The notes beneath the pieces are model-generated. The model made no database searches and was not told the DNA's origin. It worked only from the letters and a program-made list of their open reading frames with translations. This document shows positions 1-38,555 of a DNA stretch of 38,555 bases, in pieces (within the stretch, counting starts at the first letter, position 1; each line of letters starts with the position of its first letter). The stretch lies in the IMG/VR virus record IMGVR_UViG_2537562091_000004; one strand, given 5' to 3'. The translations under genes and the position numbers were made by a program. Source of the stretch: a virus. Its lineage: Duplodnaviria > Heunggongvirae > Uroviricota > Caudoviricetes.

Positions 1-438
1 AGGCCGCAGTCGGTAACCTCGCGCATACAGCCGGGCAGTGACGTCATCGTCTGCGCGGAAATGGACGAACAGTGGGGCTATGTCGGGGCTAAATCGCGCC
101 AGCGCTGGCTGTTTTACGCGTATGACAGGCTCCGGAAGACGGTTGTTGCGCACGTATTCGGTGAACGCACTATGGCGACGCTGGGGCGTCTTATGAGCCT
201 GCTGTCACCCTTTGACGTGGTGATATGGATGACGGATGGCTGGCCGCTGTATGAATCCCGCCTGAAGGGAAAGCTGCACGTAATCAGCAAGCGATATACG
301 CAGCGAATTGAGCGGCATAACCTGAATCTGAGGCAGCACCTGGCACGGCTGGGACGGAAGTCGCTGTCGTTCTCAAAATCGGTGGAGCTGCATGACAAAG
401 TCATCGGGCATTATCTGAACATAAAACACTATCAATAA
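1..438 (+). CDS. insB: IS1 transposase InsB reading frame, 5'-truncated by the window edge
   Basis: Translation ...[36 protein letters not shown]...HYLNIKHYQ is colinear with IS1 InsB from memory; frame is open from position 1. Confidence 0.85.
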
Positions 439-453
439 GTTGGAGTCATTACC
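1..453 (+). mobile_element. IS1-family insertion sequence, 3' portion (5' part lies outside the window); terminal inverted repeat at about 431-453
   Basis: InsB-frame ORF runs open from base 1; the terminal sequence atcaataagttggagtcattacc matches the IS1 end as I recall it. Confidence 0.85.
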
Positions 454-461
454 AAATATTT

Positions 462-1127
462 ATGACTATTGCTGATTTCAAACGGCCTAAATTGGAGCTC
501 CCAAACGGGGCAAACAAACTACTACTGCACTCTTGCTGTGCTCCATGTTCCGGTGAAGTGATGGAGGCGCTTCAGGCCTCGGGAATCGACTACACCATCT
601 TTTTCTACAACCCGAACATTCATCCTCAGAAAGAGTATTTAATTCGTAAGGATGAAAATATTCGCTTTGCTGAACAACACGGCGTGCCGTTTATCGATGC
701 TGATTACGACACCGACAACTGGTTTGAACGTGCCAAAGGAATGGAATGGGAGCCTGAGAGGGGGATCCGTTGTACCATGTGTTTTGACATGCGTTTTGAG
801 CGGACAGCGTTGTACGCTGCTGAAAATGGTTTCAGTGTGATCAGCAGTTCACTGGGCATTTCACGCTGGAAAAATATGCAGCAGGTTAACGAGTGTGGGC
901 GGCGAGCTGTTGCGCATTATCCGGGTATGGTGTACTGGGATTATAACTGGCGCAAGCAGGGCGGCTCGTCCCGTATGATTGAAATCAGCAAGCGCGAAAA
1001 ATTCTATCAGCAGGAATATTGTGGCTGTGTGTATTCTCTGCGCGATACCAATCTACACCGCAAATCTCAGGGACGCCCTCTTATCAAAATTGGCCAACTC
1101 CACTACGGAAAAGAAGAGAAGGAGTGA
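462..1127 (+). CDS. DUF208/QueH-like putative epoxyqueuosine reductase (tRNA queuosine pathway), Cys-rich
   Basis: 221 aa ORF with N-terminal HSCCAPCS motif, CTMCFD and a C-terminal YCGCVYS cysteine cluster, as I recall for QueH; starts 8 bp after the IS1 end with no clear SD. Confidence 0.5.
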
Positions 1128-1159
1128 TTTTATGGATCACCTTTCTGATTGATTTCATA

Positions 1160-1188
1160 TTGGCGAGGTGACGTGAGTTAAGTAGAAT
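1160..1188 (+). promoter_or_regulatory. Candidate sigma70 promoter upstream of hok (TTGGCG-17-TAGAAT)
   Basis: Hexamers at 1160-1165 and 1183-1188 with a 17 nt spacer; motif match only. Confidence 0.3.
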
Positions 1189-1364
1189 GGCTGCGGGTGC
1201 TTGAGGCTATCTGTCTCAGGCATGAACACTGAAAGGCAGATAGAGAAAAGCCCCAGTTAACATTTCGCGTCCTGCAAGACGCTTAACATTAATCTGAGGC
1301 CCAATCTATGTCTCACAAATGTAGGTTAGCCTCTTACGTGCCGAAAGGCAAGGGGAAGCAGGCT

Positions 1365-1520
1365 ATGAAGCAGCAAAAGGCGATGTTAATCGCCCTGATC
1401 GTCATCTGTTTAACCGTCATAGTGACGGCACTGGTAACGAGGAAAGACCTCTGCGAGGTACGACTCCGAACCGGCCAGACGGAGGTCGCTGTCTTCACAG
1501 CTTACGAACCTGAGGAGTAA
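1365..1520 (+). CDS. hokD: Hok/Gef-family type I toxin (small membrane peptide), HokD/RelF-like
   Basis: MKQQKAMLIALIVICLTVIVTALVTRKDLCEVRLRTGQTEVAVFTAYEPEE is near-identical to Hok/Gef peptides as I remember them; the ORF-track start at 1308 is an in-frame upstream extension. Confidence 0.8.
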   Translation: MKQQKAMLIALIVICLTVIVTALVTRKDLCEVRLRTGQTEVAVFTAYEPEE

Positions 1521-1589
1521 GAGACCTGGCGGGGGAGAAATCCCTCGCCACCTCTGATGTGTCAGGCATCCTCAACGCACCCGCACTTA

Positions 1590-1617
1590 ACCCGGTTCGG
1601 CGGGTTTTGTTTTTTTC
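1590..1617 (+). terminator. Putative intrinsic terminator downstream of hok
   Basis: acccg-gttcgg-cgggt stem-loop followed by tttgttttttt. Confidence 0.4.
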
Positions 1618-1687
1618 TGGCATTCTGGTTTACAATTCGCACGTCAGCCTGAACACCTGACACCTGCTGCGCCAGCAGAGAAAACAG

Positions 1688-1960
1688 ATGGTGCACAAAA
1701 CCAAATTTCACAATTCTGATACCGACCTTGCCATCCGGCATGGGCGGCGTTCACACGCATTTAAAACCGACTGGTACCAACACCCACCATGTACTGAAGA
1801 ACAGGCCGAATGGCTAATTCATAACTACCGCAGACGCGGATACGAGATTAAGAAAGCCCTCAGCCTCGATTATCGTCACTGGATAATCTCCGTCAGGCTT
1901 CCTTACTCTGAACGCCCACCGCGTCCGTCCCGCACATTCCAGCAACGCATCTGGAGGTAA
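1688..1960 (+). CDS. Hypothetical nin-region protein (occupies the position of Qin rem)
   Basis: 90 aa ORF, stop 1 nt before the next gene start (tightly coupled); no motif recognised. Confidence 0.45.
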   Translation: MVHKTKFHNSDTDLAIRHGRRSHAFKTDWYQHPPCTEEQAEWLIHNYRRRGYEIKKALSLDYRHWIISVRLPYSERPPRPSRTFQQRIWR

Positions 1961-1961
1961 C

Positions 1962-3017
1962 GTGCGGGTATTACTTCGACCTGTTCTGGTACCGGAACTC
2001 GGGCTGGTGATCGTTAAGCCGGGCCGTGAATCCATGCCGGTATTCCACAATACCCGGGTACTGGTGGAGCCGGAACCGAAAAGCATGCGTAATCTGCCGT
2101 CCGGGGTCGTTCCTGCCGTTCGCCAGCCGCTGGCGGAGGATAAATCATTACTGCCATTTTTCAGCGACGAACGAGTGATTCGTGCTGCTGGTGGCGCTGG
2201 CGCATTGTCTGACTGGTTACTGCGCCATGTTAAATCCTGCCAGTGGCCACACGGCGATTATCACCACAGTGAAACCGTCATTCACCGTTATGGTACCGGC
2301 GCAATGGTGTTGTGCTGGCACTGCGACAACCAGCTGCGCGACCAGACCTCCGAATCACTCGGGCAACTTGCTCACCAAAACCTGTTTGCATGGATGATTG
2401 ACGTCATACGCCATGCAATGAATGGCTCGCAGGAACGGGAATTATCGCTGGCTGAATTATCCTGGTGGGCGGTCCGCAATCAGGTGGCGGACGCGCTACC
2501 GGAAGCGGTATTACGTCGTTCGCTGGGGTTGCGTGCGGAAAAAATCCGCTCAATGTACCGTGAAAGCGACATCGTACCGGGAGAGCAGACCGCCACCAGC
2601 ATACTGAAGCAGCGCACAAAAAATCTTGCGCCGCTGCCTCACGCCCACCAGCAAAACCCGCCACAGGAAAAGACGGTGGTCAGCATTGCCGTTGATCCGG
2701 AGTCACCGGCTCAGTATCTCCAGCGCCAGAAATCACAACGGGAAGAGATGCCTGTATACACGCGTTGGGTAAAAACGCAGAAATGCATGACGTGTGGCAA
2801 TCAGGCAGATGATCCGCATCACATCATTGGTCATGGACTGGGAGGGATGGGAACAAAGGCTGATGATTTGTTTGTTATTCCGCTGTGCCGTAAATGCCAT
2901 AGCGAACTACACGCCGGGGTAAAAGATTTTGAAGAAAAACACGGCAGCCAGCTGTTGTTGCTGATTCGTTTTTTAATGCACGCGAGAAATTCGGGTGTTT
3001 TGAAGTGGAAAGCATAA
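1962..3017 (+). CDS. YdfU-like (DUF968) prophage protein with C-terminal Cys/His zinc-ribbon or HNH-like motif
   Basis: 351 aa; GTG start after a GGAGG SD; C-terminus CMTCGNQADDPHHIIGHGLGG...CRKCHSELH; size and position match Qin ydfU. Confidence 0.55.
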   Translation: MRVLLRPVLVPELGLVIVKPGRESMPVFHNTRVLVEPEPKSMRNLPSGVVPAVRQPLAEDKSLLPFFSDERVIRAAGGAGALSDWLLRHVKSCQWPHGDYHHSETVIHRYGTGAMVLCWHCDNQLRDQTSESLGQLAHQNLFAWMIDVIRHAMNGSQERELSLAELSWWAVRNQVADALPEAVLRRSLGLRAEKIRSMYRESDIVPGEQTATSILKQRTKNLAPLPHAHQQNPPQEKTVVSIAVDPESPAQYLQRQKSQREEMPVYTRWVKTQKCMTCGNQADDPHHIIGHGLGGMGTKADDLFVIPLCRKCHSELHAGVKDFEEKHGSQLLLLIRFLMHARNSGVLKWKA

Positions 3018-3398
3018 ATGACTGAACGCATAGAATTTGTTTTGCCTTACCCGCCAACGGTGAACACTTACTGGCGTCGTCGTGGCAGCACATATTTTGT
3101 ATCAAAAGCCGGGGAGCGTTATCGCCGGGCAGTGGCGCTTATTGTTCGCCAGCAGCGGCTGAAATTAAGCCTGTCCGGAAGGTTGGCAATAAAAATTATT
3201 GCAGAACCACCGGATAAGCGCCGCCGTGACCTGGACAATATTCTGAAAGCGCCGCTGGATGCGCTGACGCATGCGGGGTTGCTAATGGACGATGAGCAGT
3301 TTGATGAAATCAATATCGTTCGTGCTCAGCCAGTATCTGGTGGACGTCTGGGGGTGAAGATTTACCCCATAATGCTTGAAGGGCAGGTCAAAAAATGA
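3018..3398 (+). CDS. rusA: RusA-family Holliday junction resolvase
   Basis: 126 aa; LPYPPTVNTYWRRRG...DKRRRDLDNILKAPLDALTHAGLLMDD matches RusA motifs including the catalytic RRRDLDN block. Confidence 0.85.
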   Translation: MTERIEFVLPYPPTVNTYWRRRGSTYFVSKAGERYRRAVALIVRQQRLKLSLSGRLAIKIIAEPPDKRRRDLDNILKAPLDALTHAGLLMDDEQFDEINIVRAQPVSGGRLGVKIYPIMLEGQVKK

Positions 3399-4216
3399 AA
3401 CTGGAAGATTTACCGAAATACTACTCCCCAAAATCCCCCGGCCTGACTGATGCATCGGCCTCAACGTCGAAAGATGCGCTGAGTATCACTGATGTGATGG
3501 CCGCGCAGGGCATGACACAGAATCGGGCTGAGATGGGGTTTTCTGCGTTCCTTGGGAAAATGGGCATTAGTATGAATGACAGAGAGCGGGCAACAGAATT
3601 GCTGACAGAATATGCACTCAGTCGGTGTGATCGCGTGGCGGCGTTAAGAAAACTCCCGGCAGAAATAAAACCGGTAGTGATGCGCATTATGGCTTCGTAC
3701 GCTTTTGAGGATTATGCCCGCAGCGCAGCGAGTAAAAAGCAGTGCCCTTGTTGCTATGGGGAAAAATTTATTGAAAGCGTAGTTTTTACAAACAAGGTCC
3801 AGTATCCGGATGGTAAGCCGCCGGTATGGGCAAAGTGTACGAAAGGTGTGTATCCGTCTTACTGGGAAGAATGGAAAAAAGTCAGGGAGGTGGTAAAAGT
3901 TGCCTGTCCGGAGTGTGGCGGAAAGGGTGAGGTTTCCACCGCCTGTAAGGATTGCCGTGGGCGTGGTGTCGCCATTCATCGTGAAGAGTCGGTAAAACGT
4001 GGTATGCCTGTTATCAGAGACTGCCAGCGTTGTGGTGGTCGTGGCTGTGAAAGACTACCATCAACGGAGGCATTTAATGCCATATGCAAAGTGACGAGTG
4101 CTATCACGCTTGATACGTGGAAAAAATCAGTGAAACGCTTTTACGATACGTTGGTGGTTCGGTTTGACATTGAAGAGGCATGGGCGGAGCGGCAGTTAAA
4201 GAGGGTAACGCGATAG
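3395..4216 (+). CDS. Late-gene antiterminator Q (Qin/82-type, zinc-finger containing)
   Basis: 273 aa with CPECGGKG...CKDCRGRG...CQRCGGRG Cys clusters; ATGA overlap with rusA; immediately upstream of a promoter plus short-transcript terminator, as for Q/pR'/tR'. Confidence 0.65.
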   Translation: MKLEDLPKYYSPKSPGLTDASASTSKDALSITDVMAAQGMTQNRAEMGFSAFLGKMGISMNDRERATELLTEYALSRCDRVAALRKLPAEIKPVVMRIMASYAFEDYARSAASKKQCPCCYGEKFIESVVFTNKVQYPDGKPPVWAKCTKGVYPSYWEEWKKVREVVKVACPECGGKGEVSTACKDCRGRGVAIHREESVKRGMPVIRDCQRCGGRGCERLPSTEAFNAICKVTSAITLDTWKKSVKRFYDTLVVRFDIEEAWAERQLKRVTR

Positions 4217-4221
4217 TGTTG

Positions 4222-4249
4222 TTGATTTTTCCCGAATCTGTGGTAAATT
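4222..4249 (+). promoter_or_regulatory. Candidate late promoter pR' (TTGATT-16-TAAATT), probably with the Q-utilisation site
   Basis: Hexamers at 4222-4227 and 4244-4249, just after Q and about 50-75 nt before a strong terminator. Confidence 0.45.
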
Positions 4250-4298
4250 TGCTCTAACGATGGGCGTTTTATGCCTGGCGTTAGAAGATTTTTTACAC

Positions 4299-4320
4299 CC
4301 CGCCGCCTGGCGGGTTTTTT
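4299..4320 (+). terminator. Intrinsic terminator, tR'-like (ends a short 6S-like late leader transcript)
   Basis: cccgcc-gcct-ggcggg hairpin followed by tttttt. Confidence 0.7.
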
Positions 4321-4442
4321 ATGACTGAAATCGCGTCAGTACAGTAAACGCGCTGGTGGCGGTGAATACCTGTCTTTCAGCTTGCTGGCTTTTTCGACAA
4401 GAGTTATTGGTGTGTCACGTTAACCGGAAAAGGGAAAAAGAC

Positions 4443-4640
4443 ATGCTAAAACAGCAGGATATGACAGAAACCGCCAGAGTAGTGTTTAATGAATTAAGCG
4501 TTACCGAACCGGCGACAGTCGGGGAGATTGCACAGAATACTTACCTTTCACGCGAACGCTGCCAGTTAATACTGACCCAGCTGGTTATGGCGGGTCTGGC
4601 AGACTATCAGTTCGGTTGTTACAGACGCCTTCCGCAGTGA
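4443..4640 (+). CDS. Small hypothetical protein, possible winged-helix DNA-binding fold
   Basis: 65 aa from the internal ATG at 4443 (MLKQQDMTETARVV...TVGEIAQNTYLSRERCQLILTQLVMAGL); first ORF after tR'. Confidence 0.4.
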   Translation: MLKQQDMTETARVVFNELSVTEPATVGEIAQNTYLSRERCQLILTQLVMAGLADYQFGCYRRLPQ

Positions 4641-4651
4641 AGGCTTTTTTA
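4627..4651 (+). terminator. Intrinsic terminator overlapping the stop codon of the small ORF
   Basis: gccttc-cgcagt-gaaggc hairpin followed by ttttttatttg. Confidence 0.55.
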
Positions 4652-4790
4652 TTTGTGGTAAATGGGCGGCTGGTGGGTGTTAGGGGCACCCACCAGCCAT
4701 CTGCTCATGCGTTGGGTTCACAAGCAAACCTCAGGCCCACTGCTTTGCGCAAAAGCAGAATGAGCCTATCAGAGACAGGCTTAATGATCC

Positions 4791-5840
4791 ATGCTTAATA
4801 CTGTAAAAATATCCAGTTGTGAGTTAATCAACGCCGACTGCCTGGAATTTATCCGGTCGTTACCCGAAAATTCTGTTGACCTGATAGTCACGGACCCGCC
4901 GTACTTTAAAGTGAAGCCTGAGGGCTGGGATAACCAGTGGAAGGGCGACGATGATTACCTGAAGTGGCTGGACCAGTGTCTGGCGCAGTTCTGGCGGGTG
5001 CTGAAACCTGCCGGAAGTCTTTACCTGTTCTGTGGTCATCGCCTGGCATCTGATATCGAAATCATGATGCGTGAACGCTTCAGTGTGCTGAACCATATTA
5101 TCTGGGCGAAGCCGTCCGGACGCTGGAACGGATGCAACAAGGAAAGCCTGCGGGCGTATTTCCCCGCCACAGAGCGCATTCTGTTCGCGGAACATTATCA
5201 GGGGCCGTATCGTCCGAAAGATGCCAGGTATGCGGCGAAGGGCAGTGCACTGAAACAGCATGTGATGGCCCCGCTGATTTCTTACTTTCGTGATGCGCGC
5301 GCGGCCCTGGGGATAACGGCAAAACAGATTGCAGATGCCACAGGAAAGAAAAACATGGTGTCGCACTGGTTCAGTGCCAGTCAGTGGCAGCTACCGAACG
5401 AAAGCGATTATCTGAAATTACAGTCGCTGTTTGCCCGGGTGGCAGAAGAGAAACATCAGCGCGGTGAACTGGAAAAGCCCCACCACCAGCTGGTTGATAC
5501 GTATACGTCACTGAACCGGCAGTATGTGGAGCTGCAGAGTGAATATAAGCATCTGCGGCGGTATTTTGGTGTGACGGCGCAGGTGCCGTACACGGATGTG
5601 TGGACACATAAACCGGTGCAGTTCTATCCCGGGAAACATCCGTGCGAAAAACCGGCAGAAATGCTGCAGCAGATAATCAGCGCAAGCAGTCGTCCGGGTG
5701 ACCTGGTTGCAGATTTTTTTATGGGCTCAGGTTCAACGGTAAAAGCGGCACTGGCGCTCGGGCGTCGTGCGATTGGCGTTGAACTGGAGACCGGACGTTT
5801 TGAGCAGACAGTCAGGGAAGTTCAGGATTTAATCGTTTGA
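4791..5840 (+). CDS. DNA methyltransferase, amino-MTase (N6-adenine or N4-cytosine) with DPPY motif IV and C-terminal FxGxG SAM motif
   Basis: 349 aa; LIVTDPPYF near the N-terminus, DFFMGSGST near the C-terminus (beta-class motif order), with a long insertion between. Confidence 0.85.
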   Translation: MLNTVKISSCELINADCLEFIRSLPENSVDLIVTDPPYFKVKPEGWDNQWKGDDDYLKWLDQCLAQFWRVLKPAGSLYLFCGHRLASDIEIMMRERFSVLNHIIWAKPSGRWNGCNKESLRAYFPATERILFAEHYQGPYRPKDARYAAKGSALKQHVMAPLISYFRDARAALGITAKQIADATGKKNMVSHWFSASQWQLPNESDYLKLQSLFARVAEEKHQRGELEKPHHQLVDTYTSLNRQYVELQSEYKHLRRYFGVTAQVPYTDVWTHKPVQFYPGKHPCEKPAEMLQQIISASSRPGDLVADFFMGSGSTVKAALALGRRAIGVELETGRFEQTVREVQDLIV

Positions 5841-5889
5841 AACGGATGAGATTGCAGAATTAATTACGCACCATTATTATTCTGCTCCC

Positions 5890-5965
5890 GGCCCTTTAGC
5901 TCAGTGGTGAGAGCGAGCGACTCATAATCGCCAGGTCGCTGGTTCAAATCCAGCAAGGGCCACCA
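5890..5965 (+). tRNA. ileZ: tRNA with CAU anticodon (tRNA-Ile2/Met type, like phage ileZ), CCA encoded
   Basis: Cloverleaf folded by hand: acceptor ggccctt/aagggcc, D-arm gctc/gagc, anticodon loop ctCATaa, T-arm ggttcaaatcc. Confidence 0.85.
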
Positions 5966-5972
5966 TCACATA

Positions 5973-6049
5973 CCGCCATTAGCTCATCAGGAAAGAGCGC
6001 CAGCCTTCGAAGCTGGTTGCGCGGAGTTCGGGTCCCCGAAGGCGGTCCA
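5973..6049 (+). tRNA. tRNA-Arg(UCG)-like; imperfect acceptor and T stems, possibly degenerate
   Basis: Anticodon stem ccagc/gctgg with loop ctTCGaa; T-loop ttcgggt; one mismatch each in the acceptor and T stems when folded by hand. Confidence 0.5.
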
Positions 6050-6062
6050 TTATCTGTATCCT

Positions 6063-6139
6063 GCGTTGTTAGCTCAGCCGGACAGAGCAATTGCCTTCTA
6101 AGCAATCGGTCACTGGTTCGAATCCAGTACAACGCGCCA
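6063..6139 (+). tRNA. tRNA-Arg (UCU anticodon), CCA encoded
   Basis: Acceptor gcgttgt/acaacgc, D-arm gctc/gagc, anticodon stem attgc/gcaat with loop ctTCTaa, T-arm actgg-ttcgaat-ccagt. Confidence 0.85.
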
Positions 6140-6154
6140 CACTTATTTTCCCTG

Positions 6155-6178
6155 GCTCGCTTTTGCGGGCTTTTTTTT
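6155..6178 (+). terminator. Intrinsic terminator after the tRNA cluster
   Basis: gctcgc-tttt-gcgggc hairpin followed by tttttttt. Confidence 0.55.
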
Positions 6179-6184
6179 AAATGT

Positions 6185-6397
6185 CTCACAATTCAGGCGG
6201 TTGACTGTTGTCTGGTTTGCGGGGAGTTTGTTAAAAGAAACTGGCATGGTGAATCCCCCTGTGCGGAGGGGCAATCAGCGAGTAGGTATATGGGATAATC
6301 GCGGATTCAGGTGCTGGTACTGAATTCACCGGGAGGCACCCGGCACCATGCAATGGCACATAGCGCCACTCTCCAGCCCCTCTCCGGAGGGGCTTTT
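6185..6397 (+). repeat. Copy 1 of a diverged tandem structured element of about 215-230 bp (candidate sRNA unit) ending in an intrinsic terminator
   Basis: Shares with copy 2: ctcacaattcag, TTGAC box, gcatggtgaatccccctg.gcggaggggc, caccgggaggcacccggcaccatg, and terminator gcccctc-tccg-gaggggc + tttt (6376-6397). Confidence 0.5.
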
Positions 6398-6588
6398 CTG
6401 TGCCGGATACATCACAGTTTCTGGAACCTTAGGTACTACAGTATCAGTCAGGGTGCTATATTTTCAGATGTGATGAAAGCCTGTCAGCAGGCAGGGCGTA
6501 TCGGAAATGACCCAGTAGAGAAAACGTTGACTCAGATACCGGTGCTGAGTTACCGGGAAACCGGCATCACATGACCGCTATCCTTCCA

Positions 6589-6615
6589 GGCCCATCCGCT
6601 CCGGTGGGCCTTTTT
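6589..6615 (+). terminator. Intrinsic terminator between the two repeat copies
   Basis: ggccca(t)ccg-ctc-cggtgggcc hairpin followed by ttttt. Confidence 0.5.
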
Positions 6616-6652
6616 ACTGCAGAAAACAGGTTCCCCGTTAAATGCTATGTTG

Positions 6653-6883
6653 CTCACAATTCAGTAAGTTGACAGTTGCCTGTCAGACTGGGCATTTGTT
6701 AAAAAAATTTCGCATGGTGAATCCCCCTGAGCGGAGGGGCGACTGGTGACGGTATAATCTCTGATTATCAAAACGAGAATGACGCGGGTTTAGTGGCACC
6801 GGGCTGAACTCACCGGGAGGCACCCGGCACCATGTGCATGATGATACAGATACGCGGCTTTAGCCCCTCTCCGGAGGGGCTTT
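6653..6883 (+). repeat. Copy 2 of the tandem structured element (candidate sRNA unit) with an internal TATAAT box and terminal terminator
   Basis: Same conserved blocks as copy 1; perfect TATAAT inside the unit; terminator gcccctc-tccg-gaggggc + ttt at 6863-6883. Confidence 0.5.
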
Positions 6884-6892
6884 CTTATGGAC

Positions 6893-6921
6893 AAAAAAAG
6901 CCCGCGCTGGGAGACGCGGGC
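6893..6921 (-). terminator. Intrinsic terminator readable only on the minus strand (possible end of a small leftward RNA)
   Basis: Minus strand reads gcccgcg-tctcccag-cgcgggc followed by ttttttt; the + strand has an A-run before the hairpin and no T-run after. Confidence 0.5.
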
Positions 6922-7114
6922 GGCAAGGAATAAACAATAAAACGTGAAGTAATATTTCAGCTGGCGAATAATACCCCATAGTAATCACTCTGCGCAACTG
7001 CGCGGTCTTTTTCGAATTGCGGGCTGTAGTCTCCCTTCTGCCATTGTCCTGTAACTTCCGGACTTCAGCCTGCTCCTTATCTGACTCACAACATTATCCC
7101 GCCCGGGAGGATTC

Positions 7115-16103: not shown

Positions 16104-17692
16104 AACGAACGCCTGTCCTGATTGATGTGAACGGCGTTCCGCTTCGTGAGAGTCTCAGCTACAACGGGGGCGGCGCAGGATTTGGCGGGCAAATGGCGGA
16201 GTGGTTGCCACCGGCGCAGAGTGCCGATGCAGCCCTGCTGCCTGCGTTGCGTCTGGGGAATGCCCGGGCAGATGATCTGGTGCGCAATAACGGGATAGCG
16301 GCTAATGCGGTGGCCCTGCATAAGGATCATATTGTCGGGCATATGTTTCTGATCAGCTACCGTCCGAACTGGCGCTGGCTGGGGATGCGGGAGACTGCGG
16401 CATAAAGTTTTGTCGATGAGGTGGAGGCGGCCTGGTCGGAATACGCCGAAGGGATGTTTGGCGAGATCGACGTGGAAGGGAAACGCACGTTTACGGAATT
16501 TATCCGTGAAGGTGTGGGCGTTCATGCGTTTAACGGCGAAATCTTTGTGCAGCCGGTCTGGGATACGGAGAGCACGCAACTGTTTCGTACGCGTTTTAAA
16601 GCCGTGAGTCCGAAACGGGTGGACACGCCAGGACACGGTATCGGGAACCGTTTTCTGCGGGCCGGTGTGGAGGTCGATCGATATGGCCGTGCCGTTGCGT
16701 ACCATATCTGTGAGGATGATTTTCCGTTCTCTGGGAGTGGACGATGGGAACGGATCCCGCGTGAACTTCCCACCGGGCGTCCGGCCATGCTGCATATTTT
16801 CGAGCCGGTGGAGGACGGGCAGACCCGTGGGGCCAATCAGTTTTACAGCGTAATGGAACGGCTGAAGATGCTCGATTCCCTGCAGGCAACACAGCTTCAG
16901 TCGGCCATAGTGAAGGCGATGTATGCAGCGACGATTGAAAGTGACCTTGATACCGAAAAGGCCTTTGAATATATCGCCGGTGCGCCGCAGGGGCAGAAGG
17001 ATAATCCGCTTATTAATATTCTGGATAAGTTCTCCACCTGGTATGACACGAATAGCGTGACGCTGGGCGGTGTCAAAATTCCGCACCTTTTCCCCGGTGA
17101 TGATCTGAAACTTCAGACCGCGCAGGATTCAGACAATGGATTTTCGGCGCTTGAACAGGCGCTGCTGCGGTATATCGCCGCCGGTCTTGGCGTTTCCTAC
17201 GAACAGTTGTCCCGTGATTACTCGAAGGTCAGTTATTCAAGTGCCCGCGCATCCGCCAATGAGTCGTGGCGCTATTTTATGGGGCGGCGAAAATTTATTG
17301 CGTCCCGGCTGGCCACGCAGATGTTTTCCTGCTGGCTGGAAGAGGCACTTCTTCGGGGGATTATTCGTCCGCCACGGGCACGTTTTGATTTTTATCAGGC
17401 GCGATCAGCCTGGTCACGGGCTGAGTGGATTGGAGCCGGAAGAATGGCCATTGACGGGCTCAAGGAGGTTCAGGAATCAGTGATGCGCATTGAGGCCGGA
17501 CTGAGCACGTATGAGAAAGAGCTGGCGCTGATGGGCGAGGATTATCAGGACATTTTCCGCCAGCAGGTCAGGGAATCTGCAGAGCGGGAAAAAGCCGGAC
17601 TCTCACGTCCGGTGTGGATAGCGCAGGCGTATCAGCAGCAGATAGCGGAGAGTCGCAGGCCGGAAGAGGAGACAACACCACGTGAGACGTAA
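16100..17692 (+). pseudogene. B: Portal protein gpB interrupted by an in-frame TAA (16403-16405)
   Basis: ORFs 16100..16405 and 16421..17692 are in the same frame, and lambda-B-like sequence runs straight through the stop (…RETAA*SFVDEVEAAWSEYAEG…). Confidence 0.75.
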
Positions 17693-19187
17693 TCTTTCAC
17701 ACATTATTGCAGCAGCATTCAATGAACCGCTGCTTCTGGAGCCCGCCTATGCGCGGGTTTTCTTTTGCGCGCTGGGGCGCGAGATGGGGGCAGCAAGTCT
17801 TTCGGTACCGCAACAGCAGGTACAGCTTGATGCTCCCGGAATGCTGGCTGAAACGGACGAGTACATGGCCGGAGGTAAACGACCGGCCCGTGTTTACCGG
17901 GTGGTGAACGGTATTGCGGTACTGCCGGTGACCGGCACGCTGGTGCACCGGCTGGGGGGGATGCGGCCATTTTCCGGAATGACTGGCTATGACGGCATTG
18001 TCGCCTGTCTTCAGCAGGCAATGGCAGATAGCCAGGTGCGGGGCATACTGCTGGACATTGACAGTCCGGGCGGGCAGGCCGCCGGCGCGTTTGACTGCGC
18101 TGACATGATTTACCGCCTCCGTCAGCAGAAGCCGGTCTGGGCACTGTGCAATGACACGGCCTGTTCTGCAGCCATGCTGCTGGCGTCGGCCTGCTCCCGA
18201 CGGCTGGTTACCCAGACATCCCGTATCGGCTCCATTGGCGTGATGATGAGCCATGTCAGCTATGCCGGTCATCTGGCGCAGGCCGGTGTGGATATCACGC
18301 TGATTTATGCCGGGGCGCACAAGGTGGATGGCAATCAGTTTGAAGCGTTGCCGGCAGAGGTTCGCCAGGATATGCAGCAGCGGATTGATGCGGCGCACCG
18401 GATGTTTGCCGAAAAAGTGGCGATGTATACCGGGTTGTCTGTGGATGCGGTCACGGGAACAGAGGCCGCCGTTTTTGAAGGTCAGTCCGGCATTGAGGCC
18501 GGGCTGGCGGATGAATTAATCAATGCGTCGGATGCCATCAGTGTGATGGCCACGGCGCTGAACAGTAATGTCAGAGGAGGCACTATGCCGCAATTAACTG
18601 CAACGGAAGCCGCCGTGCAGGAGAACCAGCGAGTGATGGGGATCCTGACATGCCAGGAAGCGAAAGGACGTGAACAGCTTGCCACGATGCTGGCAGGGCA
18701 ACAGGGCATGAGCGTTGAACAGGCCCGGGCGATTCTGGCCGCGGCGGCACCGCAGCAGCCGGTGGCATCCGCGCAGAGTGAAGCCGATCGCATTATGGCG
18801 TGTGAAGAAGCGAACGGTCGTGAACAACTGGCGGCAACGCTGGCGGCGATGCCGGAGATGACGGTGGAAAAAGCCCGCCCGATCCTGGCGGCTGCACCAC
18901 TGGCGGATGCCGGGCCCTCACTTCGTGATCAGATCATGGCCCTGGATGAGGCAAAAGGGGCAGAAGCGCAGGCTGAAAAACTGGCGGCCTGCCCGGGAAT
19001 GACCGTGGAGAGCGCCCGGGCTGTGCTGGCTGCGGGATCAGGTAAGGCAGAACCGGTCTCTGCATCCACAACCGCCCTGTTTGAACATTTCATGGCGAAC
19101 CATTCACCGGCTGCGGTCCAGGGAGGCGTGTCACAGGCGTCAGAAGACGGTGATGCGGACGTGAAAATGCTCATGGCCATGCCATGA
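17682..19187 (+). CDS. C: Head maturation protease / scaffold (gpC with in-frame Nu3-like C-terminal region)
   Basis: 501 aa; N-terminal two-thirds resemble lambda gpC; C-terminal part has three diverged ~36 aa tandem repeats. Confidence 0.85.
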   Translation: MRRNLSHIIAAAFNEPLLLEPAYARVFFCALGREMGAASLSVPQQQVQLDAPGMLAETDEYMAGGKRPARVYRVVNGIAVLPVTGTLVHRLGGMRPFSGMTGYDGIVACLQQAMADSQVRGILLDIDSPGGQAAGAFDCADMIYRLRQQKPVWALCNDTACSAAMLLASACSRRLVTQTSRIGSIGVMMSHVSYAGHLAQAGVDITLIYAGAHKVDGNQFEALPAEVRQDMQQRIDAAHRMFAEKVAMYTGLSVDAVTGTEAAVFEGQSGIEAGLADELINASDAISVMATALNSNVRGGTMPQLTATEAAVQENQRVMGILTCQEAKGREQLATMLAGQQGMSVEQARAILAAAAPQQPVASAQSEADRIMACEEANGREQLAATLAAMPEMTVEKARPILAAAPLADAGPSLRDQIMALDEAKGAEAQAEKLAACPGMTVESARAVLAAGSGKAEPVSASTTALFEHFMANHSPAAVQGGVSQASEDGDADVKMLMAMP

Positions 19188-19223
19188 AGTCAGTGCTGAA
19201 CATCAATACGAGGTTTTAACAAT

Positions 19224-19571
19224 ATGGTGACGAAAACCATCACTGAACAGCGTGCGGAAGTACGTATTTTTGCCGGTAATGATCCGGCTCACACCGCCAC
19301 AGGCAGCAGCGGGATTTCCTCGGCAACACCGGCACTGACACCCCTGATGCTGGATGGGGCCACCGGGAAACTGGTGGTCTGGGACGGACAGAAAGCCGGT
19401 AGTGCGGTTGGCATACTGGTACTGCCGCTTGAAGGCACAGAGGCGGTGCTGACCTATTACAAGTCGGGGACCTTTGCGACGGAGGCAATCCGCTGGCCTG
19501 ACAGTGTGGATGAACACAAAAAGGCCAACGCCTTTACCGGCAGTGCCCTGAGTCACGCGGCGCTGCCGTAA
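19224..19571 (+). CDS. D: Head decoration protein gpD
   Basis: 115 aa, NDPAHTATGSSG...TPLMLDGATGKLVVWDG...YYKSGTF resembles lambda D. Confidence 0.9.
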   Translation: MVTKTITEQRAEVRIFAGNDPAHTATGSSGISSATPALTPLMLDGATGKLVVWDGQKAGSAVGILVLPLEGTEAVLTYYKSGTFATEAIRWPDSVDEHKKANAFTGSALSHAALP

Positions 19572-19628
19572 CACGTTATCAGGCCACCGCGTTGGCCTGA
19601 CTGATTTCTTAATGAAAGGAACTGATTT

Positions 19629-20657
19629 ATGGGATTGTTTACGACCCGCCAGTTACTCGGTTATACCGAACAAAAAGTTAAATTCCGTGCGCTGTTTCTG
19701 GAGCTGTTTTTCCGCCGTACGGTGAATTTCCACACCGAAGAGGTGATGCTGGACAAAATTACCGGAAAAACGCCGGTGGCGGCCTATGTCTCCCCGATCG
19801 TTGAAGGAAAAGTGCTTCGCCATCGCGGTGGTGAAACCCGCGTGTTACGTCCGGGCTACGTCAAGCCCAAACACGAATTTAATTACCAGCAGGCGGTTGA
19901 GCGCCTTCCTGGTGAAGATCCGGCTCAGCTGAACGACCCGGCCTACCGTCGTCTGCGTATCATTACCGATAACCTCAAACAGGAAGAGCACGCCATTGTC
20001 CAGGTGGAAGAAATGCAGGCGGTGAATGCCGTGCTGTATGGCAAATACACCATGGAAGGGGAACAGTTTGACACGGTCGAGGTGGATTTCGGACGCTCTG
20101 AAGGAAATAACATTGAGCAGGCCGACGGTAAAAAATGGTCTGAGCAGGACCGTGATACGTTTGATCCGACGCATGATATTGACCTTTACTGCGATCAGGC
20201 CAGCGGTCTTGTGAATATTGCCATTATGGACGGTACGGTCTGGCGTCTGCTGAATGGCTTTAAGCTGTTCCGCGAAAAACTGGATACCCGTCGCGGCTCA
20301 AATTCACAACTCGAAACGGCAGTGAAAGACCTGGGAGCGGTGGTGTCTTTCAAGGGGTATTACGGCGATCTGGCCATTGTGGTGGCGAAAACGTCTTATG
20401 TGGCAGACGACGGTACCGAAAAACGTTATCTGCCGGTGGGCACACTGGTCCTGGGGAATACGGCAGCAGAGGGCATTCGTTGCTATGGTGCCATTCAGGA
20501 TGCGCAGGCGTTGTCCGAAGGTGTGGTGGCCTCTTCCCGTTATCCGAAACACTGGCTGACTGTGGGCGATCCGGCCCGTGAATTCACCATGACGCAGTCC
20601 GCACCGCTGATGGTGCTGCCGGATCCGGATGAGTTTGTGGTGGTGCAGGTGAAATAA
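19629..20657 (+). CDS. E: Major capsid protein gpE
   Basis: 342 aa, colinear with lambda E (YVSPIVEGKVLRHRGGETRVLRPGYVKPKHE...TGDPAREFTMTQSAPLMVLPDPDEF). Confidence 0.9.
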   Translation: MGLFTTRQLLGYTEQKVKFRALFLELFFRRTVNFHTEEVMLDKITGKTPVAAYVSPIVEGKVLRHRGGETRVLRPGYVKPKHEFNYQQAVERLPGEDPAQLNDPAYRRLRIITDNLKQEEHAIVQVEEMQAVNAVLYGKYTMEGEQFDTVEVDFGRSEGNNIEQADGKKWSEQDRDTFDPTHDIDLYCDQASGLVNIAIMDGTVWRLLNGFKLFREKLDTRRGSNSQLETAVKDLGAVVSFKGYYGDLAIVVAKTSYVADDGTEKRYLPVGTLVLGNTAAEGIRCYGAIQDAQALSEGVVASSRYPKHWLTVGDPAREFTMTQSAPLMVLPDPDEFVVVQVK

Positions 20658-20708
20658 TCCGTGAGCGGGGGCGAAATGCCCCCGTGTCTTTTTTCACAGG
20701 AGGCTGAG

Positions 20709-21092
20709 ATGGCAACAAAAGAAGAAAATCTGAATCGTCTTCGTCAACTGGCTGGCCTGCTGGGGCGCGAGGCGGATATGTCGGGGAGTGCTGCGGATAT
20801 TGCGCAACGTGTGTCTGAGTGGGAAGAGGAGCTTGCTGTTTCCCCGGAGGGCATTATGCACTCTGATGAGAGCGGGGCTGATCAAAATCACACAGACGAT
20901 GGTGAGCAGTTGAACAACACGGATGCTCCGGATGATGTTAAAGCCGTCCGGGTACGGAAGTGCCTGCAAGTAATGGGGTATTGCCCGGAGACAGGTCGTC
21001 CCGTTGAGCTGGCGTTACGGGGTATGCGTGTTCTGGTGCCATCATCACTGGCAACGGCCATGATACAGCACGGAACGGCTGAATATGCGTGA
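20709..21092 (+). CDS. FI: DNA packaging / head assembly protein gpFI
   Basis: About 127 aa from the ATG at 20709 (MATKEENLNRLRQLAG...), acidic middle region as in lambda FI; track start at 20661 is an extension. Confidence 0.75.
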   Translation: MATKEENLNRLRQLAGLLGREADMSGSAADIAQRVSEWEEELAVSPEGIMHSDESGADQNHTDDGEQLNNTDAPDDVKAVRVRKCLQVMGYCPETGRPVELALRGMRVLVPSSLATAMIQHGTAEYA

Positions 21093-21438
21093 TTTTCAGA
21101 ATGCCTTTGATGCTGCCCTCGCCGGGGTAGACAGTACGATCGTTGAAGTGATGGGACTCTGTGCGCAGTTCACCTCGGGGGCACAGTGTGGCAGCGAAGT
21201 TCAGGGGGTTTTTGACGATCCGGAGTCGCTGGGGTTTGCCGGTGGCGGGGTCCGTATTGAAGGAAGCTGCCCGTCATTATTTGTGCGGACGGATACGGTT
21301 CGTGCCGTGCGGCGTGGTGACACGCTGACCATTAATGGTGAGACATTCTGGGTGGATCGTGTTTCTCCGGATGACGGGGGCAGCTGTTATCTCTGGCTCA
21401 ACCGTGGGCAACCACCCGCAGTTAACCGGCGACGATAA
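21085..21438 (+). CDS. FII: Head completion protein gpFII
   Basis: 117 aa, FVRTDTVRAVRRGDTLTINGETFWVDRVSPDDGGSCYLWL...PPAVNRRR resembles lambda FII. Confidence 0.85.
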   Translation: MRDFQNAFDAALAGVDSTIVEVMGLCAQFTSGAQCGSEVQGVFDDPESLGFAGGGVRIEGSCPSLFVRTDTVRAVRRGDTLTINGETFWVDRVSPDDGGSCYLWLNRGQPPAVNRRR

Positions 21439-21452
21439 ACGCAGGGTGAATT

Positions 21453-22028
21453 ATGGCGATAAAAGGGCTTGATCAGGCGATTGACAATCTGAGCCGGGTT
21501 CGTAAAAACGCCATTCCGGCTGCTTCTGCAATGACCATTAACCGCGTGGCCATAACGGCGATTAATCAGTCTTCGTCACAGGTTGCCCGGGAAACCAGGG
21601 TGAGACGGAAACTGGTAAAGGAACGGTCCAGACTGAAACGGGCGACGGTCAGAAATCCGAATGCCAGAATTATCGTTAACCGCGGTGATCTCCCTGTGAT
21701 TAAGCTGGGGATCAGAATGCTGGGGCGTCGTCCGGACAGCATACTCAAAGCCGGTCAGCATCGTTATCAGCGGGCATTTATCCAGCGATTAAATAATGGG
21801 CGCTGGCATGTTATGCAACGTCTTCCCCAGGCCAGATATGAGGAGGGCAATGACGACAAGGGAAGGAAAAAGCGTAATCGCCTTCCCATTCAGGTGGTGA
21901 AAATCCCGATGGCGGCCCCACTGAAACAGGCATTTGATGAGAATGTTGACCGTATCCGGCGTGAACGCCTGCCTAAAGAACTGGCATACGCGCTGAAACA
22001 ACAACTGAGGATTGCGATAAAACGATGA
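21453..22028 (+). CDS. Z: Minor tail protein gpZ
   Basis: 191 aa, MAIKGLDQAIDNLSR...QVARETRVRRKLVKERSRLKRATV resembles lambda Z. Confidence 0.85.
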   Translation: MAIKGLDQAIDNLSRVRKNAIPAASAMTINRVAITAINQSSSQVARETRVRRKLVKERSRLKRATVRNPNARIIVNRGDLPVIKLGIRMLGRRPDSILKAGQHRYQRAFIQRLNNGRWHVMQRLPQARYEEGNDDKGRKKRNRLPIQVVKIPMAAPLKQAFDENVDRIRRERLPKELAYALKQQLRIAIKR

Positions 22029-22420
22029 AACACACTGACATTCGTGCCGCAGTGCTGGATGCACTCGAGCAGCATGAACACGGGGCGACGCTGTTTGATG
22101 GTCGCCCCGTTGTTTTTGACGAAGAGGATTTTCCTGCGATCGCGGTTTATCTGACGGATGCAGAGTATACCGGTGAAGAGCTGGATGCAGATACCTGGCG
22201 GGCCACGCTGCATATTGAGGTGTTTTTACCGGCACAGGTACCGGATTCAGAGCTTGATCAGTGGATGGAAAGCCGGATTTACCCGGCGATGACCGCGATC
22301 CCGGCACTGGCAGGACTGATTACCACGATGGTTACGCAGGGCTATGAGTATCGTCGTGATGACGATATGGCGTTATGGAGTTCTGCAGATCTGACTTATT
22401 CCATTACATACGAGATGTGA
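22025..22420 (+). CDS. U: Tail terminator protein gpU
   Basis: 131 aa, [28 protein letters not shown]...[13 protein letters not shown] resembles lambda U. Confidence 0.9.
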
Positions 22421-22427
22421 GGACGAT

Positions 22428-23180
22428 ATGGCAACACCAAATCCCCTTGAGCCGGTAAAAGGTGCCGGTACCACTCTGTGGGTTTACAACGGCAAGGGTG
22501 ATGCTTATGCAAACCCGTTGTCAGACGATGACTGGCAGCGACTGGCTAAGGTGAAGGATCTGACGCCGGGCGAGATGACGGCAGAATCCTACGATGATAA
22601 CTACCTGGATGATGAAGACGCGGACTGGACCGCGACCGGGCAGGGGCAGAAATCTGCAGGTGATACCAGTTTTACGCTGGCCTGGAAACCGGGAGAGGAA
22701 GGCCAGAAAGGGCTTATAGGCTGGTTTGAAAGCGGCGATGTCCGGGCCTATAAAATCCGTTTTCCGAATGGCACGGTGGATGTGTTTCGTGGCTGGGTCA
22801 GCAGTATCGGTAAGGCCGTGACGGCGAAAGAAGTGATCACCCGCACGGTGAAAGTCACTAACGTGGGTAAACCTTCTGTAGCGGAAGAACGCAGCAAAAT
22901 TACGCCGGTCAGTGCGATTAAGGTGACGCCGACATCCGGTACGGTGGCAAAAGGGAAAACAACCACCCTGACGGTTTCTTTTGAGCCGGAAAGTGCAACC
23001 GACAAGACGTTCAGAGCGGTTTCCGCCGATCCGTCGAAAGCCACCATTAGTGTGAAAGATATGACAATTACGGTAAACGGCGTGGCGACAGGTAAGGTGC
23101 AGATCCCTGTGGTGAGCGGAAATGGTCAGTTCGCCGCAGTGGCTGAAGTCACCGTTACTGAAGCGGGCGCTGCAGGGTAA
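22428..23180 (+). CDS. V: Major tail tube protein gpV with C-terminal Ig-like domain
   Basis: 250 aa, [24 protein letters not shown]...[27 protein letters not shown] resembles lambda V. Confidence 0.9.
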
Positions 23181-23193
23181 ACGGAGGTAATAC

Positions 23194-23625
23194 ATGTTTC
23201 TGAAAACAGAACAATTTGAATATAACGGTGTGTCTGTCACGCTTTCCGAATTGTCTGCGCTGCAGCGTATCGAGCATCTTGCCCTCCTGAAACGGCGTGC
23301 AGAACAGGCAGAATCCTGCGGCAACCTGCAGGTAAGCGTGGAAGATCTCGTCAGAACCGGCGCGTTTCTGGTGGCGATGTCCCTGTGGCATAACCATCCA
23401 CAGAAAACGCAGTCACCGTCAATGAATGAGGCCGTGATGAAGATAGAGCAGGAAGTGCTCACCACCTGGCCTGCCGATGCCATTGCCCGGGCGGAAGACG
23501 TGGTGTTGTGCCTGTCCGGGATGATCGAAGCTGTTCGTCCGGATACTGATATTACTGAAGTGGCGAAAAATAACACGCTGACTGATGATGATTTTTCTGC
23601 GGGAAAGTCTTCGACGGCGAGCTGA
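23194..23625 (+). CDS. G: Tail assembly chaperone gpG
   Basis: 143 aa, MFLKTEQFEYNGVSVTLSELSALQRIEHLALLKRRAEQAES resembles lambda G. Confidence 0.85.
   Translation: MFLKTEQFEYNGVSVTLSELSALQRIEHLALLKRRAEQAESCGNLQVSVEDLVRTGAFLVAMSLWHNHPQKTQSPSMNEAVMKIEQEVLTTWPADAIARAEDVVLCLSGMIEAVRPDTDITEVAKNNTLTDDDFSAGKSSTAS
23601..23607 (+). promoter_or_regulatory. Programmed -1 ribosomal frameshift slippery heptamer G GGA AAG (G to G-T fusion)
   Basis: gcG GGA AAG in the G frame near its 3' end; the -1 frame continues open into the T reading frame. Confidence 0.75.
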
Positions 23626-24065
23626 ACTTTGCCCTCAGACTGGCGCGTGAGATGGGGAGACCCGACTGGCGCGCCATGCTTGCCGGGATGACATCCACCG
23701 AATATGCCGATTGGCACCGTTTTTACCGCACGCATTATTTTCAGGATACCCAGCTGGATATGCATTTTTCCGGGCTGACGTACGCTGTACTCAGCCTGTT
23801 TTTTTGCGATCCGGATATGCATCCCTCTGATTTCAGTCTGCTTGTCCCCCGGCATGAGGAAGAGCAGGTGGAGAGGCCGGATGAGGACAAAATGCTGATG
23901 CAGAAAGCGGCAGGACTTGCCGGAGGCGTCCGGTTCGGTGGGGACGGAGGGCGCGATATTTTATCGTCTGCGGATGTGGCGGATGTCATGGTGGATGATG
24001 CCGCATTAATGATGGCTTCAGCGGGGATTCCGGGAGGTGTGAGATATGTCCCAGCCGGTTGGTGA
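23601..24065 (+). CDS. T: gpT portion of the tail assembly chaperone, expressed as a G-T fusion by -1 frameshifting
   Basis: -1 frame ORF from the slippery site through 24065 (…MGRPDWRAMLAGMTSTEYADWHRFYRTHYFQD…), resembling lambda T. Confidence 0.75.
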   Translation, partial: GKVFDGELNFALRLAREMGRPDWRAMLAGMTSTEYADWHRFYRTHYFQDTQLDMHFSGLTYAVLSLFFCDPDMHPSDFSLLVPRHEEEQVERPDEDKMLMQKAAGLAGGVRFGGDGGRDILSSADVADVMVDDAALMMASAGIPGGVRYVPAGW

Positions 24066-26619
24066 TCTTGTTATTGACCTGAGTCTGGATACTATCCGTT
24101 TCGATGAGCAGATGAGCCGGGTAAGGCGTCATTTTTCAGGTCTGGATACCGACGCCAGAAAAACCGCCAGTGCTGTTGAACAGGGCCTGAGCCGCCAGGC
24201 GCTGGCTGCACAAAAAGCCGGGATTTCCGTCGGGCAGTATAAAGCGGCCATGCGAACCCTGCCCGCACAGTTTACGGATATCGCCACGCAGCTTGCAGGT
24301 GGTCAGAATCCCTGGCTGATCCTGCTGCAACAGGGCGGTCAGGTGAAGGACTCCTTCGGCGGGATGATCCCCATGTTCAGGGGGCTTGCCGGTGCGATCA
24401 CCCTGCCGATGGTCGGGGTCACCTCGCTGGCGGTGGCGACAGGTGCGCTGGTGTACGCCTGGTACCAGGGAGATTCCACGCTTTCAGCGTTTAATAAAAC
24501 CCTGGTTCTTTCCGGTAATCAGTCCGGACTGACTGCCGATCGTATGCTGACTCTCTCAAGAGCCGGGCAGGCAGCAGGGCTGACGTTTAACCAGGCGAGA
24601 GAGTCACTGGCAGCCCTGGTGAATGCCGGTGTGCGTGGTGGTGAACAGTTTGATGCCATCAACCAGAGTGTCGCGCGTTTTGCGTCTGCATCCGGTGTGG
24701 AGGTGGATAAAGTCGCTGAAGCCTTCGGGAAGCTGACCACTGACCCGACGTCGGGACTGATGGCGATGGCGCGCCAGTTCCGTAACGTGACGGCAGAGCA
24801 GATTGCGTATGTTGCACAGCTGCAGCGTTCCGGAGACGAGGCCGGGGCATTGCAGGCGGCGAACGATATCGCCACGAAAGGCTTTGATGAGCAGACCCGT
24901 CGCCTGAAAGAAAACATGGGAACACTGGAGACCTGGGCGGATAAAACAGGGAAGGCATTCAAATCGATGTGGGATGCCATTCTGGATATCGGTCGTCCGG
25001 AATCCTCAGCGGATATGCTCGCCAGTGCGCAGAAGGCATTTGATGAGGCGGATAAAAAATGGCAGTGGTACCAGAGCCGGAGCCAGCGCCGCGGTAAAAC
25101 CTCCTCTTTCCGGGCCAACCTTCAGGGCGCATGGGATGACCGGGAAAATGCCCGTCTGGGTCTGGCAGCGGCAACGCTGCAGTCGGATATGGAAAAAGCC
25201 GGTGAACTGGCGGCAAGGGACAGGGCTGAGCGTGAGTCGTCACAGCTGAAGTATACCGGAGAGGCGCAGAAGGCGTATGAGCGCCTGCTGACGCCACTGG
25301 AGAAATATACCGCCCGGCAGGAAGAGCTGAATAAGGCCCTGAAAGACGGGAAAATCCTGCAGGCGGATTACAACACGCTGATGGCGTCGGCAAAAAAGGA
25401 TTATGAGTCGACGCAGAAAAAGCCGTCCGGTGTGAAGGTGTCTGCCGGTGAGCGCCAGGAAGACCAGGCGCATGCAGCCCTGCTGGCGCTTGAAACCGAG
25501 CTCAGGACGCTGGAAAAACACAGCGGTGTGAATGAGAAAATCAGCCAGCAGCGCCGGGATTTATGGGAAGCGGAAAATCAGTATGTGGTCCTGAAAGAGG
25601 CCGCCACGAAACGGCAGTTATCTGAGCAGGAAAAATCCCTGCTGGCCCATGAGAAAGAGACGCTGGAGTACAAACGCCAGCTGGCTGAGCTGGGCGACAA
25701 GATTGAACACCAGAAACGGCTGAATGAGCTGGCACAGCAGGCGGCGCGGTTTGAACAGCAGCAGAGCGCGAAGCAGGCGGCAATCAGCGCAAAAGCCCGC
25801 GGACTCACCGACCGTCAGGCGCAGCGGGAGTCGGAAGAGCAGCGCCTTCGTGAGGTGTACGGTGATAATCCGGCTGCGCTGGCGAAGGCCACATCTGCAC
25901 TGAAGAACACCTGGTCTGCGGAGGAGCAGCTTCGTGGAAGCTGGATGGCCGGGATGAAGTCCGGCTGGGGCGAGTGGGCGGAAAGTGCGACGGACAGTTT
26001 TTCGCAGGTTAAAAACGCGGCCACGCAGACCTTTGACGGTATTGCACAGAATATGGCAGCGATGCTGACCGGCAGCGAACAGAACTGGCGTGGTTTCACC
26101 CGTTCTGTGCTGTCCATGCTGACAGAGATTTTTCTGAAGCAGGCGATGGTGGGGATAGTCGGGAGTATCGGCAGCGCCATTGGCGGGGCTGTTGGTGGCG
26201 GCGCATCCGCGTCAGGCGGTACAGCCATTCAGGCTGCGGCGGCGAACTTCCATTTCGCGACCGGGGGATTTACGGGGACGGGGGGTAAATATGAACCTGC
26301 GGGGATTGTTCATCGCGGGGAGTTTGTCTTCACGAAGGAGGCGACCAGCCGGATTGGTGTCGGCAATCTGTACCGCCTGATGCGGGGCTATGCGGAAGGT
26401 GGTTATGTCGGCGGTGCCGGAAGTCCGGCGCAGATGCGGCGGGCGGAAGGCATTAATTTTAATCAGAACAATCACGTGGTGATTCAGAACGACGGCCCCA
26501 ACGGGCGGGCAGGGCCGCAGCTGATGAAAGCGGTGTATGAGATGGCCCGCAAGGGGGCACAGGATGAACTCCGGCTGCAGTTGCGTGATGGCGGTATGTT
26601 ATCAGGGAGCGGTGGATGA
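24046..26619 (+). CDS. H: Tail tape measure protein gpH
   Basis: 857 aa, coiled-coil-rich, between G-T and M; length and synteny as for lambda H. Confidence 0.9.
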   Translation: MSQPVGDLVIDLSLDTIRFDEQMSRVRRHFSGLDTDARKTASAVEQGLSRQALAAQKAGISVGQYKAAMRTLPAQFTDIATQLAGGQNPWLILLQQGGQVKDSFGGMIPMFRGLAGAITLPMVGVTSLAVATGALVYAWYQGDSTLSAFNKTLVLSGNQSGLTADRMLTLSRAGQAAGLTFNQARESLAALVNAGVRGGEQFDAINQSVARFASASGVEVDKVAEAFGKLTTDPTSGLMAMARQFRNVTAEQIAYVAQLQRSGDEAGALQAANDIATKGFDEQTRRLKENMGTLETWADKTGKAFKSMWDAILDIGRPESSADMLASAQKAFDEADKKWQWYQSRSQRRGKTSSFRANLQGAWDDRENARLGLAAATLQSDMEKAGELAARDRAERESSQLKYTGEAQKAYERLLTPLEKYTARQEELNKALKDGKILQADYNTLMASAKKDYESTQKKPSGVKVSAGERQEDQAHAALLALETELRTLEKHSGVNEKISQQRRDLWEAENQYVVLKEAATKRQLSEQEKSLLAHEKETLEYKRQLAELGDKIEHQKRLNELAQQAARFEQQQSAKQAAISAKARGLTDRQAQRESEEQRLREVYGDNPAALAKATSALKNTWSAEEQLRGSWMAGMKSGWGEWAESATDSFSQVKNAATQTFDGIAQNMAAMLTGSEQNWRGFTRSVLSMLTEIFLKQAMVGIVGSIGSAIGGAVGGGASASGGTAIQAAAANFHFATGGFTGTGGKYEPAGIVHRGEFVFTKEATSRIGVGNLYRLMRGYAEGGYVGGAGSPAQMRRAEGINFNQNNHVVIQNDGPNGRAGPQLMKAVYEMARKGAQDELRLQLRDGGMLSGSGG

Positions 26620-26945
26620 AAACCTTTCGCTGGAAAGTGAAGCCGGATATGGAGGTGAACTCGCAGCCATCGGTGCGTGAAGTGCGTTTTGGTGACGGGT
26701 ACTCACAGCGTATGGCGGCAGGGCTGAATGCTGACCTGAAAACATACAGGGTGACGCTTTCCGTGACCCGGGAGGAGGCCCGGCATCTGGAAGCGTTCCT
26801 GGCAGAGCACGGTGGCTGGAAGGCATTTTTGTGGAAGCCACCCTATGCATACCGGCAGATAAAGGTGACCTGTGCCGGGTGGTCTGCGCGGGTCGGGATG
26901 TTGCGCGTTGAGTTCAGCGCGGAGTTTAAGCAGGTGGTGAACTGA
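26616..26945 (+). CDS. M: Minor tail protein gpM
   Basis: 109 aa, MKTFRWKVKPDMEV...VRFGDGYSQR...LRVEFSAEFKQVVN resembles lambda M. Confidence 0.9.
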   Translation: MKTFRWKVKPDMEVNSQPSVREVRFGDGYSQRMAAGLNADLKTYRVTLSVTREEARHLEAFLAEHGGWKAFLWKPPYAYRQIKVTCAGWSARVGMLRVEFSAEFKQVVN

Positions 26946-27643
26946 TGCAGGATATTCGAGAAGAAAGTCTGAACGAGTCGGTTAAGTCAGAGCAGTCACC
27001 GCGGGTGGTACTCTGGGAAATCGACCTGACGATACAGGGTGGTGAGCGGTATTTTTTCTGTAATGAGCTGAATGAAAAAGGGGAGCCGGTCACCTGGCAG
27101 GGGCGTAAGTATGAGGCATACCCGATTGACGGCAGCGGCTTTGAGATGAACGGCCGGGGCAGCAGTGCCAGACCGTCGCTGACGGTGTCCAATCTGTTCG
27201 GTCTGGTCACCGGGATGGCGGAAGACCTGCAGAGTCTGGTGGGGGCCACGGTGGTCCGCCGCCGGGTGTATGCCCGTTTTCTGGATGCGGTGAATTTCGT
27301 TGCGGGCAATCCGGAGGCGGACCCGGAGCAGGAGCTGAGTGACCGCTGGGTGGTGGAGCAGATGTCGCAGCTGACAGCCATGACGGCCTCGTTTGTGCTG
27401 GCTACACCGACCGAGACGGACGGGGCGCTGTTTCCCGGTCGCATCATGCTGGCGAACACCTGTATGTGGGATTACCGGGGAGATGAATGCGGGTATAACG
27501 GTCCTGCGGTGGCGGATGAGTTCGACAACCCCACCACGGATATCCGTAAGGACAGATGCAGCAAGTGCATGCGCGGGTGTGAACTGCGCAGGAATGTCGG
27601 CAATTTTGGCGGTTTCCTTTCCATTAATAAACTTTCGCAGTAA
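26945..27643 (+). CDS. L: Minor tail protein gpL
   Basis: 232 aa, MQDIREESLNE...VVLWEIDLT...GGERYFFCNE...FGGFLSINKLSQ resembles lambda L. Confidence 0.9.
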   Translation: MQDIREESLNESVKSEQSPRVVLWEIDLTIQGGERYFFCNELNEKGEPVTWQGRKYEAYPIDGSGFEMNGRGSSARPSLTVSNLFGLVTGMAEDLQSLVGATVVRRRVYARFLDAVNFVAGNPEADPEQELSDRWVVEQMSQLTAMTASFVLATPTETDGALFPGRIMLANTCMWDYRGDECGYNGPAVADEFDNPTTDIRKDRCSKCMRGCELRRNVGNFGGFLSINKLSQ

Positions 27644-27653
27644 ATCCCGGTTT

Positions 27654-28397
27654 ATGACACAGACTGAATCAGCGATTCTGGCGCATGCCCGGCGGTGTGC
27701 GCCTGCGGAGTCGTGCGGCTTCGTGATAAGCACGCCGGAGGGGGAGTGGTATATCCCTTGTGTGAATATTTCTGCAGAGCCGGAGGCGTATTTTCGTATC
27801 GCACCGGAAGACTGGCTGCGGGCAGAGATGCAGGGGGAGATTGTGGCACTGGTCCACAGTCATCCCGGTGGGCTGCCCTGGCTGAGCGAGGCTGACCGGC
27901 GGCTGCAGATAAAAAGCGCACTGCCCTGGTGGCTGGTCTGCCGGGGTGACATTCACAAATTCCGCTGTGTGCCACATCTGACAGGACGGCGCTTTGAGCA
28001 CGGGGTGACGGACTGTTACACGCTGTTCCGGGATGCTTATCATCTGGCGGGGACTGAAATGCCGGATTTTCATCGCGAGGATGACTGGTGGCGCAACGGC
28101 CAGAACCTTTACCTGGACAATATGGCGGTCACCGGCTTTTACCGGGTGCCCCTGTCCTCTGCACAGGCGGGCGATATTCTGCTGTGCTGCTTTGGTGCTT
28201 CGGTACCGAACCATGCCGCCATTTACTGCGGCAACGGTGAGCTGCTTCACCATCTGCCTGAACAACTGAGTAAACGGGAGAGGTATTCCGAAAAATGGCA
28301 ACGACGAACGCATTCTGTCTGGCGTCACCGCCACTGGCACGCATCTGCCTTCACGGGGATTTACAACGATTTGGCCGCCGCCTCAGCCTGTATGTGA
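27654..28397 (+). CDS. K: Tail tip assembly protein gpK (MPN/JAB plus NlpC/P60-like domains)
   Basis: About 247 aa from the ATG at 27654 (MTQTESAILAHARRCAPAESCGFV...HSHPGG); the upstream part of the track ORF overlaps L. Confidence 0.85.
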   Translation: MTQTESAILAHARRCAPAESCGFVISTPEGEWYIPCVNISAEPEAYFRIAPEDWLRAEMQGEIVALVHSHPGGLPWLSEADRRLQIKSALPWWLVCRGDIHKFRCVPHLTGRRFEHGVTDCYTLFRDAYHLAGTEMPDFHREDDWWRNGQNLYLDNMAVTGFYRVPLSSAQAGDILLCCFGASVPNHAAIYCGNGELLHHLPEQLSKRERYSEKWQRRTHSVWRHRHWHASAFTGIYNDLAAASACM

Positions 28398-28975
28398 ACA
28401 CGGCAGCGGAAGCCATCCGGGCGCTGTCGTTACAGGTGCCGGGCTTTCGCCGTCAGATGAACGAAGGCTGGTACCAGATACGTATTGCCGGTTATGACAC
28501 GGCACCGGAGGCGGTGTACGCCCGTCTTCACGAACAGCTGGGTGAGGGAACGGTCATCCATATTGTGCCGCGACTGGCCGGGGCCGGAAAGGGTGGACTG
28601 CAGATTGTGCTGGGGGCGGCAGCCATCGTGGGCTCTTTCTTCACTGCCGGTGCCTCGATGGCGTTATGGGGTACAGCCCTGAGTGCCGGCGGTTTTTCTG
28701 CCACCACGATGCTGTTTTCACTGGGGGCCAGCATGATACTGGGCGGTGTGGCCCAGATGCTGGCCCCGAAGGCAAAAACACCGGAGTACAAAAGCACGGA
28801 TAACGGTAAACAGAACACGTACTTTTCCTCCCTGGATAACATGATTGCCCAGGGTAACCCGATGCCGGTGCCTTACGGGGAAATGCTGGTTGGCTCCCGC
28901 CGTATATCCCAGGACATCAGTACCCGTGATGAAGGCGGGGGCGGAAAGGTCGTGGTTATCGGGCGGCAGGGGTAA
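28295..28975 (+). CDS. I: Tail assembly protein gpI
   Basis: 226 aa, ARICLHGDLQRFGRR...GKQNTYFSSLDNMIAQGNPMPVPYGEM resembles lambda I. Confidence 0.85.
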   Translation: MATTNAFCLASPPLARICLHGDLQRFGRRLSLYVNTAAEAIRALSLQVPGFRRQMNEGWYQIRIAGYDTAPEAVYARLHEQLGEGTVIHIVPRLAGAGKGGLQIVLGAAAIVGSFFTAGASMALWGTALSAGGFSATTMLFSLGASMILGGVAQMLAPKAKTPEYKSTDNGKQNTYFSSLDNMIAQGNPMPVPYGEMLVGSRRISQDISTRDEGGGGKVVVIGRQG

Positions 28976-29180
28976 AAAGAATAAAAAAATCCCGCAGTGA
29001 TCGCGGACAGGAACTGCGGGAGAGTTACGAAGATTAAGTGTAAGGAATTATTCTTATATCACGACAAAAAAATTAACGCAGAGAAATTATACGCGCCACA
29101 GTCAGTTTGTGAAAATGTGAAGATATTCAGAATTTTTATGCCATTACCGGTTTTAACCAACAGGATTATCGGTGGGCATG

Positions 29181-29221
29181 AAAGAAAACCCCGGTATCTG
29201 CTGATACCGGGGTTTCTCTTT
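29181..29221. terminator. Strong terminator-like hairpin inside an unusual I-J intergenic insert
   Basis: 10 bp perfect stem ccccggtatc / gataccgggg with a 4 nt loop, flanked by an A-run upstream and tttctcttt downstream. Confidence 0.45.
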
Positions 29222-29318
29222 AGCATGGCAGAAATGTGTTTCATGCTTTTCGGGCGAAGGATATCCGACTTCTGTACGGAATGGCAAGTGGCGGTTAATT
29301 TATTCAGGGGAAGGCTGT

Positions 29319-32300
29319 ATGGGAAAAGGTGGCGGTAAGGCACACACGCCTCGTGAGGCGAAGGATAATCTCAAATCCACGCAGATGATGAGTGTGATTG
29401 ATGCGATTGGTGAGGGACCGATAGAAGGTCCGGTGAAGGGACTGCAGAGTATTCTGGTGAACAAAACCCCACTGACGGACACGGACGGCAATCCCGTGAT
29501 ACACGGTGTGACGGCGGTCTGGCGCGCCGGGGAGCAGGAGCAGACACCACCGGAAGGCTTTGAGTCCTCCGGAGCTGAAACCGGACTGGGCGTGGAAGTG
29601 ACGAAGGCAAAACCGGTGACGCGCACCATTACGTCCGCGAACATTGACCGCCTGCGGGTTACCTTCGGGGTGCAGTCACTGGTGGAGACCACCTCAAAGG
29701 GTGACCGTAACCCGGCATCCGTCCGCCTGCTGATTCAGTTACAGCGTAACGGTAACTGGGTGACAGAAAAGGACGTCACCATTAACGGCAAGACCACCTC
29801 ACAGTTCCTGGCCTCGGTGATTCTGGATAATCTGCCTCCCCGGCCCTTTAACATCCGGATGGTCAGGGAGACGGCGGACAGCACCACGGACCAGCTGCAG
29901 AATAAGACGCTGTGGTCGTCATACACCGAAATCATCGATGTGAAACAGTGCTACCCGAACACGGCCATTGTGGGGCTGCAGGTGGATGCGGAGCAGTTCG
30001 GCGGCCAGCAGATGACGGTGAACTACCATATCCGCGGTCGCATCATCCAGGTGCCGTCAAACTATGACCCGGAAAAACGCACGTACAGTGGTATCTGGGA
30101 CGGCAGCCTGAAACCGGCATACAGCAACAACCCGGCCTGGTGTCTGTGGGACATGCTGACTCACCCGCGCTACGGCATGGGAAAACGTCTGGGGGCGGCG
30201 GATGTGGACAAGTGGGCGCTGTATGCCATCGGGCAGTACTGCGACCAGACGGTCCCGGATGGTTTCGGGGGGACCGAGCCGCGGATGACCTTTAATGCGT
30301 ACCTGGCACAACAGCGTAAGGCGTGGGACGTTCTCAGTGATTTCTGCTCTGCGATGCGCTGTATGCCGGTATGGAACGGCCAGACGCTGACGTTCGTTCA
30401 GGACCGTCCGTCGGATGTGGTGTGGCCGTACACCAACAGCGATGTGGTGGTGGATGATAACGGCGTGGGTTTCCGCTACAGCTTCAGTGCCCTGAAGGAC
30501 CGGCACACGGCAGTGGAGGTGAATTACACCGACCCGCAGAACGGCTGGCAGACCTCCACGGAACTGGTGGAAGACCCGGAAGCCATACTGCGCTACGGAC
30601 GCAACCTGCTGAAGATGGACGCGTTCGGCTGTACCAGCCGCGGTCAGGCCCACCGTGCCGGACTGTGGGTGATAAAGACCGAACTGCTGGAAACGCAGAC
30701 GGTGGATTTCACGCTCGGGTCTCAGGGGCTGCGGCACACACCCGGTGACATTATTGAAATCTGTGATAATGACTATGCCGGGACCCTGACCGGCGGACGT
30801 GTCCTGTCCATTGATGCTGCCACCCGCACCCTGACGCTGGACCGTGAAGTGACACTTCCGGAGACCGGTGCCGCCACGGTGAACCTGATTAACGGCAGCG
30901 GTAAGCCGGTGAGTGTGGACATCACCGAACACCCCGCGCCGGACCGGATACAGGTCAGTACCCTGCCTGATGGTGTGGAGACATACGGGGTGTGGGGACT
31001 CTCCCTGCCGTCACTGCGCCGTCGTCTGTTCCGCTGTGTCTCCGTCCGGGAAAACACGGACGGCACCTTTGCCATCACGGCGGTGCAGCACGTACCGGAA
31101 AAAGAAGCCATCGTGGATAACGGTGCCCGCTTTGAGCCGCAGTCAGGTTCCCTGAACAGCGTCATCCCACCGGCAGTGCAGCACCTGACGGTGGAGGTGA
31201 GCGCAGCTGACGGCCAGTATCTGGCGCAGGCGAAATGGGACACGCCGCGGGTGGTGAAGGGTGTGCGCTTCAGTCTGCGCCTGACCAGTGGTAAGGGAAC
31301 GGATGCCAGACTGGTGACCACCGCCATCACCGCAGACACGGAGCACCGTTTCAGCGGCCTGCCGCTCGGGGAATACACCCTGACGGTGCGGGCGATAAAC
31401 AGCTATGGCCAGCAGGGTGAACCTGCCACCACCACCTTCCGGATTACCGCACCGGCAGCACCGTCGCGGATTGAGCTGACGCCGGGCTATTTTCAGATAA
31501 CCGCAACGCCACATCTTGCCGTTTATGACCCGACGGTACAGTTTGAGTTCTGGTTCTCGGAAAAGCGGATTGCGGATATCAGGCAGGTTGAAACCGCAGC
31601 CCGCTATCTTGGCTCGGCGCTGTACTGGATAGCTGCCAGTATCAATATCAAACCGGGCCATGATTATTATTTTTATATCCGCAGTGTGAATACTGTTGGC
31701 AAATCGGCATTCGTGGCGGCTGTCGGTCGGGCGAGCGATGATGCGGAAGGTTACCTGGATTTTTTCAAAGGAGAAATCGGGAAAACACATCTGGCCCAGG
31801 AGCTGTGGACGCAGATTGATAACGGTCAGCTTGCGCCGGACCTGGCTGAAATCAGGACGTCCATTACGAATGTCAGCAATGAAATCACGCAGACCGTCAA
31901 TAAAAAACTGGAAAATCAGAGTGCGGCAATCCAGCAGATACAGAAAGTTCAGGTTGATACAAATAATAACCTGAACAGCATGTGGGCCGTGAAACTGCAG
32001 CAGATGCAGGACGGACGCCTTTATATTGCGGGTATCGGTGCCGGTATTGAGAATACGCCAGCAGGAATGCAGAGTCAGGTGCTGCTGGCGGCAGACAGGA
32101 TTGCGATGATTAATCCTGCGAATGGCAACACAAAGCCGATGTTTGTTGGTCAGGGCGATCAGATATTTATGAATGAAGTGTTCCTGAAATATCTGACGGC
32201 TCCCACCATTACCAGCGGCGGTAATCCTCCGGCATTTTCCCTGACACCGGACGGGCGGCTGACGACGAAAAATGCCGATATCAGCGGTAACGTGAATGCG

Positions 32301-32792
32301 AACTCCGGGACGCTCAACAACGTCACGATTAACGAGAACTGTCGGGTTCTGGGAAAATTGTCCGCGAACCAGATTGAAGGCGATCTCGTTAAAACAGTGG
32401 GCAAAGCTTTCCCCCGGGACTCCCGTGCACCGGAGCGGTGGCCATCAGGAACCATTACCGTCAGGGTTTATGACGATCAGCCGTTTGACCGGCAGATTGT
32501 TATTCCGGCGGTGGCATTCAGCGGCGCTAAACATGAGAAAGAGCATACTGATATTTACTCCTCATGCCGTCTGATAGTGCGGAAAAACGGTGCTGAAATT
32601 TATAACCGTACCGCGCTGGATAATACGCTGATTTACAGTGGTGTTATTGATATGCCTGCCGGTCACGGTCACATGACACTGGAGTTTTCGGTGTCAGCAT
32701 GGCTGGTAAATAACTGGTATCCCACAGCAAGTATCAGCGATTTGCTGGTTGTGGTGATGAAGAAAGCCACTGCAGGCATCACGATTAGCTGA
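29319..32792 (+). CDS. J: Tail tip / host specificity protein gpJ (central tail fibre)
   Basis: 1157 aa ORF with lambda-J-like blocks; largest tail ORF, between I and lom. Confidence 0.9.
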
Positions 32793-32811
32793 ATTTTATA
32801 ACCCAGATACG

Positions 32812-32836
32812 GGCGCCAGAAATGGCGCCTTTTTTA
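32812..32836 (+). terminator. Intrinsic terminator after J
   Basis: ggcgcca-gaaa-tggcgcc hairpin (GNRA loop) followed by ttttttt. Confidence 0.65.
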
Positions 32837-32859
32837 TTGCAGAAAAGCGAGAGGTAATT

Positions 32860-33459
32860 ATGCGTAAATTATGTGCTGTTATTTTGTCCGCAGTAGTCTG
32901 GCAGGTCGCCGCTGCTACGCCAGCGAGTGCAGCAGAACATCAGTCCACGCTGAGCGCGGGGTATCTCCATGCCTCGACGAACGTTCCCGGTAGTGATGAT
33001 CTGAACGGGATTAACGTGAAATACCGTTATGAGTTTACGGACGCGCTGGGGCTGATTACGTCCTTCAGTTATGCCAATGCTGAGGATGAGCAAAAAACGC
33101 GCTACAGCGATACCCGCTGGCATGAAGATTCCGTGCGTAACCGCTGGTTCAGCGTGATGGCGGGGCCGTCTGTACGCGTGAATGAATGGTTCAGCGCGTA
33201 TGCGATGGCGGGTGTGGCTTACAGCCGTGTATCGACTTTCTCCGGGGATTATCTCCGCGTAACTGACAACAAGGGGAAAACGCACGATGTGCTGACCGAA
33301 AGTGATGACGGTCGCCACAGCAACACGTCTCTGGCGTGGGGGGCTGGCGTGCAGTTTAACCCGACCGAATCCGTGACCATTGACCTTGCTTATGAAGGTT
33401 CCGGTAGTGGCGACTGGCGAACGGATGCATTTATTGTTGGTATCGGATACCGTTTCTGA
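32860..33459 (+). CDS. lom: Lom outer-membrane protein (Ail/Lom family beta-barrel), lysogenic-conversion gene
   Basis: 199 aa with signal peptide and ...EHQSTLSAGYLHASTN...GINVKYRYEF...FIVGIGYRF, closely resembling lambda Lom. Confidence 0.9.
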   Translation: MRKLCAVILSAVVWQVAAATPASAAEHQSTLSAGYLHASTNVPGSDDLNGINVKYRYEFTDALGLITSFSYANAEDEQKTRYSDTRWHEDSVRNRWFSVMAGPSVRVNEWFSAYAMAGVAYSRVSTFSGDYLRVTDNKGKTHDVLTESDDGRHSNTSLAWGAGVQFNPTESVTIDLAYEGSGSGDWRTDAFIVGIGYRF

Positions 33460-33565
33460 CAACAGACGCCGATTTATCTTCTGTAAATATTGTTATGATA
33501 CGCAGGTTCATCCACCTTATGGGGTGAACTGCGTTTGAGGAAACGTAAAGTTACACTGTCCTGAA

Positions 33566-33597
33566 GCCCGTGGCGTCACTGCTGCGGGCTTTTTTTA
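33566..33597 (+). terminator. Putative intrinsic terminator after lom
   Basis: gcccg...cgggc hairpin followed by tttttttatt. Confidence 0.45.
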
Positions 33598-33610
33598 TTG
33601 GTGGAAAAGT

Positions 33611-36600
33611 ATGACAGTAAAAATTTCTGGCGTGCTTAAAGATGGCACAGGAAAACCAGTACAGAACTGCACCATTGTGCTGAAGGCCAGACGAACCAGC
33701 AGCACGGTGGTGGTGAACACGGTGGCCTCTGAAAATCCGGATGAAGCCGGACGTTACAGCATGGATGTTGAGCATGGTCAGTACAGCGTCACCCTGCTGG
33801 TTGAAGGTTTTCCGCCTTCACATGCCGGGACCATTACCGTCTATGAAGGTTCCAGACCAGGTACGCTGAATGATTTTCTCGGTGCCATGACGGAGGATGA
33901 TGTCCGACCGGAGGCACTGCGCCGCTTTGAGCAGATGGTGGAAGAGGTGTCACGTAACGCCTCCGCGGTTGCACAGAATACGGCAGCCGCGAAAAAATCA
34001 GCCAGCGATGCCAGTGCATCAGCCAGCGAGGCGGCAACTCATGCAACCGATGCTGCAGCCTCAGCACGTGCCGCCAGCACGTCAGCCGGACAGGCCGCGT
34101 CGTCGGCTCAGTCAGCGTCTTCCAGCGCAGGAACGGCATCGACAAAGGCCCGTGAAGCAGCAAAAAGTGCTGCTGCTGCAGAGTCATCAAAAAGCGCGGC
34201 AGCTACCAGCGCCAGTGCCGCGAAAACGTCAGAAACGAATGCCGCAGCATCACAAAAATCGGCAGCCACTTCTGCATCCACAGCGACCACGAAGGCGTCA
34301 GAAGCTGCCACCTCGGCACGGGGTGCGGCGGCCTCAAAAGAGGCAGCGAAATCTTCAGAAACGAATGCATCATCAAGTGCCAGTAGTGCAGCTTCCTCGG
34401 CAACGGCGGCAGGAAATTCCGCGAAGGCGGCAAAAACGTCCGAGACGAACGCTAAGTCTTCTGAAACAGCAGCGGGACAGAGCGCCTCAGCTGCGGCAGG
34501 TTCAAAAACAGCGGCTGCATTATCTGCCAGTGCCGCGTCAACAAGTGCCGGGCAGGCCTCAGCCAGTGCCACCGCCGCCGGAAAATCGGCAGAAAGCGCC
34601 GCATCATCCGCTTCAACAGCCACAACGAAGGCTGGCAAAGCCACTGAGCAAGCCACTGCAGCAGCGAGGTCTGCTTCTGCAGCAAAAACCTCTGAAACAA
34701 ATGCAAAGACTTCAGCAGACAATGCTGCTTCCTCTAAGGCGGCAGCCGCATCGTCAGCCAGTTCAGCGGCGTCATCGGCATCATCTGCGTCTGCTTCAAA
34801 AGATGAGGCGACCAGACAAGCGTCAGCAGCGAAAGGTAGTGCCACGACAGCAACAACGAAAGCATCAGAGGCGGCAGGCAGTGCGACGGCTGCATCTCAG
34901 AGCAAAGTTGCTGCTGAATCCGCGGCAACGCGCGCCGAGACAGCAGCAAAACGGGCAGAGGATATTGCATCCGCCGTGGCGCTGGAGGATGCGAGCACGA
35001 CGAAAAAGGGGATAGTACAGCTCAGCAGTGCAACAAACAGCACCAGTGAAAAGCTGGCGGCAACGCCAAAGGCAGTTAAAACTGTTAAAGATAGTTCAGT
35101 TCAAAAAACTGGCGACACAATGGGAGGGCAGTTAAAAATCAGCACGATAAATGCTCTTCGAATATTCAACCAAGCCTTTGGCCTTATTTTTAGGCGTTCC
35201 GAAGATCATCTTCATCTTATTCCGACTAATGAAGGGGAGGGGGAAAATGGAGACATCGGTTCATTAAGACCATTCTCTATAAACTTAAGATCAGGGTTGG
35301 TGTCCATCGGTAATGGACTAAAAGTTGGTGGTAGTGTTACTGGTAATTTGACCGGAAACGCAGATACTGCGACCAAGATCAAGACAGCACGTAAGATTGG
35401 GGGCGTGGCATTTGATGGATCGGCAGATATCAACTTGCCTGGAGTCAACGCTACCGGTAATCAAAACACTACAGGTAATGCTGCGACCGCCACGAAACTT
35501 CAGGCAGCCAGAACGATTAACGGTGTGTCATTTGATGGTAGTGCAAATATCACATTGACCCCTTCAAATATTGGGGCATTGGCATTAACTGGAGGGACTC
35601 TTTCAGGTGGTTTAACTGCTGCTGGTGAGGTTATTTCAAGGTCAGCAAATGGTCTGCGTATTGCCTATGGCAACTATGGATTCTTTATCCGAAATGATGG
35701 ATCAAACACATATTTTATGTTGACAGATTCGGGTAACAGTCTTGGTACGCACAATAGCTTAAGGCCGTTTATAATTAGTAACCATACTGGCAATGTTACA
35801 ATTGCAACTAAATTAAACGCGAGTGGTGGTATCACTGGATCTTTATCGGGTAATGCAAGCACAGCAACCAAATTGCAAACTGCAAGGACAATTAACGGCG
35901 TAAAATTTGACGGCTCGGCAAATATTGAAGCGTTTCCGCCAGGTGTTCCGCTGCCGTGGCCATCAGATACACCACCTGCAGGTTATGCAATCATGCAGGG
36001 GCAGACGTTTGATAAGGCAGCATATCCGAAACTGGCTATTGCCTATCCTTCAGGTGTTATTCCAGATATGCGCGGCTGGACAATCAAGGGCAAACCCGCC
36101 AGTGGCCGGGCCGTATTGTCTCAGGAACAGGACGGCATTAAATCGCACACCCACAGCGCCAGCGCATCCAGTACGGATTTGGGGACGAAAACCACATCGT
36201 CGTTTGATTACGGCACTAAATCCACGAATAACACCGGGGCGCATACGCACAGTCTGAGTGGCTCTACGGGGTCTGCCGGCGTTCATACTCATGGTAATGG
36301 TATTCGTTGGCCAGGAGGCGGCGGTTCTGCGTTAGCATTTTATGATGGCGGTGGGTTCACTTATGTCCAGAATTCACAGTATCAAGTAAGCCCGGAGACT
36401 TCTTCCTATAGATCGTATTATCAACGTATTCAGACACAGTCAGCAGGTGCTCATACCCACTCGCTGTCTGGTACTGCAGCAAGTTCTGGCGCACATGCAC
36501 ATACTGTAGGTATTGGTGCGCATACGCACTCCGTTGCGATTGGTTCACATGGACACACCATCACCGTTAACGCTGCGGGTAACGCGGAAAACACCGTCAA

Positions 36601-36637
36601 AAACATCGCATTTAACTATATTGTGAGGCTTGCATAA
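33611..36637 (+). CDS. stf: Side tail fibre protein (StfR/Stf-like) with long Ala/Ser-rich repeat region and His-rich C-terminal domain
   Basis: 1008 aa; N-terminus [22 protein letters not shown]..., A/S-rich repeats in the middle, C-terminal GAHTHSLSG...[31 protein letters not shown]. Confidence 0.85.
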
Positions 36638-37221
36638 TGGCATTCAGAATGAGTGAACAAGCACGGACCATAAAAATTTATAATCTGCTGGCCGGAACTA
36701 ATGAATTTATTGGTGAAGGTGACGCATATATTCCGCCTCATACAGGTCTGCCAGCAAACAGTACCGATATTGCACCACCAGATATTCCTGCTGGCTTTGT
36801 GGCTGTTTTCAACAGTGATGAGGCATCGTGGCATCTCGTTGAAGACCATCGGGGTAAAACGGTTTATGACGTAGCGTCAGGGGACGAGTTATTTATTTCT
36901 GAACTCGGTCCGTTACCGGAAAATGTTACCTGGTTATCGCCGGAAGGGGAGTTTTAGAAGTGGAACGGCACAGCCTGGGTGAAGGATACGGAAGCAGAAA
37001 AACTGTTCCGGATCCGGGAGGCGGAAGAAACAAAAAACAACCTGATGCAGGTAGCCAGTGAGCATATTGCGCCGCTTCAGGATGCTGCAGATCTGGAAAT
37101 TGCAACGGAGGAAGAAACCTCATTGCTGGAAGCCTGGAAAAAGTATCGGGTATTGCTGAACCGTGTTGATACATCAACTGCACCTGATATTGAGTGGCCT
37201 GTAAATCCTGTCAGGGAGTAA
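36637..37221 (+). pseudogene. tfa: Tail fibre assembly protein Tfa interrupted by an in-frame TAG (36955-36957)
   Basis: ORFs 36637..36957 and 36979..37221 are in the same frame; lambda-Tfa-like sequence is continuous across the stop (…[24 protein letters not shown]…). Confidence 0.75.
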
Positions 37222-37270
37222 TCATTGGGATTATGCCGCAGCACGTCTTAAGCAAGAACGTGCTGCGGTT
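37056..37270 (+). repeat. Direct repeat copy 1 (tfa 3' end plus downstream hairpin ccgcagcacgt...acgtgctgcgg)
   Basis: About 215 bp region repeated at 38106-38320 with high identity, including the imperfect palindrome after the stop codon. Confidence 0.7.
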
Positions 37271-37275
37271 GGATG

Positions 37276-37944
37276 CTATTTTTTCCCTGAAGCGGAAAAC
37301 ATTACTACAGTACCTTGAACCTTGGTTTTAACATTCTCGAAATGCTCTGAGAGTATATGTGTTAAGCCTTCTTCGGAATCTTTTGTGTTTGAAAAGATGC
37401 CTTTCTGATTGTAAATGCGCATCAGTTTTTGACCGAAGCTATTGTGCACAACTCCATCGCCAAGAATTGTGGCTCCGTATAGAGTTCCATCGTCAGTTAA
37501 GGCCTGCGCCGCATTGCGTATTACACAGCTTTTTGTAGATATATTTCCAGGCAGGCAGTGAAGAAGGTAAAACATGGAAATGGAATCAAATTGACCATGT
37601 AACGCCGCGGGATAAGGTTCAAAAACATCATGGCTAATTTTATGTTTAATTTTTGATTCCCCAGCCCTTGTAGATGCCGCGTTCAGGCTAGCTTCGTTCA
37701 AATCCATTAAAGATATCAGACTACTCTCAGGTACGTGAGTAAGGTAAAACCCAGTTCCAACACCAATATCCAGATGGTTGTTACCTACATGTTCCAGAAA
37801 GTGTGGAAGAAGGTGTTCCTTTGTAGGACATCCCCATGCAAGCCGATTTGATACTCCCAAAACCCACCAGTCATAAAGCTTTAGGGTAAGTGGTGTATAA
37901 ATTTTAGCCCCATCATCTGTGTTTTTTTTCATTGATTTCACCAT
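37276..37944 (-). CDS. Class I SAM-dependent methyltransferase (AT-rich cargo gene on the opposite strand)
   Basis: 222 aa; SAM-binding motif I LDIGVGTGFY; lower GC than neighbours; substrate cannot be assigned from sequence. Confidence 0.7.
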   Translation of the reverse strand: MVKSMKKNTDDGAKIYTPLTLKLYDWWVLGVSNRLAWGCPTKEHLLPHFLEHVGNNHLDIGVGTGFYLTHVPESSLISLMDLNEASLNAASTRAGESKIKHKISHDVFEPYPAALHGQFDSISMFYLLHCLPGNISTKSCVIRNAAQALTDDGTLYGATILGDGVVHNSFGQKLMRIYNQKGIFSNTKDSEEGLTHILSEHFENVKTKVQGTVVMFSASGKK

Positions 37945-38000
37945 GTTATAGTTTTATTTGTGAATTAAATCAATTATGGCGATGAATTACAAGGGGTTAA

Positions 38001-38270
38001 ATGCTGCCGCAGCATAGCGATATTGAAATAGCCTGGTATGCTTCGATACAGCAGGAGCCGAATGGCTGGAAGATCGTCACCACACAGTTCTACATCCAGG
38101 AATTCAGTGAGTATATTGCGCCACTGCAGGATGCTGTAGATCTGGAAATCGCAACGGAGGAAGAAAGATCGTTGCTGGAGGCATGGAATAAATATCGGGT
38201 ATTGTTGAATCGTGTTGATACATCAACTGCACCTGATATTGAGTGGCCTGCAAATCCTGTCAGGGAGTAA
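38001..38270 (+). CDS. Truncated alternative tail-fibre-assembly (Tfa) C-terminal domain ORF
   Basis: 89 aa; last ~50 aa ([52 protein letters not shown]) duplicate the tfa C-terminus; N-terminus is unrelated. Confidence 0.45.
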
Positions 38271-38320
38271 TCATTGGGATTATGCCGCAGACACGTCGTA
38301 TGCAGGAACGTGCTGCGGTT
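38106..38320 (+). repeat. Direct repeat copy 2 (tfa 3' end plus hairpin)
   Basis: Matches 37056-37270; the hairpin arm carries one extra base relative to copy 1. Confidence 0.7.
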
Positions 38321-38384
38321 AGTTTGTGAGCTTTCGATAGTGGTTGTTATTTTTGCCCTTATTTGTTCCGGAGGCCATGGTTCA

Positions 38385-38555
38385 ATGGTCCGTCTGCCCC
38401 CTGTGGTGATGTCAGCAAAATCAGCCACTGCGCGAACCACAATAGCCCGGGAAGATGCTGAAGATCACCAGGTAAAGCTATCAGCGCAGAAACTGGAAGA
38501 ACTGCTCGCATCAATGGTTAAGGATGAGGTTGATCGCAATGATGGGATTTATTGA
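38385..38555 (+). CDS. Small hypothetical protein (about 56 aa) ending exactly at the window edge
   Basis: ATG at 38385 preceded by GGAGG; MVRLPPVVMSAKSATARTTIAREDAEDHQVKLSAQKLEELLASMVKDEVDRNDGIY; stop TGA at 38553-38555. Confidence 0.3.
   Translation: MVRLPPVVMSAKSATARTTIAREDAEDHQVKLSAQKLEELLASMVKDEVDRNDGIY

Follow-up and report, generated by a model that had tools for sequence, protein, structure and literature searches.

A predicted QueH epoxyqueuosine reductase as an accessory gene of temperate Escherichia coli phages, and a prophage copy with IS1 next to its start codon

Why a temperate phage of Escherichia coli should carry a gene for the last step of queuosine synthesis in tRNA, in a host which already possesses an enzyme for that step, and from where such a gene may be transcribed when an insertion sequence stands a few base pairs before its start codon, are the two questions raised by the locus described here. 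The locus lies at the left end of a stretch of viral DNA of 38,555 nucleotides (Caudoviricetes; IMG/VR record IMGVR_UViG_2537562091_000004), the whole of which is called the window below; the features on which the argument turns are the following, in positions of the window.

1-453, plus strand: right-hand part of IS1; the window begins inside the element (Pfam and NCBIfam matches, break in homology)
454-461, plus strand: residual native queH leader, the 8 bp AAATATTT between the end of IS1 and the ATG
462-1127, plus strand: queH, 221 aa with an ATG start, the end coordinate including the stop codon
5890-6139: three tRNA genes, CAU (Met by ARAGORN, Ile in RefSeq), Arg-UCG and Arg-UCU

An earlier note, made from the letters alone, had taken 454-1127 for a QueH-like gene of the DUF208 family carried as prophage cargo, with IS1 inserted 8 bp upstream, and had gone on to connect it with the tRNAs of the prophage, with 7-deazaguanine metabolism and with phage manipulation of translation. 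The observation itself is confirmed and its core (QueH, prophage cargo, an IS1 which apparently displaces the leader) was right, the extrapolations were not, and the note as a whole is partly supported. As to the feature, the open reading frame is real and 454 is the first base after IS1 (which ends at 453), the start codon lying at 462.

The queH reading frame and its prophage

The frame at 462-1127 is recognised by the Pfam QueH profile (PF02677; cut-off 23.5 bits) with a score of 221.6 bits and E=9.6e-66, over profile positions 1-174 of 175, and its nucleotide sequence is 100% identical to that of RefSeq genes named QueH; the N-terminus, MTIA(D/K)F(K/E)RPKL..., is common to the window protein and its relatives, which supports the ATG at 462. 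A sequence search of the PDB returns, as the only solved relatives, the structures of Thermotoga maritima QueH (7lc5 and mutants; E=7.6e-22). The AlphaFold2 model of the window protein, built on an alignment of 42 sequences (mean pLDDT 95.1, pTM 0.91), is matched by Foldseek at ranks 1-5 to all five T. maritima QueH entries, 7lc5 included, with target-normalised TM scores of 0.90-0.92 (0.92 for 7lc5) and an rmsd of 1.2-2.0 Å; the next matches, with TM below 0.4, are distant proteins of the adenine-nucleotide-alpha-hydrolase fold such as TtuA. The search of the NCBIfam models gave no QueH match for this frame, a result which is not counted against the identity since the Pfam, PDB and fold evidence agree.

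The protein contains the motifs HSCCAPC (residues 23-29), CxxC (C104 and C107) and CGC (C187-G188-C189). The conservation of the cysteines was assessed in an alignment of 63 sequences, composed of the query, T. maritima QueH and 61 full-length representatives drawn from 1.84 billion cluster representatives, among which 4,775 matches at E<=0.001 were obtained. All 63 sequences have cysteine at the positions of C25, C26, C104, C107, C187 and C189; at position 29 there is Cys in 59 of them and Asp in the other four (D13 of T. maritima among these), so that the window protein is of the majority, CCAPC form. The second alignment (n=42) returned the same invariant cysteines together with N52, Y59, R62, E99, R103, R111, K137, Q184 and G188, and 16 invariant columns agree between the two. 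The assignment of iron ligands in QueH rests here on conservation and on the titles of PDB entries (the T. maritima mutants C9S and D13N, altered in equivalent ligand residues, exist as such entries); the predicted metal ligands of the window protein are C25, C26, C29, C104, C107, C187 and C189, in agreement with the cluster ligands which the earlier note had expected. As judged in silico, every feature considered speaks for membership of the QueH family, and the frame appears to encode a functional-looking enzyme, predicted to be an iron-sulfur, cobalamin-independent protein converting epoxyqueuosine (oQ) to queuosine (Q) and, as a member of that family, to bind a [4Fe-4S] cluster together with an extra iron.

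The likeness to T. maritima QueH (PDB 7LC5) and to chromosomal QueH proteins thus comprises the full-length profile, the fold, the six invariant cysteines and the other invariant residues; the chromosomal proteins of Entero-, Gamma- and Alphaproteobacteria are 75-92% identical to the window protein. Unlike T. maritima QueH, which has Asp13 at the seventh ligand position, the window protein has Cys there, and it bears a C-terminal extension of 25 residues which the T. maritima protein lacks; it further differs from the known QueH proteins in being encoded on a temperate phage, in a host already provided with QueG. The identity of the gene is already known, in that RefSeq names the exact sequence QueH in hundreds of genomes, and all 30 of the matches listed, sampled over the full range of identity, bear the PGAP name 'epoxyqueuosine reductase QueH'. 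Among phage protein families, phrog_3217 of PHROGs matches the window protein (E=1.7e-138) under the label 'unknown function'; the profile sets in only at Met34 and so does not include the CCAPC motif.

A megablast search found queH in 995 of 5,426 complete E. coli genomes (about 18%), in 707 of them at an identity of at least 99%, and the exact window protein occurs in more than 25,000 blocks of a public assembly index. All contexts examined in E. coli are those of a Rac-like lambdoid prophage, in which queH is preceded by genes for an exonuclease, dicB, racR or another repressor, ydaS/ydaT, O/P-like replication genes, DUF1627 and DUF977, and followed by hokD/sok, DUF968, rusA, Q, a DNA methylase, three tRNAs and the lysis, terminase, head and tail genes. 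In nearly all of these contexts queH stands after DUF977 and before hok/DUF968/rusA/Q, and in ten further contexts the linkage of DUF977 and queH is kept with differing repressor, replication and Q modules. Positions 454-33000 of the window are 99.8-99.9% identical to a prophage of E. coli strain 20AR0300 (L003), save for the DUF968-rusA-Q block. A search of 50,697 GenBank phage records yielded a single credible isolated phage carrying queH, Escherichia phage HannyBb, whose QueH has 96.8% amino acid identity to that of the window and is annotated as 'hypothetical'; 190 viral contigs of IMG/VR match queH, and the best 80 of the 190 are essentially identical to the window allele. An 'Acinetobacter phage' of 330-380 kb, a 282-kb Staphylococcus record and short unannotated faecal contigs, all with QueH, appear to be bacterial DNA or unverified fragments; none of these was counted.

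The RefSeq contexts, the mosaic variants and HannyBb bear out the description of the gene as prophage cargo, and by its position queH reads as an accessory gene of the 'moron' type, placed between the replication module (DUF1627, DUF977) and the hok/sok-DUF968-rusA-Q block. With the morons of lambdoid phages (lom, bor, hok/sok or restriction-modification cassettes) it shares a variable presence at a fixed position between modules, a short stretch of upstream DNA that accompanies it from one phage background to the next, and a neighbouring slot which holds other cargo: hok/sok or, in one locus (L174, 3851-5861), a restriction-modification pair (a cytosine DNA methylase and an NgoMIV-like endonuclease) which replaces hok/sok 3' of queH and makes the slot a cargo hot spot. 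It differs from them in that no terminator was detected for it and its promoter is deduced from a conserved extended -10 element (see below), and in that the cargo is a housekeeping tRNA-modification enzyme, not a virulence or exclusion factor.

The same prophage copy is carried, at 100%, by Escherichia albertii. Outside Escherichia the nearest QueH proteins are those of Scandinavium (92% amino acid identity), Kluyvera (91%) and Enterobacter (88-90%), followed at 75-86% by those of Erwinia, Serratia, Photorhabdus, Providencia and many other Proteobacteria. No phage neighbours were found at the loci of Scandinavium, Kluyvera and Enterobacter or at the more distant ones, whose flanks are ordinary chromosomal genes (in one Enterobacter locus, L009, frames which by our own reading of unannotated translations resemble mnmA and icd), and synteny around queH is conserved within genera (Serratia, Rahnella, Photorhabdus). 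The ratio dN/dS is 0.046 between the window allele and that of HannyBb (dS 0.29), and 0.02-0.04 when the window allele is compared with two further prophage alleles and with the genes of Scandinavium and Kluyvera; among phage alleles it is 0.02-0.05 overall, which indicates strong purifying selection on the phage protein.

The native leader and the junction with IS1

In intact prophages queH is preceded by a spacer of 174 bp (8835-9008 in the intact prophage L001). Eleven upstream variants (that of L001 and ten others), taken from about 80 loci, were compared: four unrelated upstream contexts of phage queH converge about 70 bp 5' of the ATG, and TGCTACACT, some 43 nt before the ATG, is kept in all eleven. 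At the same distance, TGCTACA(A/C)T (an extended -10, that is TGn followed by a TAcAAT-like hexamer) is present in four of five aligned chromosomal copies, those of Scandinavium, Kluyvera, E. quasihormaechei and one Enterobacter (L010, with a one-base gap), the remaining copy (Enterobacter L009) having the hexamer with CG instead of TG. Over 77 genomic loci the pattern TGnTAnnnT occurs between -60 and -25 in 21, with a peak at -43; the expected number is 2.6 and the maximum in 200 shuffles was 7. From this conservation we infer that the extended -10 element is probably the own promoter of queH. The argument rests on conservation because scans find nothing either at the junction or in the native leader, a simple sigma-70 scan having returned no full -35/-10 promoter 5' of queH in the intact prophages. 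No canonical Shine-Dalgarno sequence is present in the last 20 nt or so before the ATG in the phage or chromosomal copies compared; the Rfam scan of positions 1-7000 returned no riboswitch or leader element for queH, its only matches being sok, tRNAs and STnc100.

Since the extended -10 is common to phage and chromosomal copies, the gene was probably captured together with its promoter; the most likely source, as far as the sequences compared allow a judgement, is an Enterobacteriaceae chromosome, from which queH would have been taken with about 70 bp of upstream DNA bearing the element. Downstream, no terminator-like site was found between the stop codon of queH (1127) and 1589, the first one coming after hok, so that queH is not a fully self-contained cassette.

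In the window the leader is cut short. The frame at 61-438 encodes the C-terminal 125 aa of the IS1 transposase (Pfam DDE_Tnp_IS1, E=2.9e-74; NCBIfam transpos_IS1, E=4.4e-37), and the IS1 part is matched in thousands of E. coli records; the insB frame stops at 438, and 453 is the last base of the terminal inverted repeat (...GGAGTCATTACC; ...AAGTTGGAGTCATTACC), the reverse complement of GGTAATGACTCCAACTTA, which we take to be the IS1 terminus, being found at 436-453. Homology between uninterrupted prophages and the window begins exactly at 454 (break 453|454). IS1 apparently displaces or removes the queH leader, the conserved TGCTACACT element included, and leaves only its last 8 bp. The suggestion that IS1 had replaced both the native promoter and the native Shine-Dalgarno sequence stands for the first, a conserved promoter-like element being displaced, and fails for the second, as there is no native Shine-Dalgarno to lose; GGAG in the end of IS1, 16 nt from the ATG, is too far away to serve well as one.

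The direction of insB points into queH, with 24 nt from the insB stop to the queH ATG, and IS1 ends reportedly create hybrid promoters; both points would suit an activation of queH by IS1, in which read-out, as the earlier note had it, or a hybrid promoter at its end leads to higher or constitutive expression. We regard such an activation as very unlikely: the sigma-70 (-35/-10) scan found no promoter-like site across the junction, and the -35-like TTGGAG noticed by inspection at 441-446 is misplaced, as its -10 would fall inside the reading frame and the transcript would start after the ATG. IS1, moreover, has a weak promoter of its own, which its product InsA represses, and its insertions are classically polar. 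Searches for the junction gave no match among the 5,426 complete E. coli genomes (megablast, at least 80% coverage across the junction), in the species-representative collection (exact-pattern scan) or among 164 retrieved loci (pattern search), and the 80 IMG/VR loci are among the collections without it; as it was found nowhere else, there is no sign of its spread by selection.

Poor expression of queH is what would be expected of the window copy, because IS1 removes the promoter element and IS1 transcription is weak. The insertion, 8 bp 5' of the ATG, would part an intact coding sequence from its promoter element, and what transcription it receives is probably limited to weak read-through of the IS1 transposase message, no other source being evident. 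The insertion looks recent, the reading frame being 100% identical to the common allele. The window does not reach the left end of IS1, so that a simple insertion and an IS1-mediated deletion of the left arm of the prophage look alike in it; after a simple insertion one would expect, to the left of the element, a direct repeat of 9 bp (AAATATTTA, or one in a neighbouring frame), followed by the remaining leader and DUF977. The copy can be seen as a natural promoter-knockout allele of queH.

Proposed role in queuosine maturation

QueH has been described as a non-orthologous replacement of QueG (PMC5372724, PMC6063277), an enzyme which depends on B12 and on an Fe-S cofactor (PMC4646009, PMC5175355), and the substrates of queuosine modification are the GUN-anticodon tRNAs for Asp, Asn, His and Tyr (PMC5372724). 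QueG of E. coli (yjeS/b4166; cobalamin- and [4Fe-4S]-dependent) and QueH carry out the same oQ34 to Q34 reaction on the same tRNAs; the two are unrelated in fold and cofactor, and it is QueG which needs imported B12. E. coli makes no B12 de novo and has to import it. The B12-dependent queG was found in all 5,426 complete E. coli genomes and is core, whereas queH is accessory (995 of 5,426); QueH thus invariably comes to E. coli as an additional, B12-independent means of performing a step that QueG already performs, and in queH-positive strains the two enzymes are present in the same cell, a co-occurrence which has been noted in Staphylococcus aureus (PMC13443448).

The reading which we consider probable is that a self-promoted, accessory QueH lets lysogens complete the conversion of oQ to Q without cobalamin, and that in the window this gene has been decoupled from its promoter. 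In ordinary lysogens queH would be transcribed from its own promoter, independently of the phage repressor, because the captured upstream DNA brings an extended -10 with it, and the enzyme would reduce oQ to Q at position 34 of tRNA-Asp, -Asn, -His and -Tyr. The likely benefit would be that Q maturation continues under scarcity of cobalamin, as suggested by the literature on QueG and QueH and by the link between cobalamin and Q maturation attributed to Frey et al. 1988, in the form in which that study is cited in PMC4646009 and PMC5175355. A deletion of queG was without effect on growth in one study (PMC11841063). Autonomous expression is weakened as a model by a possible alternative route of transcription for queH, that is the early-right operon of the phage. 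No difference in phenotype between oQ and Q has, to our knowledge, been established in E. coli.

That route belongs to another account of the gene, in which QueH serves the phage in lytic growth, as a delayed-early gene of the early-right operon which would complete Q on the tRNAs of the host and so make for an efficient reading of the NAU/NAC codons of late genes. It is suggested by the position of queH between the replication genes and Q, on the strand of the early-right operon, by the fact that no terminator-like site parts it from its neighbours, and by its retention on the virion-forming phage HannyBb. It is made unlikely by the promoter-like element, which is common to non-phage chromosomal copies and suggests autonomous expression; by the absence of queH from most relatives of the prophage (only 18% of genomes have the gene); and by codon usage, as the NAU fractions in 13 prophage genes alone are 0.63 for Asp, 0.48 for Asn, 0.53 for His and 0.58 for Tyr, without evident skew. 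We know, moreover, of no difference in decoding between oQ and Q. The same NAU/NAC usage gives no support to the idea, put forward in the earlier note, of a tuning of translation by the phage; nor could a link of QueH to the tRNAs of the prophage be upheld, since those tRNAs (CAU, Arg-UCG and Arg-UCU) are no queuosine substrates.

A last alternative is that QueH acts not on tRNA but on 7-deazaguanine bases in DNA, or in phage-host conflict (anti-restriction or defence). Phages do use preQ0-derived bases in their DNA (PMC6884629), and QueC-like proteins occur in defence systems (PMC13639016). With the phage 7-deazaguanine sets (DpdA with FolE/QueD/QueE/QueC; PMC6884629) queH has in common the queuosine/7-deazaguanine family of pathways; those sets act on DNA and stop at preQ0-derived bases, whereas here only the last, tRNA-specific step is encoded. 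No DpdA/Tgt transglycosylase and no genes of preQ0 synthesis are annotated on the prophages L003 or L001, or were seen in the scanned parts of the window; the role in 7-deazaguanine DNA metabolism which had been suggested earlier finds no partner on the 99.8%-identical prophage, where tgt/dpdA, queC, queD, queE and folE are not annotated. PADLOC gave no match for QueH, and the housekeeping QueH proteins of proteobacterial chromosomes share 75-92% identity with the window protein, which keeps every invariant residue. We know of no oQ-type base in DNA, and with these points taken together the DNA or defence role is scarcely credible.

Generalising the lysogenic reading, temperate E. coli phages would carry a self-promoted, cobalamin-independent QueH as a lysogenic-conversion gene, by which about one in five strains would be independent of imported B12 for Q; to this wider statement we give an even chance. 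If it is true, QueH would be the first case of a phage-borne enzyme confined to the tRNA branch of queuosine synthesis, and a difference in fitness in B12-poor niches would be possible; provided that lysogens express queH, one strain of E. coli would differ from another in the oQ or Q content of its tRNA under B12 limitation. In that event prophages would be a source of variation in the translation apparatus which can be tested cheaply. A survey of 2019 (Hutinet et al.) reported no homologues of QueA, QueG or QueH in the viruses analysed (PMC6884629), and our literature searches on QueH with phage or prophage returned no paper on a phage-borne QueH; the carriage by phages of a B12-independent, tRNA-specific queuosine enzyme is thus undescribed in the literature searched, a point of modest interest.

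Other features of the window

Directly 3' of queH lies a type I toxin-antitoxin locus, hok/sok, at 1195-1520, composed of sok RNA (1195-1370; Rfam, 120 bits) and the mok/hok frame (1308-1520; Pfam HOK_GEF, E=1.6e-22), with a promoter-like site before it at 1160-1188. Further on, the segment 1996-3802, which begins with DUF968, takes in rusA and ends within the 5' half of Q, is deleted in E. coli 20AR0300 (L003), where of the DUF968-rusA-Q block present in the window only a partial Q pseudogene remains. At 4791-5840, just 5' of the tRNA genes, a Type II-like DNA methyltransferase is encoded (PADLOC MTase_II, E=7e-166; in related loci Pfam N6_N4_Mtase), apparently an orphan, as no restriction partner is annotated nearby, and just after the tRNA trio, at 6215-6892, there are three tandem copies of the STnc100 sRNA, scoring 165, 136 and 30 bits, the third below the gathering score.

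The frame of a SASA-family (nanS-p-like) carbohydrate esterase at 7115-8961 is split into two overlapping frames by a deletion of 7 bp at 7845 relative to L003, so that it is probably a pseudogene; the truncated product is found also in the SRA assemblies SRR024151 and SRR035424. Between the lysis and terminase genes, at 11431-13060, a convergent, overlapping pair encodes a sce7726-family protein (plus strand) and a 'beta family' protein (minus strand), for which PADLOC returns cll (E=4e-31), PD-Lambda-2_C (E=4e-32) and beta (E=3.5e-10); the pair is a candidate for anti-phage defence cargo. Lastly, the tail-fibre assembly region at 36637-38270 looks disrupted: a single tfa-like gene is spread over the short frames 36637-36957 and 36979-37221, a further C-terminal tfa-like fragment is found at 38001-38270, and between these pieces, on the opposite strand at 37276-37944, there is a frame of 222 aa which belongs to phrog_2132 (unknown function) and which, by our own reading alone, resembles a SAM-methyltransferase.

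What the first reader, a model, noticed from the sequence alone, without database searches (positions are those of the whole stretch)
1128..1620. hokD-like type I toxin with no annotated antitoxin, next to IS1
The 52 aa peptide is a near-perfect Hok/Gef toxin with its own candidate promoter and terminator. Hok toxins are normally controlled by an overlapping mok frame and a cis-encoded antisense Sok RNA, neither of which can be called from sequence alone. In Qin, as I recall, hokD follows relBE; here IS1 and a QueH-like gene lie upstream instead, so the regulatory context may be rearranged.
Basis: partly seen in the sequence, partly recalled or inferred. Interest (0 to 1): 0.45.

Follow-up and report, generated by a model that had tools for sequence, protein, structure and literature searches.

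The report
Complete hok/mok/sok toxin-antitoxin cassette
The small toxin gene is real, but it is not missing its antidote: the stretch is an ordinary, complete hok/mok/sok toxin–antitoxin cassette of a lambda-like prophage, found in most E. coli genomes.

Summary
Window 1160-1616 is a complete hok/mok/sok type I toxin-antitoxin cassette in the nin region of a lambdoid prophage. The 51-aa Hok (1365-1520) matches Pfam HOK_GEF and differs from K-12 HokD by one residue (I34L).

- an in-frame mok ORF (1308-1520) with its own Shine-Dalgarno;
- a minus-strand Sok promoter (-35 at 1351-1346, -10 at 1328-1323) inside a 30-nt stretch identical to the mutationally validated sokW promoter region of prophage Sp5;
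- a ~75-nt Sok RNA (1317-1243);
- the hok leader, which matches Rfam RF01794 (120.5 bits);
- the tac/fbi, tac/ucb and metastable-hairpin pairings, with compensatory changes across 37 loci from six genera.

The context here is not rearranged. queH-hok-DUF968-rusA-Q occurs without IS1 in other E. coli. K-12 Qin is the truncated form, with relBE replacing everything upstream of window 1351. IS1 ends 9 bp before queH, about 700 bp from the hok promoter, and leaves the cassette intact.

At least 80% of the stretch occurs in 4024 of 5426 complete E. coli genomes. RefSeq annotates only the toxin CDS. This is already known and of low interest.

The parts
1160..1188 (+). hok mRNA promoter (-35 TTGGCG, 17-nt spacer, -10 TAGAAT)
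   Evidence: Only promoter-like site found in 1000-1800. The -10 hexamer is conserved as TAGAAT, TATAAT or TACAAT in homologues, while the -35 region differs between contexts.
1193..1206 (+). tac (translational activator element) at the 5' end of hok mRNA, GCGGGUGCUUGAGG
   Evidence: Pairs with fbi in the full-length MFE fold and with ucb in the 3'-truncated fold. Start of the Rfam RF01794 match. Nearly invariant in 37 loci.
1197..1223 (+). Metastable 5' hairpin of the nascent transcript (tac paired with the sequence just downstream)
   Evidence: The first 30 nt fold at -16.9 kcal/mol, z=-4.6. An F-plasmid flm locus of the R1 hok type gives the same hairpin.
1248..1254 (+). ucb (upstream complementary box, AAGCCCC), anti-Shine-Dalgarno for mok
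   Evidence: Pairs with tac in the truncated fold; that helix is paired in 99.6% of cells over 37 loci. A fold with ucb paired to the mok SD is only 0.5 kcal/mol above the MFE.
1296..1333 (+). Sok target hairpin (sokT): mok SD GAGGC (1296-1300) paired with dcb GCCUC (1329-1333), with the mok AUG inside it
   Evidence: Folds at -13.3 kcal/mol, z=-2.95. Third hairpin of the Rfam model. The stem ends are invariant in 37 loci.
1308..1520 (+). mok ORF (70 aa), in frame with hok and extended by 19 codons at the N-terminus; SD GAGG at 1296-1299
   Evidence: ORF list. The in-frame arrangement also holds at the hokC (L005) and hokW (L004) loci, read from the alignment. Rac-phage and F/R1 loci use a +1 frame instead.
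1323..1351 (-). Sok promoter (-35 TTGCCT at 1351-1346, 17-nt spacer, -10 TAACCT at 1328-1323)
   Evidence: Window 1324-1353 is identical to probe YO-597 and to the sokW promoter region of Sp5. Comparing the pro-less mutagenic primers (YO-421/YO-422) with the wild-type sequence shows that they replace TAACCTA, and that construct lost antitoxin activity. The offsets from tac match the F/R1 Sok promoter within 3 nt.
1243..1317 (-). Predicted Sok antisense RNA, about 75 nt: a 10-nt single-stranded 5' tail over the mok start codon, a long hairpin, then a UUUUCUC tail. Ends are uncertain by about 3 nt.
   Evidence: Folds at -29.6 kcal/mol, z=-4.9, with 0 of 200 shuffles as stable. The sokW probe YO-592 covers the equivalent region in Sp5.
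1365..1520 (+). hok toxin ORF, 51 aa; SD AAGGGGAAG at 1350-1358
   Evidence: Pfam HOK_GEF E=6e-23. One residue (I34L) from K-12 HokD. Identical DNA is annotated as hokD, WP_000813262.1, in FORC_069 and 20AR0300.
1570..1584 (+). fbi (fold-back inhibitory element, CCUCAACGCACCCGC), complementary to tac with one bulged C
   Evidence: The tac:fbi duplex is -22.6 kcal/mol against -14.3 for the best site elsewhere in the mRNA. It sits at a fixed position about 50 nt after the stop codon in 36 of 37 loci. One pair shows a compensatory change, U-A in 24 loci and C-G in 11.
1589..1616 (+). Intrinsic terminator of hok mRNA (stem 1589-1606, then a T-run)
   Evidence: Only terminator-like site found in 1000-1800. 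Conserved in K-12 hokD and the Rac phage; the window carries one C>G change that removes one stem pair.

Best explanation
Window about 1160-1616 is a self-contained, complete hok/mok/sok type I toxin-antitoxin cassette. It sits in the nin region (between the replication genes and the Q antiterminator) of a lambdoid prophage.

Proposed mechanism, inferred from the R1 hok/sok and Sp5 hokW-sokW models:
1. A weak promoter (1160-1188) makes a stable hok mRNA of about 420 nt.
2. While the transcript is nascent, a 5' metastable hairpin hides tac.
3. In the full-length RNA, tac (1193-1206) pairs with fbi (1570-1584). ucb and dcb occlude the mok and hok Shine-Dalgarno sequences, so the RNA neither is translated nor binds Sok.
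4. Slow 3' trimming removes fbi. tac then pairs with ucb, and the mok SD/dcb target hairpin forms.
5. At that point one of two things happens. The unstable ~75-nt Sok RNA, made from the minus-strand promoter at 1351-1323, can bind the mok start region and have the duplex destroyed. If Sok has decayed, mok is translated and coupled translation yields the 51-aa Hok, which inserts into the inner membrane and kills or lyses the cell.

Shown here: the presence, positions, conservation and covariation of every sequence element.

Inferred: transcription, processing, toxicity and the biological role. The most likely role is helping host lysis on prophage induction, as shown for hokW-sokW, and/or post-segregational retention of the prophage.
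For: - Toxin: Hok matches Pfam at E=6e-23.
- mok: an in-frame ORF with its own SD.
- Leader: Rfam RF01794 matches at 120.5 bits against a gathering score of 59. The match is on the hok strand at 1195-1370 and ends on the hok ATG.
- Sok promoter: the promoter stretch is identical to the mutationally validated sokW promoter.
- Sok RNA: fold z=-4.9.
- Full-length mRNA: fold z=-6.1, with tac:fbi in the MFE structure. The 3'-truncated form switches to tac:ucb.
- Closed conformation: the canonical fold is only 0.5 kcal/mol above the MFE.
- Metastable hairpin: present.
- Conservation of structure: over 37 loci from Escherichia, Kluyvera, Pseudocitrobacter, Citrobacter, Pantoea and Photorhabdus, 85.6% of cells are paired against 37-45% in slid controls. 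28 pairs carry double-sided changes.
- tac:fbi: conserved in 36 of 37 loci; the exception is a K-12-type hokC whose fbi is replaced by what I recognise as an IS186 end.
- Layout: element offsets agree with an F/R1-type locus within 3 nt up to the hok ATG.
- Distribution: identical or near-identical cassettes occur in 4024 of 5426 E. coli genomes and 102 phage records, some annotated mok/hok or MokW.
Against: - There are no expression data for this allele.
- A recent survey cites earlier work in which the chromosomal hokA, hokB and hokC loci did not mediate post-segregational killing (bioRxiv 10.1101/2025.08.07.668861).
- The hok SD here reads AAGGGG, where 34 of 37 homologues read AAGGAG.
- The terminator stem has lost one pair. 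Either this or the SD change could lower expression.
- The Sok promoter matches the sigma-70 consensus at only 7 of 12 positions, and the generic scan did not report it.
- The unconstrained MFE fold pairs ucb with the hok SD rather than the mok SD.
Confidence: 0.9

Rival explanations
1. Orphan or deregulated toxin: Hok has lost mok and Sok control because IS1 and queH replaced the original upstream context.
For: RefSeq annotates only the toxin CDS on identical DNA. The generic promoter scan finds nothing on the minus strand. IS1 is present in the window.
Against: All the regulatory elements are present and conserved: mok, the Sok promoter and RNA, tac, ucb, dcb and fbi. Homology to IS1-free prophages resumes at window 454, so IS1 lies outside both queH and the cassette. 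The truncated form is K-12 hokD, not this locus.
Confidence: 0.03
2. Structurally complete but phenotypically silent relic: the cassette is transcribed weakly or not at all and gives no killing, maintenance or lysis phenotype, as earlier work reported for chromosomal hok loci.
For: [quoted passage not shown] The window carries an uncommon hok SD variant (AAGGGG) that adds a pair to the occluding helix, and a weakened terminator stem.
Against: The cassette is 100% identical in an unrelated genome, and 446 records reach at least 99% identity. Covariation shows that selection maintains the RNA folds. The closely related hokW-sokW (92.6% nucleotide identity, identical Sok promoter) is active from its native prophage.
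Confidence: 0.2
3. The cassette's main role is abortive-infection defence against other phages rather than help for its own prophage.
For: [quoted passage not shown]
Against: The same survey found no enrichment of hok near known defence systems. The only prophage-borne relative tested increased the yield of its own phage. Nothing in the window bears on this question either way.
Confidence: 0.15

Closest known systems
hokW-sokW of Sakai prophage 5 (Sp5/933W-type Stx2 phage); Takada et al. 2021, PMC8621323
   Same: Both are prophage-borne hok/mok/sok cassettes. Nucleotide identity is 92.6% over 418 nt (locus L004, which contains the paper's primers exactly). The 30-nt Sok promoter stretch is identical. 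tac, ucb, the mok SD, dcb and fbi are the same, and mok is in frame in both. By my translation of L004, Hok is 46/51 identical.
   Different: The Sok 5' tail/sokT region differs at 7 of 22 positions (1301-1322), so the two Sok RNAs may not cross-react. The C-terminal Hok residues differ. hokW lies about 3 kb from the att site of Sp5, whereas this cassette lies in the nin region, and the sequence after fbi differs.
hokD (relF) of the K-12 Qin prophage
   Same: The toxin differs by one residue (I34L). The 3' UTR, fbi and terminator are the same. The downstream neighbourhood is the same type: a hypothetical ORF, a DUF968 gene and the Q antiterminator.
   Different: K-12 matches only from window 1351 onward. 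relB-relE replaces the hok promoter, tac, ucb, sokT, the mok start, and the Sok -10 element and transcript. K-12 also has rem, which the window lacks. The window therefore holds the full-length form of which K-12 hokD is a 5'-truncated derivative.
hok/sok (parB) of plasmid R1 and flm of F, the family archetype
   Same: The element order is the same and the offsets from the 5' end are nearly the same: mok ATG +114 vs +116, Sok -10 at +129 vs +132, Sok -35 at +152 vs +155, hok ATG +171 vs +174, fbi +376 vs +389. Both have the same metastable hairpin. Both have the same ucb:mok-SD pairing, GCCCC with GAGGC and one C·A mismatch, read directly from the two sequences.
   Different: Hok proteins are only about 43% identical. 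mok is in the +1 frame in F/R1 and in frame here. Sok here carries an extra inner hairpin of 16-18 nt, so the RNA is about 75 nt rather than about 64 nt. That insertion is present in the prophage group and absent from hokC and Photorhabdus loci. The host element is a prophage rather than a conjugative plasmid.

Membership tests
hok/mok/sok type I toxin-antitoxin family | A membrane toxin ORF of about 50 aa with the Hok/Gef domain | tested here: met
   Pfam PF01848, E=6e-23, 80.6 bits against a cut-off of 22, covering profile positions 1-42 of 42. NCBIfam Hok models match only below their curated cut-offs: 49 bits vs 73, and 38 bits vs 89.
hok/mok/sok type I toxin-antitoxin family | An overlapping mok reading frame that starts upstream of hok and has its own Shine-Dalgarno | tested here: met
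   ORF 1308-1520, 70 aa, with GAGG 8 nt upstream of its ATG. The mok ATG column is conserved across the aligned loci.
hok/mok/sok type I toxin-antitoxin family | A cis-encoded antisense Sok RNA with its promoter inside the mok/hok leader on the opposite strand | tested here: met
   TTGCCT-17-TAACCT on the minus strand at 1351-1323. The stretch is identical to the sokW promoter whose -10 mutation abolished antitoxin activity. Its position matches the F/R1 Sok promoter. The RNA itself was not observed.
hok/mok/sok type I toxin-antitoxin family | Sok RNA architecture: a short single-stranded 5' tail, a hairpin and a U-rich 3' end | tested here: met
   The 75-nt fold is -29.6 kcal/mol, z=-4.9, with a 10-nt free 5' tail covering the mok AUG.
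hok/mok/sok type I toxin-antitoxin family | The hok mRNA leader structure (Rfam RF01794) | tested here: met
   120.5 bits against a gathering score of 59, E=6e-28, model positions 1-157 of 157. The match is on the hok strand, so it models the leader. Sok itself lies on the complementary strand within it.
hok/mok/sok type I toxin-antitoxin family | Long-range tac (5' end) to fbi (3' UTR) pairing that locks the full-length mRNA | tested here: met
   Present in the MFE fold. The duplex is -22.6 kcal/mol. It is conserved in 36 of 37 loci with compensatory U-A to C-G and GAGG/CCUC to GAGA/UCUC changes.
hok/mok/sok type I toxin-antitoxin family | Alternative tac:ucb pairing in the 3'-truncated mRNA, and the metastable 5' hairpin | tested here: met
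   The truncated fold switches to tac:ucb. That helix is 99.6% paired across 37 loci but never varies, so it gives no covariation evidence. The nascent hairpin folds at -16.9 kcal/mol.
hok/mok/sok type I toxin-antitoxin family | Hok toxicity, 3' processing of hok mRNA, and Sok-dependent degradation of the duplex | not testable with these tools
   These need Northern blots, RACE and expression assays. They have been shown for relatives only (PMC8621323; PMC9841398).
K-12-type hokD (relBEF operon arrangement in Qin) | hokD lies immediately downstream of relB-relE and lacks its own leader, mok and sok | tested here: not met
   The window has queH upstream and a full leader. K-12 homology starts only at window 1351. 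The RefSeq name 'HokD' fits the protein but not the locus architecture.

The most novel reading that the evidence does not exclude
The part of the cassette that sets Sok-to-target recognition (the Sok 5' tail/sokT, window 1301-1322) is the fastest-diverging functional segment among otherwise near-identical prophage cassettes. Mean pairwise difference is 0.29 there against 0.05 in the hok CDS. E. coli genomes carry up to 9 copies. This allele could therefore be one of a set of mutually orthogonal hok/sok pairs, diversified so that co-resident prophages cannot neutralise each other's toxins. Separately, the private IS1 insertion 9 bp upstream of queH appears in none of 5426 complete genomes. It might block early-operon read-through into the cassette and uncouple Hok activation from prophage induction.
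Probability: 0.2. Interest if true: 0.3.

Novelty: already known. Interest (0 to 1): 0.1.

Why it matters
It matters little beyond correct annotation. The stretch shows that genome pipelines annotate only the Hok CDS, so a reader may wrongly infer an orphan toxin. It also shows that the K-12 reference hokD is the truncated form of a cassette that is intact in most E. coli prophages. For anyone studying this prophage, the cassette probably influences lysis timing or prophage retention, as hokW-sokW does in Sp5.

Tried and rejected
1. The generic sigma-70 and terminator scan and my own relaxed scan did not report the Sok promoter, which matches the consensus at only 7 of 12 positions. They also missed the Sok terminator, whose stem has internal loops. 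I located both by homology to sokW and F/R1 instead.
2. The unconstrained MFE fold of the full-length mRNA pairs ucb with the hok SD (GGGG in this allele) rather than with the mok SD, as the R1 model has it. Enforcing the canonical pairing costs only 0.5 kcal/mol, so I did not read this as a real difference.
3. MAFFT placed the bulge-free Photorhabdus fbi one column out of register. This understates pairing in half of the tac:fbi helix, so I re-tested each locus separately with duplex folding.
4. NCBIfam Hok models match below their curated cut-offs. That does not help decide between the names HokD and HokW.
5. A search for the IS1-queH junction in complete E. coli genomes found none, so I did not identify the source strain.
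6. I considered whether IS1 disrupts the cassette, as IS elements do at K-12 hokA, hokC and hokE. I rejected this because IS1 ends at 452, outside both queH and the cassette.
7. I did not run protein homology searches or structure prediction, because they would add nothing to a 51-aa peptide with a clear family match.

Full report
**Observation**

The ORF at 1365-1520 (+) encodes a 51-aa peptide, MKQQKAMLIALIVICLTVIVTALVTRKDLCEVRLRTGQTEVAVFTAYEPEE. It matches Pfam HOK_GEF over the whole profile at E=6e-23. Aligned with the K-12 Qin locus, it differs from HokD only at codon 34, ATC to CTC, which gives I34L. A promoter-like site, TTGGCG-17-TAGAAT at 1160-1188, and an intrinsic-terminator-like hairpin at 1589-1606 followed by a T-run were each the only such site found in 1000-1800. 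The window begins inside IS1: the InsB fragment is at 61-438, and the element ends at 452. A QueH gene occupies 462-1127. The peptide is 51 aa, not 52. IS1 is separated from the hok promoter by queH, a distance of about 700 bp.

1. *mok.* An ATG at 1308 opens a 70-aa frame that runs in frame into hok. GAGG lies 8 nt upstream of it.
2. *The hok leader.* Rfam RF01794 ('sok') matches 1195-1370 on the plus strand at 120.5 bits against a gathering score of 59, E=6e-28, over the full model. The consensus ends on the hok ATG. The model therefore describes the hok leader, made of the tac/ucb stem, the complement of the Sok terminator, and the target hairpin. Sok itself lies on the other strand.
3. *The Sok promoter.* On the minus strand, TTGCCT (1351-1346), a 17-nt spacer and TAACCT (1328-1323) sit where the Sok promoter lies in an F-plasmid flm locus of the R1 hok type. 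Offsets from tac are +129/+152 here and +132/+155 there. Window 1324-1353 is identical to oligonucleotide YO-597 of Takada et al. 2021 and to the Sp5-type locus L004, which contains that paper's primers exactly. Comparing their 'pro-less' mutagenic primers (YO-421/YO-422) with the wild-type sequence shows that the mutation replaces TAACCTA. That construct lost antitoxin activity, and sokW supplied in trans partly restored it.
4. *The Sok RNA.* The predicted transcript, about 1317 to 1243, folds into a 10-nt free 5' tail over the mok start codon, a long hairpin and a UUUUCUC tail. The energy is -29.6 kcal/mol, z=-4.9.

**The folding programme of the mRNA**

- The first 30 nt form the metastable hairpin at -16.9 kcal/mol. 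The F-plasmid (R1-type) locus forms the same hairpin.
- The full-length RNA (1193-1614) has a strongly non-random fold, z=-6.1. In its MFE structure, 1193-1206 (tac) pairs with 1570-1584 (fbi).
- Removing the last ~45 nt switches tac onto ucb at 1248-1254.
- The canonical closed state described for R1 (PMC9841398) has ucb on the mok SD and dcb on the hok SD. Here it is only 0.5 kcal/mol above the MFE.

**Comparative test**

I aligned 37 distinct loci from Escherichia, Kluyvera, Pseudocitrobacter, Citrobacter, Pantoea and Photorhabdus.

- The window's structure is paired in 85.6% of cells against 37-45% when partners are slid. 28 pairs show double-sided changes.
- In tac:fbi, one pair is U-A in 24 loci and C-G in 11.
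- Per-locus duplex folding finds the tac:fbi duplex about 50 nt after the stop codon in 36 of 37 loci. GAGG/CCUC varies to GAGA/UCUC and to GAAG/CUUC.
- The one exception is a K-12-type hokC. Its fbi is replaced by what I recognise, from my own knowledge, as an IS186 end.
- The tac:ucb helix is invariant, so it is consistent with the model but gives no covariation evidence.

**Context**

The window is a lambdoid prophage. It carries a DUF968 gene, three tRNAs, and RusA-like and Q-antiterminator-sized ORFs. Near-identical genomes annotate RusA, an antitermination protein, a methyltransferase, and lysis, terminase, head and tail genes over the matching DNA.

The order queH-hok-hypothetical-DUF968-rusA-Q occurs without IS1 in strain FORC_069, where the 493-nt finding is 100% identical. 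Strain 20AR0300 has the same queH-hok start without IS1, but there DUF968 and rusA are missing and Q is a partial pseudogene. Homology to these prophages resumes at window 454, so IS1 is inserted 9 bp upstream of the queH ATG. None of 5426 complete E. coli genomes has this junction.

K-12 Qin has relB-relE-hokD-rem-hypothetical-ydfU-Q. Its similarity to the window starts only at 1351. So K-12 hokD is the 5'-truncated derivative and the window holds the full-length form. A Kluyvera genome carries the same relE-hokD junction.

Hits from other contexts begin at about window 1175 and end at 1592-1620, which delimits the mobile cassette from just upstream of the -10 hexamer to fbi or the terminator.

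**How common and how well known**

At least 80% of the finding is present in 4024 of 5426 complete E. coli genomes, with a median of 2 and up to 9 places per genome. It also occurs in 102 phage records, variously annotated MokW, HokD, 'host killer' or mok/hok. A recent survey reports that hok is enriched in prophages (bioRxiv 10.1101/2025.08.07.668861). hokW-sokW of Sp5 is 92.6% identical to the window. It has been shown to be a working type I system that is activated on RecA-dependent induction and doubles phage release. RefSeq annotates only the hokD CDS on identical DNA, which explains the 'no annotated antitoxin' impression.

**Mechanism and caveats**

I commit to the standard hok/mok/sok mechanism. 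Its steps, in order, are:
- a metastable nascent fold;
- a tac:fbi-locked full-length mRNA;
- 3' trimming;
- a tac:ucb switch that exposes the mok SD and target hairpin;
- then either Sok binding and degradation, or mok-coupled translation of Hok and membrane damage.

The sequence elements are shown here. Transcription, processing, toxicity and role are inferred from relatives.

Two variants in this allele might lower expression. The hok SD reads AAGGGG where 34 of 37 loci read AAGGAG. One terminator stem pair is lost. A survey cites earlier work in which chromosomal hok loci failed to give post-segregational killing, so a silent but intact cassette remains a real alternative.

**Verdict**

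This is a correct sighting of a Hok toxin, but the suspicion of an orphan or rearranged locus is unfounded. It is an already known, very common, complete cassette, and its interest is low.

Noticed in passing
window 1301-1322: The Sok 5' tail/sokT segment, which is also the Mok N-terminus, is the most divergent functional part among 10 otherwise close prophage and plasmid cassettes. Mean pairwise difference is 0.288, against 0.05 in the hok CDS and 0 in the mok SD. With up to 9 copies per genome, this suggests allele-specific Sok recognition.
   Followed up: partly
window 1354: The hok Shine-Dalgarno reads AAGGGG, where 34 of 37 homologues read AAGGAG. The G adds one pair to the helix that occludes the SD in the closed fold. 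Strain FORC_069 and an E. albertii locus (L007) share it.
   Followed up: partly
window 1500-1508 (Tyr47 codon within GCUUACGAA): UACGAA around the Tyr codon is invariant in all 37 aligned loci. [quoted passage not shown]
   Followed up: no
window 1-452: A partial IS1 ends 9 bp upstream of the queH ATG. No complete E. coli genome of 5426 has this junction, so the insertion appears private to the source strain. It could be polar on early-operon read-through into queH and hok.
   Followed up: partly
L018 (E. coli ECDA1023, hokC locus) and L029 (Kluyvera sp. CHPC 1.2972): L018 is a K-12-type hokC. What I recognise, from my own knowledge, as an IS186 terminal sequence replaces its fbi, and it is the only one of 37 loci without a tac:fbi duplex. 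L029 shows the same relE-hokD junction as K-12 Qin in a Kluyvera genome.
   Followed up: partly
window 5890-6136, 6215-6405, 6683-6892, 36980-37178: Other Rfam matches above gathering score: three tRNA genes downstream of the methyltransferase gene (annotated tRNA-Ile and two tRNA-Arg on near-identical DNA in other genomes), two copies of sRNA family STnc100, and one IS009 element near the tail-fibre end.
   Followed up: no
window 1562-1741 (-) and 1688-1960 (+): RefSeq annotates a 59-aa minus-strand ORF that overlaps the hok terminator and fbi as a hypothetical protein, which is probably spurious. The 90-aa plus-strand ORF that follows has no Pfam or NCBIfam match. A similar-sized hypothetical ORF occupies the same position in K-12 Qin, upstream of ydfU. 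The window lacks rem.
   Followed up: no
window 2709-3019: Identity to the FORC_069 prophage breaks inside the DUF968 gene, from 99.8% before to 96.3% after with a gap between. This indicates a mosaic junction typical of lambdoid phages.
   Followed up: no

Follow-up and report, generated by a model that had tools for sequence, protein, structure and literature searches.

Three probable STnc100-family small RNA genes and a convergent EcOnc08-type gene at the moron site of a lambdoid prophage

Between a tRNA cluster and a sialate-esterase-like gene, the window (the whole stretch of viral DNA that was analysed, 38,555 nt) probably carries three paralogous STnc100-family sRNA genes and a convergent EcOnc08-type gene, located in the moron site of a lambdoid prophage; the three units would belong to the EcOnc05/EcOnc27/sRNA103 group and be distantly related to PasD. 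An earlier note on this DNA had described two diverged copies of a terminator-capped element (6185-6397 and 6653-6883) and had proposed a pair of prophage sRNA genes. The repeats are real, with 79% column identity between the copies, but their family is already known: it is STnc100, a prophage sRNA family found beside Shiga-toxin genes. The Rfam scan suggested at the time places both copies far above the gathering score of 47 of RF02076, over model positions 1-206 in each case (unit 1, 6215-6405, 136.3 bits, E 4e-30; unit 3, 6683-6892, 165.4 bits, E 1.5e-37). Assignment to an sRNA family therefore stands, but the locus is a triple array with an antisense partner and not a pair. The elements of the region are as follows.

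3395-4216: Q (PF03589, Pfam)
4222-4249, plus strand: late promoter pR' (TTGATT-16-TGgTAAATT), just 3' of Q, from sequence reading
4299-4320, plus strand: tR'-like terminator (terminator scan)
5890-6139, plus strand: three tRNA genes (CAT anticodon, ileZ-type; Arg-TCG; Arg-TCT; ARAGORN and Rfam)
6154-6180, plus strand: intrinsic terminator ending the tRNA cluster, GGCTCGCTTTTGCGGGCT followed by T8
6201-6399, plus strand: unit 1 (copy 1), EcOnc05-type STnc100 (Rfam, 136.3 bits)
6454-6616, plus strand: unit 2 ("mid"), diverged STnc100-like (Rfam, 30.1 bits, sub-threshold)
6669-6886, plus strand: unit 3 (copy 2), canonical STnc100 (Rfam, 165.4 bits)
6997-6893, minus strand: EcOnc08-type sRNA gene, convergent to unit 3 (by similarity to EcOnc08)
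7115-8961, plus strand: DUF1737/SASA sialate-esterase-like gene (nanS-p type), the conserved ORF 3' of the moron site (Pfam)

The genetic context that the earlier note had compared with Stx phages was confirmed: an N6/N4 DNA methylase gene lies upstream of the array together with Q, pR'/tR' and the three tRNA genes. The position at the stx site was likewise correct: the same tRNA cluster precedes stx2 in Sakai Sp5 (Sakai Sp4/Sp5 annotation), where stx2AB fills this slot between the tRNAs and a single STnc100 unit. Replacement of stx by the element, on the other hand, is not what the comparison supports, as Stx2 phages carry stx and one such unit immediately downstream. Lysis genes and the esterase gene follow the array; the latter is broken into two frames in the window and has an intact 617-aa counterpart in ML35, and its homologues ECs_1088 and ECs_1207 come after sRNA dyads in Sakai. 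A dyad is found here as well, with the plus-strand units (6201-6886) facing the minus-strand gene (6997-6893) between the tRNAs and the esterase. The "empty" stx slot would hold four sRNA genes, which PGAP leaves without annotation or mislabels as a pseudo-ORF.

The minus-strand gene shares 71 of 73 nt with EcOnc08, an Hfq-CRAC peak of Sakai, and is nearly the same as E2348C_1409.E2348C_1408.IGR, an sRNA from EPEC RIL-seq data. Its predicted parts are given below.

6997-6992 and 6973-6968, minus strand: predicted promoter of the EcOnc08-type gene, TTGCGC-18-TATTAT
about 6961-6893, minus strand: predicted RNA, with terminator GCCCGCGTCTCCCAGCGCGGGC (6921-6900) followed by U7 (terminator scan)

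The three plus-strand units were resolved into predicted promoters, helices, linkers and terminators.

6208-6213 and 6232-6237, plus strand: predicted promoter of unit 1, -35 TTGTCT and -10 TAAAAG
about 6244-6399, plus strand: predicted RNA of unit 1
6244-6251/6344-6351 and 6256-6260/6267-6271: P1 and P2 of unit 1
6274-6279/6313-6318: pseudoknot of unit 1
6303-6310/6320-6327 and 6329-6333/6339-6343: P4 and P5 of unit 1
6352-6374 and 6375-6394: variable linker and terminator of unit 1, the latter followed by UUUUCU
6454-6462, plus strand: predicted extended -10 of unit 2, TGcTATATT
about 6468-6616, plus strand: predicted RNA of unit 2
6468-6475/6565-6572 and 6479-6483/6488-6492: P1 and P2 of unit 2
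6499-6504/6539-6544: pseudoknot of unit 2
6528-6535/6545-6552 and 6553-6556/6561-6564: P4 and P5 (GAAA loop) of unit 2
6573-6587 and 6588-6611: linker and terminator of unit 2, the latter followed by U5
6676-6681 and 6700-6705, plus strand: predicted promoter of unit 3, -35 TTGCCT and -10 TAAAAA
about 6711-6886, plus strand: predicted RNA of unit 3
6711-6719/6828-6836 and 6724-6728/6735-6739: P1 and P2 of unit 3
6743-6748/6797-6802: pseudoknot of unit 3
6786-6794/6803-6811 and 6813-6817/6823-6827: P4 and P5 of unit 3
6837-6861 and 6862-6881: linker and terminator of unit 3, the latter followed by UUUCUU

Folded independently, the three units adopt the same architecture and all 15 helices pair perfectly; the STnc100 consensus fold (P1, P2, P4, P5 and terminator) is present in each. 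The blocks GCATGGTGAATCCCCCTG.GCGGAGGGGC and CACCGGGAGGCACCCGGCACCATG are identical in both copies, and units 1 and 3 share the same 22-nt terminator AGCCCCTCTCCGGAGGGGCTTT, an identity that the earlier note had already pointed out. The complementarity between CATGGTG and CACCATG corresponds to the closing helix P1, and CCGGG/CCCGG to hairpin P5. The 3' strand of P2 can also pair with the 5' strand of the terminator, but this is confined to the E. coli units, owing to the likeness of their terminator to P2. Each unit has a different linker, predicted to be unpaired with a probability of 0.64, 0.98 and 0.88 in units 1, 2 and 3, and the 3' parts of the family as a whole are hypervariable.

Selection on RNA structure, which the earlier note had argued from the two copies and had proposed to examine by covariation across homologues, is borne out by helices that covary across genera. 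Among Enterobacterales, 90.5% of the core cells are paired compared with 77.6% in shuffled data (0/500), and the value drops to 42-49% when the partners are slid. Both-side changes occur at 17 pairs in 33 diverse sequences, and P1 is found as 70 distinct helices across genera. Sequence conservation is concentrated in junctions and loops (AAU in J1/2, the P2 loop, GCG before P4 and AGGCA in the P5 loop), while the stems covary from Pantoea to Escherichia. The pseudoknot was assessed by permutation of cognate against non-cognate strands, the column-wise count on a MAFFT alignment being unsuitable as the strands shift register between sequences; cognate strands form 6.2 bp on average and non-cognate strands 4.7 bp (0/5000 permutations), in 98 distinct pairings. 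The pseudoknot is absent from the consensus line of RF02076, and its covariation is a new detail beyond the Rfam consensus structure for STnc100.

The TTGAC box of the earlier note is present in both copies (6201-6206 and 6669-6674) but is not conserved in other family members, and the conserved -35-like hexamer lies 7 nt downstream of it. As a -35 element the box would stand 24 nt from the A-rich -10, and other variants do not conserve it; we prefer the TTGyCT hexamers (TTGTCT, TTGCCT), which lie 18 nt before TAAAAG/TAAAAA. A generic sigma-70 scan picked neither of these -35 candidates, because the -10 sequences (TAAAAG/TAAAAA) do not end in T. The promoter geometry is kept across genera, and the +1 falls at P1.

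The mid unit, with 30.1 bits and an E-value of 2.4e-4, stays below the gathering score of 47, and the mid-type unit of another locus (L068) reaches a similar 30.0 bits on STnc100. Its independent minimum free energy fold gives the same architecture (z = -3.05), and every helix is retained through compensatory changes. On this modelled structure the mid unit is a structural homologue and sub-threshold member of STnc100, as is PasD1 with 37.7 bits; both the promoter and the expression of the mid unit are predicted. It was found, in two variants, in 673 of 5426 complete E. coli genomes and is always flanked by canonical units. A sequence search of the Sakai and E2348/69 loci returned no counterpart.

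Evidence for transcripts comes from identical or homologous loci, where the RNAs are transcribed in lysogens and crosslink to or co-purify with Hfq. Over 218 nt, unit 1 has the same sequence as the EcOnc05 locus of Sakai Sp4 (1179709-1179926; 100% identity); the EcOnc05 Northern probe matches exactly at 6273-6307 and the EcOnc06 probe with one mismatch, and the Hfq crosslink peak of Sakai EcOnc05 covers the core. Unit 3 shows 84.5% identity, across promoter and core, with the EcOnc27/sRNA103 unit just 3' of stx2B in Sakai Sp5. EcOnc05, EcOnc06, EcOnc13 and EcOnc27 are all listed as Hfq-CRAC peaks, and their Northern bands measure 177-247 nt (Tree et al., 2014, Table S2). The bands of EcOnc05 (about 222 nt) and EcOnc27 (about 235/247 nt) exceed the predicted P1-to-terminator length of 156-176 nt, so that the 5' end may lie upstream, or read-through species may exist. 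The STnc100 copies of EDL933 are transcribed, one of them (STnc100_4) is Northern-positive and some carry ribosome footprints. Effects of sRNA103 on fimZ and espA have been published without a mechanism, and canonical STnc100 members are not known to have a validated target. Sequence variants of the stx2-adjacent STnc100 copy have been statistically linked to HUS outcome.

Taken together with the fold, each unit is most likely an autonomous Hfq-associated sRNA gene that combines a conserved structured 5' domain with a variable, accessible seed linker and a terminator. A sigma-70-type promoter would set the start at the first base pair of P1. In the 5' domain of about 110-125 nt, P1 would close a junction with P2, P4 and P5, and the strand 3' of P2 would pair with the P4 loop in the pseudoknot; a unit-specific single-stranded linker of 15-25 nt and the intrinsic terminator would follow. 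The array would thereby yield three sRNAs with a common structured body and different linkers, and since these presumed seeds differ, the units should address different targets by Hfq-assisted base pairing.

Among the closest known systems, the STnc100 RNAs, including EHEC EcOnc05 and EcOnc06 (Tree et al., 2014), agree with the present units in prophage position and probably also in Hfq association and size class; however, three units stand in tandem here, whereas the 11 STnc100 copies of EDL933 all lie at distances above 27 kb from each other by published coordinates. EcOnc27/sRNA103 occupies the same slot between moron and esterase and is also paired with a convergent sRNA, but it has a different 3' linker and terminator module, its partner is AsxR instead of an EcOnc08-type gene, and no toxin genes lie upstream of the present array. 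PasD1/PasD2 of EPEC E2348/69 (EcOnc13) have a homologous fold with the same P1 sequence GCAUGGUG, P2 and P4, a promoter of the type TTGACT-N17/18-TTAAAA with +1 at P1, and a seed just 5' of the terminator, and like the array they adjoin Q, esterase and lysis genes. They are supported by Northern blot and RIL-seq, and their 5' end is at GCAUGGUG. Chimeras of PasD with numerous mRNAs fall in its 3' ~50 nt and involve the stretch just 5' of the terminator (seed UGUGAG); pasD levels are little changed in an hfq mutant (DESeq table). PasD differs from the units in scoring only 37.7 bits on STnc100, in lacking hairpin P5 and in having a distinct 3' module, which contains the UGUGAG seed; neither its probe nor its seed region could be matched to the window, and BLAST similarity is limited to the promoter/P1/P2 block. 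Adjacent paralogous sRNA genes with their own promoter and terminator are also known from OmrA/OmrB, PrrF1/PrrF2 and Qrr1-5, where the seed is conserved, whereas here the structured 5' domain is conserved and the putative seed differs. Lambda 6S RNA/StxS is likewise short and terminated and stems from the late region of lambdoid/Stx phages, and StxS binds Hfq; it arises, however, from pR' (4222-4320 here, 2 kb upstream), while each STnc100 unit would be transcribed from a promoter of its own and is structurally unrelated to it.

Conservation in this family is inverted compared with ordinary sRNAs, as the structured body is kept and the presumed seed is hypervariable, and the short U-tracts (UUUUCU, UUUCUU) are atypical of a strong Hfq 3' module. 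In other genera, about 44% of the cores are followed by ORFs or tRNAs and lack a terminator nearby; such terminator-less cores stand ahead of KdgM-family porin genes in many genera, and also of MarR, lipoprotein and tRNA genes. Inverted conservation and terminator-less cores together suggest that the 5' domain serves a separate function beyond seed pairing. We tentatively consider it possible that the conserved pseudoknotted domain is not a mere seed scaffold but an autonomous functional RNA module, such as a sensor, a protein decoy or a 5' stabiliser, which would have become widespread in Enterobacterales and been joined time and again to different payloads, namely seed plus terminator, tRNAs, KdgM-type porin genes and other mRNAs. 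If so, arrays would supply several RNAs that differ in their targets but obey a common control logic, and the mid unit would have founded a sub-threshold subfamily that about 12% of complete E. coli genomes carry. A tRNA linkage was discarded as a defining association, a same-strand tRNA being near only 18 of 141 cores.

The stronger version, in which the 5' domain itself is the functional ligand- or protein-binding element (riboswitch-like sensor, decoy or 5' stabiliser), the 3' payloads (seed plus terminator, tRNA or mRNA) are interchangeable and the arrays are tandem sensors, appears unlikely to us. It would account for conserved junctions and loops over covarying stems, for the aptamer-like pseudoknotted core, for the hypervariable 3' parts and terminator-less cores just described, and for an EcOnc05 crosslink peak that spans the core. 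However, no conserved expression platform was found, no ligand candidate emerged, the P2/P5 motifs were partly picked by the search pattern, and the "invariant" loops are altered in the mid and PasD types despite a retained fold (GAAA for AGGCA; PasD without P5). A riboswitch-type anti-terminator is disfavoured because the terminators of other genera are unrelated, leaving no conserved platform.

It is also improbable that the units act mainly in cis, as a terminator stack that insulates the lysis genes from upstream moron transcription (tRNAs, methylase, toxin genes) in the lysogen, is overridden by Q-modified polymerase only and releases short RNAs as by-products. Four plus-strand terminators do follow one another from the tRNAs to the esterase, the terminator scan found an overall excess of terminator-like sites (14 observed against 3.0 +/- 1.5 expected), units 1 and 3 have an identical terminator, and at least eight Sakai prophages keep this position between pR' and the lysis genes. 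A terminator alone, however, needs neither a covarying pseudoknotted domain of about 110 nt nor its own promoter; the RNAs of identical or homologous loci accumulate, bind Hfq and form chimeras with mRNAs; and many family members in other genera have no terminator. As a secondary role, insulation is compatible with the sRNA reading: the unit terminators and the tRNA terminator may halt transcription that is not Q-modified before the lysis genes, and Q-modified polymerase from pR' would read through them.

The earlier note had also mentioned the prophage-encoded anti-sRNAs of EHEC, and that the units are such AgvB/AsxR-type sponges of core sRNAs (GcvB, FnrS) is very improbable. Anti-sRNAs do occur at the same genomic site, were described in the same paper and are encoded in the same dyads; AgvB and AsxR are likewise Hfq-bound, in moron-site dyads of lambdoid prophages, as the short convergent partners of STnc100-type RNAs (Tree et al., 2014). 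But they are 51-60 nt long, lie on the opposite strand, convergent to the late operon, have an unrelated sequence with a conserved 3' region of ~42 nt (…GUAUCUCAUGC..UUGCCCGAACCCACUCGGGCUUUU) and sponge GcvB/FnrS, whereas the units would give sense-strand RNAs of about 150-180 nt and belong to RF02076. The variable linkers might nevertheless act as sponges. Neither RF02702 nor RF02703 (AgvB/AsxR) matched in 5800-7200 at E <= 10, nor in the whole window at the gathering score, and the probes or sequences of AsxR, EcOnc03, EcOnc27 and PasD are without a match in the window. Esr41 (RF02676) and IsrK had no Rfam match in 5800-7200 at E <= 10; a weak Esr41 match (32 bits) was seen near PasD1, in E2348/69 only.

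That the repeats are a degraded protein-coding gene or small-peptide genes is scarcely credible: units 1 and 3 do contain short ORFs that open with ATG (the ATG of P1 would give MVNPPVRRGNQRV, for example), the PGAP annotation of ML35 has a partial pseudo "hypothetical protein" across unit 1 and some EDL933 copies have ribosome footprints, but the ORFs 6017-6295, 6311-6571 and 5944-6186 (minus strand) have no Pfam match, the ATG is not conserved (P1 elsewhere reads GUGGUG, GCGGUG, GAUG and so on), substitutions in the conserved block are not codon-like, falling at would-be positions 1 and 2 with third positions invariant, the mid unit reads ATG-TGA, and compensatory pair changes are a signature of selection at the RNA level.

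Enterobacterial genomes contain few annotated sRNAs as abundant as the STnc100 type, of which one copy lies directly beside stx2. The pseudoknot, the promoter-to-P1 geometry, the accessible hypervariable linker, the tandem arrays and the sub-threshold subfamily offer handles for experimenters, and the Rfam model could be widened so that it covers the pseudoknot as well as the mid and PasD types. Arrays recur in 14 plus 11 of 80 esterase-anchored phage loci and, in E. coli, in 353 and 673 of 5426 complete genomes; tandem arrays are also found in Superficieibacter and Pantoea. Recombination between units most likely gave rise to the array and reshuffles it. Sakai Sp4 corresponds to the present locus minus the mid unit and unit 3, with the junction at the shared identical terminator.

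The two canonical copies of the element in the window, unit 1 (6201-6399, plus strand) and unit 3 (6669-6886, plus strand), are alike far above chance. Where the earlier note had placed them, pairwise alignment of 6150-6420 with 6620-6910 gave 79% column identity, and the conserved blocks GCATGGTGAATCCCCCTG.GCGGAGGGGC and (C)TCACCGGGAGGCACCCGGCACCATG as well as the common 22-nt terminator AGCCCCTCTCCGGAGGGGCTTT are identical in both, as it had claimed. The Rfam scan that it had proposed, run on the whole window, assigned both copies to RF02076 (STnc100), unit 1 with 136.3 bits (6215-6405) and unit 3 with 165.4 bits (6683-6892), well above the gathering score of 47 bits. The feature is real, its interpretation as prophage sRNA genes is correct, and it is of a known kind, the STnc100 family being already curated and experimentally detected. 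Beyond this, our work contributes details that are useful though incremental: the array as a triple, one member of it sub-threshold, its convergent partner, the pseudoknot and the promoter geometry.

The description as a pair holds for the canonical copies but not for the number of units, since a third one, missed in the earlier note, lies between them. In a permissive Rfam scan, 6444-6617 matched STnc100 weakly (30.1 bits, E 2.4e-4), below threshold, and this mid unit, folded alone, has the architecture of units 1 and 3 (z = -3.05). Its base pairs differ from theirs in every helix, the fold being kept by compensatory changes: the closing helix P1 is AUGUGAUG/CAUCACAU versus GCAUGGUG/CACCAUGC in the other units, P2 is GCCUG/CAGGC versus CCCCU/AGGGG, P4 is UGACUCAG/CUGAGUUA, and P5, CCGG/CCGG, has a GAAA loop. 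A predicted extended -10 at 6454-6462 (TGcTATATT) and a terminator at 6588-6611, followed by U5, belong to the mid unit itself. A conserved element of its own, it is carried by 673 of the 5426 complete E. coli genomes, where one variant has about 100% and the other 90.6% identity; the Sakai and E2348/69 loci examined hold no counterpart. In two phage contigs (L008, 2063-3539; L036, 1310-3161) it breaks off after 141 nt, and the next unit follows only beyond ~1.3-1.7 kb of inserted DNA, perhaps an IS element or a further moron.

The setting given in the earlier note, with Q, late promoter, methyltransferase and three tRNAs, is present in full, here listed with neighbouring features:

3395-4213, antiterminator Q (PF03589)
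4222-4249, plus strand, lambda-like pR' (sequence motif TTGATT-16-TGgTAAATT, extended -10)
4299-4320, plus strand, tR'-like terminator, ~50 nt past pR'
4627-4644, plus strand, second terminator, after a 94-aa ORF
4791-5837, N6/N4 DNA methylase
5890-6139, three tRNAs (ARAGORN)
6454-6616, plus strand, mid unit (diverged STnc100-like)
6893-6997, minus strand, EcOnc08-type convergent sRNA gene (promoter, terminator and sequence identity)
downstream of the array, DUF1737/SASA esterase, DUF1327 protein and lysozyme

The array occupies the stx slot, as had been proposed, because Sakai prophage Sp5 (Q, ileZ-argN-argO, stx2A-stx2B, sRNA pair, esterase) carries stx2A-stx2B between the same tRNAs and an sRNA pair, which the esterase follows.

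The fold was followed in two unbiased samples, 80 IMG/VR loci with the downstream esterase as anchor and species-representative genomes scanned with a P2-only pattern, which matched in many Enterobacterales genera, among them Salmonella, Klebsiella, Enterobacter, Kosakonia, Pantoea, Erwinia, Rahnella, Leclercia and Citrobacter. Among 141 distinct cores (5' domains), P1 took the form of 70 different helices of 6-9 bp, and P5 showed compensatory variants with its AGGCA loop invariant. On a 33-sequence alignment of P1, P2, P4 and P5, standard pairs filled 90.5% of cells versus 77.6% in shuffles (0/500) and only 42-49% with slid partners; 17 pairs had changed on both sides versus 11.3 in the control, and the covariation score was 0.402 versus 0.160. 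The stems thus covary, which bears out the suggested selection on structure. Moreover, the strand just 3' of P2 pairs with the P4 loop in a pseudoknot of kissing-loop-like geometry (2 nt, 6 bp and 1 nt in the 9-nt loop). Its helix averaged 6.2 bp for cognate partners, 4.7 bp for non-cognate ones and 4.4 bp for shuffled loops, the observed mean being reached in 0/5000 permutations; 89% of cores form at least 5 bp, with 98 distinct strand pairs. All three window units possess it (6274-6279/6313-6318, 6499-6504/6539-6544, 6743-6748/6797-6802). The consensus structure line of the RF02076 model lacks it, and the 2026 preprint (Zhu, Shabalina and Storz, bioRxiv 2026) makes no mention of it. We regard the RNA identity and fold of the units as demonstrated.

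The tandem arrangement is a recurrent trait of the family. The exact arrangement of the window precedes the esterase in 14 of the 80 phage loci, and another 11 hold a diverged triple (73% unit, mid unit 91%, 92% unit, both outer identities measured against unit 1); at least 80% of 6140-6960 is held by 353 complete E. coli genomes. Arrays are also found in other genera and are therefore not E. coli-specific: Superficieibacter has three consecutive gathering-score matches and Candidatus Pantoea communis four, and Leclercia and E. albertii have doublets. The arrays from Superficieibacter and Candidatus Pantoea communis, and one from a further genome, consist of 3-4 STnc100 units spaced ~166-260 nt:

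L112, 6323-7018, minus strand
L135, 6350-7858, minus strand
L201, 223-798, plus strand

We found no description of the tandem arrangement in the cited STnc100/Pas literature; Pas copies are stated to lie distally rather than in tandem (Zhu, Shabalina and Storz, bioRxiv 2026), and none of the 11 transcribed STnc100 copies of EDL933, one of them Northern-positive, adjoins another (Neuhaus et al. 2017). RefSeq/PGAP annotates no ncRNA across the whole array in the ML35 prophage locus (L002), and calls a partial pseudo 'hypothetical protein' over the unit 1 region (8095-8220 = window ~6234-6359, minus strand), probably a spurious call on a conserved RNA gene.

Several units correspond to known RNAs. 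Hfq-crosslinked sRNAs were mapped in EHEC Sakai, where at least 8 prophages carry convergent sRNA pairs, flanked by the moron that follows pR' and by a conserved phage ORF (Tree et al. 2014, PMC4104026). The reverse complement of the EcOnc05 Northern probe matches exactly at 6273-6307, the EcOnc06 probe with 1 mismatch, and 218 nt of unit 1 (6179-6396) are 100% identical to the Sakai Sp4 EcOnc05 locus, which equals the window locus minus the mid unit and unit 3, with the junction at the common terminator. EcOnc27 (= sRNA103, after stx2B) shares 84.5% identity with unit 3 in promoter and core, whereas the 3' modules differ; STnc100 has been placed 75-90 nt past stx2B (Paganini et al. 2025; Michelacci-group work). 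EPEC PasD1 and PasD2 were described as structural homologues of STnc100 (Zhu, Shabalina and Storz, bioRxiv 2026), which we confirm for PasD1 (37.7 bits against the STnc100 model). The convergent RNA after unit 3 is bounded by a predicted promoter at 6997-6968 (TTGCGC-18-TATTAT) and a strong terminator at 6921-6900, followed by U7. It matches the Sakai Hfq-CRAC peak EcOnc08 at 71/73 positions, and the EPEC RIL-seq sRNA E2348C_1409.E2348C_1408.IGR is almost the same in sequence. For EcOnc08/21 a ~271-nt band was reported (Tree et al. 2014, PMC4104026); such an RNA would begin antisense to the 5' end of the esterase gene. A terminator-like hairpin (CTGCGCAACTGCGCGG + TCTTTTT, 6990-7005, plus strand) lies just upstream of that gene, overlapping the -35 region of the minus-strand promoter.

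The TTGAC box, noted earlier as a shared feature, was rejected as a promoter element, as it is not conserved in other family members; the conserved -35-like hexamer (TTGyCT/TTGATT/TTGACT) lies elsewhere, 18 nt upstream of TAAAAA/G. Across genera the -10-like TAnnnT/TAAAAA is most frequent 16-19 nt before the TGAATCC anchor, so that +1 falls on the first base of P1, in agreement with the mapped PasD 5' end (for PasD1, the G of GCAUGGUG). The predicted transcripts of units 1, mid and 3 (156, 149 and 176 nt) consist of 5' domain, accessible linker (P(unpaired) 0.64, 0.98 and 0.88 in predicted folds) and terminator; EcOnc05 and EcOnc27 are longer on Northern blots (222-247 nt) than predicted, and the 5' ends may therefore lie farther upstream. 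The linkers are unit-specific (AAUGGCACAUAGCGCCACUCUCC, GACCGCUAUCCUUCC, CAUGAUGAUACAGAUACGCGGCUUU) and stand where PasD has its seed and RIL-seq chimeras map. From this we infer expression, start sites and seed function of the array, which most likely encodes three autonomous, Hfq-associated, trans-acting sRNAs that would share a body and differ in address. On this reading the unit terminators also help to bar non-Q transcription from the lysis genes. We found no validated target for any canonical STnc100 member in the literature. CTCACA(ATTCAG) precedes both canonical units (6185-6190 and 6653-6658, plus strand), CUCACA being the motif that the PasD seed (UGUGAG) is reported to target. As both sites precede the predicted promoters, they would be transcribed only in read-through RNA, and the match may be a coincidence.

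Conservation is reversed relative to a typical sRNA, the body being conserved and the presumed seed hypervariable. In representative genomes a terminator follows within ~110 nt in only 70 of 126 cores; since the others precede tRNAs or ORFs, this hints at the 5' domain as a portable functional module. Thirteen cores lie upstream of a KdgM-family porin (PF06178, 248 bits), others before MarR, TolA-C lipoprotein, LD-carboxypeptidase, flagellin or tRNA genes. The following loci, from Kosakonia, Enterobacter, Klebsiella and others, have the core 80-220 nt upstream of the porin with no obvious terminator between, possibly as a chromosomal leader or upstream sRNA:

L090, L100, L102, L104, L107, L114
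L117, L142, L158, L187, L194, L196

A riboswitch-like reading of the 5' domain remains a minority hypothesis, because no conserved expression platform was found and the 'invariant' loops are changed in the mid and PasD types. The EHEC anti-sRNAs to which the earlier note alluded, AgvB/AsxR, are a different, short, opposite-strand class, absent from the window by Rfam scan and sequence matching.

Elsewhere in the window, pR' with the tR'-type terminator (4222-4320, plus strand) predicts a short StxS/6S-like late leader RNA. The first tRNA (5890-5965, plus strand) is Met (CAT) by ARAGORN; its orthologues in Sakai and in the array-bearing strain ML35 are annotated tRNA-Ile (ileZ), the CAT anticodon being lysidine-modified. 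The nanS-p-type esterase (7115-8961, plus strand) is interrupted, with one frame at 7115-8056 overlapping a second at 7801-8961, and likely represents a frameshift or pseudogene, since the ML35 prophage, otherwise identical, has a single intact 617-aa gene. Two further Rfam matches exceeded threshold, sok antitoxin RNA (120.5 bits, 1195-1370, plus strand) beside a hok-like ORF (1308-1520), and IS009 (224.5 bits, 36980-37178, plus strand).

Follow-up and report, generated by a model that had tools for sequence, protein, structure and literature searches.

A minus-strand terminator in an E. coli lambdoid prophage as the probable 3′ end of a catalogued Hfq-binding RNA of the EcOnc08/EcOnc21/EcOnc42 family

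Why should a transcription terminator face leftward in a stretch of prophage DNA where every neighboring gene is read rightward? The question is raised by a 38,555-nucleotide sequence from the IMG/VR record IMGVR_UViG_2537562091_000004 (hereafter the window), which corresponds to the late-gene part of a lambdoid prophage of E. coli. Positions 6850 to 7120 of the window are 100% identical to many E. coli chromosomes, including 042, CE10, APEC O18, and VR50, and positions 6600 to 7120 are approximately 90% identical to Stx-converting phages. An initial annotation, made from the sequence alone, proposed that positions 6893 to 6921 form a canonical terminator only on the minus strand, and that this element ends a leftward small RNA of 70 to 100 nucleotides with an architecture typical of Hfq-binding RNAs. 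It also described all neighboring genes as lying on the plus strand, which is the case. These are three tRNAs at 5890 to 6139, two copies of STnc100 RNA recognized by Rfam (6215–6405, 136 bits; 6683–6892, RF02076, 165 bits), and, by gene calls, a SASA/NanS-p esterase gene followed next downstream by a holin gene. The esterase gene starts at 7115, and thus the terminator is located directly upstream of it, as had been stated. The tRNA cluster is of the type usual in Stx-type phages (ileZ/argN/argO), and its first member, which ARAGORN reports as tRNA-Met(CAT) ahead of two tRNA-Arg genes, is a tRNA-Ile in RefSeq.

The terminator itself proved to be as described. On the minus strand, nucleotides 6921 to 6900 form a G+C-rich hairpin (GCCCGCGU-CUCCCA-GCGCGGGC) that is followed by seven uridines at 6899 to 6893, the putative 3′ end of the RNA. 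The stem comprises eight basepairs, seven of them G-C, wherein 6900 to 6906 pair with 6915 to 6921 and a U-G closing pair is added, leaving a 6-nt loop. Read on the plus strand, the hairpin precedes GGCAAGGAAUAAAC, where a U run is missing, and for this reason the terminator is one-directional. The element is therefore confirmed as a strong intrinsic terminator of the minus strand only. Its hairpin has a centroid energy of −16.9 kcal/mol and is the only paired part in the centroid structure of the 70-nt RNA that would end here, which folds with a z score of −2.86 (200 shuffles, one of which folds as well). Nor is it a chance feature, as, of 5426 complete E. coli genomes, 987 (18%) carry the region from 6890 to 6999 with an identity of ≥90% and in up to four copies each, and the carriers include ExPEC, APEC, and EAEC strains without Shiga toxin.

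The surroundings of the element are densely structured. Its convergent partner is the second STnc100 copy, the terminator of which (6862–6881) faces the minus-strand terminator. The two STnc100-type RNAs are arranged in tandem and both end in the same AGCCCCTCTCCGGAGGGGCT terminator. The published probe for EcOnc05 matches exactly inside copy 1, at 6273 to 6307, and only the copy-1 type of STnc100 is found beside the minus-strand RNA in Sakai Sp4 and EPEC PP6. On the other side, a terminator scan identified a plus-strand hairpin at 6990 to 7005 (CTGCGC-AACT-GCGCGG, then TCTTTTT) that is terminator-like and probably provides a further barrier to un-antiterminated late transcription. A 45-codon minus-strand open reading frame with a TTG start at 6860 to 6997 is, judged on position alone, unlikely to be a gene, because the reading frame crosses the terminator hairpin. 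Elsewhere in the window, an Rfam match to the sok antitoxin at 1195 to 1370 (120 bits) implies a hok/sok-type type I toxin-antitoxin locus, and a full-length match to IS009 RNA (224 bits) is located at 36980 to 37178.

Does an RNA end at this terminator? Closely related loci have been studied in pathogenic E. coli. The 259 nucleotides from 6862 to 7120 are 93.4% identical to prophage Sp4 and 92.3% identical to prophage Sp15 of O157:H7 strain Sakai, and the locus aligns without gaps to prophage PP6 of EPEC strain E2348/69. For Sp4, Table S2 of Tree 2014 records two minus-strand Hfq-CRAC peaks, EcOnc08 (1179938–1180010) and EcOnc21 (1180016–1180101), which lie opposite late transcription and are convergent with the plus-strand EcOnc05, and the same study reports a homologous peak, EcOnc42, in Sp15. 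Through the Sakai alignment, EcOnc08 corresponds to approximately 6895 to 6967 of the window, and EcOnc21 and EcOnc42 correspond to approximately 6973 to 7058. Coordinates are not the only support for this assignment, because the published Northern probe for EcOnc08/21/42 also matches the locus, exactly and on the plus strand in Sp4, Sp15, and EPEC PP6, and with 5 mismatches in 35 nucleotides at window positions 6967 to 7001. As the probe is a plus-strand oligonucleotide, the RNA that it detects must be a minus-strand RNA; Tree 2014 gives the EHEC band as approximately 271 nt.

A second description comes from EPEC. Pearl Mizrahi 2021 reported the new sRNA candidate E2348C_1409.E2348C_1408.IGR, a 182-nt RNA of PP6 (NC_011601, minus strand, 1444797–1444978), and pointed out its homology to EcOnc08/21/42. 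When placed on the window, its 3′ end at 1444797 coincides with 6893, the last U of the tail, and its estimated 5′ end lies near 7074. EcOnc08, EcOnc21, and EcOnc42 of EHEC are the same RNA as E2348C_1409.E2348C_1408.IGR of EPEC, and they share with the window the sequence, strand, terminator, CCUUGCC seed, and TATTAT box. They also share its neighbors, with STnc100 on one side, the esterase/DUF6645 gene on the other, and Q and the tRNAs upstream. Compared with these RNAs, the window has a small number of substitutions, which fall in the spacer of the promoter, in the loop of the hairpin, and in the upstream part. Its host is a non-Stx E. coli, and its adjacent esterase gene is frameshifted.

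For these homologues, published data establish that the minus-strand RNA is made, is bound by Hfq, and ends at the U7 tail, and the homology of the window suggests the same for its own RNA. The initial annotation was thus right in kind in proposing a leftward Hfq-type sRNA, since homologues with 92 to 93% identity have CRAC peaks, a Northern band, and RIL-seq chimeras. It had named a search for a minus-strand transcript and for Hfq cross-linking as checks, and both are in print for the EHEC homologues (the Northern blot and the Hfq-CRAC peaks EcOnc08/21/42). The RNA is accordingly a rediscovery of a catalogued prophage sRNA that is already known in the literature under catalogue names. Sy 2020 describe EcOnc42 as an sRNA “bookending” stx1AB on the 3′ side, and a 2021 review gives its target as unknown. 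Our search of later literature for EcOnc08/21/42 or E2348C_1409 found only that review and the StxS paper, in both of which the target is unknown.

Reference collections gave no name for the RNA. No Rfam family matches the minus strand at the site at gathering thresholds, and the genome records that we compared have no annotated feature at the locus. When 6850 to 7120 was searched at E ≤ 10, only sub-threshold matches were obtained (OmrA-B at 25 bits, sRNA71, and others), which we discount because we judge them to be driven by the terminator and the AU content. The OmrA-B match (RF00079; 25.2 bits, E = 0.007, gathering threshold 40 bits) was rejected; its aligned 5′ part falls in the promoter spacer, which is different in Sakai. 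The Pas sRNAs flank the esterase gene and so PasA was considered as an identity. PasA, however, is located on the other side of the esterase, between esterase and holin, and the window contains neither a match to the published PasA/PasC probe with ≤3 mismatches nor a PasA-like RNA.

Together, these data lead us to assign a probability of roughly 0.78 to the reading in which an sRNA of the EcOnc08/EcOnc21/EcOnc42 family, encoded by the prophage and bound by Hfq, ends at the terminator, its 3′ core acts in trans, and its main transcription start is near 7086. The RNA would occupy the “moron” slot downstream of the late promoter, convergent with STnc100 and antisense to the NanS-p/SASA esterase, a setting that corresponds to the “convergent sRNA pairs” that Tree 2014 describe for the lambdoid-prophage moron site, on the 3′ side of pR′. 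Its functional part would be the conserved 3′ core of approximately 70 nucleotides, in which a stem-loop may form at the 5′ end, followed by a U-rich single-stranded stretch, the CCUUGCC sequence, and the terminator. The U tail would contact the proximal face of Hfq and, together with the U-rich body, would keep the RNA on the protein, whereas CCUUGCC would serve as a seed that pairs in trans with GGCAAGG-type sites in the cfa and dppA 5′ UTRs and in pcm, tir, and perA. The main primary transcript of approximately 180 to 195 nt would arise at about 7086 from a promoter overlapping the esterase start codon, and the 70-nt core might be released from a second start near 6962, at the TATTAT promoter, or by processing of the long form.

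The pattern of sequence variation singles out this 3′ core. When IMG/VR was scanned for the conserved hairpin CTGCGCAACTGCGCGG, 120 loci were obtained, and a looser hairpin pattern applied to these, to the genome loci, and to the window yielded 125 segments, of which 54 (27 distinct sequences) carry the cassette type of the RNA described here, termed type A, and 51 carry AsxR/EcOnc03-like cassettes. Among type-A sequences, variation is seen at none of the 6 columns of the −10 element, 2 of the 34 columns of the body (25 variants), and 1 of the 7 columns of the seed, but at 5 of the 18 columns of the promoter spacer and 21 of the 81 columns in the upstream part of the long form. Core positions (3 of 47 columns variable) therefore differ from spacer and upstream positions (26 of 99) with a Fisher p value of 0.004 that is indicative only, because the variants share ancestry and have recombined. 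All 14 distinct sequences of the short-RNA region retain the terminator hairpin, and 4 of 8 loop columns vary in type A. One compensatory change, from G:C to A:U, occurs in the stem in two distinct 3′ sequences, equivalent to 3 of the 27 locus variants. The AU- and U-rich body, at 6929 to 6962, coincides with the EcOnc08 Hfq-CRAC peak and may form a 5′ stem-loop by pairing of 6956 to 6962 with 6941 to 6948. The predicted loop is the site of a 4-nt indel, and covariation is absent because the stem is invariant. Among GTDB species representatives, a 28-mer of the core had no match and a 16-base pattern had only chance matches in unrelated taxa, a weak test that provides no evidence for spread outside E. 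coli.

Regarding length, the earlier prediction was less successful. Instead of 70 to 100 nt with a start close to the TATTAT box, the homologues were measured at approximately 182 nt by EPEC RNA-seq and approximately 271 nt by EHEC blot. The predicted length is probably wrong, and the predicted promoter is a candidate. Because the EHEC probe sits on the TATTAT promoter, the band it reveals indicates that at least one transcript starts upstream of that promoter. The two published lengths disagree, and both 5′ ends are approximate in the accessible parts of the sources. We infer that 271 nt is an approximate gel estimate, since on the same blots the Sp5 STnc100-type RNA runs at 235/247 nt, compared with 206 nt for the Rfam model, a model that includes some upstream sequence.

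A candidate for the upstream start is a minus-strand promoter-like site at 7093 to 7121 (ATGCCA, 17 nt, GATAAT), one of only two matches to the consensus between 5500 and 8500. Its predicted start near 7086 would give a 194-nt RNA, compared with the 182 nt read from EPEC coverage. A long form spanning 6893 to 7086, or approximately 180 to 195 nt, is consistent with the EPEC extent, the CRAC peaks, and the Northern probe. This distal promoter overlaps the start codon and RBS of the esterase gene, and about a third of the variants have GATAGT as the −10 element. The esterase RBS and start codon constrain these hexamers regardless.

The proximal promoter-like element proposed by the initial annotation is present with small corrections. 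The TATTAT box lies at 6968 to 6973 on the reverse complement of the window, and not at 6967 to 6972. The TTGCGC box is indeed at 6992 to 6997 and is indeed weak, and the spacer between them is 18 rather than 19 nt. Its TTGCGC, which derives from the sequence of the 6990–7005 hairpin, fits TTGACA at only three of six positions, and for this reason the element was not listed by the consensus scan. If this promoter were the principal one, a primary sRNA of approximately 70 nt starting near 6962 would be the main product and the longer RNA would represent upstream read-through, an alternative that we regard as possible but hold with less than even confidence. The comparative evidence favors the TATTAT promoter. 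TATTAT is unchanged in 27 of 27 type-A variants, whereas the spacer is altered at 5 of its 18 positions or, in the hybrid locus L027, wholly replaced at constant length. The invariance of TTGCGC among the variants, by contrast, follows from the search pattern, of which it was a part. AsxR-type loci share TTGCGC with an 18-nt spacing, there followed by TAAAAT, as the inferred promoter of AsxR, whose 5′ triphosphate end was mapped by RLM-RACE (Tree 2014) and falls just downstream of TAAAAT. The block that is exchanged between phage types, from just after the −35 element to the U tail, is exactly a short sRNA gene. Likewise, in locus L054 the cassette persists although the esterase and the distal promoter are replaced by unrelated sequence, and the EcOnc08 peak is separated from EcOnc21 by a gap at the −10 element. 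On the opposing side, the RNA-seq coverage in EPEC was interpreted as a single RNA of 182 nt, the short species is absent from the accessible parts of the published reports, and the −35 element has the poor match noted above. The sole published Northern probe would be blind to a 70-nt RNA, because it lies upstream of the start near 6962. Given the invariant TATTAT within a diverging spacer, and its correspondence to the position of the AsxR promoter, a separate 70-nt primary transcript is plausible.

Were there no such independent transcript, the 3′ core would be expected to be the functional part of the longer RNA, possibly after processing, by analogy with StxS and PasA. Both are made as long primary RNAs (258 nt yielding 74 nt and 236 nt yielding 85 nt, respectively) with a conserved, Hfq-bound 3′ part and a seed beside the terminator. 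It is in layout that the window RNA resembles them; processing is a feature of StxS and PasA.

The published RNAs start near the esterase start codon and therefore are antisense to the esterase 5′ UTR. Between about 7006 and 7086, the long form and the esterase leader are complementary throughout, the putative promoter of the long form extends over the start codon, and the RNA almost always adjoins this esterase gene. These facts would fit an RNA that acts mainly in cis, by antisense pairing to the 5′ UTR and RBS of the NanS-p esterase mRNA or by transcriptional interference, with the Hfq chimeras being incidental. We consider this unlikely, as conservation is lowest in the antisense part, where 26% of columns vary compared with 6% in the 3′ core, and L054 carries the cassette where the esterase gene is missing. 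Moreover, the window combines a frameshifted esterase gene with an intact RNA core, and hundreds of reproducible chimeras formed in trans share one motif.

Compared with its intact 1854-nt counterpart in strain 118UI, the esterase gene (7115–8968) lacks 7 bp near 7846; it is split by this deletion into open reading frames at 7115 to 8056 and 7801 to 8961 and therefore is probably a pseudogene. Its 3′ end (8917–8947) contains GATAGAAAGTCTGGTGCTGGAGATAAATGCA, which is identical to one PasA target-motif site given for the EPEC esterase E2348C_1246. Between esterase and holin, the plus strand at 9044 to 9072 forms a terminator-like hairpin of 12 basepairs followed by a T run. The same interval in EPEC and EHEC is the site of the PasA and EcOnc51/52 RNAs, to which this hairpin is unrelated in sequence.

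Evidence for action in trans comes from the RIL-seq data for the EPEC homologue. There, every chimeric fragment that involves E2348C_1409.E2348C_1408.IGR has it in second place (fraction 1.0 under both conditions), as would be expected for an sRNA. The accessible part of the source gives as its partners the cfa 5′ UTR (767 chimeras), the dppA 5′ UTR (197), and pcm (118), followed by perA (30), tir (29), espC (26), E2348C_3965 (16), and emrA (15). Pearl Mizrahi 2021 found the motif GGCAAGG in cfa, tir, pcm, and the yagU intergenic region, with variants in dppA and emrA, and aligned it to the sequence immediately 5′ to the terminator. In the window this position holds the complementary CCUUGCC (minus strand, 6928–6922), which is unpaired in both the MFE and the centroid folds and is thus a putative single-stranded seed. 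When the 5′ 48 nucleotides of the RNA were paired with the cfa and dppA leaders by RNAduplex, the results were no better than for shuffled sRNA (fractions 0.91 and 0.63), and we set this calculation aside as uninformative. Most likely, then, this is an Hfq-dependent, trans-acting, base-pairing sRNA that uses CCUUGCC, an assignment that draws on RIL-seq of the homologue, which reports proximity on Hfq and not regulation.

The shared motif also bears on another account of the terminator, namely that it is only a barrier to stray leftward transcription into the pR′ and tRNA region and that the RNA has no function. Terminators are densely spaced on both strands of the region (11 terminator-like sites in 3 kb, compared with 3.0 ± 1.9 in shuffled sequences), and any transcript with a hairpin and a U tail binds Hfq to some degree. 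This account is nevertheless very improbable, because the 34 nucleotides upstream of the hairpin are more conserved than its loop or flanks, the chimeras share a motif fitting one specific 7-mer, and other phages have proven regulatory sRNAs in the same slot.

The anti-sRNAs AsxR (RF02703), AgvB (RF02702), and EcOnc03 occupy the same slot between STnc100 and the CTGCGCAACTGCGCGG hairpin as the window RNA, likewise have TTGCGC, an 18-nt spacer, and a hairpin with a U tail, and bind Hfq, as the window RNA would by homology. From the spacer to the terminator, however, the sequences are unrelated, and the core of the window RNA is 70 nt compared with 51 to 60 nt. In the equivalent slot of Sakai Sp5 (Stx2), RF02703 detects AsxR at 88 bits, a positive control, whereas RF02702 and RF02703 have no match in 6850 to 7120 even at E ≤ 10. 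STnc100, PasD, EcOnc05, and EcOnc27 belong to the same prophage module and also bind Hfq, but are encoded on the opposite strand and constitute a different RNA, the convergent neighbor. The parallels in slot, −35 element, spacing, convergence with STnc100, and Hfq binding invite the view that the RNA is an anti-sRNA, or sponge, that titrates a core-genome sRNA as AsxR and AgvB do rather than targeting mRNAs, and dppA, an mRNA de-repressed by AgvB, is the second-best RIL-seq partner. Such a role is highly unlikely. The conserved 3′ region of approximately 42 nt in AsxR and AgvB (GAGUAUCUCAUGC..UUGCCCGAACCCAYUCGGGC) is absent from the window RNA, which likewise has no similarity to the corresponding part of EcOnc03. 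In addition, the partners recorded for AsxR, AgvB, and EcOnc03 are sRNAs, whereas no sRNA is among the significant partners listed in the accessible part of the EPEC source, which are mRNA 5′ UTRs, coding regions, and one intergenic region.

The slot holds more than these two kinds of RNA. Across IMG/VR loci L005 to L124, sRNA cassettes of at least five kinds occur at the positions equivalent to 6893 to 6989. These are type A, AsxR, EcOnc03, a third anti-sRNA-like variant (…GAGATATACATTTTTATAATCG…), and one further, distinct type that has the terminator GCCCGCAGTGAGTGGCGGGC. The L027 cassette is a hybrid, with an AsxR-like spacer joined to a type-A-like RNA that has UCUUACC as its altered seed. 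On the right, the variable cassette is bordered by the 6990–7005 hairpin, which is common to every cassette type, including those of type-A and AsxR/EcOnc03-type loci. One could therefore imagine, although we offer this only tentatively and with some doubt, that the conserved 70-nt core is an independently transcribed gene and one of at least five interchangeable cassettes, of which type A would be the mRNA-targeting member. The cassettes would be exchanged within a single fixed frame of lambdoid phages, which has on one side the shared −35 element, located in a plus-strand terminator, and on the other the STnc100 terminator. If this were true, type A, with cfa, dppA, and tir as targets, would act on dppA, the host transporter that is under indirect control by AgvB via GcvB.

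A reading of the sequence by itself has thus recovered a genuine Hfq-associated prophage sRNA, one that is widespread among complete E. coli genomes and yet is without an Rfam family or genome annotation. Its candidate targets, which include the RIL-seq partners cfa, dppA, tir, and perA, are of note. The cfa gene serves membrane cyclopropanation and acid resistance, dppA serves dipeptide and haem uptake, and tir and perA are EPEC virulence genes. If its promoter and a seed-dependent regulation of cfa and dppA were settled, the RNA would pass from a catalogue entry to a characterized phage-to-host regulator, though it would not represent a new kind of system.

Follow-up and report, generated by a model that had tools for sequence, protein, structure and literature searches.

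The tfa locus

The window analysed here, the whole 38,555-nucleotide stretch of the virus record IMGVR_UViG_2537562091_000004, contains an intact side tail fibre gene, stf, followed directly by the tail fibre assembly gene, tfa. The sequence of the window and its translation show that an ATG at 36637 on the forward strand opens a run of 106 sense codons, which ends ...LSPEGEF at a TAG (36955-36957), and that the same frame then stays open to a TAA at 37219-37221, the two halves together making up a 194-codon lambda-type tfa. A preliminary description of this DNA had reported a tfa gene with an in-frame TAG and a continuing frame, and its coordinates, residues and frame all prove correct. The start of tfa and the stop of stf share bases (TAATG at 36635-36639), an arrangement that is found at position 21973 of lambda. 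The features of the locus are as follows.

33611-36637, + strand: stf, side tail fibre gene, intact; encodes 1008 aa, the client of the truncated chaperone
36637-36957, + strand: 5' part of tfa, closed by the premature TAG; 106 sense codons, covering the fibre-binding beta-domain except for its last two strands
36955-36957, + strand: amber TAG, followed by A; arose from CAG (Gln107) through a C-to-T transition at 36955
36958-37221, + strand: 3' part of tfa, in frame and untranslated; codons 108-194 plus TAA, for the final beta-strands and, after them, the conserved hairpin of helices
36979-37221, + strand: in-frame ORF of 80 codons opening with GTG; the only conceivable reinitiation product, and a mechanical gene-finder call

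Comparison with lambda identifies the gene. Lambda tfa (NC_001416 21973-22557) has 96% DNA identity to the window span, and lambda Tfa (orf-194, NP_040605.1) is 94% identical to the window protein when the stop is masked as X. Codon 107 in lambda is CAG, encoding the glutamine that the preliminary description had named for this junction. Both genes lie directly after stf, begin within its stop codon and span 194 codons, whereas the window has TAG at codon 107, a longer Stf of 1008 aa, and a methyltransferase gene on the reverse strand as the next gene where lambda has ea47. The 585-bp tfa span is matched by 52 phage records, in which it carries a single annotation, "tail fiber assembly protein", beside a side tail fibre gene. 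The stf span is identical in the closest prophage, that of E. coli strain 20AR0300 (L005), and its product is therefore WP_000216487.1.

The domain content of the two halves agrees with this assignment. With Gln restored at codon 107, the protein matches Pfam PF02413 (Caudo_TAP) over aa 72-191 with 150.7 bits (cut-off 22.1; E = 3e-44), so that the stop falls inside the domain, and the 106-aa fragment carries a precomputed PF28596 (Caudo_TAP_N) annotation; neither tfa fragment was matched by an NCBIfam model. Additionally, the C-terminal part of tfa (aa 127-191) aligns with Mu Tfa (PDB 5YVQ chain B) with E = 1e-8. This Mu protein, U or TfaMu, belongs to the same Caudo_TAP family, has the same C-terminal helical region and likewise binds the fibre with its N-terminal part and oligomerises through its C-terminal part. 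It differs in that its N-terminal domain has no detectable sequence similarity to that of the window protein and in being part of an invertible host-range segment.

A functional gene of this family would have an uninterrupted frame of about 190-210 codons, and the window gene departs from this with the TAG at codon 107. By every sequence criterion except its open reading frame the locus is a lambda-type tfa, and hence a tfa pseudogene; judged by the same comparisons, and far beyond what chance could produce, the two halves belong to one known gene that a single transition has split. The late operon ends with tfa, and what follows is encoded on the opposite strand, so that no polar effect of the stop is expected.

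The 3' end of tfa is duplicated, at 37045-37270 and 38094-38320 (about 90% identity, 1049-bp spacing), and between the copies, at 37276-37944 on the reverse strand, lies the gene for a 222-aa class I SAM-dependent methyltransferase, an arrangement that suggests a moron brought in by recombination inside the 3' ends of tfa. In relatives the second copy is annotated as a tfa fragment that lacks the N-terminus.

Origin of the TAG codon

The closest tfa genes, which encode WP_000885578.1 and come from strains ST648, CFSAN061761 and 20AR0300, are set apart from the window copy by one base, 36955, which is T in the window and C in the relatives; this single difference was checked in two of the genomes and in the closest prophage. 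The genes lie in lambdoid prophages in ompW that share with the window the same prophage, integration site and neighbouring genes, the difference being that their tfa is intact. The closest prophage overall is that of strain 20AR0300, which is 99.8% identical to the window across 34.7 kb. In this strain and other relatives the element sits in ompW, beside yciE and the trp operon, and the late genes of 20AR0300, including tfa, the portal gene and the esterase gene, are annotated as intact.

Two further differences from 20AR0300 turned out to lie on the side of that strain. What appeared to be a 1.8-kb insertion at 1996-3802 of the window was rejected as such, since the segment is present in other relatives. 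It is 20AR0300 that has lost about 1.8 kb by deletion, with DUF968, RusA and the 5' portion of the gene for the antiterminator Q. Because Q is truncated in 20AR0300, this "intact" comparison prophage has a lesion of its own. A cluster of differences at 28109-28493 was likewise discarded as a feature of the window. It corresponds to a recombination patch in the 20AR0300 prophage (26810-27194 of L005), with about 40 substitutions in tail assembly genes, which is private to that strain; here the window agrees with the other relatives.

The C at 36955 is the ancestral base. It is present in lambda and in all three prophages used for polarising (L005, L016 and L017), and T is thus derived. The TAG allele is rare. 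At least 40 complete E. coli genomes hold a tfa that is 99.8% identical to the window copy, and when 5,426 complete E. coli genomes were searched with a 57-mer centred on the TAG, 6,261 places in 3,649 genomes were found, none of them an exact match. Metagenome contigs caught with a pattern that allows either C or T at the site read CAG in 120 of 120 cases, and 105 of the 107 full-length metagenome tfa copies read on, with 191-210 codons. Furthermore, homologues form a continuous chain down to about 60% identity (in Salmonella), with Gln, and once Lys, at position 107. Since the relatives read through this position, the natural end of Tfa is not here. The other two of the 107 are in the contigs L121 and L134: in L121 tfa stops at about codon 99, which looks like an independent truncation, and L134, unlike L121, is not an evident truncation, although the usual N-terminus is absent when it is read in register.

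We traced the window to the NCBI assembly GCA_000191015.1 by means of the truncated portal product; scaffold GL872249.1 of this assembly contains the window as an exact piece. Logan assemblies of three runs (SRR031805, SRR024151 and SRR035424), whose sequences occur exactly or almost exactly in the window, all have T at 36955. The base was judged at the level of these run assemblies. The three runs almost certainly come from the source strain, and GCA_000191015.1 was most likely built from their reads, which makes them a test of the base call and not independent isolates. An exact look-up of the 106-residue product led to 16 carrier contigs, and of the ten among them that were inspected, seven end inside tfa, five of them at the start of codon 107 with C or CA and two earlier, and three have the TAG. 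Proteins of "106 aa" elsewhere were accordingly rejected as a natural short gene, being contig-end truncations in seven of the ten contigs inspected and substrings of the window in the other three.

A sequencing or assembly error at 36955 in a gene that truly reads CAG is a rival explanation, and there are grounds for considering it, as GCA_000191015.1 is an old draft assembly, a TTT run directly precedes the site, and one run assembly has a 1-base indel elsewhere in stf, so that homopolymer-type errors do occur in these data. Against this, the change swaps one base and leaves the length as it was, unlike an indel, T is recovered in each of three separately assembled runs, and the same strain has two more lesions of other types. 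The threefold recovery and the preserved length leave an artefact highly improbable. Neither CAG in the reads nor a natural end of Tfa at this position, the two outcomes that the preliminary description had envisaged as counter-evidence, is therefore what these data contain.

Our explanation, which we regard as very likely when taken as a whole, is that the window tfa belongs to a lambdoid prophage inserted in ompW in the E. coli draft genome GCA_000191015.1, and that its TAG is a recent, strain-private nonsense mutation, CAG to TAG, seen so far in one E. coli strain.

Three lesions in the prophage

The tfa stop is not the only damage to this prophage. The preliminary description had listed a portal nonsense codon and an esterase frameshift and had counted the TAG as the third single-event lesion. 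Both of the others are real, and when polarised against L005, L016 and L017 all three lesions are derived and private to the lineage.

7845-7846, + strand: site of a 7-bp deletion in the gene for a SASA-family carbohydrate esterase; one of two tandem CCAGCAG copies is lost, causing a frameshift
16403-16405, + strand: portal nonsense codon TAA, K102 AAA to TAA; private to the lineage

The deletion splits the esterase gene into ORFs at 7115-8056 and 7801-8961; both tandem CCAGCAG copies are present in all three relatives, as in a classic slippage deletion. The portal nonsense codon, which is also present in GCA_000191015.1 and in the Logan assembly of SRR024151, splits its gene into ORFs of 101 and 423 aa. 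From the sequence, this is the lesion of the three that should prevent particles from being formed, and it gives the prophage what marks a defective one, a derived inactivating lesion in a particle-formation gene that is annotated as intact in relatives. A set of amber mutations of the kind carried by a laboratory phage was considered and set aside, as the portal gene has a TAA and the remaining lesion came about by a slippage deletion.

The lesions stand among a small number of private changes, ten at sites covered by all three relatives and two more at sites covered by two only. These comprise one intergenic change, three synonymous and five missense changes, two nonsense changes (portal K102 and tfa Q107) and the CCAGCAG deletion. 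The ratio of seven non-synonymous to three synonymous substitutions (n = 10) has a probability of P = 0.79 under neutrality and P = 0.015 under omega = 0.15. The private coding changes are thus consistent with relaxed selection or neutral decay, and the description of the prophage as decaying is supported at the level of its sequence. Two nonsense changes among ten coding substitutions are marginally above the neutral expectation (P = 0.046), which leaves small room for non-neutral explanations.

One such explanation is domestication in the strict sense, in which the lesions were selected because the host gains by disarming the prophage while keeping its cargo. This was the other half of the preliminary reading, which saw a "domesticated, decaying prophage" in the contrast between three lesions and an intact set of cargo genes. 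That three of about 12 private changes are inactivating, that nonsense changes are in slight excess, and that the cargo is indeed intact (lom, hokD/sok, two methyltransferases and a candidate defence cassette) could be read in this way. However, the cargo makes up only about 10.6% of the window, and the probability that three random lesions would all miss it is about 0.71, so that its intactness carries no signal of selection. Moreover, the esterase, the portal protein and Tfa control neither induction nor lysis, and their loss therefore does not save the cell; the sample is also very small and the test a post hoc one. We regard selection of the lesions as very unlikely. Decay is supported, and domestication, as it had been argued, is not. 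The early region, with int, cI and the replication genes, lies beyond the window.

The cassette counted here with the cargo lies at 11431-13060, between the lysis and terminase genes, and consists of two genes, one for a protein of the sce7726 family (NCBIfam NF033832, 184 bits) and a convergent one for a 355-aa "beta family" protein. Its PADLOC matches are cll, beta and PD-Lambda-2_C, and on these matches it is a candidate anti-phage defence moron. The cassette is present in 20AR0300 and WP4-S18-ESBL-09, and APEC E19035 has other genes in its place. Non-coding genes occupy 1195-1370, 5890-6139, 6215-6405 and 6683-6892, namely a sok antitoxin RNA beside hokD, three tRNA genes and two copies of the STnc100 prophage sRNA. 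One of the tRNAs, with anticodon CAT, is called Met by ARAGORN and tRNA-Ile in RefSeq relatives; the others are Arg-TCG and Arg-TCT.

Consequences for the chaperone

In the Tfa family, fibre binding falls to a variable N-terminal domain, and trimerisation and fibre assembly to a conserved, helical C-terminal one (PMC9608196). To place the stop in this architecture we used an AlphaFold2 model of a close homologue (P0063), not of the window protein itself, which has a mean pLDDT of 76 with low confidence in the N-terminal 30 residues and values of 86-96 in the C-terminal half. In full-length numbering, the model has beta-strands up to about aa 116, followed by helices at aa 118-152 and 158-176. 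Together with the 5YVQ chain B alignment it shows the two modules of the family, an N-terminal beta-domain and a C-terminal helical hairpin. Codon 107 lies within the second-last beta-strand of the model, and the stop thus takes away two strands and the entire helical hairpin.

Translation from 36637 would accordingly be expected to stop after 106 residues, and the product would keep most of the variable fibre-binding beta-domain but would be without its last two strands and without the C-terminal hairpin that drives fibre trimerisation and folding. From the homologue model and the published domain functions, we infer that a product of 106 residues has lost its function as a chaperone. If so, no side tail fibres would form from the 1008-aa Stf, although it is itself intact. 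In lambda, the side tail fibre needs both stf and tfa, and neither is essential for plaques (PMC10695390), so that the tfa lesion alone would not kill the phage.

Tfa might still work if the stop is overcome, either by suppression or read-through of the UAG with a host supE-like tRNA or a near-cognate tRNA-Gln, or by reinitiation at GTG 36979 with the two fragments acting jointly in trans. A UAG followed by A is comparatively suppressible. Insertion of Gln at the UAG would restore the exact wild-type protein, and a supE-type suppressor in the host genes glnV/glnX, which lie outside the window, would insert Gln. For reinitiation, the GTG is in frame 22 nt past the stop and opens an ORF that holds the whole helical hairpin, in a family that is modular (PMC9608196). 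Several observations weigh against both routes. None of the three tRNAs in the window has a CUA anticodon (they are CAT, TCG and TCT), which removes the prophage tRNA cluster as the source of a suppressor, and no motif resembling a Shine-Dalgarno sequence lies upstream of GTG 36979. The break is inside the beta-domain, two strands short of its end, and not at a linker. The stop is kept in no relative; conservation of the stop codon, as in a read-through gene, is not seen, TAG being absent from the 5,426 complete genomes and the 120 metagenome contigs. Finally, the portal gene of the same prophage is broken too, and hence nothing would maintain tfa function. We see only a very slight probability that the gene still works.

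The truncated protein might instead have acquired an activity. As a stable stub that binds the fibre and is incompetent for trimerisation, the N-terminal 106 residues could serve as a split chaperone in trans, alone or with the reinitiated 80-aa helical fragment, or could be dominant-negative. We consider this most improbable. Were a dominant-negative stub real, it would poison the assembly of side tail fibres in lambdoid phages that share the Stf tip, whether superinfecting or co-resident, and would amount to an accidental interference function encoded by a prophage.

The segment after the stop matches the small-RNA family IS009 (Rfam RF02111), with a covariance-model score of 224.5 bits against a gathering threshold of 117 at 36980-37178 and a second, weaker match of 112.8 bits, below threshold, at 38024-38227 on the downstream tfa remnant, and one could propose that this segment is kept as an RNA gene and not as coding sequence. 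The match, however, is the 3' half of tfa itself, the IS009 element having been described inside a gene and on the same strand (PMC5331693). Among 93 distinct alleles, the variable columns fall 37/14/13 at codon positions 3/1/2, the pattern of protein-level constraint, and a promoter-like site ahead of the segment is absent. Retention as an RNA gene is exceedingly improbable. From the sequence comparison, the RF02111 family appears to represent sequence that codes for the C-terminal part of Tfa, not a small RNA, and the IS009 match on the 3' half of tfa should not be taken as a small-RNA gene.

That Tfa is naturally made here from two genes, one for the N-terminal domain and a separately initiated one for the C-terminal domain, has next to no probability: separate Pfam models do exist for the two parts (PF28596 and PF02413), N-domain-only proteins are numerous in databases and gene finders call the second, downstream ORF, yet intact relatives are single ORFs of 191-210 codons, the PF02413 match in the window runs across the stop, and the N-domain-only proteins returned by the protein search were dismissed as natural short Tfa proteins, since they are partials at contig ends, copies frameshifted into the +1 frame or the result of an IS1A insertion.

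Truncated tfa alleles of other kinds are common in E. coli. Some are frameshifted genes whose products, 134-141 aa long, continue in the +1 frame, and in a cluster of 627 proteins (P0006) an IS1A element sits exactly after tfa codon 106, giving a 114-aa product that ends GDAANLLI. An example of this junction, from another E. coli lineage, is at 3290-3422 of L148 (GCA_001286425.1). The truncated alleles have the same N-terminal 106 residues as the window and then lose the C-terminal domain, and the mechanisms differ. That the IS1A junction falls at the same codon boundary as the TAG is probably coincidental, as neither an IS sequence nor an IS footprint is present at this place in the window.

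Loss of the side-tail-fibre module by a point lesion, with plaque formation kept, is known from the stf frameshift of lambda PaPa (PMC10695390), which differs from the window lesion in that it is a frameshift in the fibre gene, where the window has a nonsense codon in the chaperone gene that is private to one strain. In E. coli K-12, decaying tfa and stf remnants persist in the chromosome within the cryptic prophages Rac, Qin and e14 (PMC3945230). Pseudogenisation of tfa is commonplace in E. coli, and the lesion in the window is an ordinary event of an already known kind.

For annotation, the consequence is that the locus should be entered as a tfa pseudogene with an internal stop and not as two genes; otherwise the lesion matters little. 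Its wider use is as a worked example that intact cargo alone does not demonstrate domestication: the three lesions of this prophage are recent and private, and they are consistent with neutral decay.

Follow-up and report, generated by a model that had tools for sequence, protein, structure and literature searches.

Gene content at the right end of the prophage

In the window, i.e., the whole 38,555-nt stretch of DNA analyzed, the plus strand carries stf (33611 to 36637), an open reading frame (ORF) for a side tail fiber protein of 1008 aa that provides the upstream context, followed by tfa (36637 to 37221), a lambda-type tail fiber assembly gene. In the near-identical locus L001, the stf counterpart is annotated as "prophage tail fiber N-terminal domain-containing protein." The full-length tfa of the window is broken by an in-frame TAG at 36955 to 36957, which an earlier note on this DNA missed. 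In L001, tfa is intact (585 nt; WP_000885578.1), and over 2555 nt L001 differs from the window by a single base, namely the one that makes the TAG; position 36955 was mismatched in every comparator. Downstream of tfa are a minus-strand methyltransferase gene (37276 to 37944), an AT-rich divergent spacer (37945 to 38000), and a plus-strand ORF of 89 aa (38001 to 38270). At 38367 to 38555, the plus strand contains a relic of a tail-fiber-related gene with a DUF4376, an internal stop, and matches to phrog_1141 (tail fiber) and phrog_7703, which runs past the window end. Based on the L001 annotation, the prophage ends ~300 bp beyond the window at a truncated ompW. The segment after tfa had been described as AT-rich, in agreement with the GC content of the methyltransferase gene (41.0% compared to 52.8% for the window and 52% for stf). 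Such a deviant base composition is one of the traits of morons. The gene is also oriented against the late operon.

Using a repeat search, we identified direct repeats at 37045 to 37241 and 38094 to 38290 (197 nt, 90% identity) and at 37242 to 37270 and 38292 to 38320 (29 nt, 90% identity). Because the two blocks are offset by a 1-nt indel, together they form one repeat of 226/227 bp (37045 to 37270 and 38094 to 38320; ~90% identity), the length and identity of which make an origin by chance impossible. Thus, the ~215-bp direct repeats of the tfa 3′ end and hairpin reported previously are real and extend ~11 nt farther on the left than claimed. On the plus strand, the left arm comprises the last 59 codons of tfa, i.e., the conserved C-terminal domain with a match to Caudo_TAP, together with the downstream hairpin, while the right arm comprises a relic tfa 3′ end and a second hairpin. 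The coding part of the repeat is in frame in both copies, with 158 of 177 positions identical, and in L001 the segment corresponding to 38094 to 38270 is labeled "tail fiber assembly protein, missing N-terminus" by PGAP.

Hairpin 1 (37236 to 37268, strand neutral) is located where the tfa and methyltransferase genes converge and lies 8 nt past the methyltransferase stop codon. It has perfect 11-bp arms (37236 to 37246 and 37258 to 37268), and its RNA fold has an energy of −32.2 kcal/mol, with z-scores of −5.35 and −4.57 on the plus and minus strands, respectively. A T run is present near the hairpin on the plus strand only, and the minus strand lacks a canonical U tract. From these sequence features, hairpin 1 is probably the transcript end for both tfa and the methyltransferase gene. 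Hairpin 2 (38285 to 38318) contains one bulged base and is weaker (z-score of −1.9).

The methyltransferase and its promoter region

The minus-strand ORF at 37276 to 37944 encodes a 222-aa protein of the YbcY type (phrog_2132), which is classified as a class I SAM-dependent methyltransferase based on Pfam, PHROG, alignment, an AF2 model, and fold matches. The protein contains the motif LDIGVGTGFY, on which the original assignment was made, and matches the Pfam families Methyltransf_12/23/25/11 above their cut-offs. An alignment of orthologs suggests that the true start is M5, with the ATG at 37932. In the motif I loop (LDIGVGTG, residues 58 to 65), D59, G61, G63, T64, and G65 are invariant in 32 homologs. 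D81 (in LMDLN) is also invariant, sits at the end of a predicted strand (residues 76 to 81), and may be the acidic residue that binds the SAM ribose.

The AF2 model of this single-domain protein (pLDDT of 90.5) has the seven-stranded α/β fold, and by fold the enzyme is predicted to be a generic small-molecule class I methyltransferase. The closest solved relatives in the PDB by sequence/profile were JHAMT and UbiG (E values of 1e-3 to 8e-6), and identity to JHAMT, UbiG/Coq5, bacterial PmtA, and natural-product C/N/O-methyltransferases was merely 11 to 21%. Structural matches were flat across dozens of enzyme types, with natural-product, lipid, and metabolite methyltransferases as fold neighbors and a few tRNA enzymes scoring no better than the rest. 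Among the NCBIfam models, CpaM, RquA, and PmtA scored 16 to 18 bits versus cut-offs of 175 to 390, and no equivalog was reached. Because the fold ranking is flat and no NCBIfam cut-off was reached, no substrate can be transferred to the enzyme. This includes the bacterial phospholipid N-methyltransferase PmtA, for which the family model was not reached and no specific structural similarity was observed.

These comparisons also bear on the possibility that the enzyme acts on nucleic acid, in an anti-restriction or epigenetic role, or is a host-targeting effector such as NleE. Orphan DNA methyltransferases are frequent in phages, and the locus occupies the position of the effector genes (exchangeable effector loci) found in lambdoid prophages of pathogenic E. 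coli, both of which would fit with such a function. However, the matched Pfam families are all generic small-molecule families, and no DNA-methylase or NleE family was among the Pfam and NCBIfam matches at an E value of at most 0.01. Similarly, no DNA-methyltransferase- or NleE-type structure was among the top fold matches listed. Moreover, the best solved relatives by sequence are JHAMT and UbiG, the fold neighbors are of the metabolite type, and the single 222-aa domain lacks a target-recognition domain. Finally, the homologs with 56 to 65% identity examined in three genera (Salmonella, Enterobacter, and Yersinia) are chromosomal genes in nonphage contexts. We therefore regard a nucleic acid-modifying or effector function as very improbable; the HMM searches and fold comparison are in line with the earlier impression that the protein does not resemble NleE. 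The gene neighborhoods of the chromosomal homologs in these three genera have nothing in common. Among the PADLOC defense models, only mad2 was matched (E value of 0.009, 12.9 bits), and none of the matching stretches cleared the threshold individually.

Upstream of the methyltransferase gene, exact motif and scan analyses of the spacer identified two candidate sigma-70 promoters on the minus strand, i.e., TTGATT-17-TATAAC at 37973 to 37945 and TTAACC-16-CATAAT at 38000 to 37973. The hexamers are identical to those in the corresponding spacer of the K-12 prophage DLP12, where a genomic SELEX study attributed them to ybcY, within an RpoD-binding peak with H-NS (PMC3946193). This support derives from in vitro RNA polymerase binding in K-12, i.e., a strain other than that of the window, and a consensus promoter scan of the region gave promoter-like sites no more numerous than in shuffled sequence. 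By analogy with K-12, the promoters may be active and silenced by H-NS in the strain of the window.

Origin of the core and of the chimeric ORF

The unique core between the repeats (37264 to 38087, strand neutral) comprises the methyltransferase gene, the divergent spacer with its candidate promoters, and the initial ~29 codons of a gene of the phrog_3893 type. It is 91.5% identical to two Citrobacter freundii contigs (L022 and L024), both of which lack the tfa flanks. In these contigs, dinI and the methyltransferase gene are on the minus strand, and the latter is divergent from an 80-aa ORF that matches phrog_3893 over its full length. A phrog_3893 gene is commonly located to the right of tail fiber genes, as in HK225. 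The junctions of the core sit at short microhomologies.

The Citrobacter locus together with phrog_3893 identified the source of the N terminus of the 89-aa ORF (tfaX type, phrog_2341). In this ORF, ~30 to 35 N-terminal codons from a phrog_3893 gene run in frame into the terminal 54 to 59 codons of a tfa. Accordingly, it matches Caudo_TAP over residues 32 to 86 only (positions 76 to 130 of 131 in the model), and its N-terminal 35 residues are phrog_3893 sequence in place of the variable N-terminal domain of Tfa. In Tfa, the variable N-terminal domain binds the fiber, while the conserved C-terminal domain drives trimerization (PMC9608196). The second ORF had been taken for a truncated tfa C-terminal domain; this holds for its C-terminal part, which is a tfa 3′ end, but not for its 5′ part, which is from the unrelated phrog_3893 gene. 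Because the Citrobacter core lacks tfa flanks and the methyltransferase gene is divergent from the phrog_3893 gene there, the second "tfa ORF" is best understood as a chimera and, therefore, as a recombination scar.

Alternatively, the 89-aa ORF could be functional as a mini-Tfa trimerization domain that serves as an alternative or dominant-negative chaperone subunit, e.g., by interfering with fiber assembly of coresident or superinfecting phages. In agreement with this idea, the ORF is open and in frame, has its own PHROG family (phrog_2341; E value of 1.7e-60), persists as an 82%-identical 89-aa version in a P2-like prophage, and has a dN/dS of 0.16 in its C-terminal part; also, a divergent RpoD-binding promoter has been assigned to tfaX in K-12 (PMC3946193). 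However, the −10 element assigned to tfaX (TTAAAT) overlaps the ATG, so that the transcript would exclude the start codon, and the low dN/dS of the C-terminal part is explicable by inheritance from, or conversion by, functional tfa alleles, while that of the N-terminal part is 0.69, based on 8 substitutions. Furthermore, the ORF lacks the fiber-binding N-terminal domain, its counterpart in 2G7b is split, and it occurs in the databases in many lengths (55, 61, 82, 89, 101, and 108 aa) with many alternative ends, the commonest DLP12-type forms being short of the last 12 Tfa residues. A search for longer relatives gave only short E. coli and Shigella variants. Altogether, we consider a function of the 89-aa ORF very unlikely. 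An extended version, in which both parts of the cassette are functional, with an 89-aa decoy that poisons chaperone trimers, a methyltransferase that alters a host envelope lipid or metabolite, and the arms as a hitchhiking device, is one to which we give very little credence. If true, this chimera with the Tfa trimerization domain alone would hit coresident or superinfecting lambda-type and P2-type phages, and the tfa-derived arms would let a conversion module jump between unrelated phage families.

Distribution, exchange, and relation to known modules

Of 5426 complete E. coli genomes, 3791 (about 70%) contained at least 80% of the segment 37101 to 38225. The exact stretch from tfa to the window end (36600 to 38555) was present in 1113 genomes. 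The methyltransferase gene was also present in 14 isolated lambdoid phages. In PhiR26_1, the module follows lambda-type stf-tfa, and the annotators named the gene YbcY; in ev243 and 2G7b, it lies behind non-lambda fiber genes with a left tfa relic of merely 121 nt; and in Kati and Turner, a pin-like invertase precedes it. The module is also present at smpB in a P2-like prophage. A conserved gene without flanking repeats in related prophages had been put forward as potential counterevidence to a cassette. In E. coli, this widespread gene is nearly always accompanied by tfa fragments on both sides.

Across these contexts, the core is ~99% identical, while the tfa-derived arms are mosaics with 80 to 90% identity. 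The window and the P2-like copy share 89.6% identity in tfa (dS of 0.38) and 84% in the right arm (dS of 0.58), compared to 96 to 98.7% in hairpin 1, the methyltransferase gene, and the spacer (dS of 0.028). Mismatch maps against five comparators demonstrated that the breakpoints within the arms differ. In three genomes, the same prophage is at ompW without the cassette, and tfa is directly followed by the DUF4376 relic; such variable presence at the same position is a further trait of morons. The single tfa end in these alleles is copy-1-like to 37202 and copy-2-like from the hairpin on, with crossover patterns that differ among the three genomes. These hybrid single-copy alleles are compatible with an ancestral empty site and with a deletion product alike. 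Together, the conserved core, the mosaic arms, the cassette-less alleles, and the flank-less Citrobacter core support the suggestion of the earlier note that the methyltransferase gene is cargo that entered tfa, or was exchanged within it, via homologous recombination, and sequence comparison supports that the cassette is exchanged or lost by homologous recombination in the arms.

Superficially, a direct repeat around foreign low-GC DNA looks as if the tfa 3′ end had been tandemly duplicated in situ and a mobile methyltransferase element had then inserted between the two copies. However, the two tfa ends differ by 10% with a dS of 0.29, and the right core junction is inside the phrog_3893 phage gene and not at an element end. 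Also, the same arrangement with identical junctions is found in K-12 DLP12, several phage genera, and the P2-like prophage, implying that it is older than the prophage of the window. In the ORF list and the repeat search, the core was not flanked by terminal inverted repeats or by a transposase or integrase gene. This history is, therefore, highly improbable in our view. A transposon- or integron-like element was likewise rejected as a candidate, as terminal inverted repeats and mobility genes were not found around the core.

The earlier note also raised the possibility of a remnant of a tail fiber switching region lacking an invertase, which we considered as a remnant of a Din-type (Gin/Cin/Pin) invertible switch that has lost its invertase and in which the tfa ends stem from alternative fiber/chaperone cassettes. 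Pin-like invertases do adjoin tfa in relatives (between tfa and the cassette in Kati, and after the phrog_3893 gene in HK225), and the Din-family segments Mu G, P1 C, and e14 P likewise have duplicated tfa-type sequences beside fiber genes. In the window, a weak AACC-NN-GGTT-like core is present at 37317 to 37328, with an imperfect inverted partner at 38375 to 38385. However, these candidate crossover cores fit the gix consensus poorly, and their central dinucleotides differ (TT versus AT). Unlike the Din-family segments, the window has direct repeats and lacks an invertase, crossover sites, and inverted alleles: no inverted repeats of at least 20 nt were detected in 34000 to 38555, and the near-identical locus L001 has no invertase between tfa and the prophage end at the truncated ompW. 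Neither is an alternative stf 3′ end present, the sequence adjoining the right arm is a phrog_3893 fragment and not fiber sequence, and none of the 5426 complete E. coli genomes contained a modeled inversion junction. The idea of a switching remnant is, thus, not sustained, and we regard it as extremely unlikely.

Instead, by sequence, the region is the already named module tfaD-ybcY-tfaX (b0561-b0563) of K-12 DLP12, which the earlier note did not recognize. Window positions 36783 to 38247 (1465 bp) are 96.5% identical at the DNA level to DLP12, and gene order, orientation, and junctions are shared. The order in DLP12 is tfaD-ybcY(−)-tfaX-appY-ompT. The K-12 module has a frameshift that makes ybcY a pseudogene, a tfaD truncated at the N terminus, and a right arm that ends early (TfaX of 61 aa) and is followed by appY-ompT; by contrast, in the window, the methyltransferase gene is intact, and the right arm contains a full tfa end and hairpin followed by the DUF4376 relic and ompW. 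The pseudogene implies that ybcY is dispensable in K-12. In the literature, we found ybcY and tfaX only as landmarks, as an entry in a SELEX promoter list, and as a mutant without a phenotype under Hha overexpression, and our search gave no paper on a tfa-bracketed methyltransferase cassette. An intact ybcY is very common among natural isolates, but the gene is broken in K-12, which may explain the lack of study.

Based on these data, we consider it likely that the region is a ybcY/tfaX-type accessory (moron) cassette at the right end of a lambdoid prophage in ompW, with the arms as homology for exchange. The cargo would be a ~0.82-kb low-GC segment with a stand-alone gene for a small-molecule methyltransferase that presumably has its own sigma-70-type promoter, is transcribed opposite to the late operon, and is probably kept at low expression by H-NS. 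The ancestral state would be a temperate phage with this gene just to the right of the tail fiber genes and divergent from a small phrog_3893 gene. Two nonhomologous joins at microhomologies would later have altered the flanks, the first placing a tfa terminator hairpin against the methyltransferase 3′ end and the second fusing the first phrog_3893 codons to the 3′ third of another tfa, thereby leaving the cargo between two direct copies of the tfa C-terminal domain and hairpin; we infer this order of events. Because the tfa 3′ segment is conserved, while the chaperone genes vary elsewhere, the arms could serve as portable homology. By RecA- or Red-type recombination, any phage with a lambda-type tfa could then be a partner for insertion, replacement, or deletion of the cassette, and recombination from arm to arm would delete it and leave one hybrid tfa. 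In the lysogen, the enzyme may methylate some small metabolite or lipid-like compound.

Lambdoid morons, such as those in the lambda b region and the EHEC/EPEC effector loci, likewise are extra low-GC genes after stf-tfa, next to the attachment site and variably present among related prophages, and they are independently transcribed, as the gene in the window may be. The cargo in the window differs from these in that it encodes a cytoplasmic-type small-molecule methyltransferase and not a secreted effector or outer-membrane protein and in that it is located between repeated tfa ends, while the others are free in the b region. Haggard-Ljungquist in 1992 and Sandmeier in 1994 reportedly described mosaic evolution of tail fiber and tfa genes via recombination at conserved segments. 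Here, too, the breakpoints are marked by the conserved tfa C-terminal segment, which is common to lambdoid and P2-like phages; unlike in classic tail fiber mosaicism, this segment flanks and mobilizes nonfiber cargo without an exchange of host range. The module appears recombination-prone but ordinary, with no sign of a new kind of system. Its importance is modest: it is a clean, well-documented example of prophage cargo that rides on the most conserved piece of a tail fiber chaperone gene and that would thereby move among lambdoid and P2-like phages, be swapped, or be lost through ordinary homologous recombination.

The ybcY/tfaX module at the prophage right end

The window's final 5 kb belong to the right-hand end of a lambdoid prophage and comprise lom (32860-33459), the side tail fibre gene stf (33611-36637), a lambda-type tfa (36637-37221), a 222-aa methyltransferase ORF on the minus strand (37276-37944), an 89-aa ORF on the plus strand (38001-38270), and a tail-fibre-related gene relic (38367-38555) that runs past the window end. 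This relic, 3' of the right repeat, is annotated as DUF4376, lacks the N-terminus, contains an internal stop and matches phrog_1141 (tail fiber). From the working tfa to the prophage end, the region is a heap of fibre-gene remnants, of which 38367-38555 is the third relic. Within stf, we noted a long Ala/Ser/Thr-rich low-complexity region (33900-35000, e.g., 34217-34711) in which a 33-nt unit occurs five times in diverged form and the GC content reaches up to 62%.

A near-identical locus on an E. coli chromosome differs from the window at one position in 2,555 nt; there, the prophage ends ~300 bp past the window at a truncated ompW beside yciE and the trp operon. The sole difference is an in-frame TAG in the window's tfa (36955-36957; Q107 to stop), which is CAG in every comparator. 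Judged from this codon, the window's copy of the tfa chaperone is probably inactive, and the side tail fibres of its phage may fail to assemble, as in laboratory lambda.

The feature is the ybcY/tfaX module, which has long been annotated: in the DLP12 cryptic prophage of K-12, the order is tfaD, ybcY (a pseudogene on the minus strand), tfaX, appY and ompT, and window 36783-38247 aligns with DLP12 at 96.5%. The module (37101-38225, ≥80% of its length) is present in 3,791 of 5,426 complete E. coli genomes (~70%), and the stretch from tfa to the window end (36600-38555) in 1,113 of the 5,426. The methyltransferase gene is also found in 14 isolated lambdoid phages, and one set of annotators labels it YbcY. 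The literature on ybcY/tfaX, as searched, covered three contexts only: their use as ompT landmarks; an Hha over-expression study, in which the growth effect did not differ significantly for a group of mutants that includes ybcY; and a genomic SELEX list, in which the divergent promoter region between ybcY and tfaX is RpoD-binding and H-NS-associated.

The methyltransferase

The earlier note's assignment of a minus-strand SAM-methyltransferase is secure at the level of class. The protein passes the cut-offs of Pfam Methyltransf_12, 23, 25 and 11, and the segment is AT-rich, as had also been stated (41% GC for the ORF versus 52.8% for the window). Thirty-one homologues with 56-90% identity from Enterobacterales, Aeromonas, Shewanella and Pasteurellaceae aligned without large gaps, with YDWWVL, HxDxGxGTG, DxN, HD, DS, YLxHCL and a C-terminal YNxKGIFxN block invariant. 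The alignment points to M5 (ATG at 37932) as the probable true start. Among NCBIfam equivalog, DNA-methylase, NleE and defence-system models, none was reached by the methyltransferase, in line with the lack of resemblance to NleE noted from the sequence. In Salmonella, Enterobacter and Yersinia, the homologues (56-65% identity) stand alone on the chromosome, in neighbourhoods that are non-phage and unrelated to one another; the phage gene therefore seems to have been captured from a chromosomal family without operon partners. As a working guess, its substrate would be a small metabolite or lipid-like compound that is methylated in the lysogen. A candidate sigma-70-type promoter (TTGATT-17-TATAAC) is located at 37973-37945; the methyltransferase would be expressed from this promoter of its own, with damping by H-NS as reported for the orthologous spacer of K-12.

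Direct repeats and the chimeric 89-aa ORF

A repeat search of the window identified a 197-nt direct repeat with 90% identity (37045-37241 and 38094-38290) that resumes after a 1-nt indel (37242-37270 and 38292-38320), bearing out the earlier description of two tfa 3' ends flanking the methyltransferase, except that the left edge of each was off by ~11 nt. The coding parts are identical at 158 of 177 positions and in frame in both copies (dS 0.29; dN/dS 0.26). The hairpin following tfa has perfect 11-bp arms (fold z -5.35 versus shuffles), and its second copy has one bulged base (z -1.9). A recent in-situ duplication is excluded because the copies differ by 10% and identical junctions occur in K-12, several phage genera and a P2-like prophage.

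The core between the repeats (37264-38087) has 91.5% identity to Citrobacter freundii contigs, in which tfa sequence is on neither side and the methyltransferase is flanked by dinI and a divergently transcribed 80-aa ORF with a full-length match to phrog_3893. Outside E. coli, the methyltransferase has its closest copy (90% amino acid identity) in these contigs (L022/L024), where it is part of a prophage-like remnant in the vicinity of purB, with dinI on one side, the intact phrog_3893 gene on the other and a UmuD-like fragment next to it. This locus looks like the cassette's pre-fusion state. In phage HK225, a phrog_3893-type ORF lies just right of the tail-fibre genes, the order being tail fiber, tail assembly protein, dinI, this ORF, invertase and attP; phrog_3893-type relatives are also found in mEp390 and in temperate phages of Klebsiella, Erwinia and Cronobacter.

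The ORF previously described as a truncated second tfa does have a Tfa C-terminal domain in its last 54-59 residues; its first 30-35 residues are the N-terminus of the phrog_3893 gene, and the ORF is therefore chimeric. The join that created it maps to a short stretch of microhomology near 38095-38106. The left junction of the core, where it abuts the end of the tfa hairpin, likewise has 6 nt of microhomology (TGCGGT, 37263-37268). The N-terminal part of the 89-aa ORF is near-neutral (dN/dS 0.69 on 8 changes), the ORF has at least five alternative ends in the databases with lengths from 55 to 108 aa, and the -10 element of tfaX as assigned in K-12 overlaps the ATG, all of which fit a scar rather than a gene.

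Evidence for exchange of the cassette by recombination in tfa

The earlier note offered two origins, a cassette exchanged by homologous recombination within tfa and the remnant of a tail-fibre switching region. The latter is rejected on every feature that defines it: both repeats have the same orientation, an invertase is lacking, crossover sites are weak core-like matches only, and the modelled inversion junction was found in 0 of 5,426 genomes. An imperfect inverted 11-mer pair at 37315-37328 and 38375-38385 (TTGAACCTTGG / CCATGGTTCAA) resembles the AACC-NN-GGTT core of crossover sites of the Din family; one site falls within the 3' end of the methyltransferase gene and its partner within the downstream relic, their central dinucleotides differ, and no inverted allele for this pair was detected in the 5,426 genomes. 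A transposable element is not indicated, as terminal repeats and mobility genes are absent.

The fibre contexts upstream of the module differ widely. The window, PhiR26_1 and K-12 have a lambda-type stf-tfa; in ev243 and 2G7b, the module lies behind non-lambda fibre genes, and the left side keeps only a 121-nt tfa relic. In phages Kati (L005, 5710-7468) and Turner, a 1.7-kb gap with a pin-like DNA invertase gene and an 88-aa ORF separates tfa from the cassette, and the left homology begins exactly at the hairpin (window 37236). The module is also present in a P2-like myovirus prophage at smpB. There (L019-L021, about 3500-5343), the stf 3' end, tfa, the methyltransferase gene and the 89-aa ORF are followed by dinI, and this block is 92.6% identical to window 36500-38342; in locus L018, the cassette lies directly 3' of the P2 gpD homologue without fibre genes.

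Identity to the P2-like copy is 89.6% for tfa (dS 0.38) and 84% for the right arm (dS 0.58), versus 96-98.7% (dS 0.028) for the first hairpin, methyltransferase and spacer. Mismatch maps gave a core of ~99% identity from ~37207 to ~38000 in five of five comparators, flanked by densely substituted tfa-derived DNA with breakpoints that vary by comparator.

Using a synthetic repeat-collapsed query for cassette-less alleles, we identified three genomes that carry this prophage, again at ompW, with the downstream relic directly after tfa. Their single tfa end resembles copy 1 throughout its coding part and copy 2 from the hairpin onward, with switch points that differ among the three. In one of them (L016, 5934-6763), an extra Rha-family regulator gene and an ash-family gene separate the DUF4376 relic from the truncated ompW, a second indel polymorphism at the prophage end. 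The cassette-less alleles represent either sites that were never filled or the products of a deletion; whichever state came first, the cassette-bearing and cassette-less states are one homologous exchange in the arms apart.

With a conserved core, mosaic arms and cassette-less hybrid alleles, the earlier reading of a cargo cassette exchanged through recombination within tfa is upheld. The arms encode the trimerisation domain at the C-terminus of Tfa, and since this domain is conserved among Tfa proteins and the N-terminal fibre-binding domain is variable (PMC9608196), the arm segment is the homology shared by otherwise different phages. The module operates through homologous recombination of the ordinary kind among mosaic phages.
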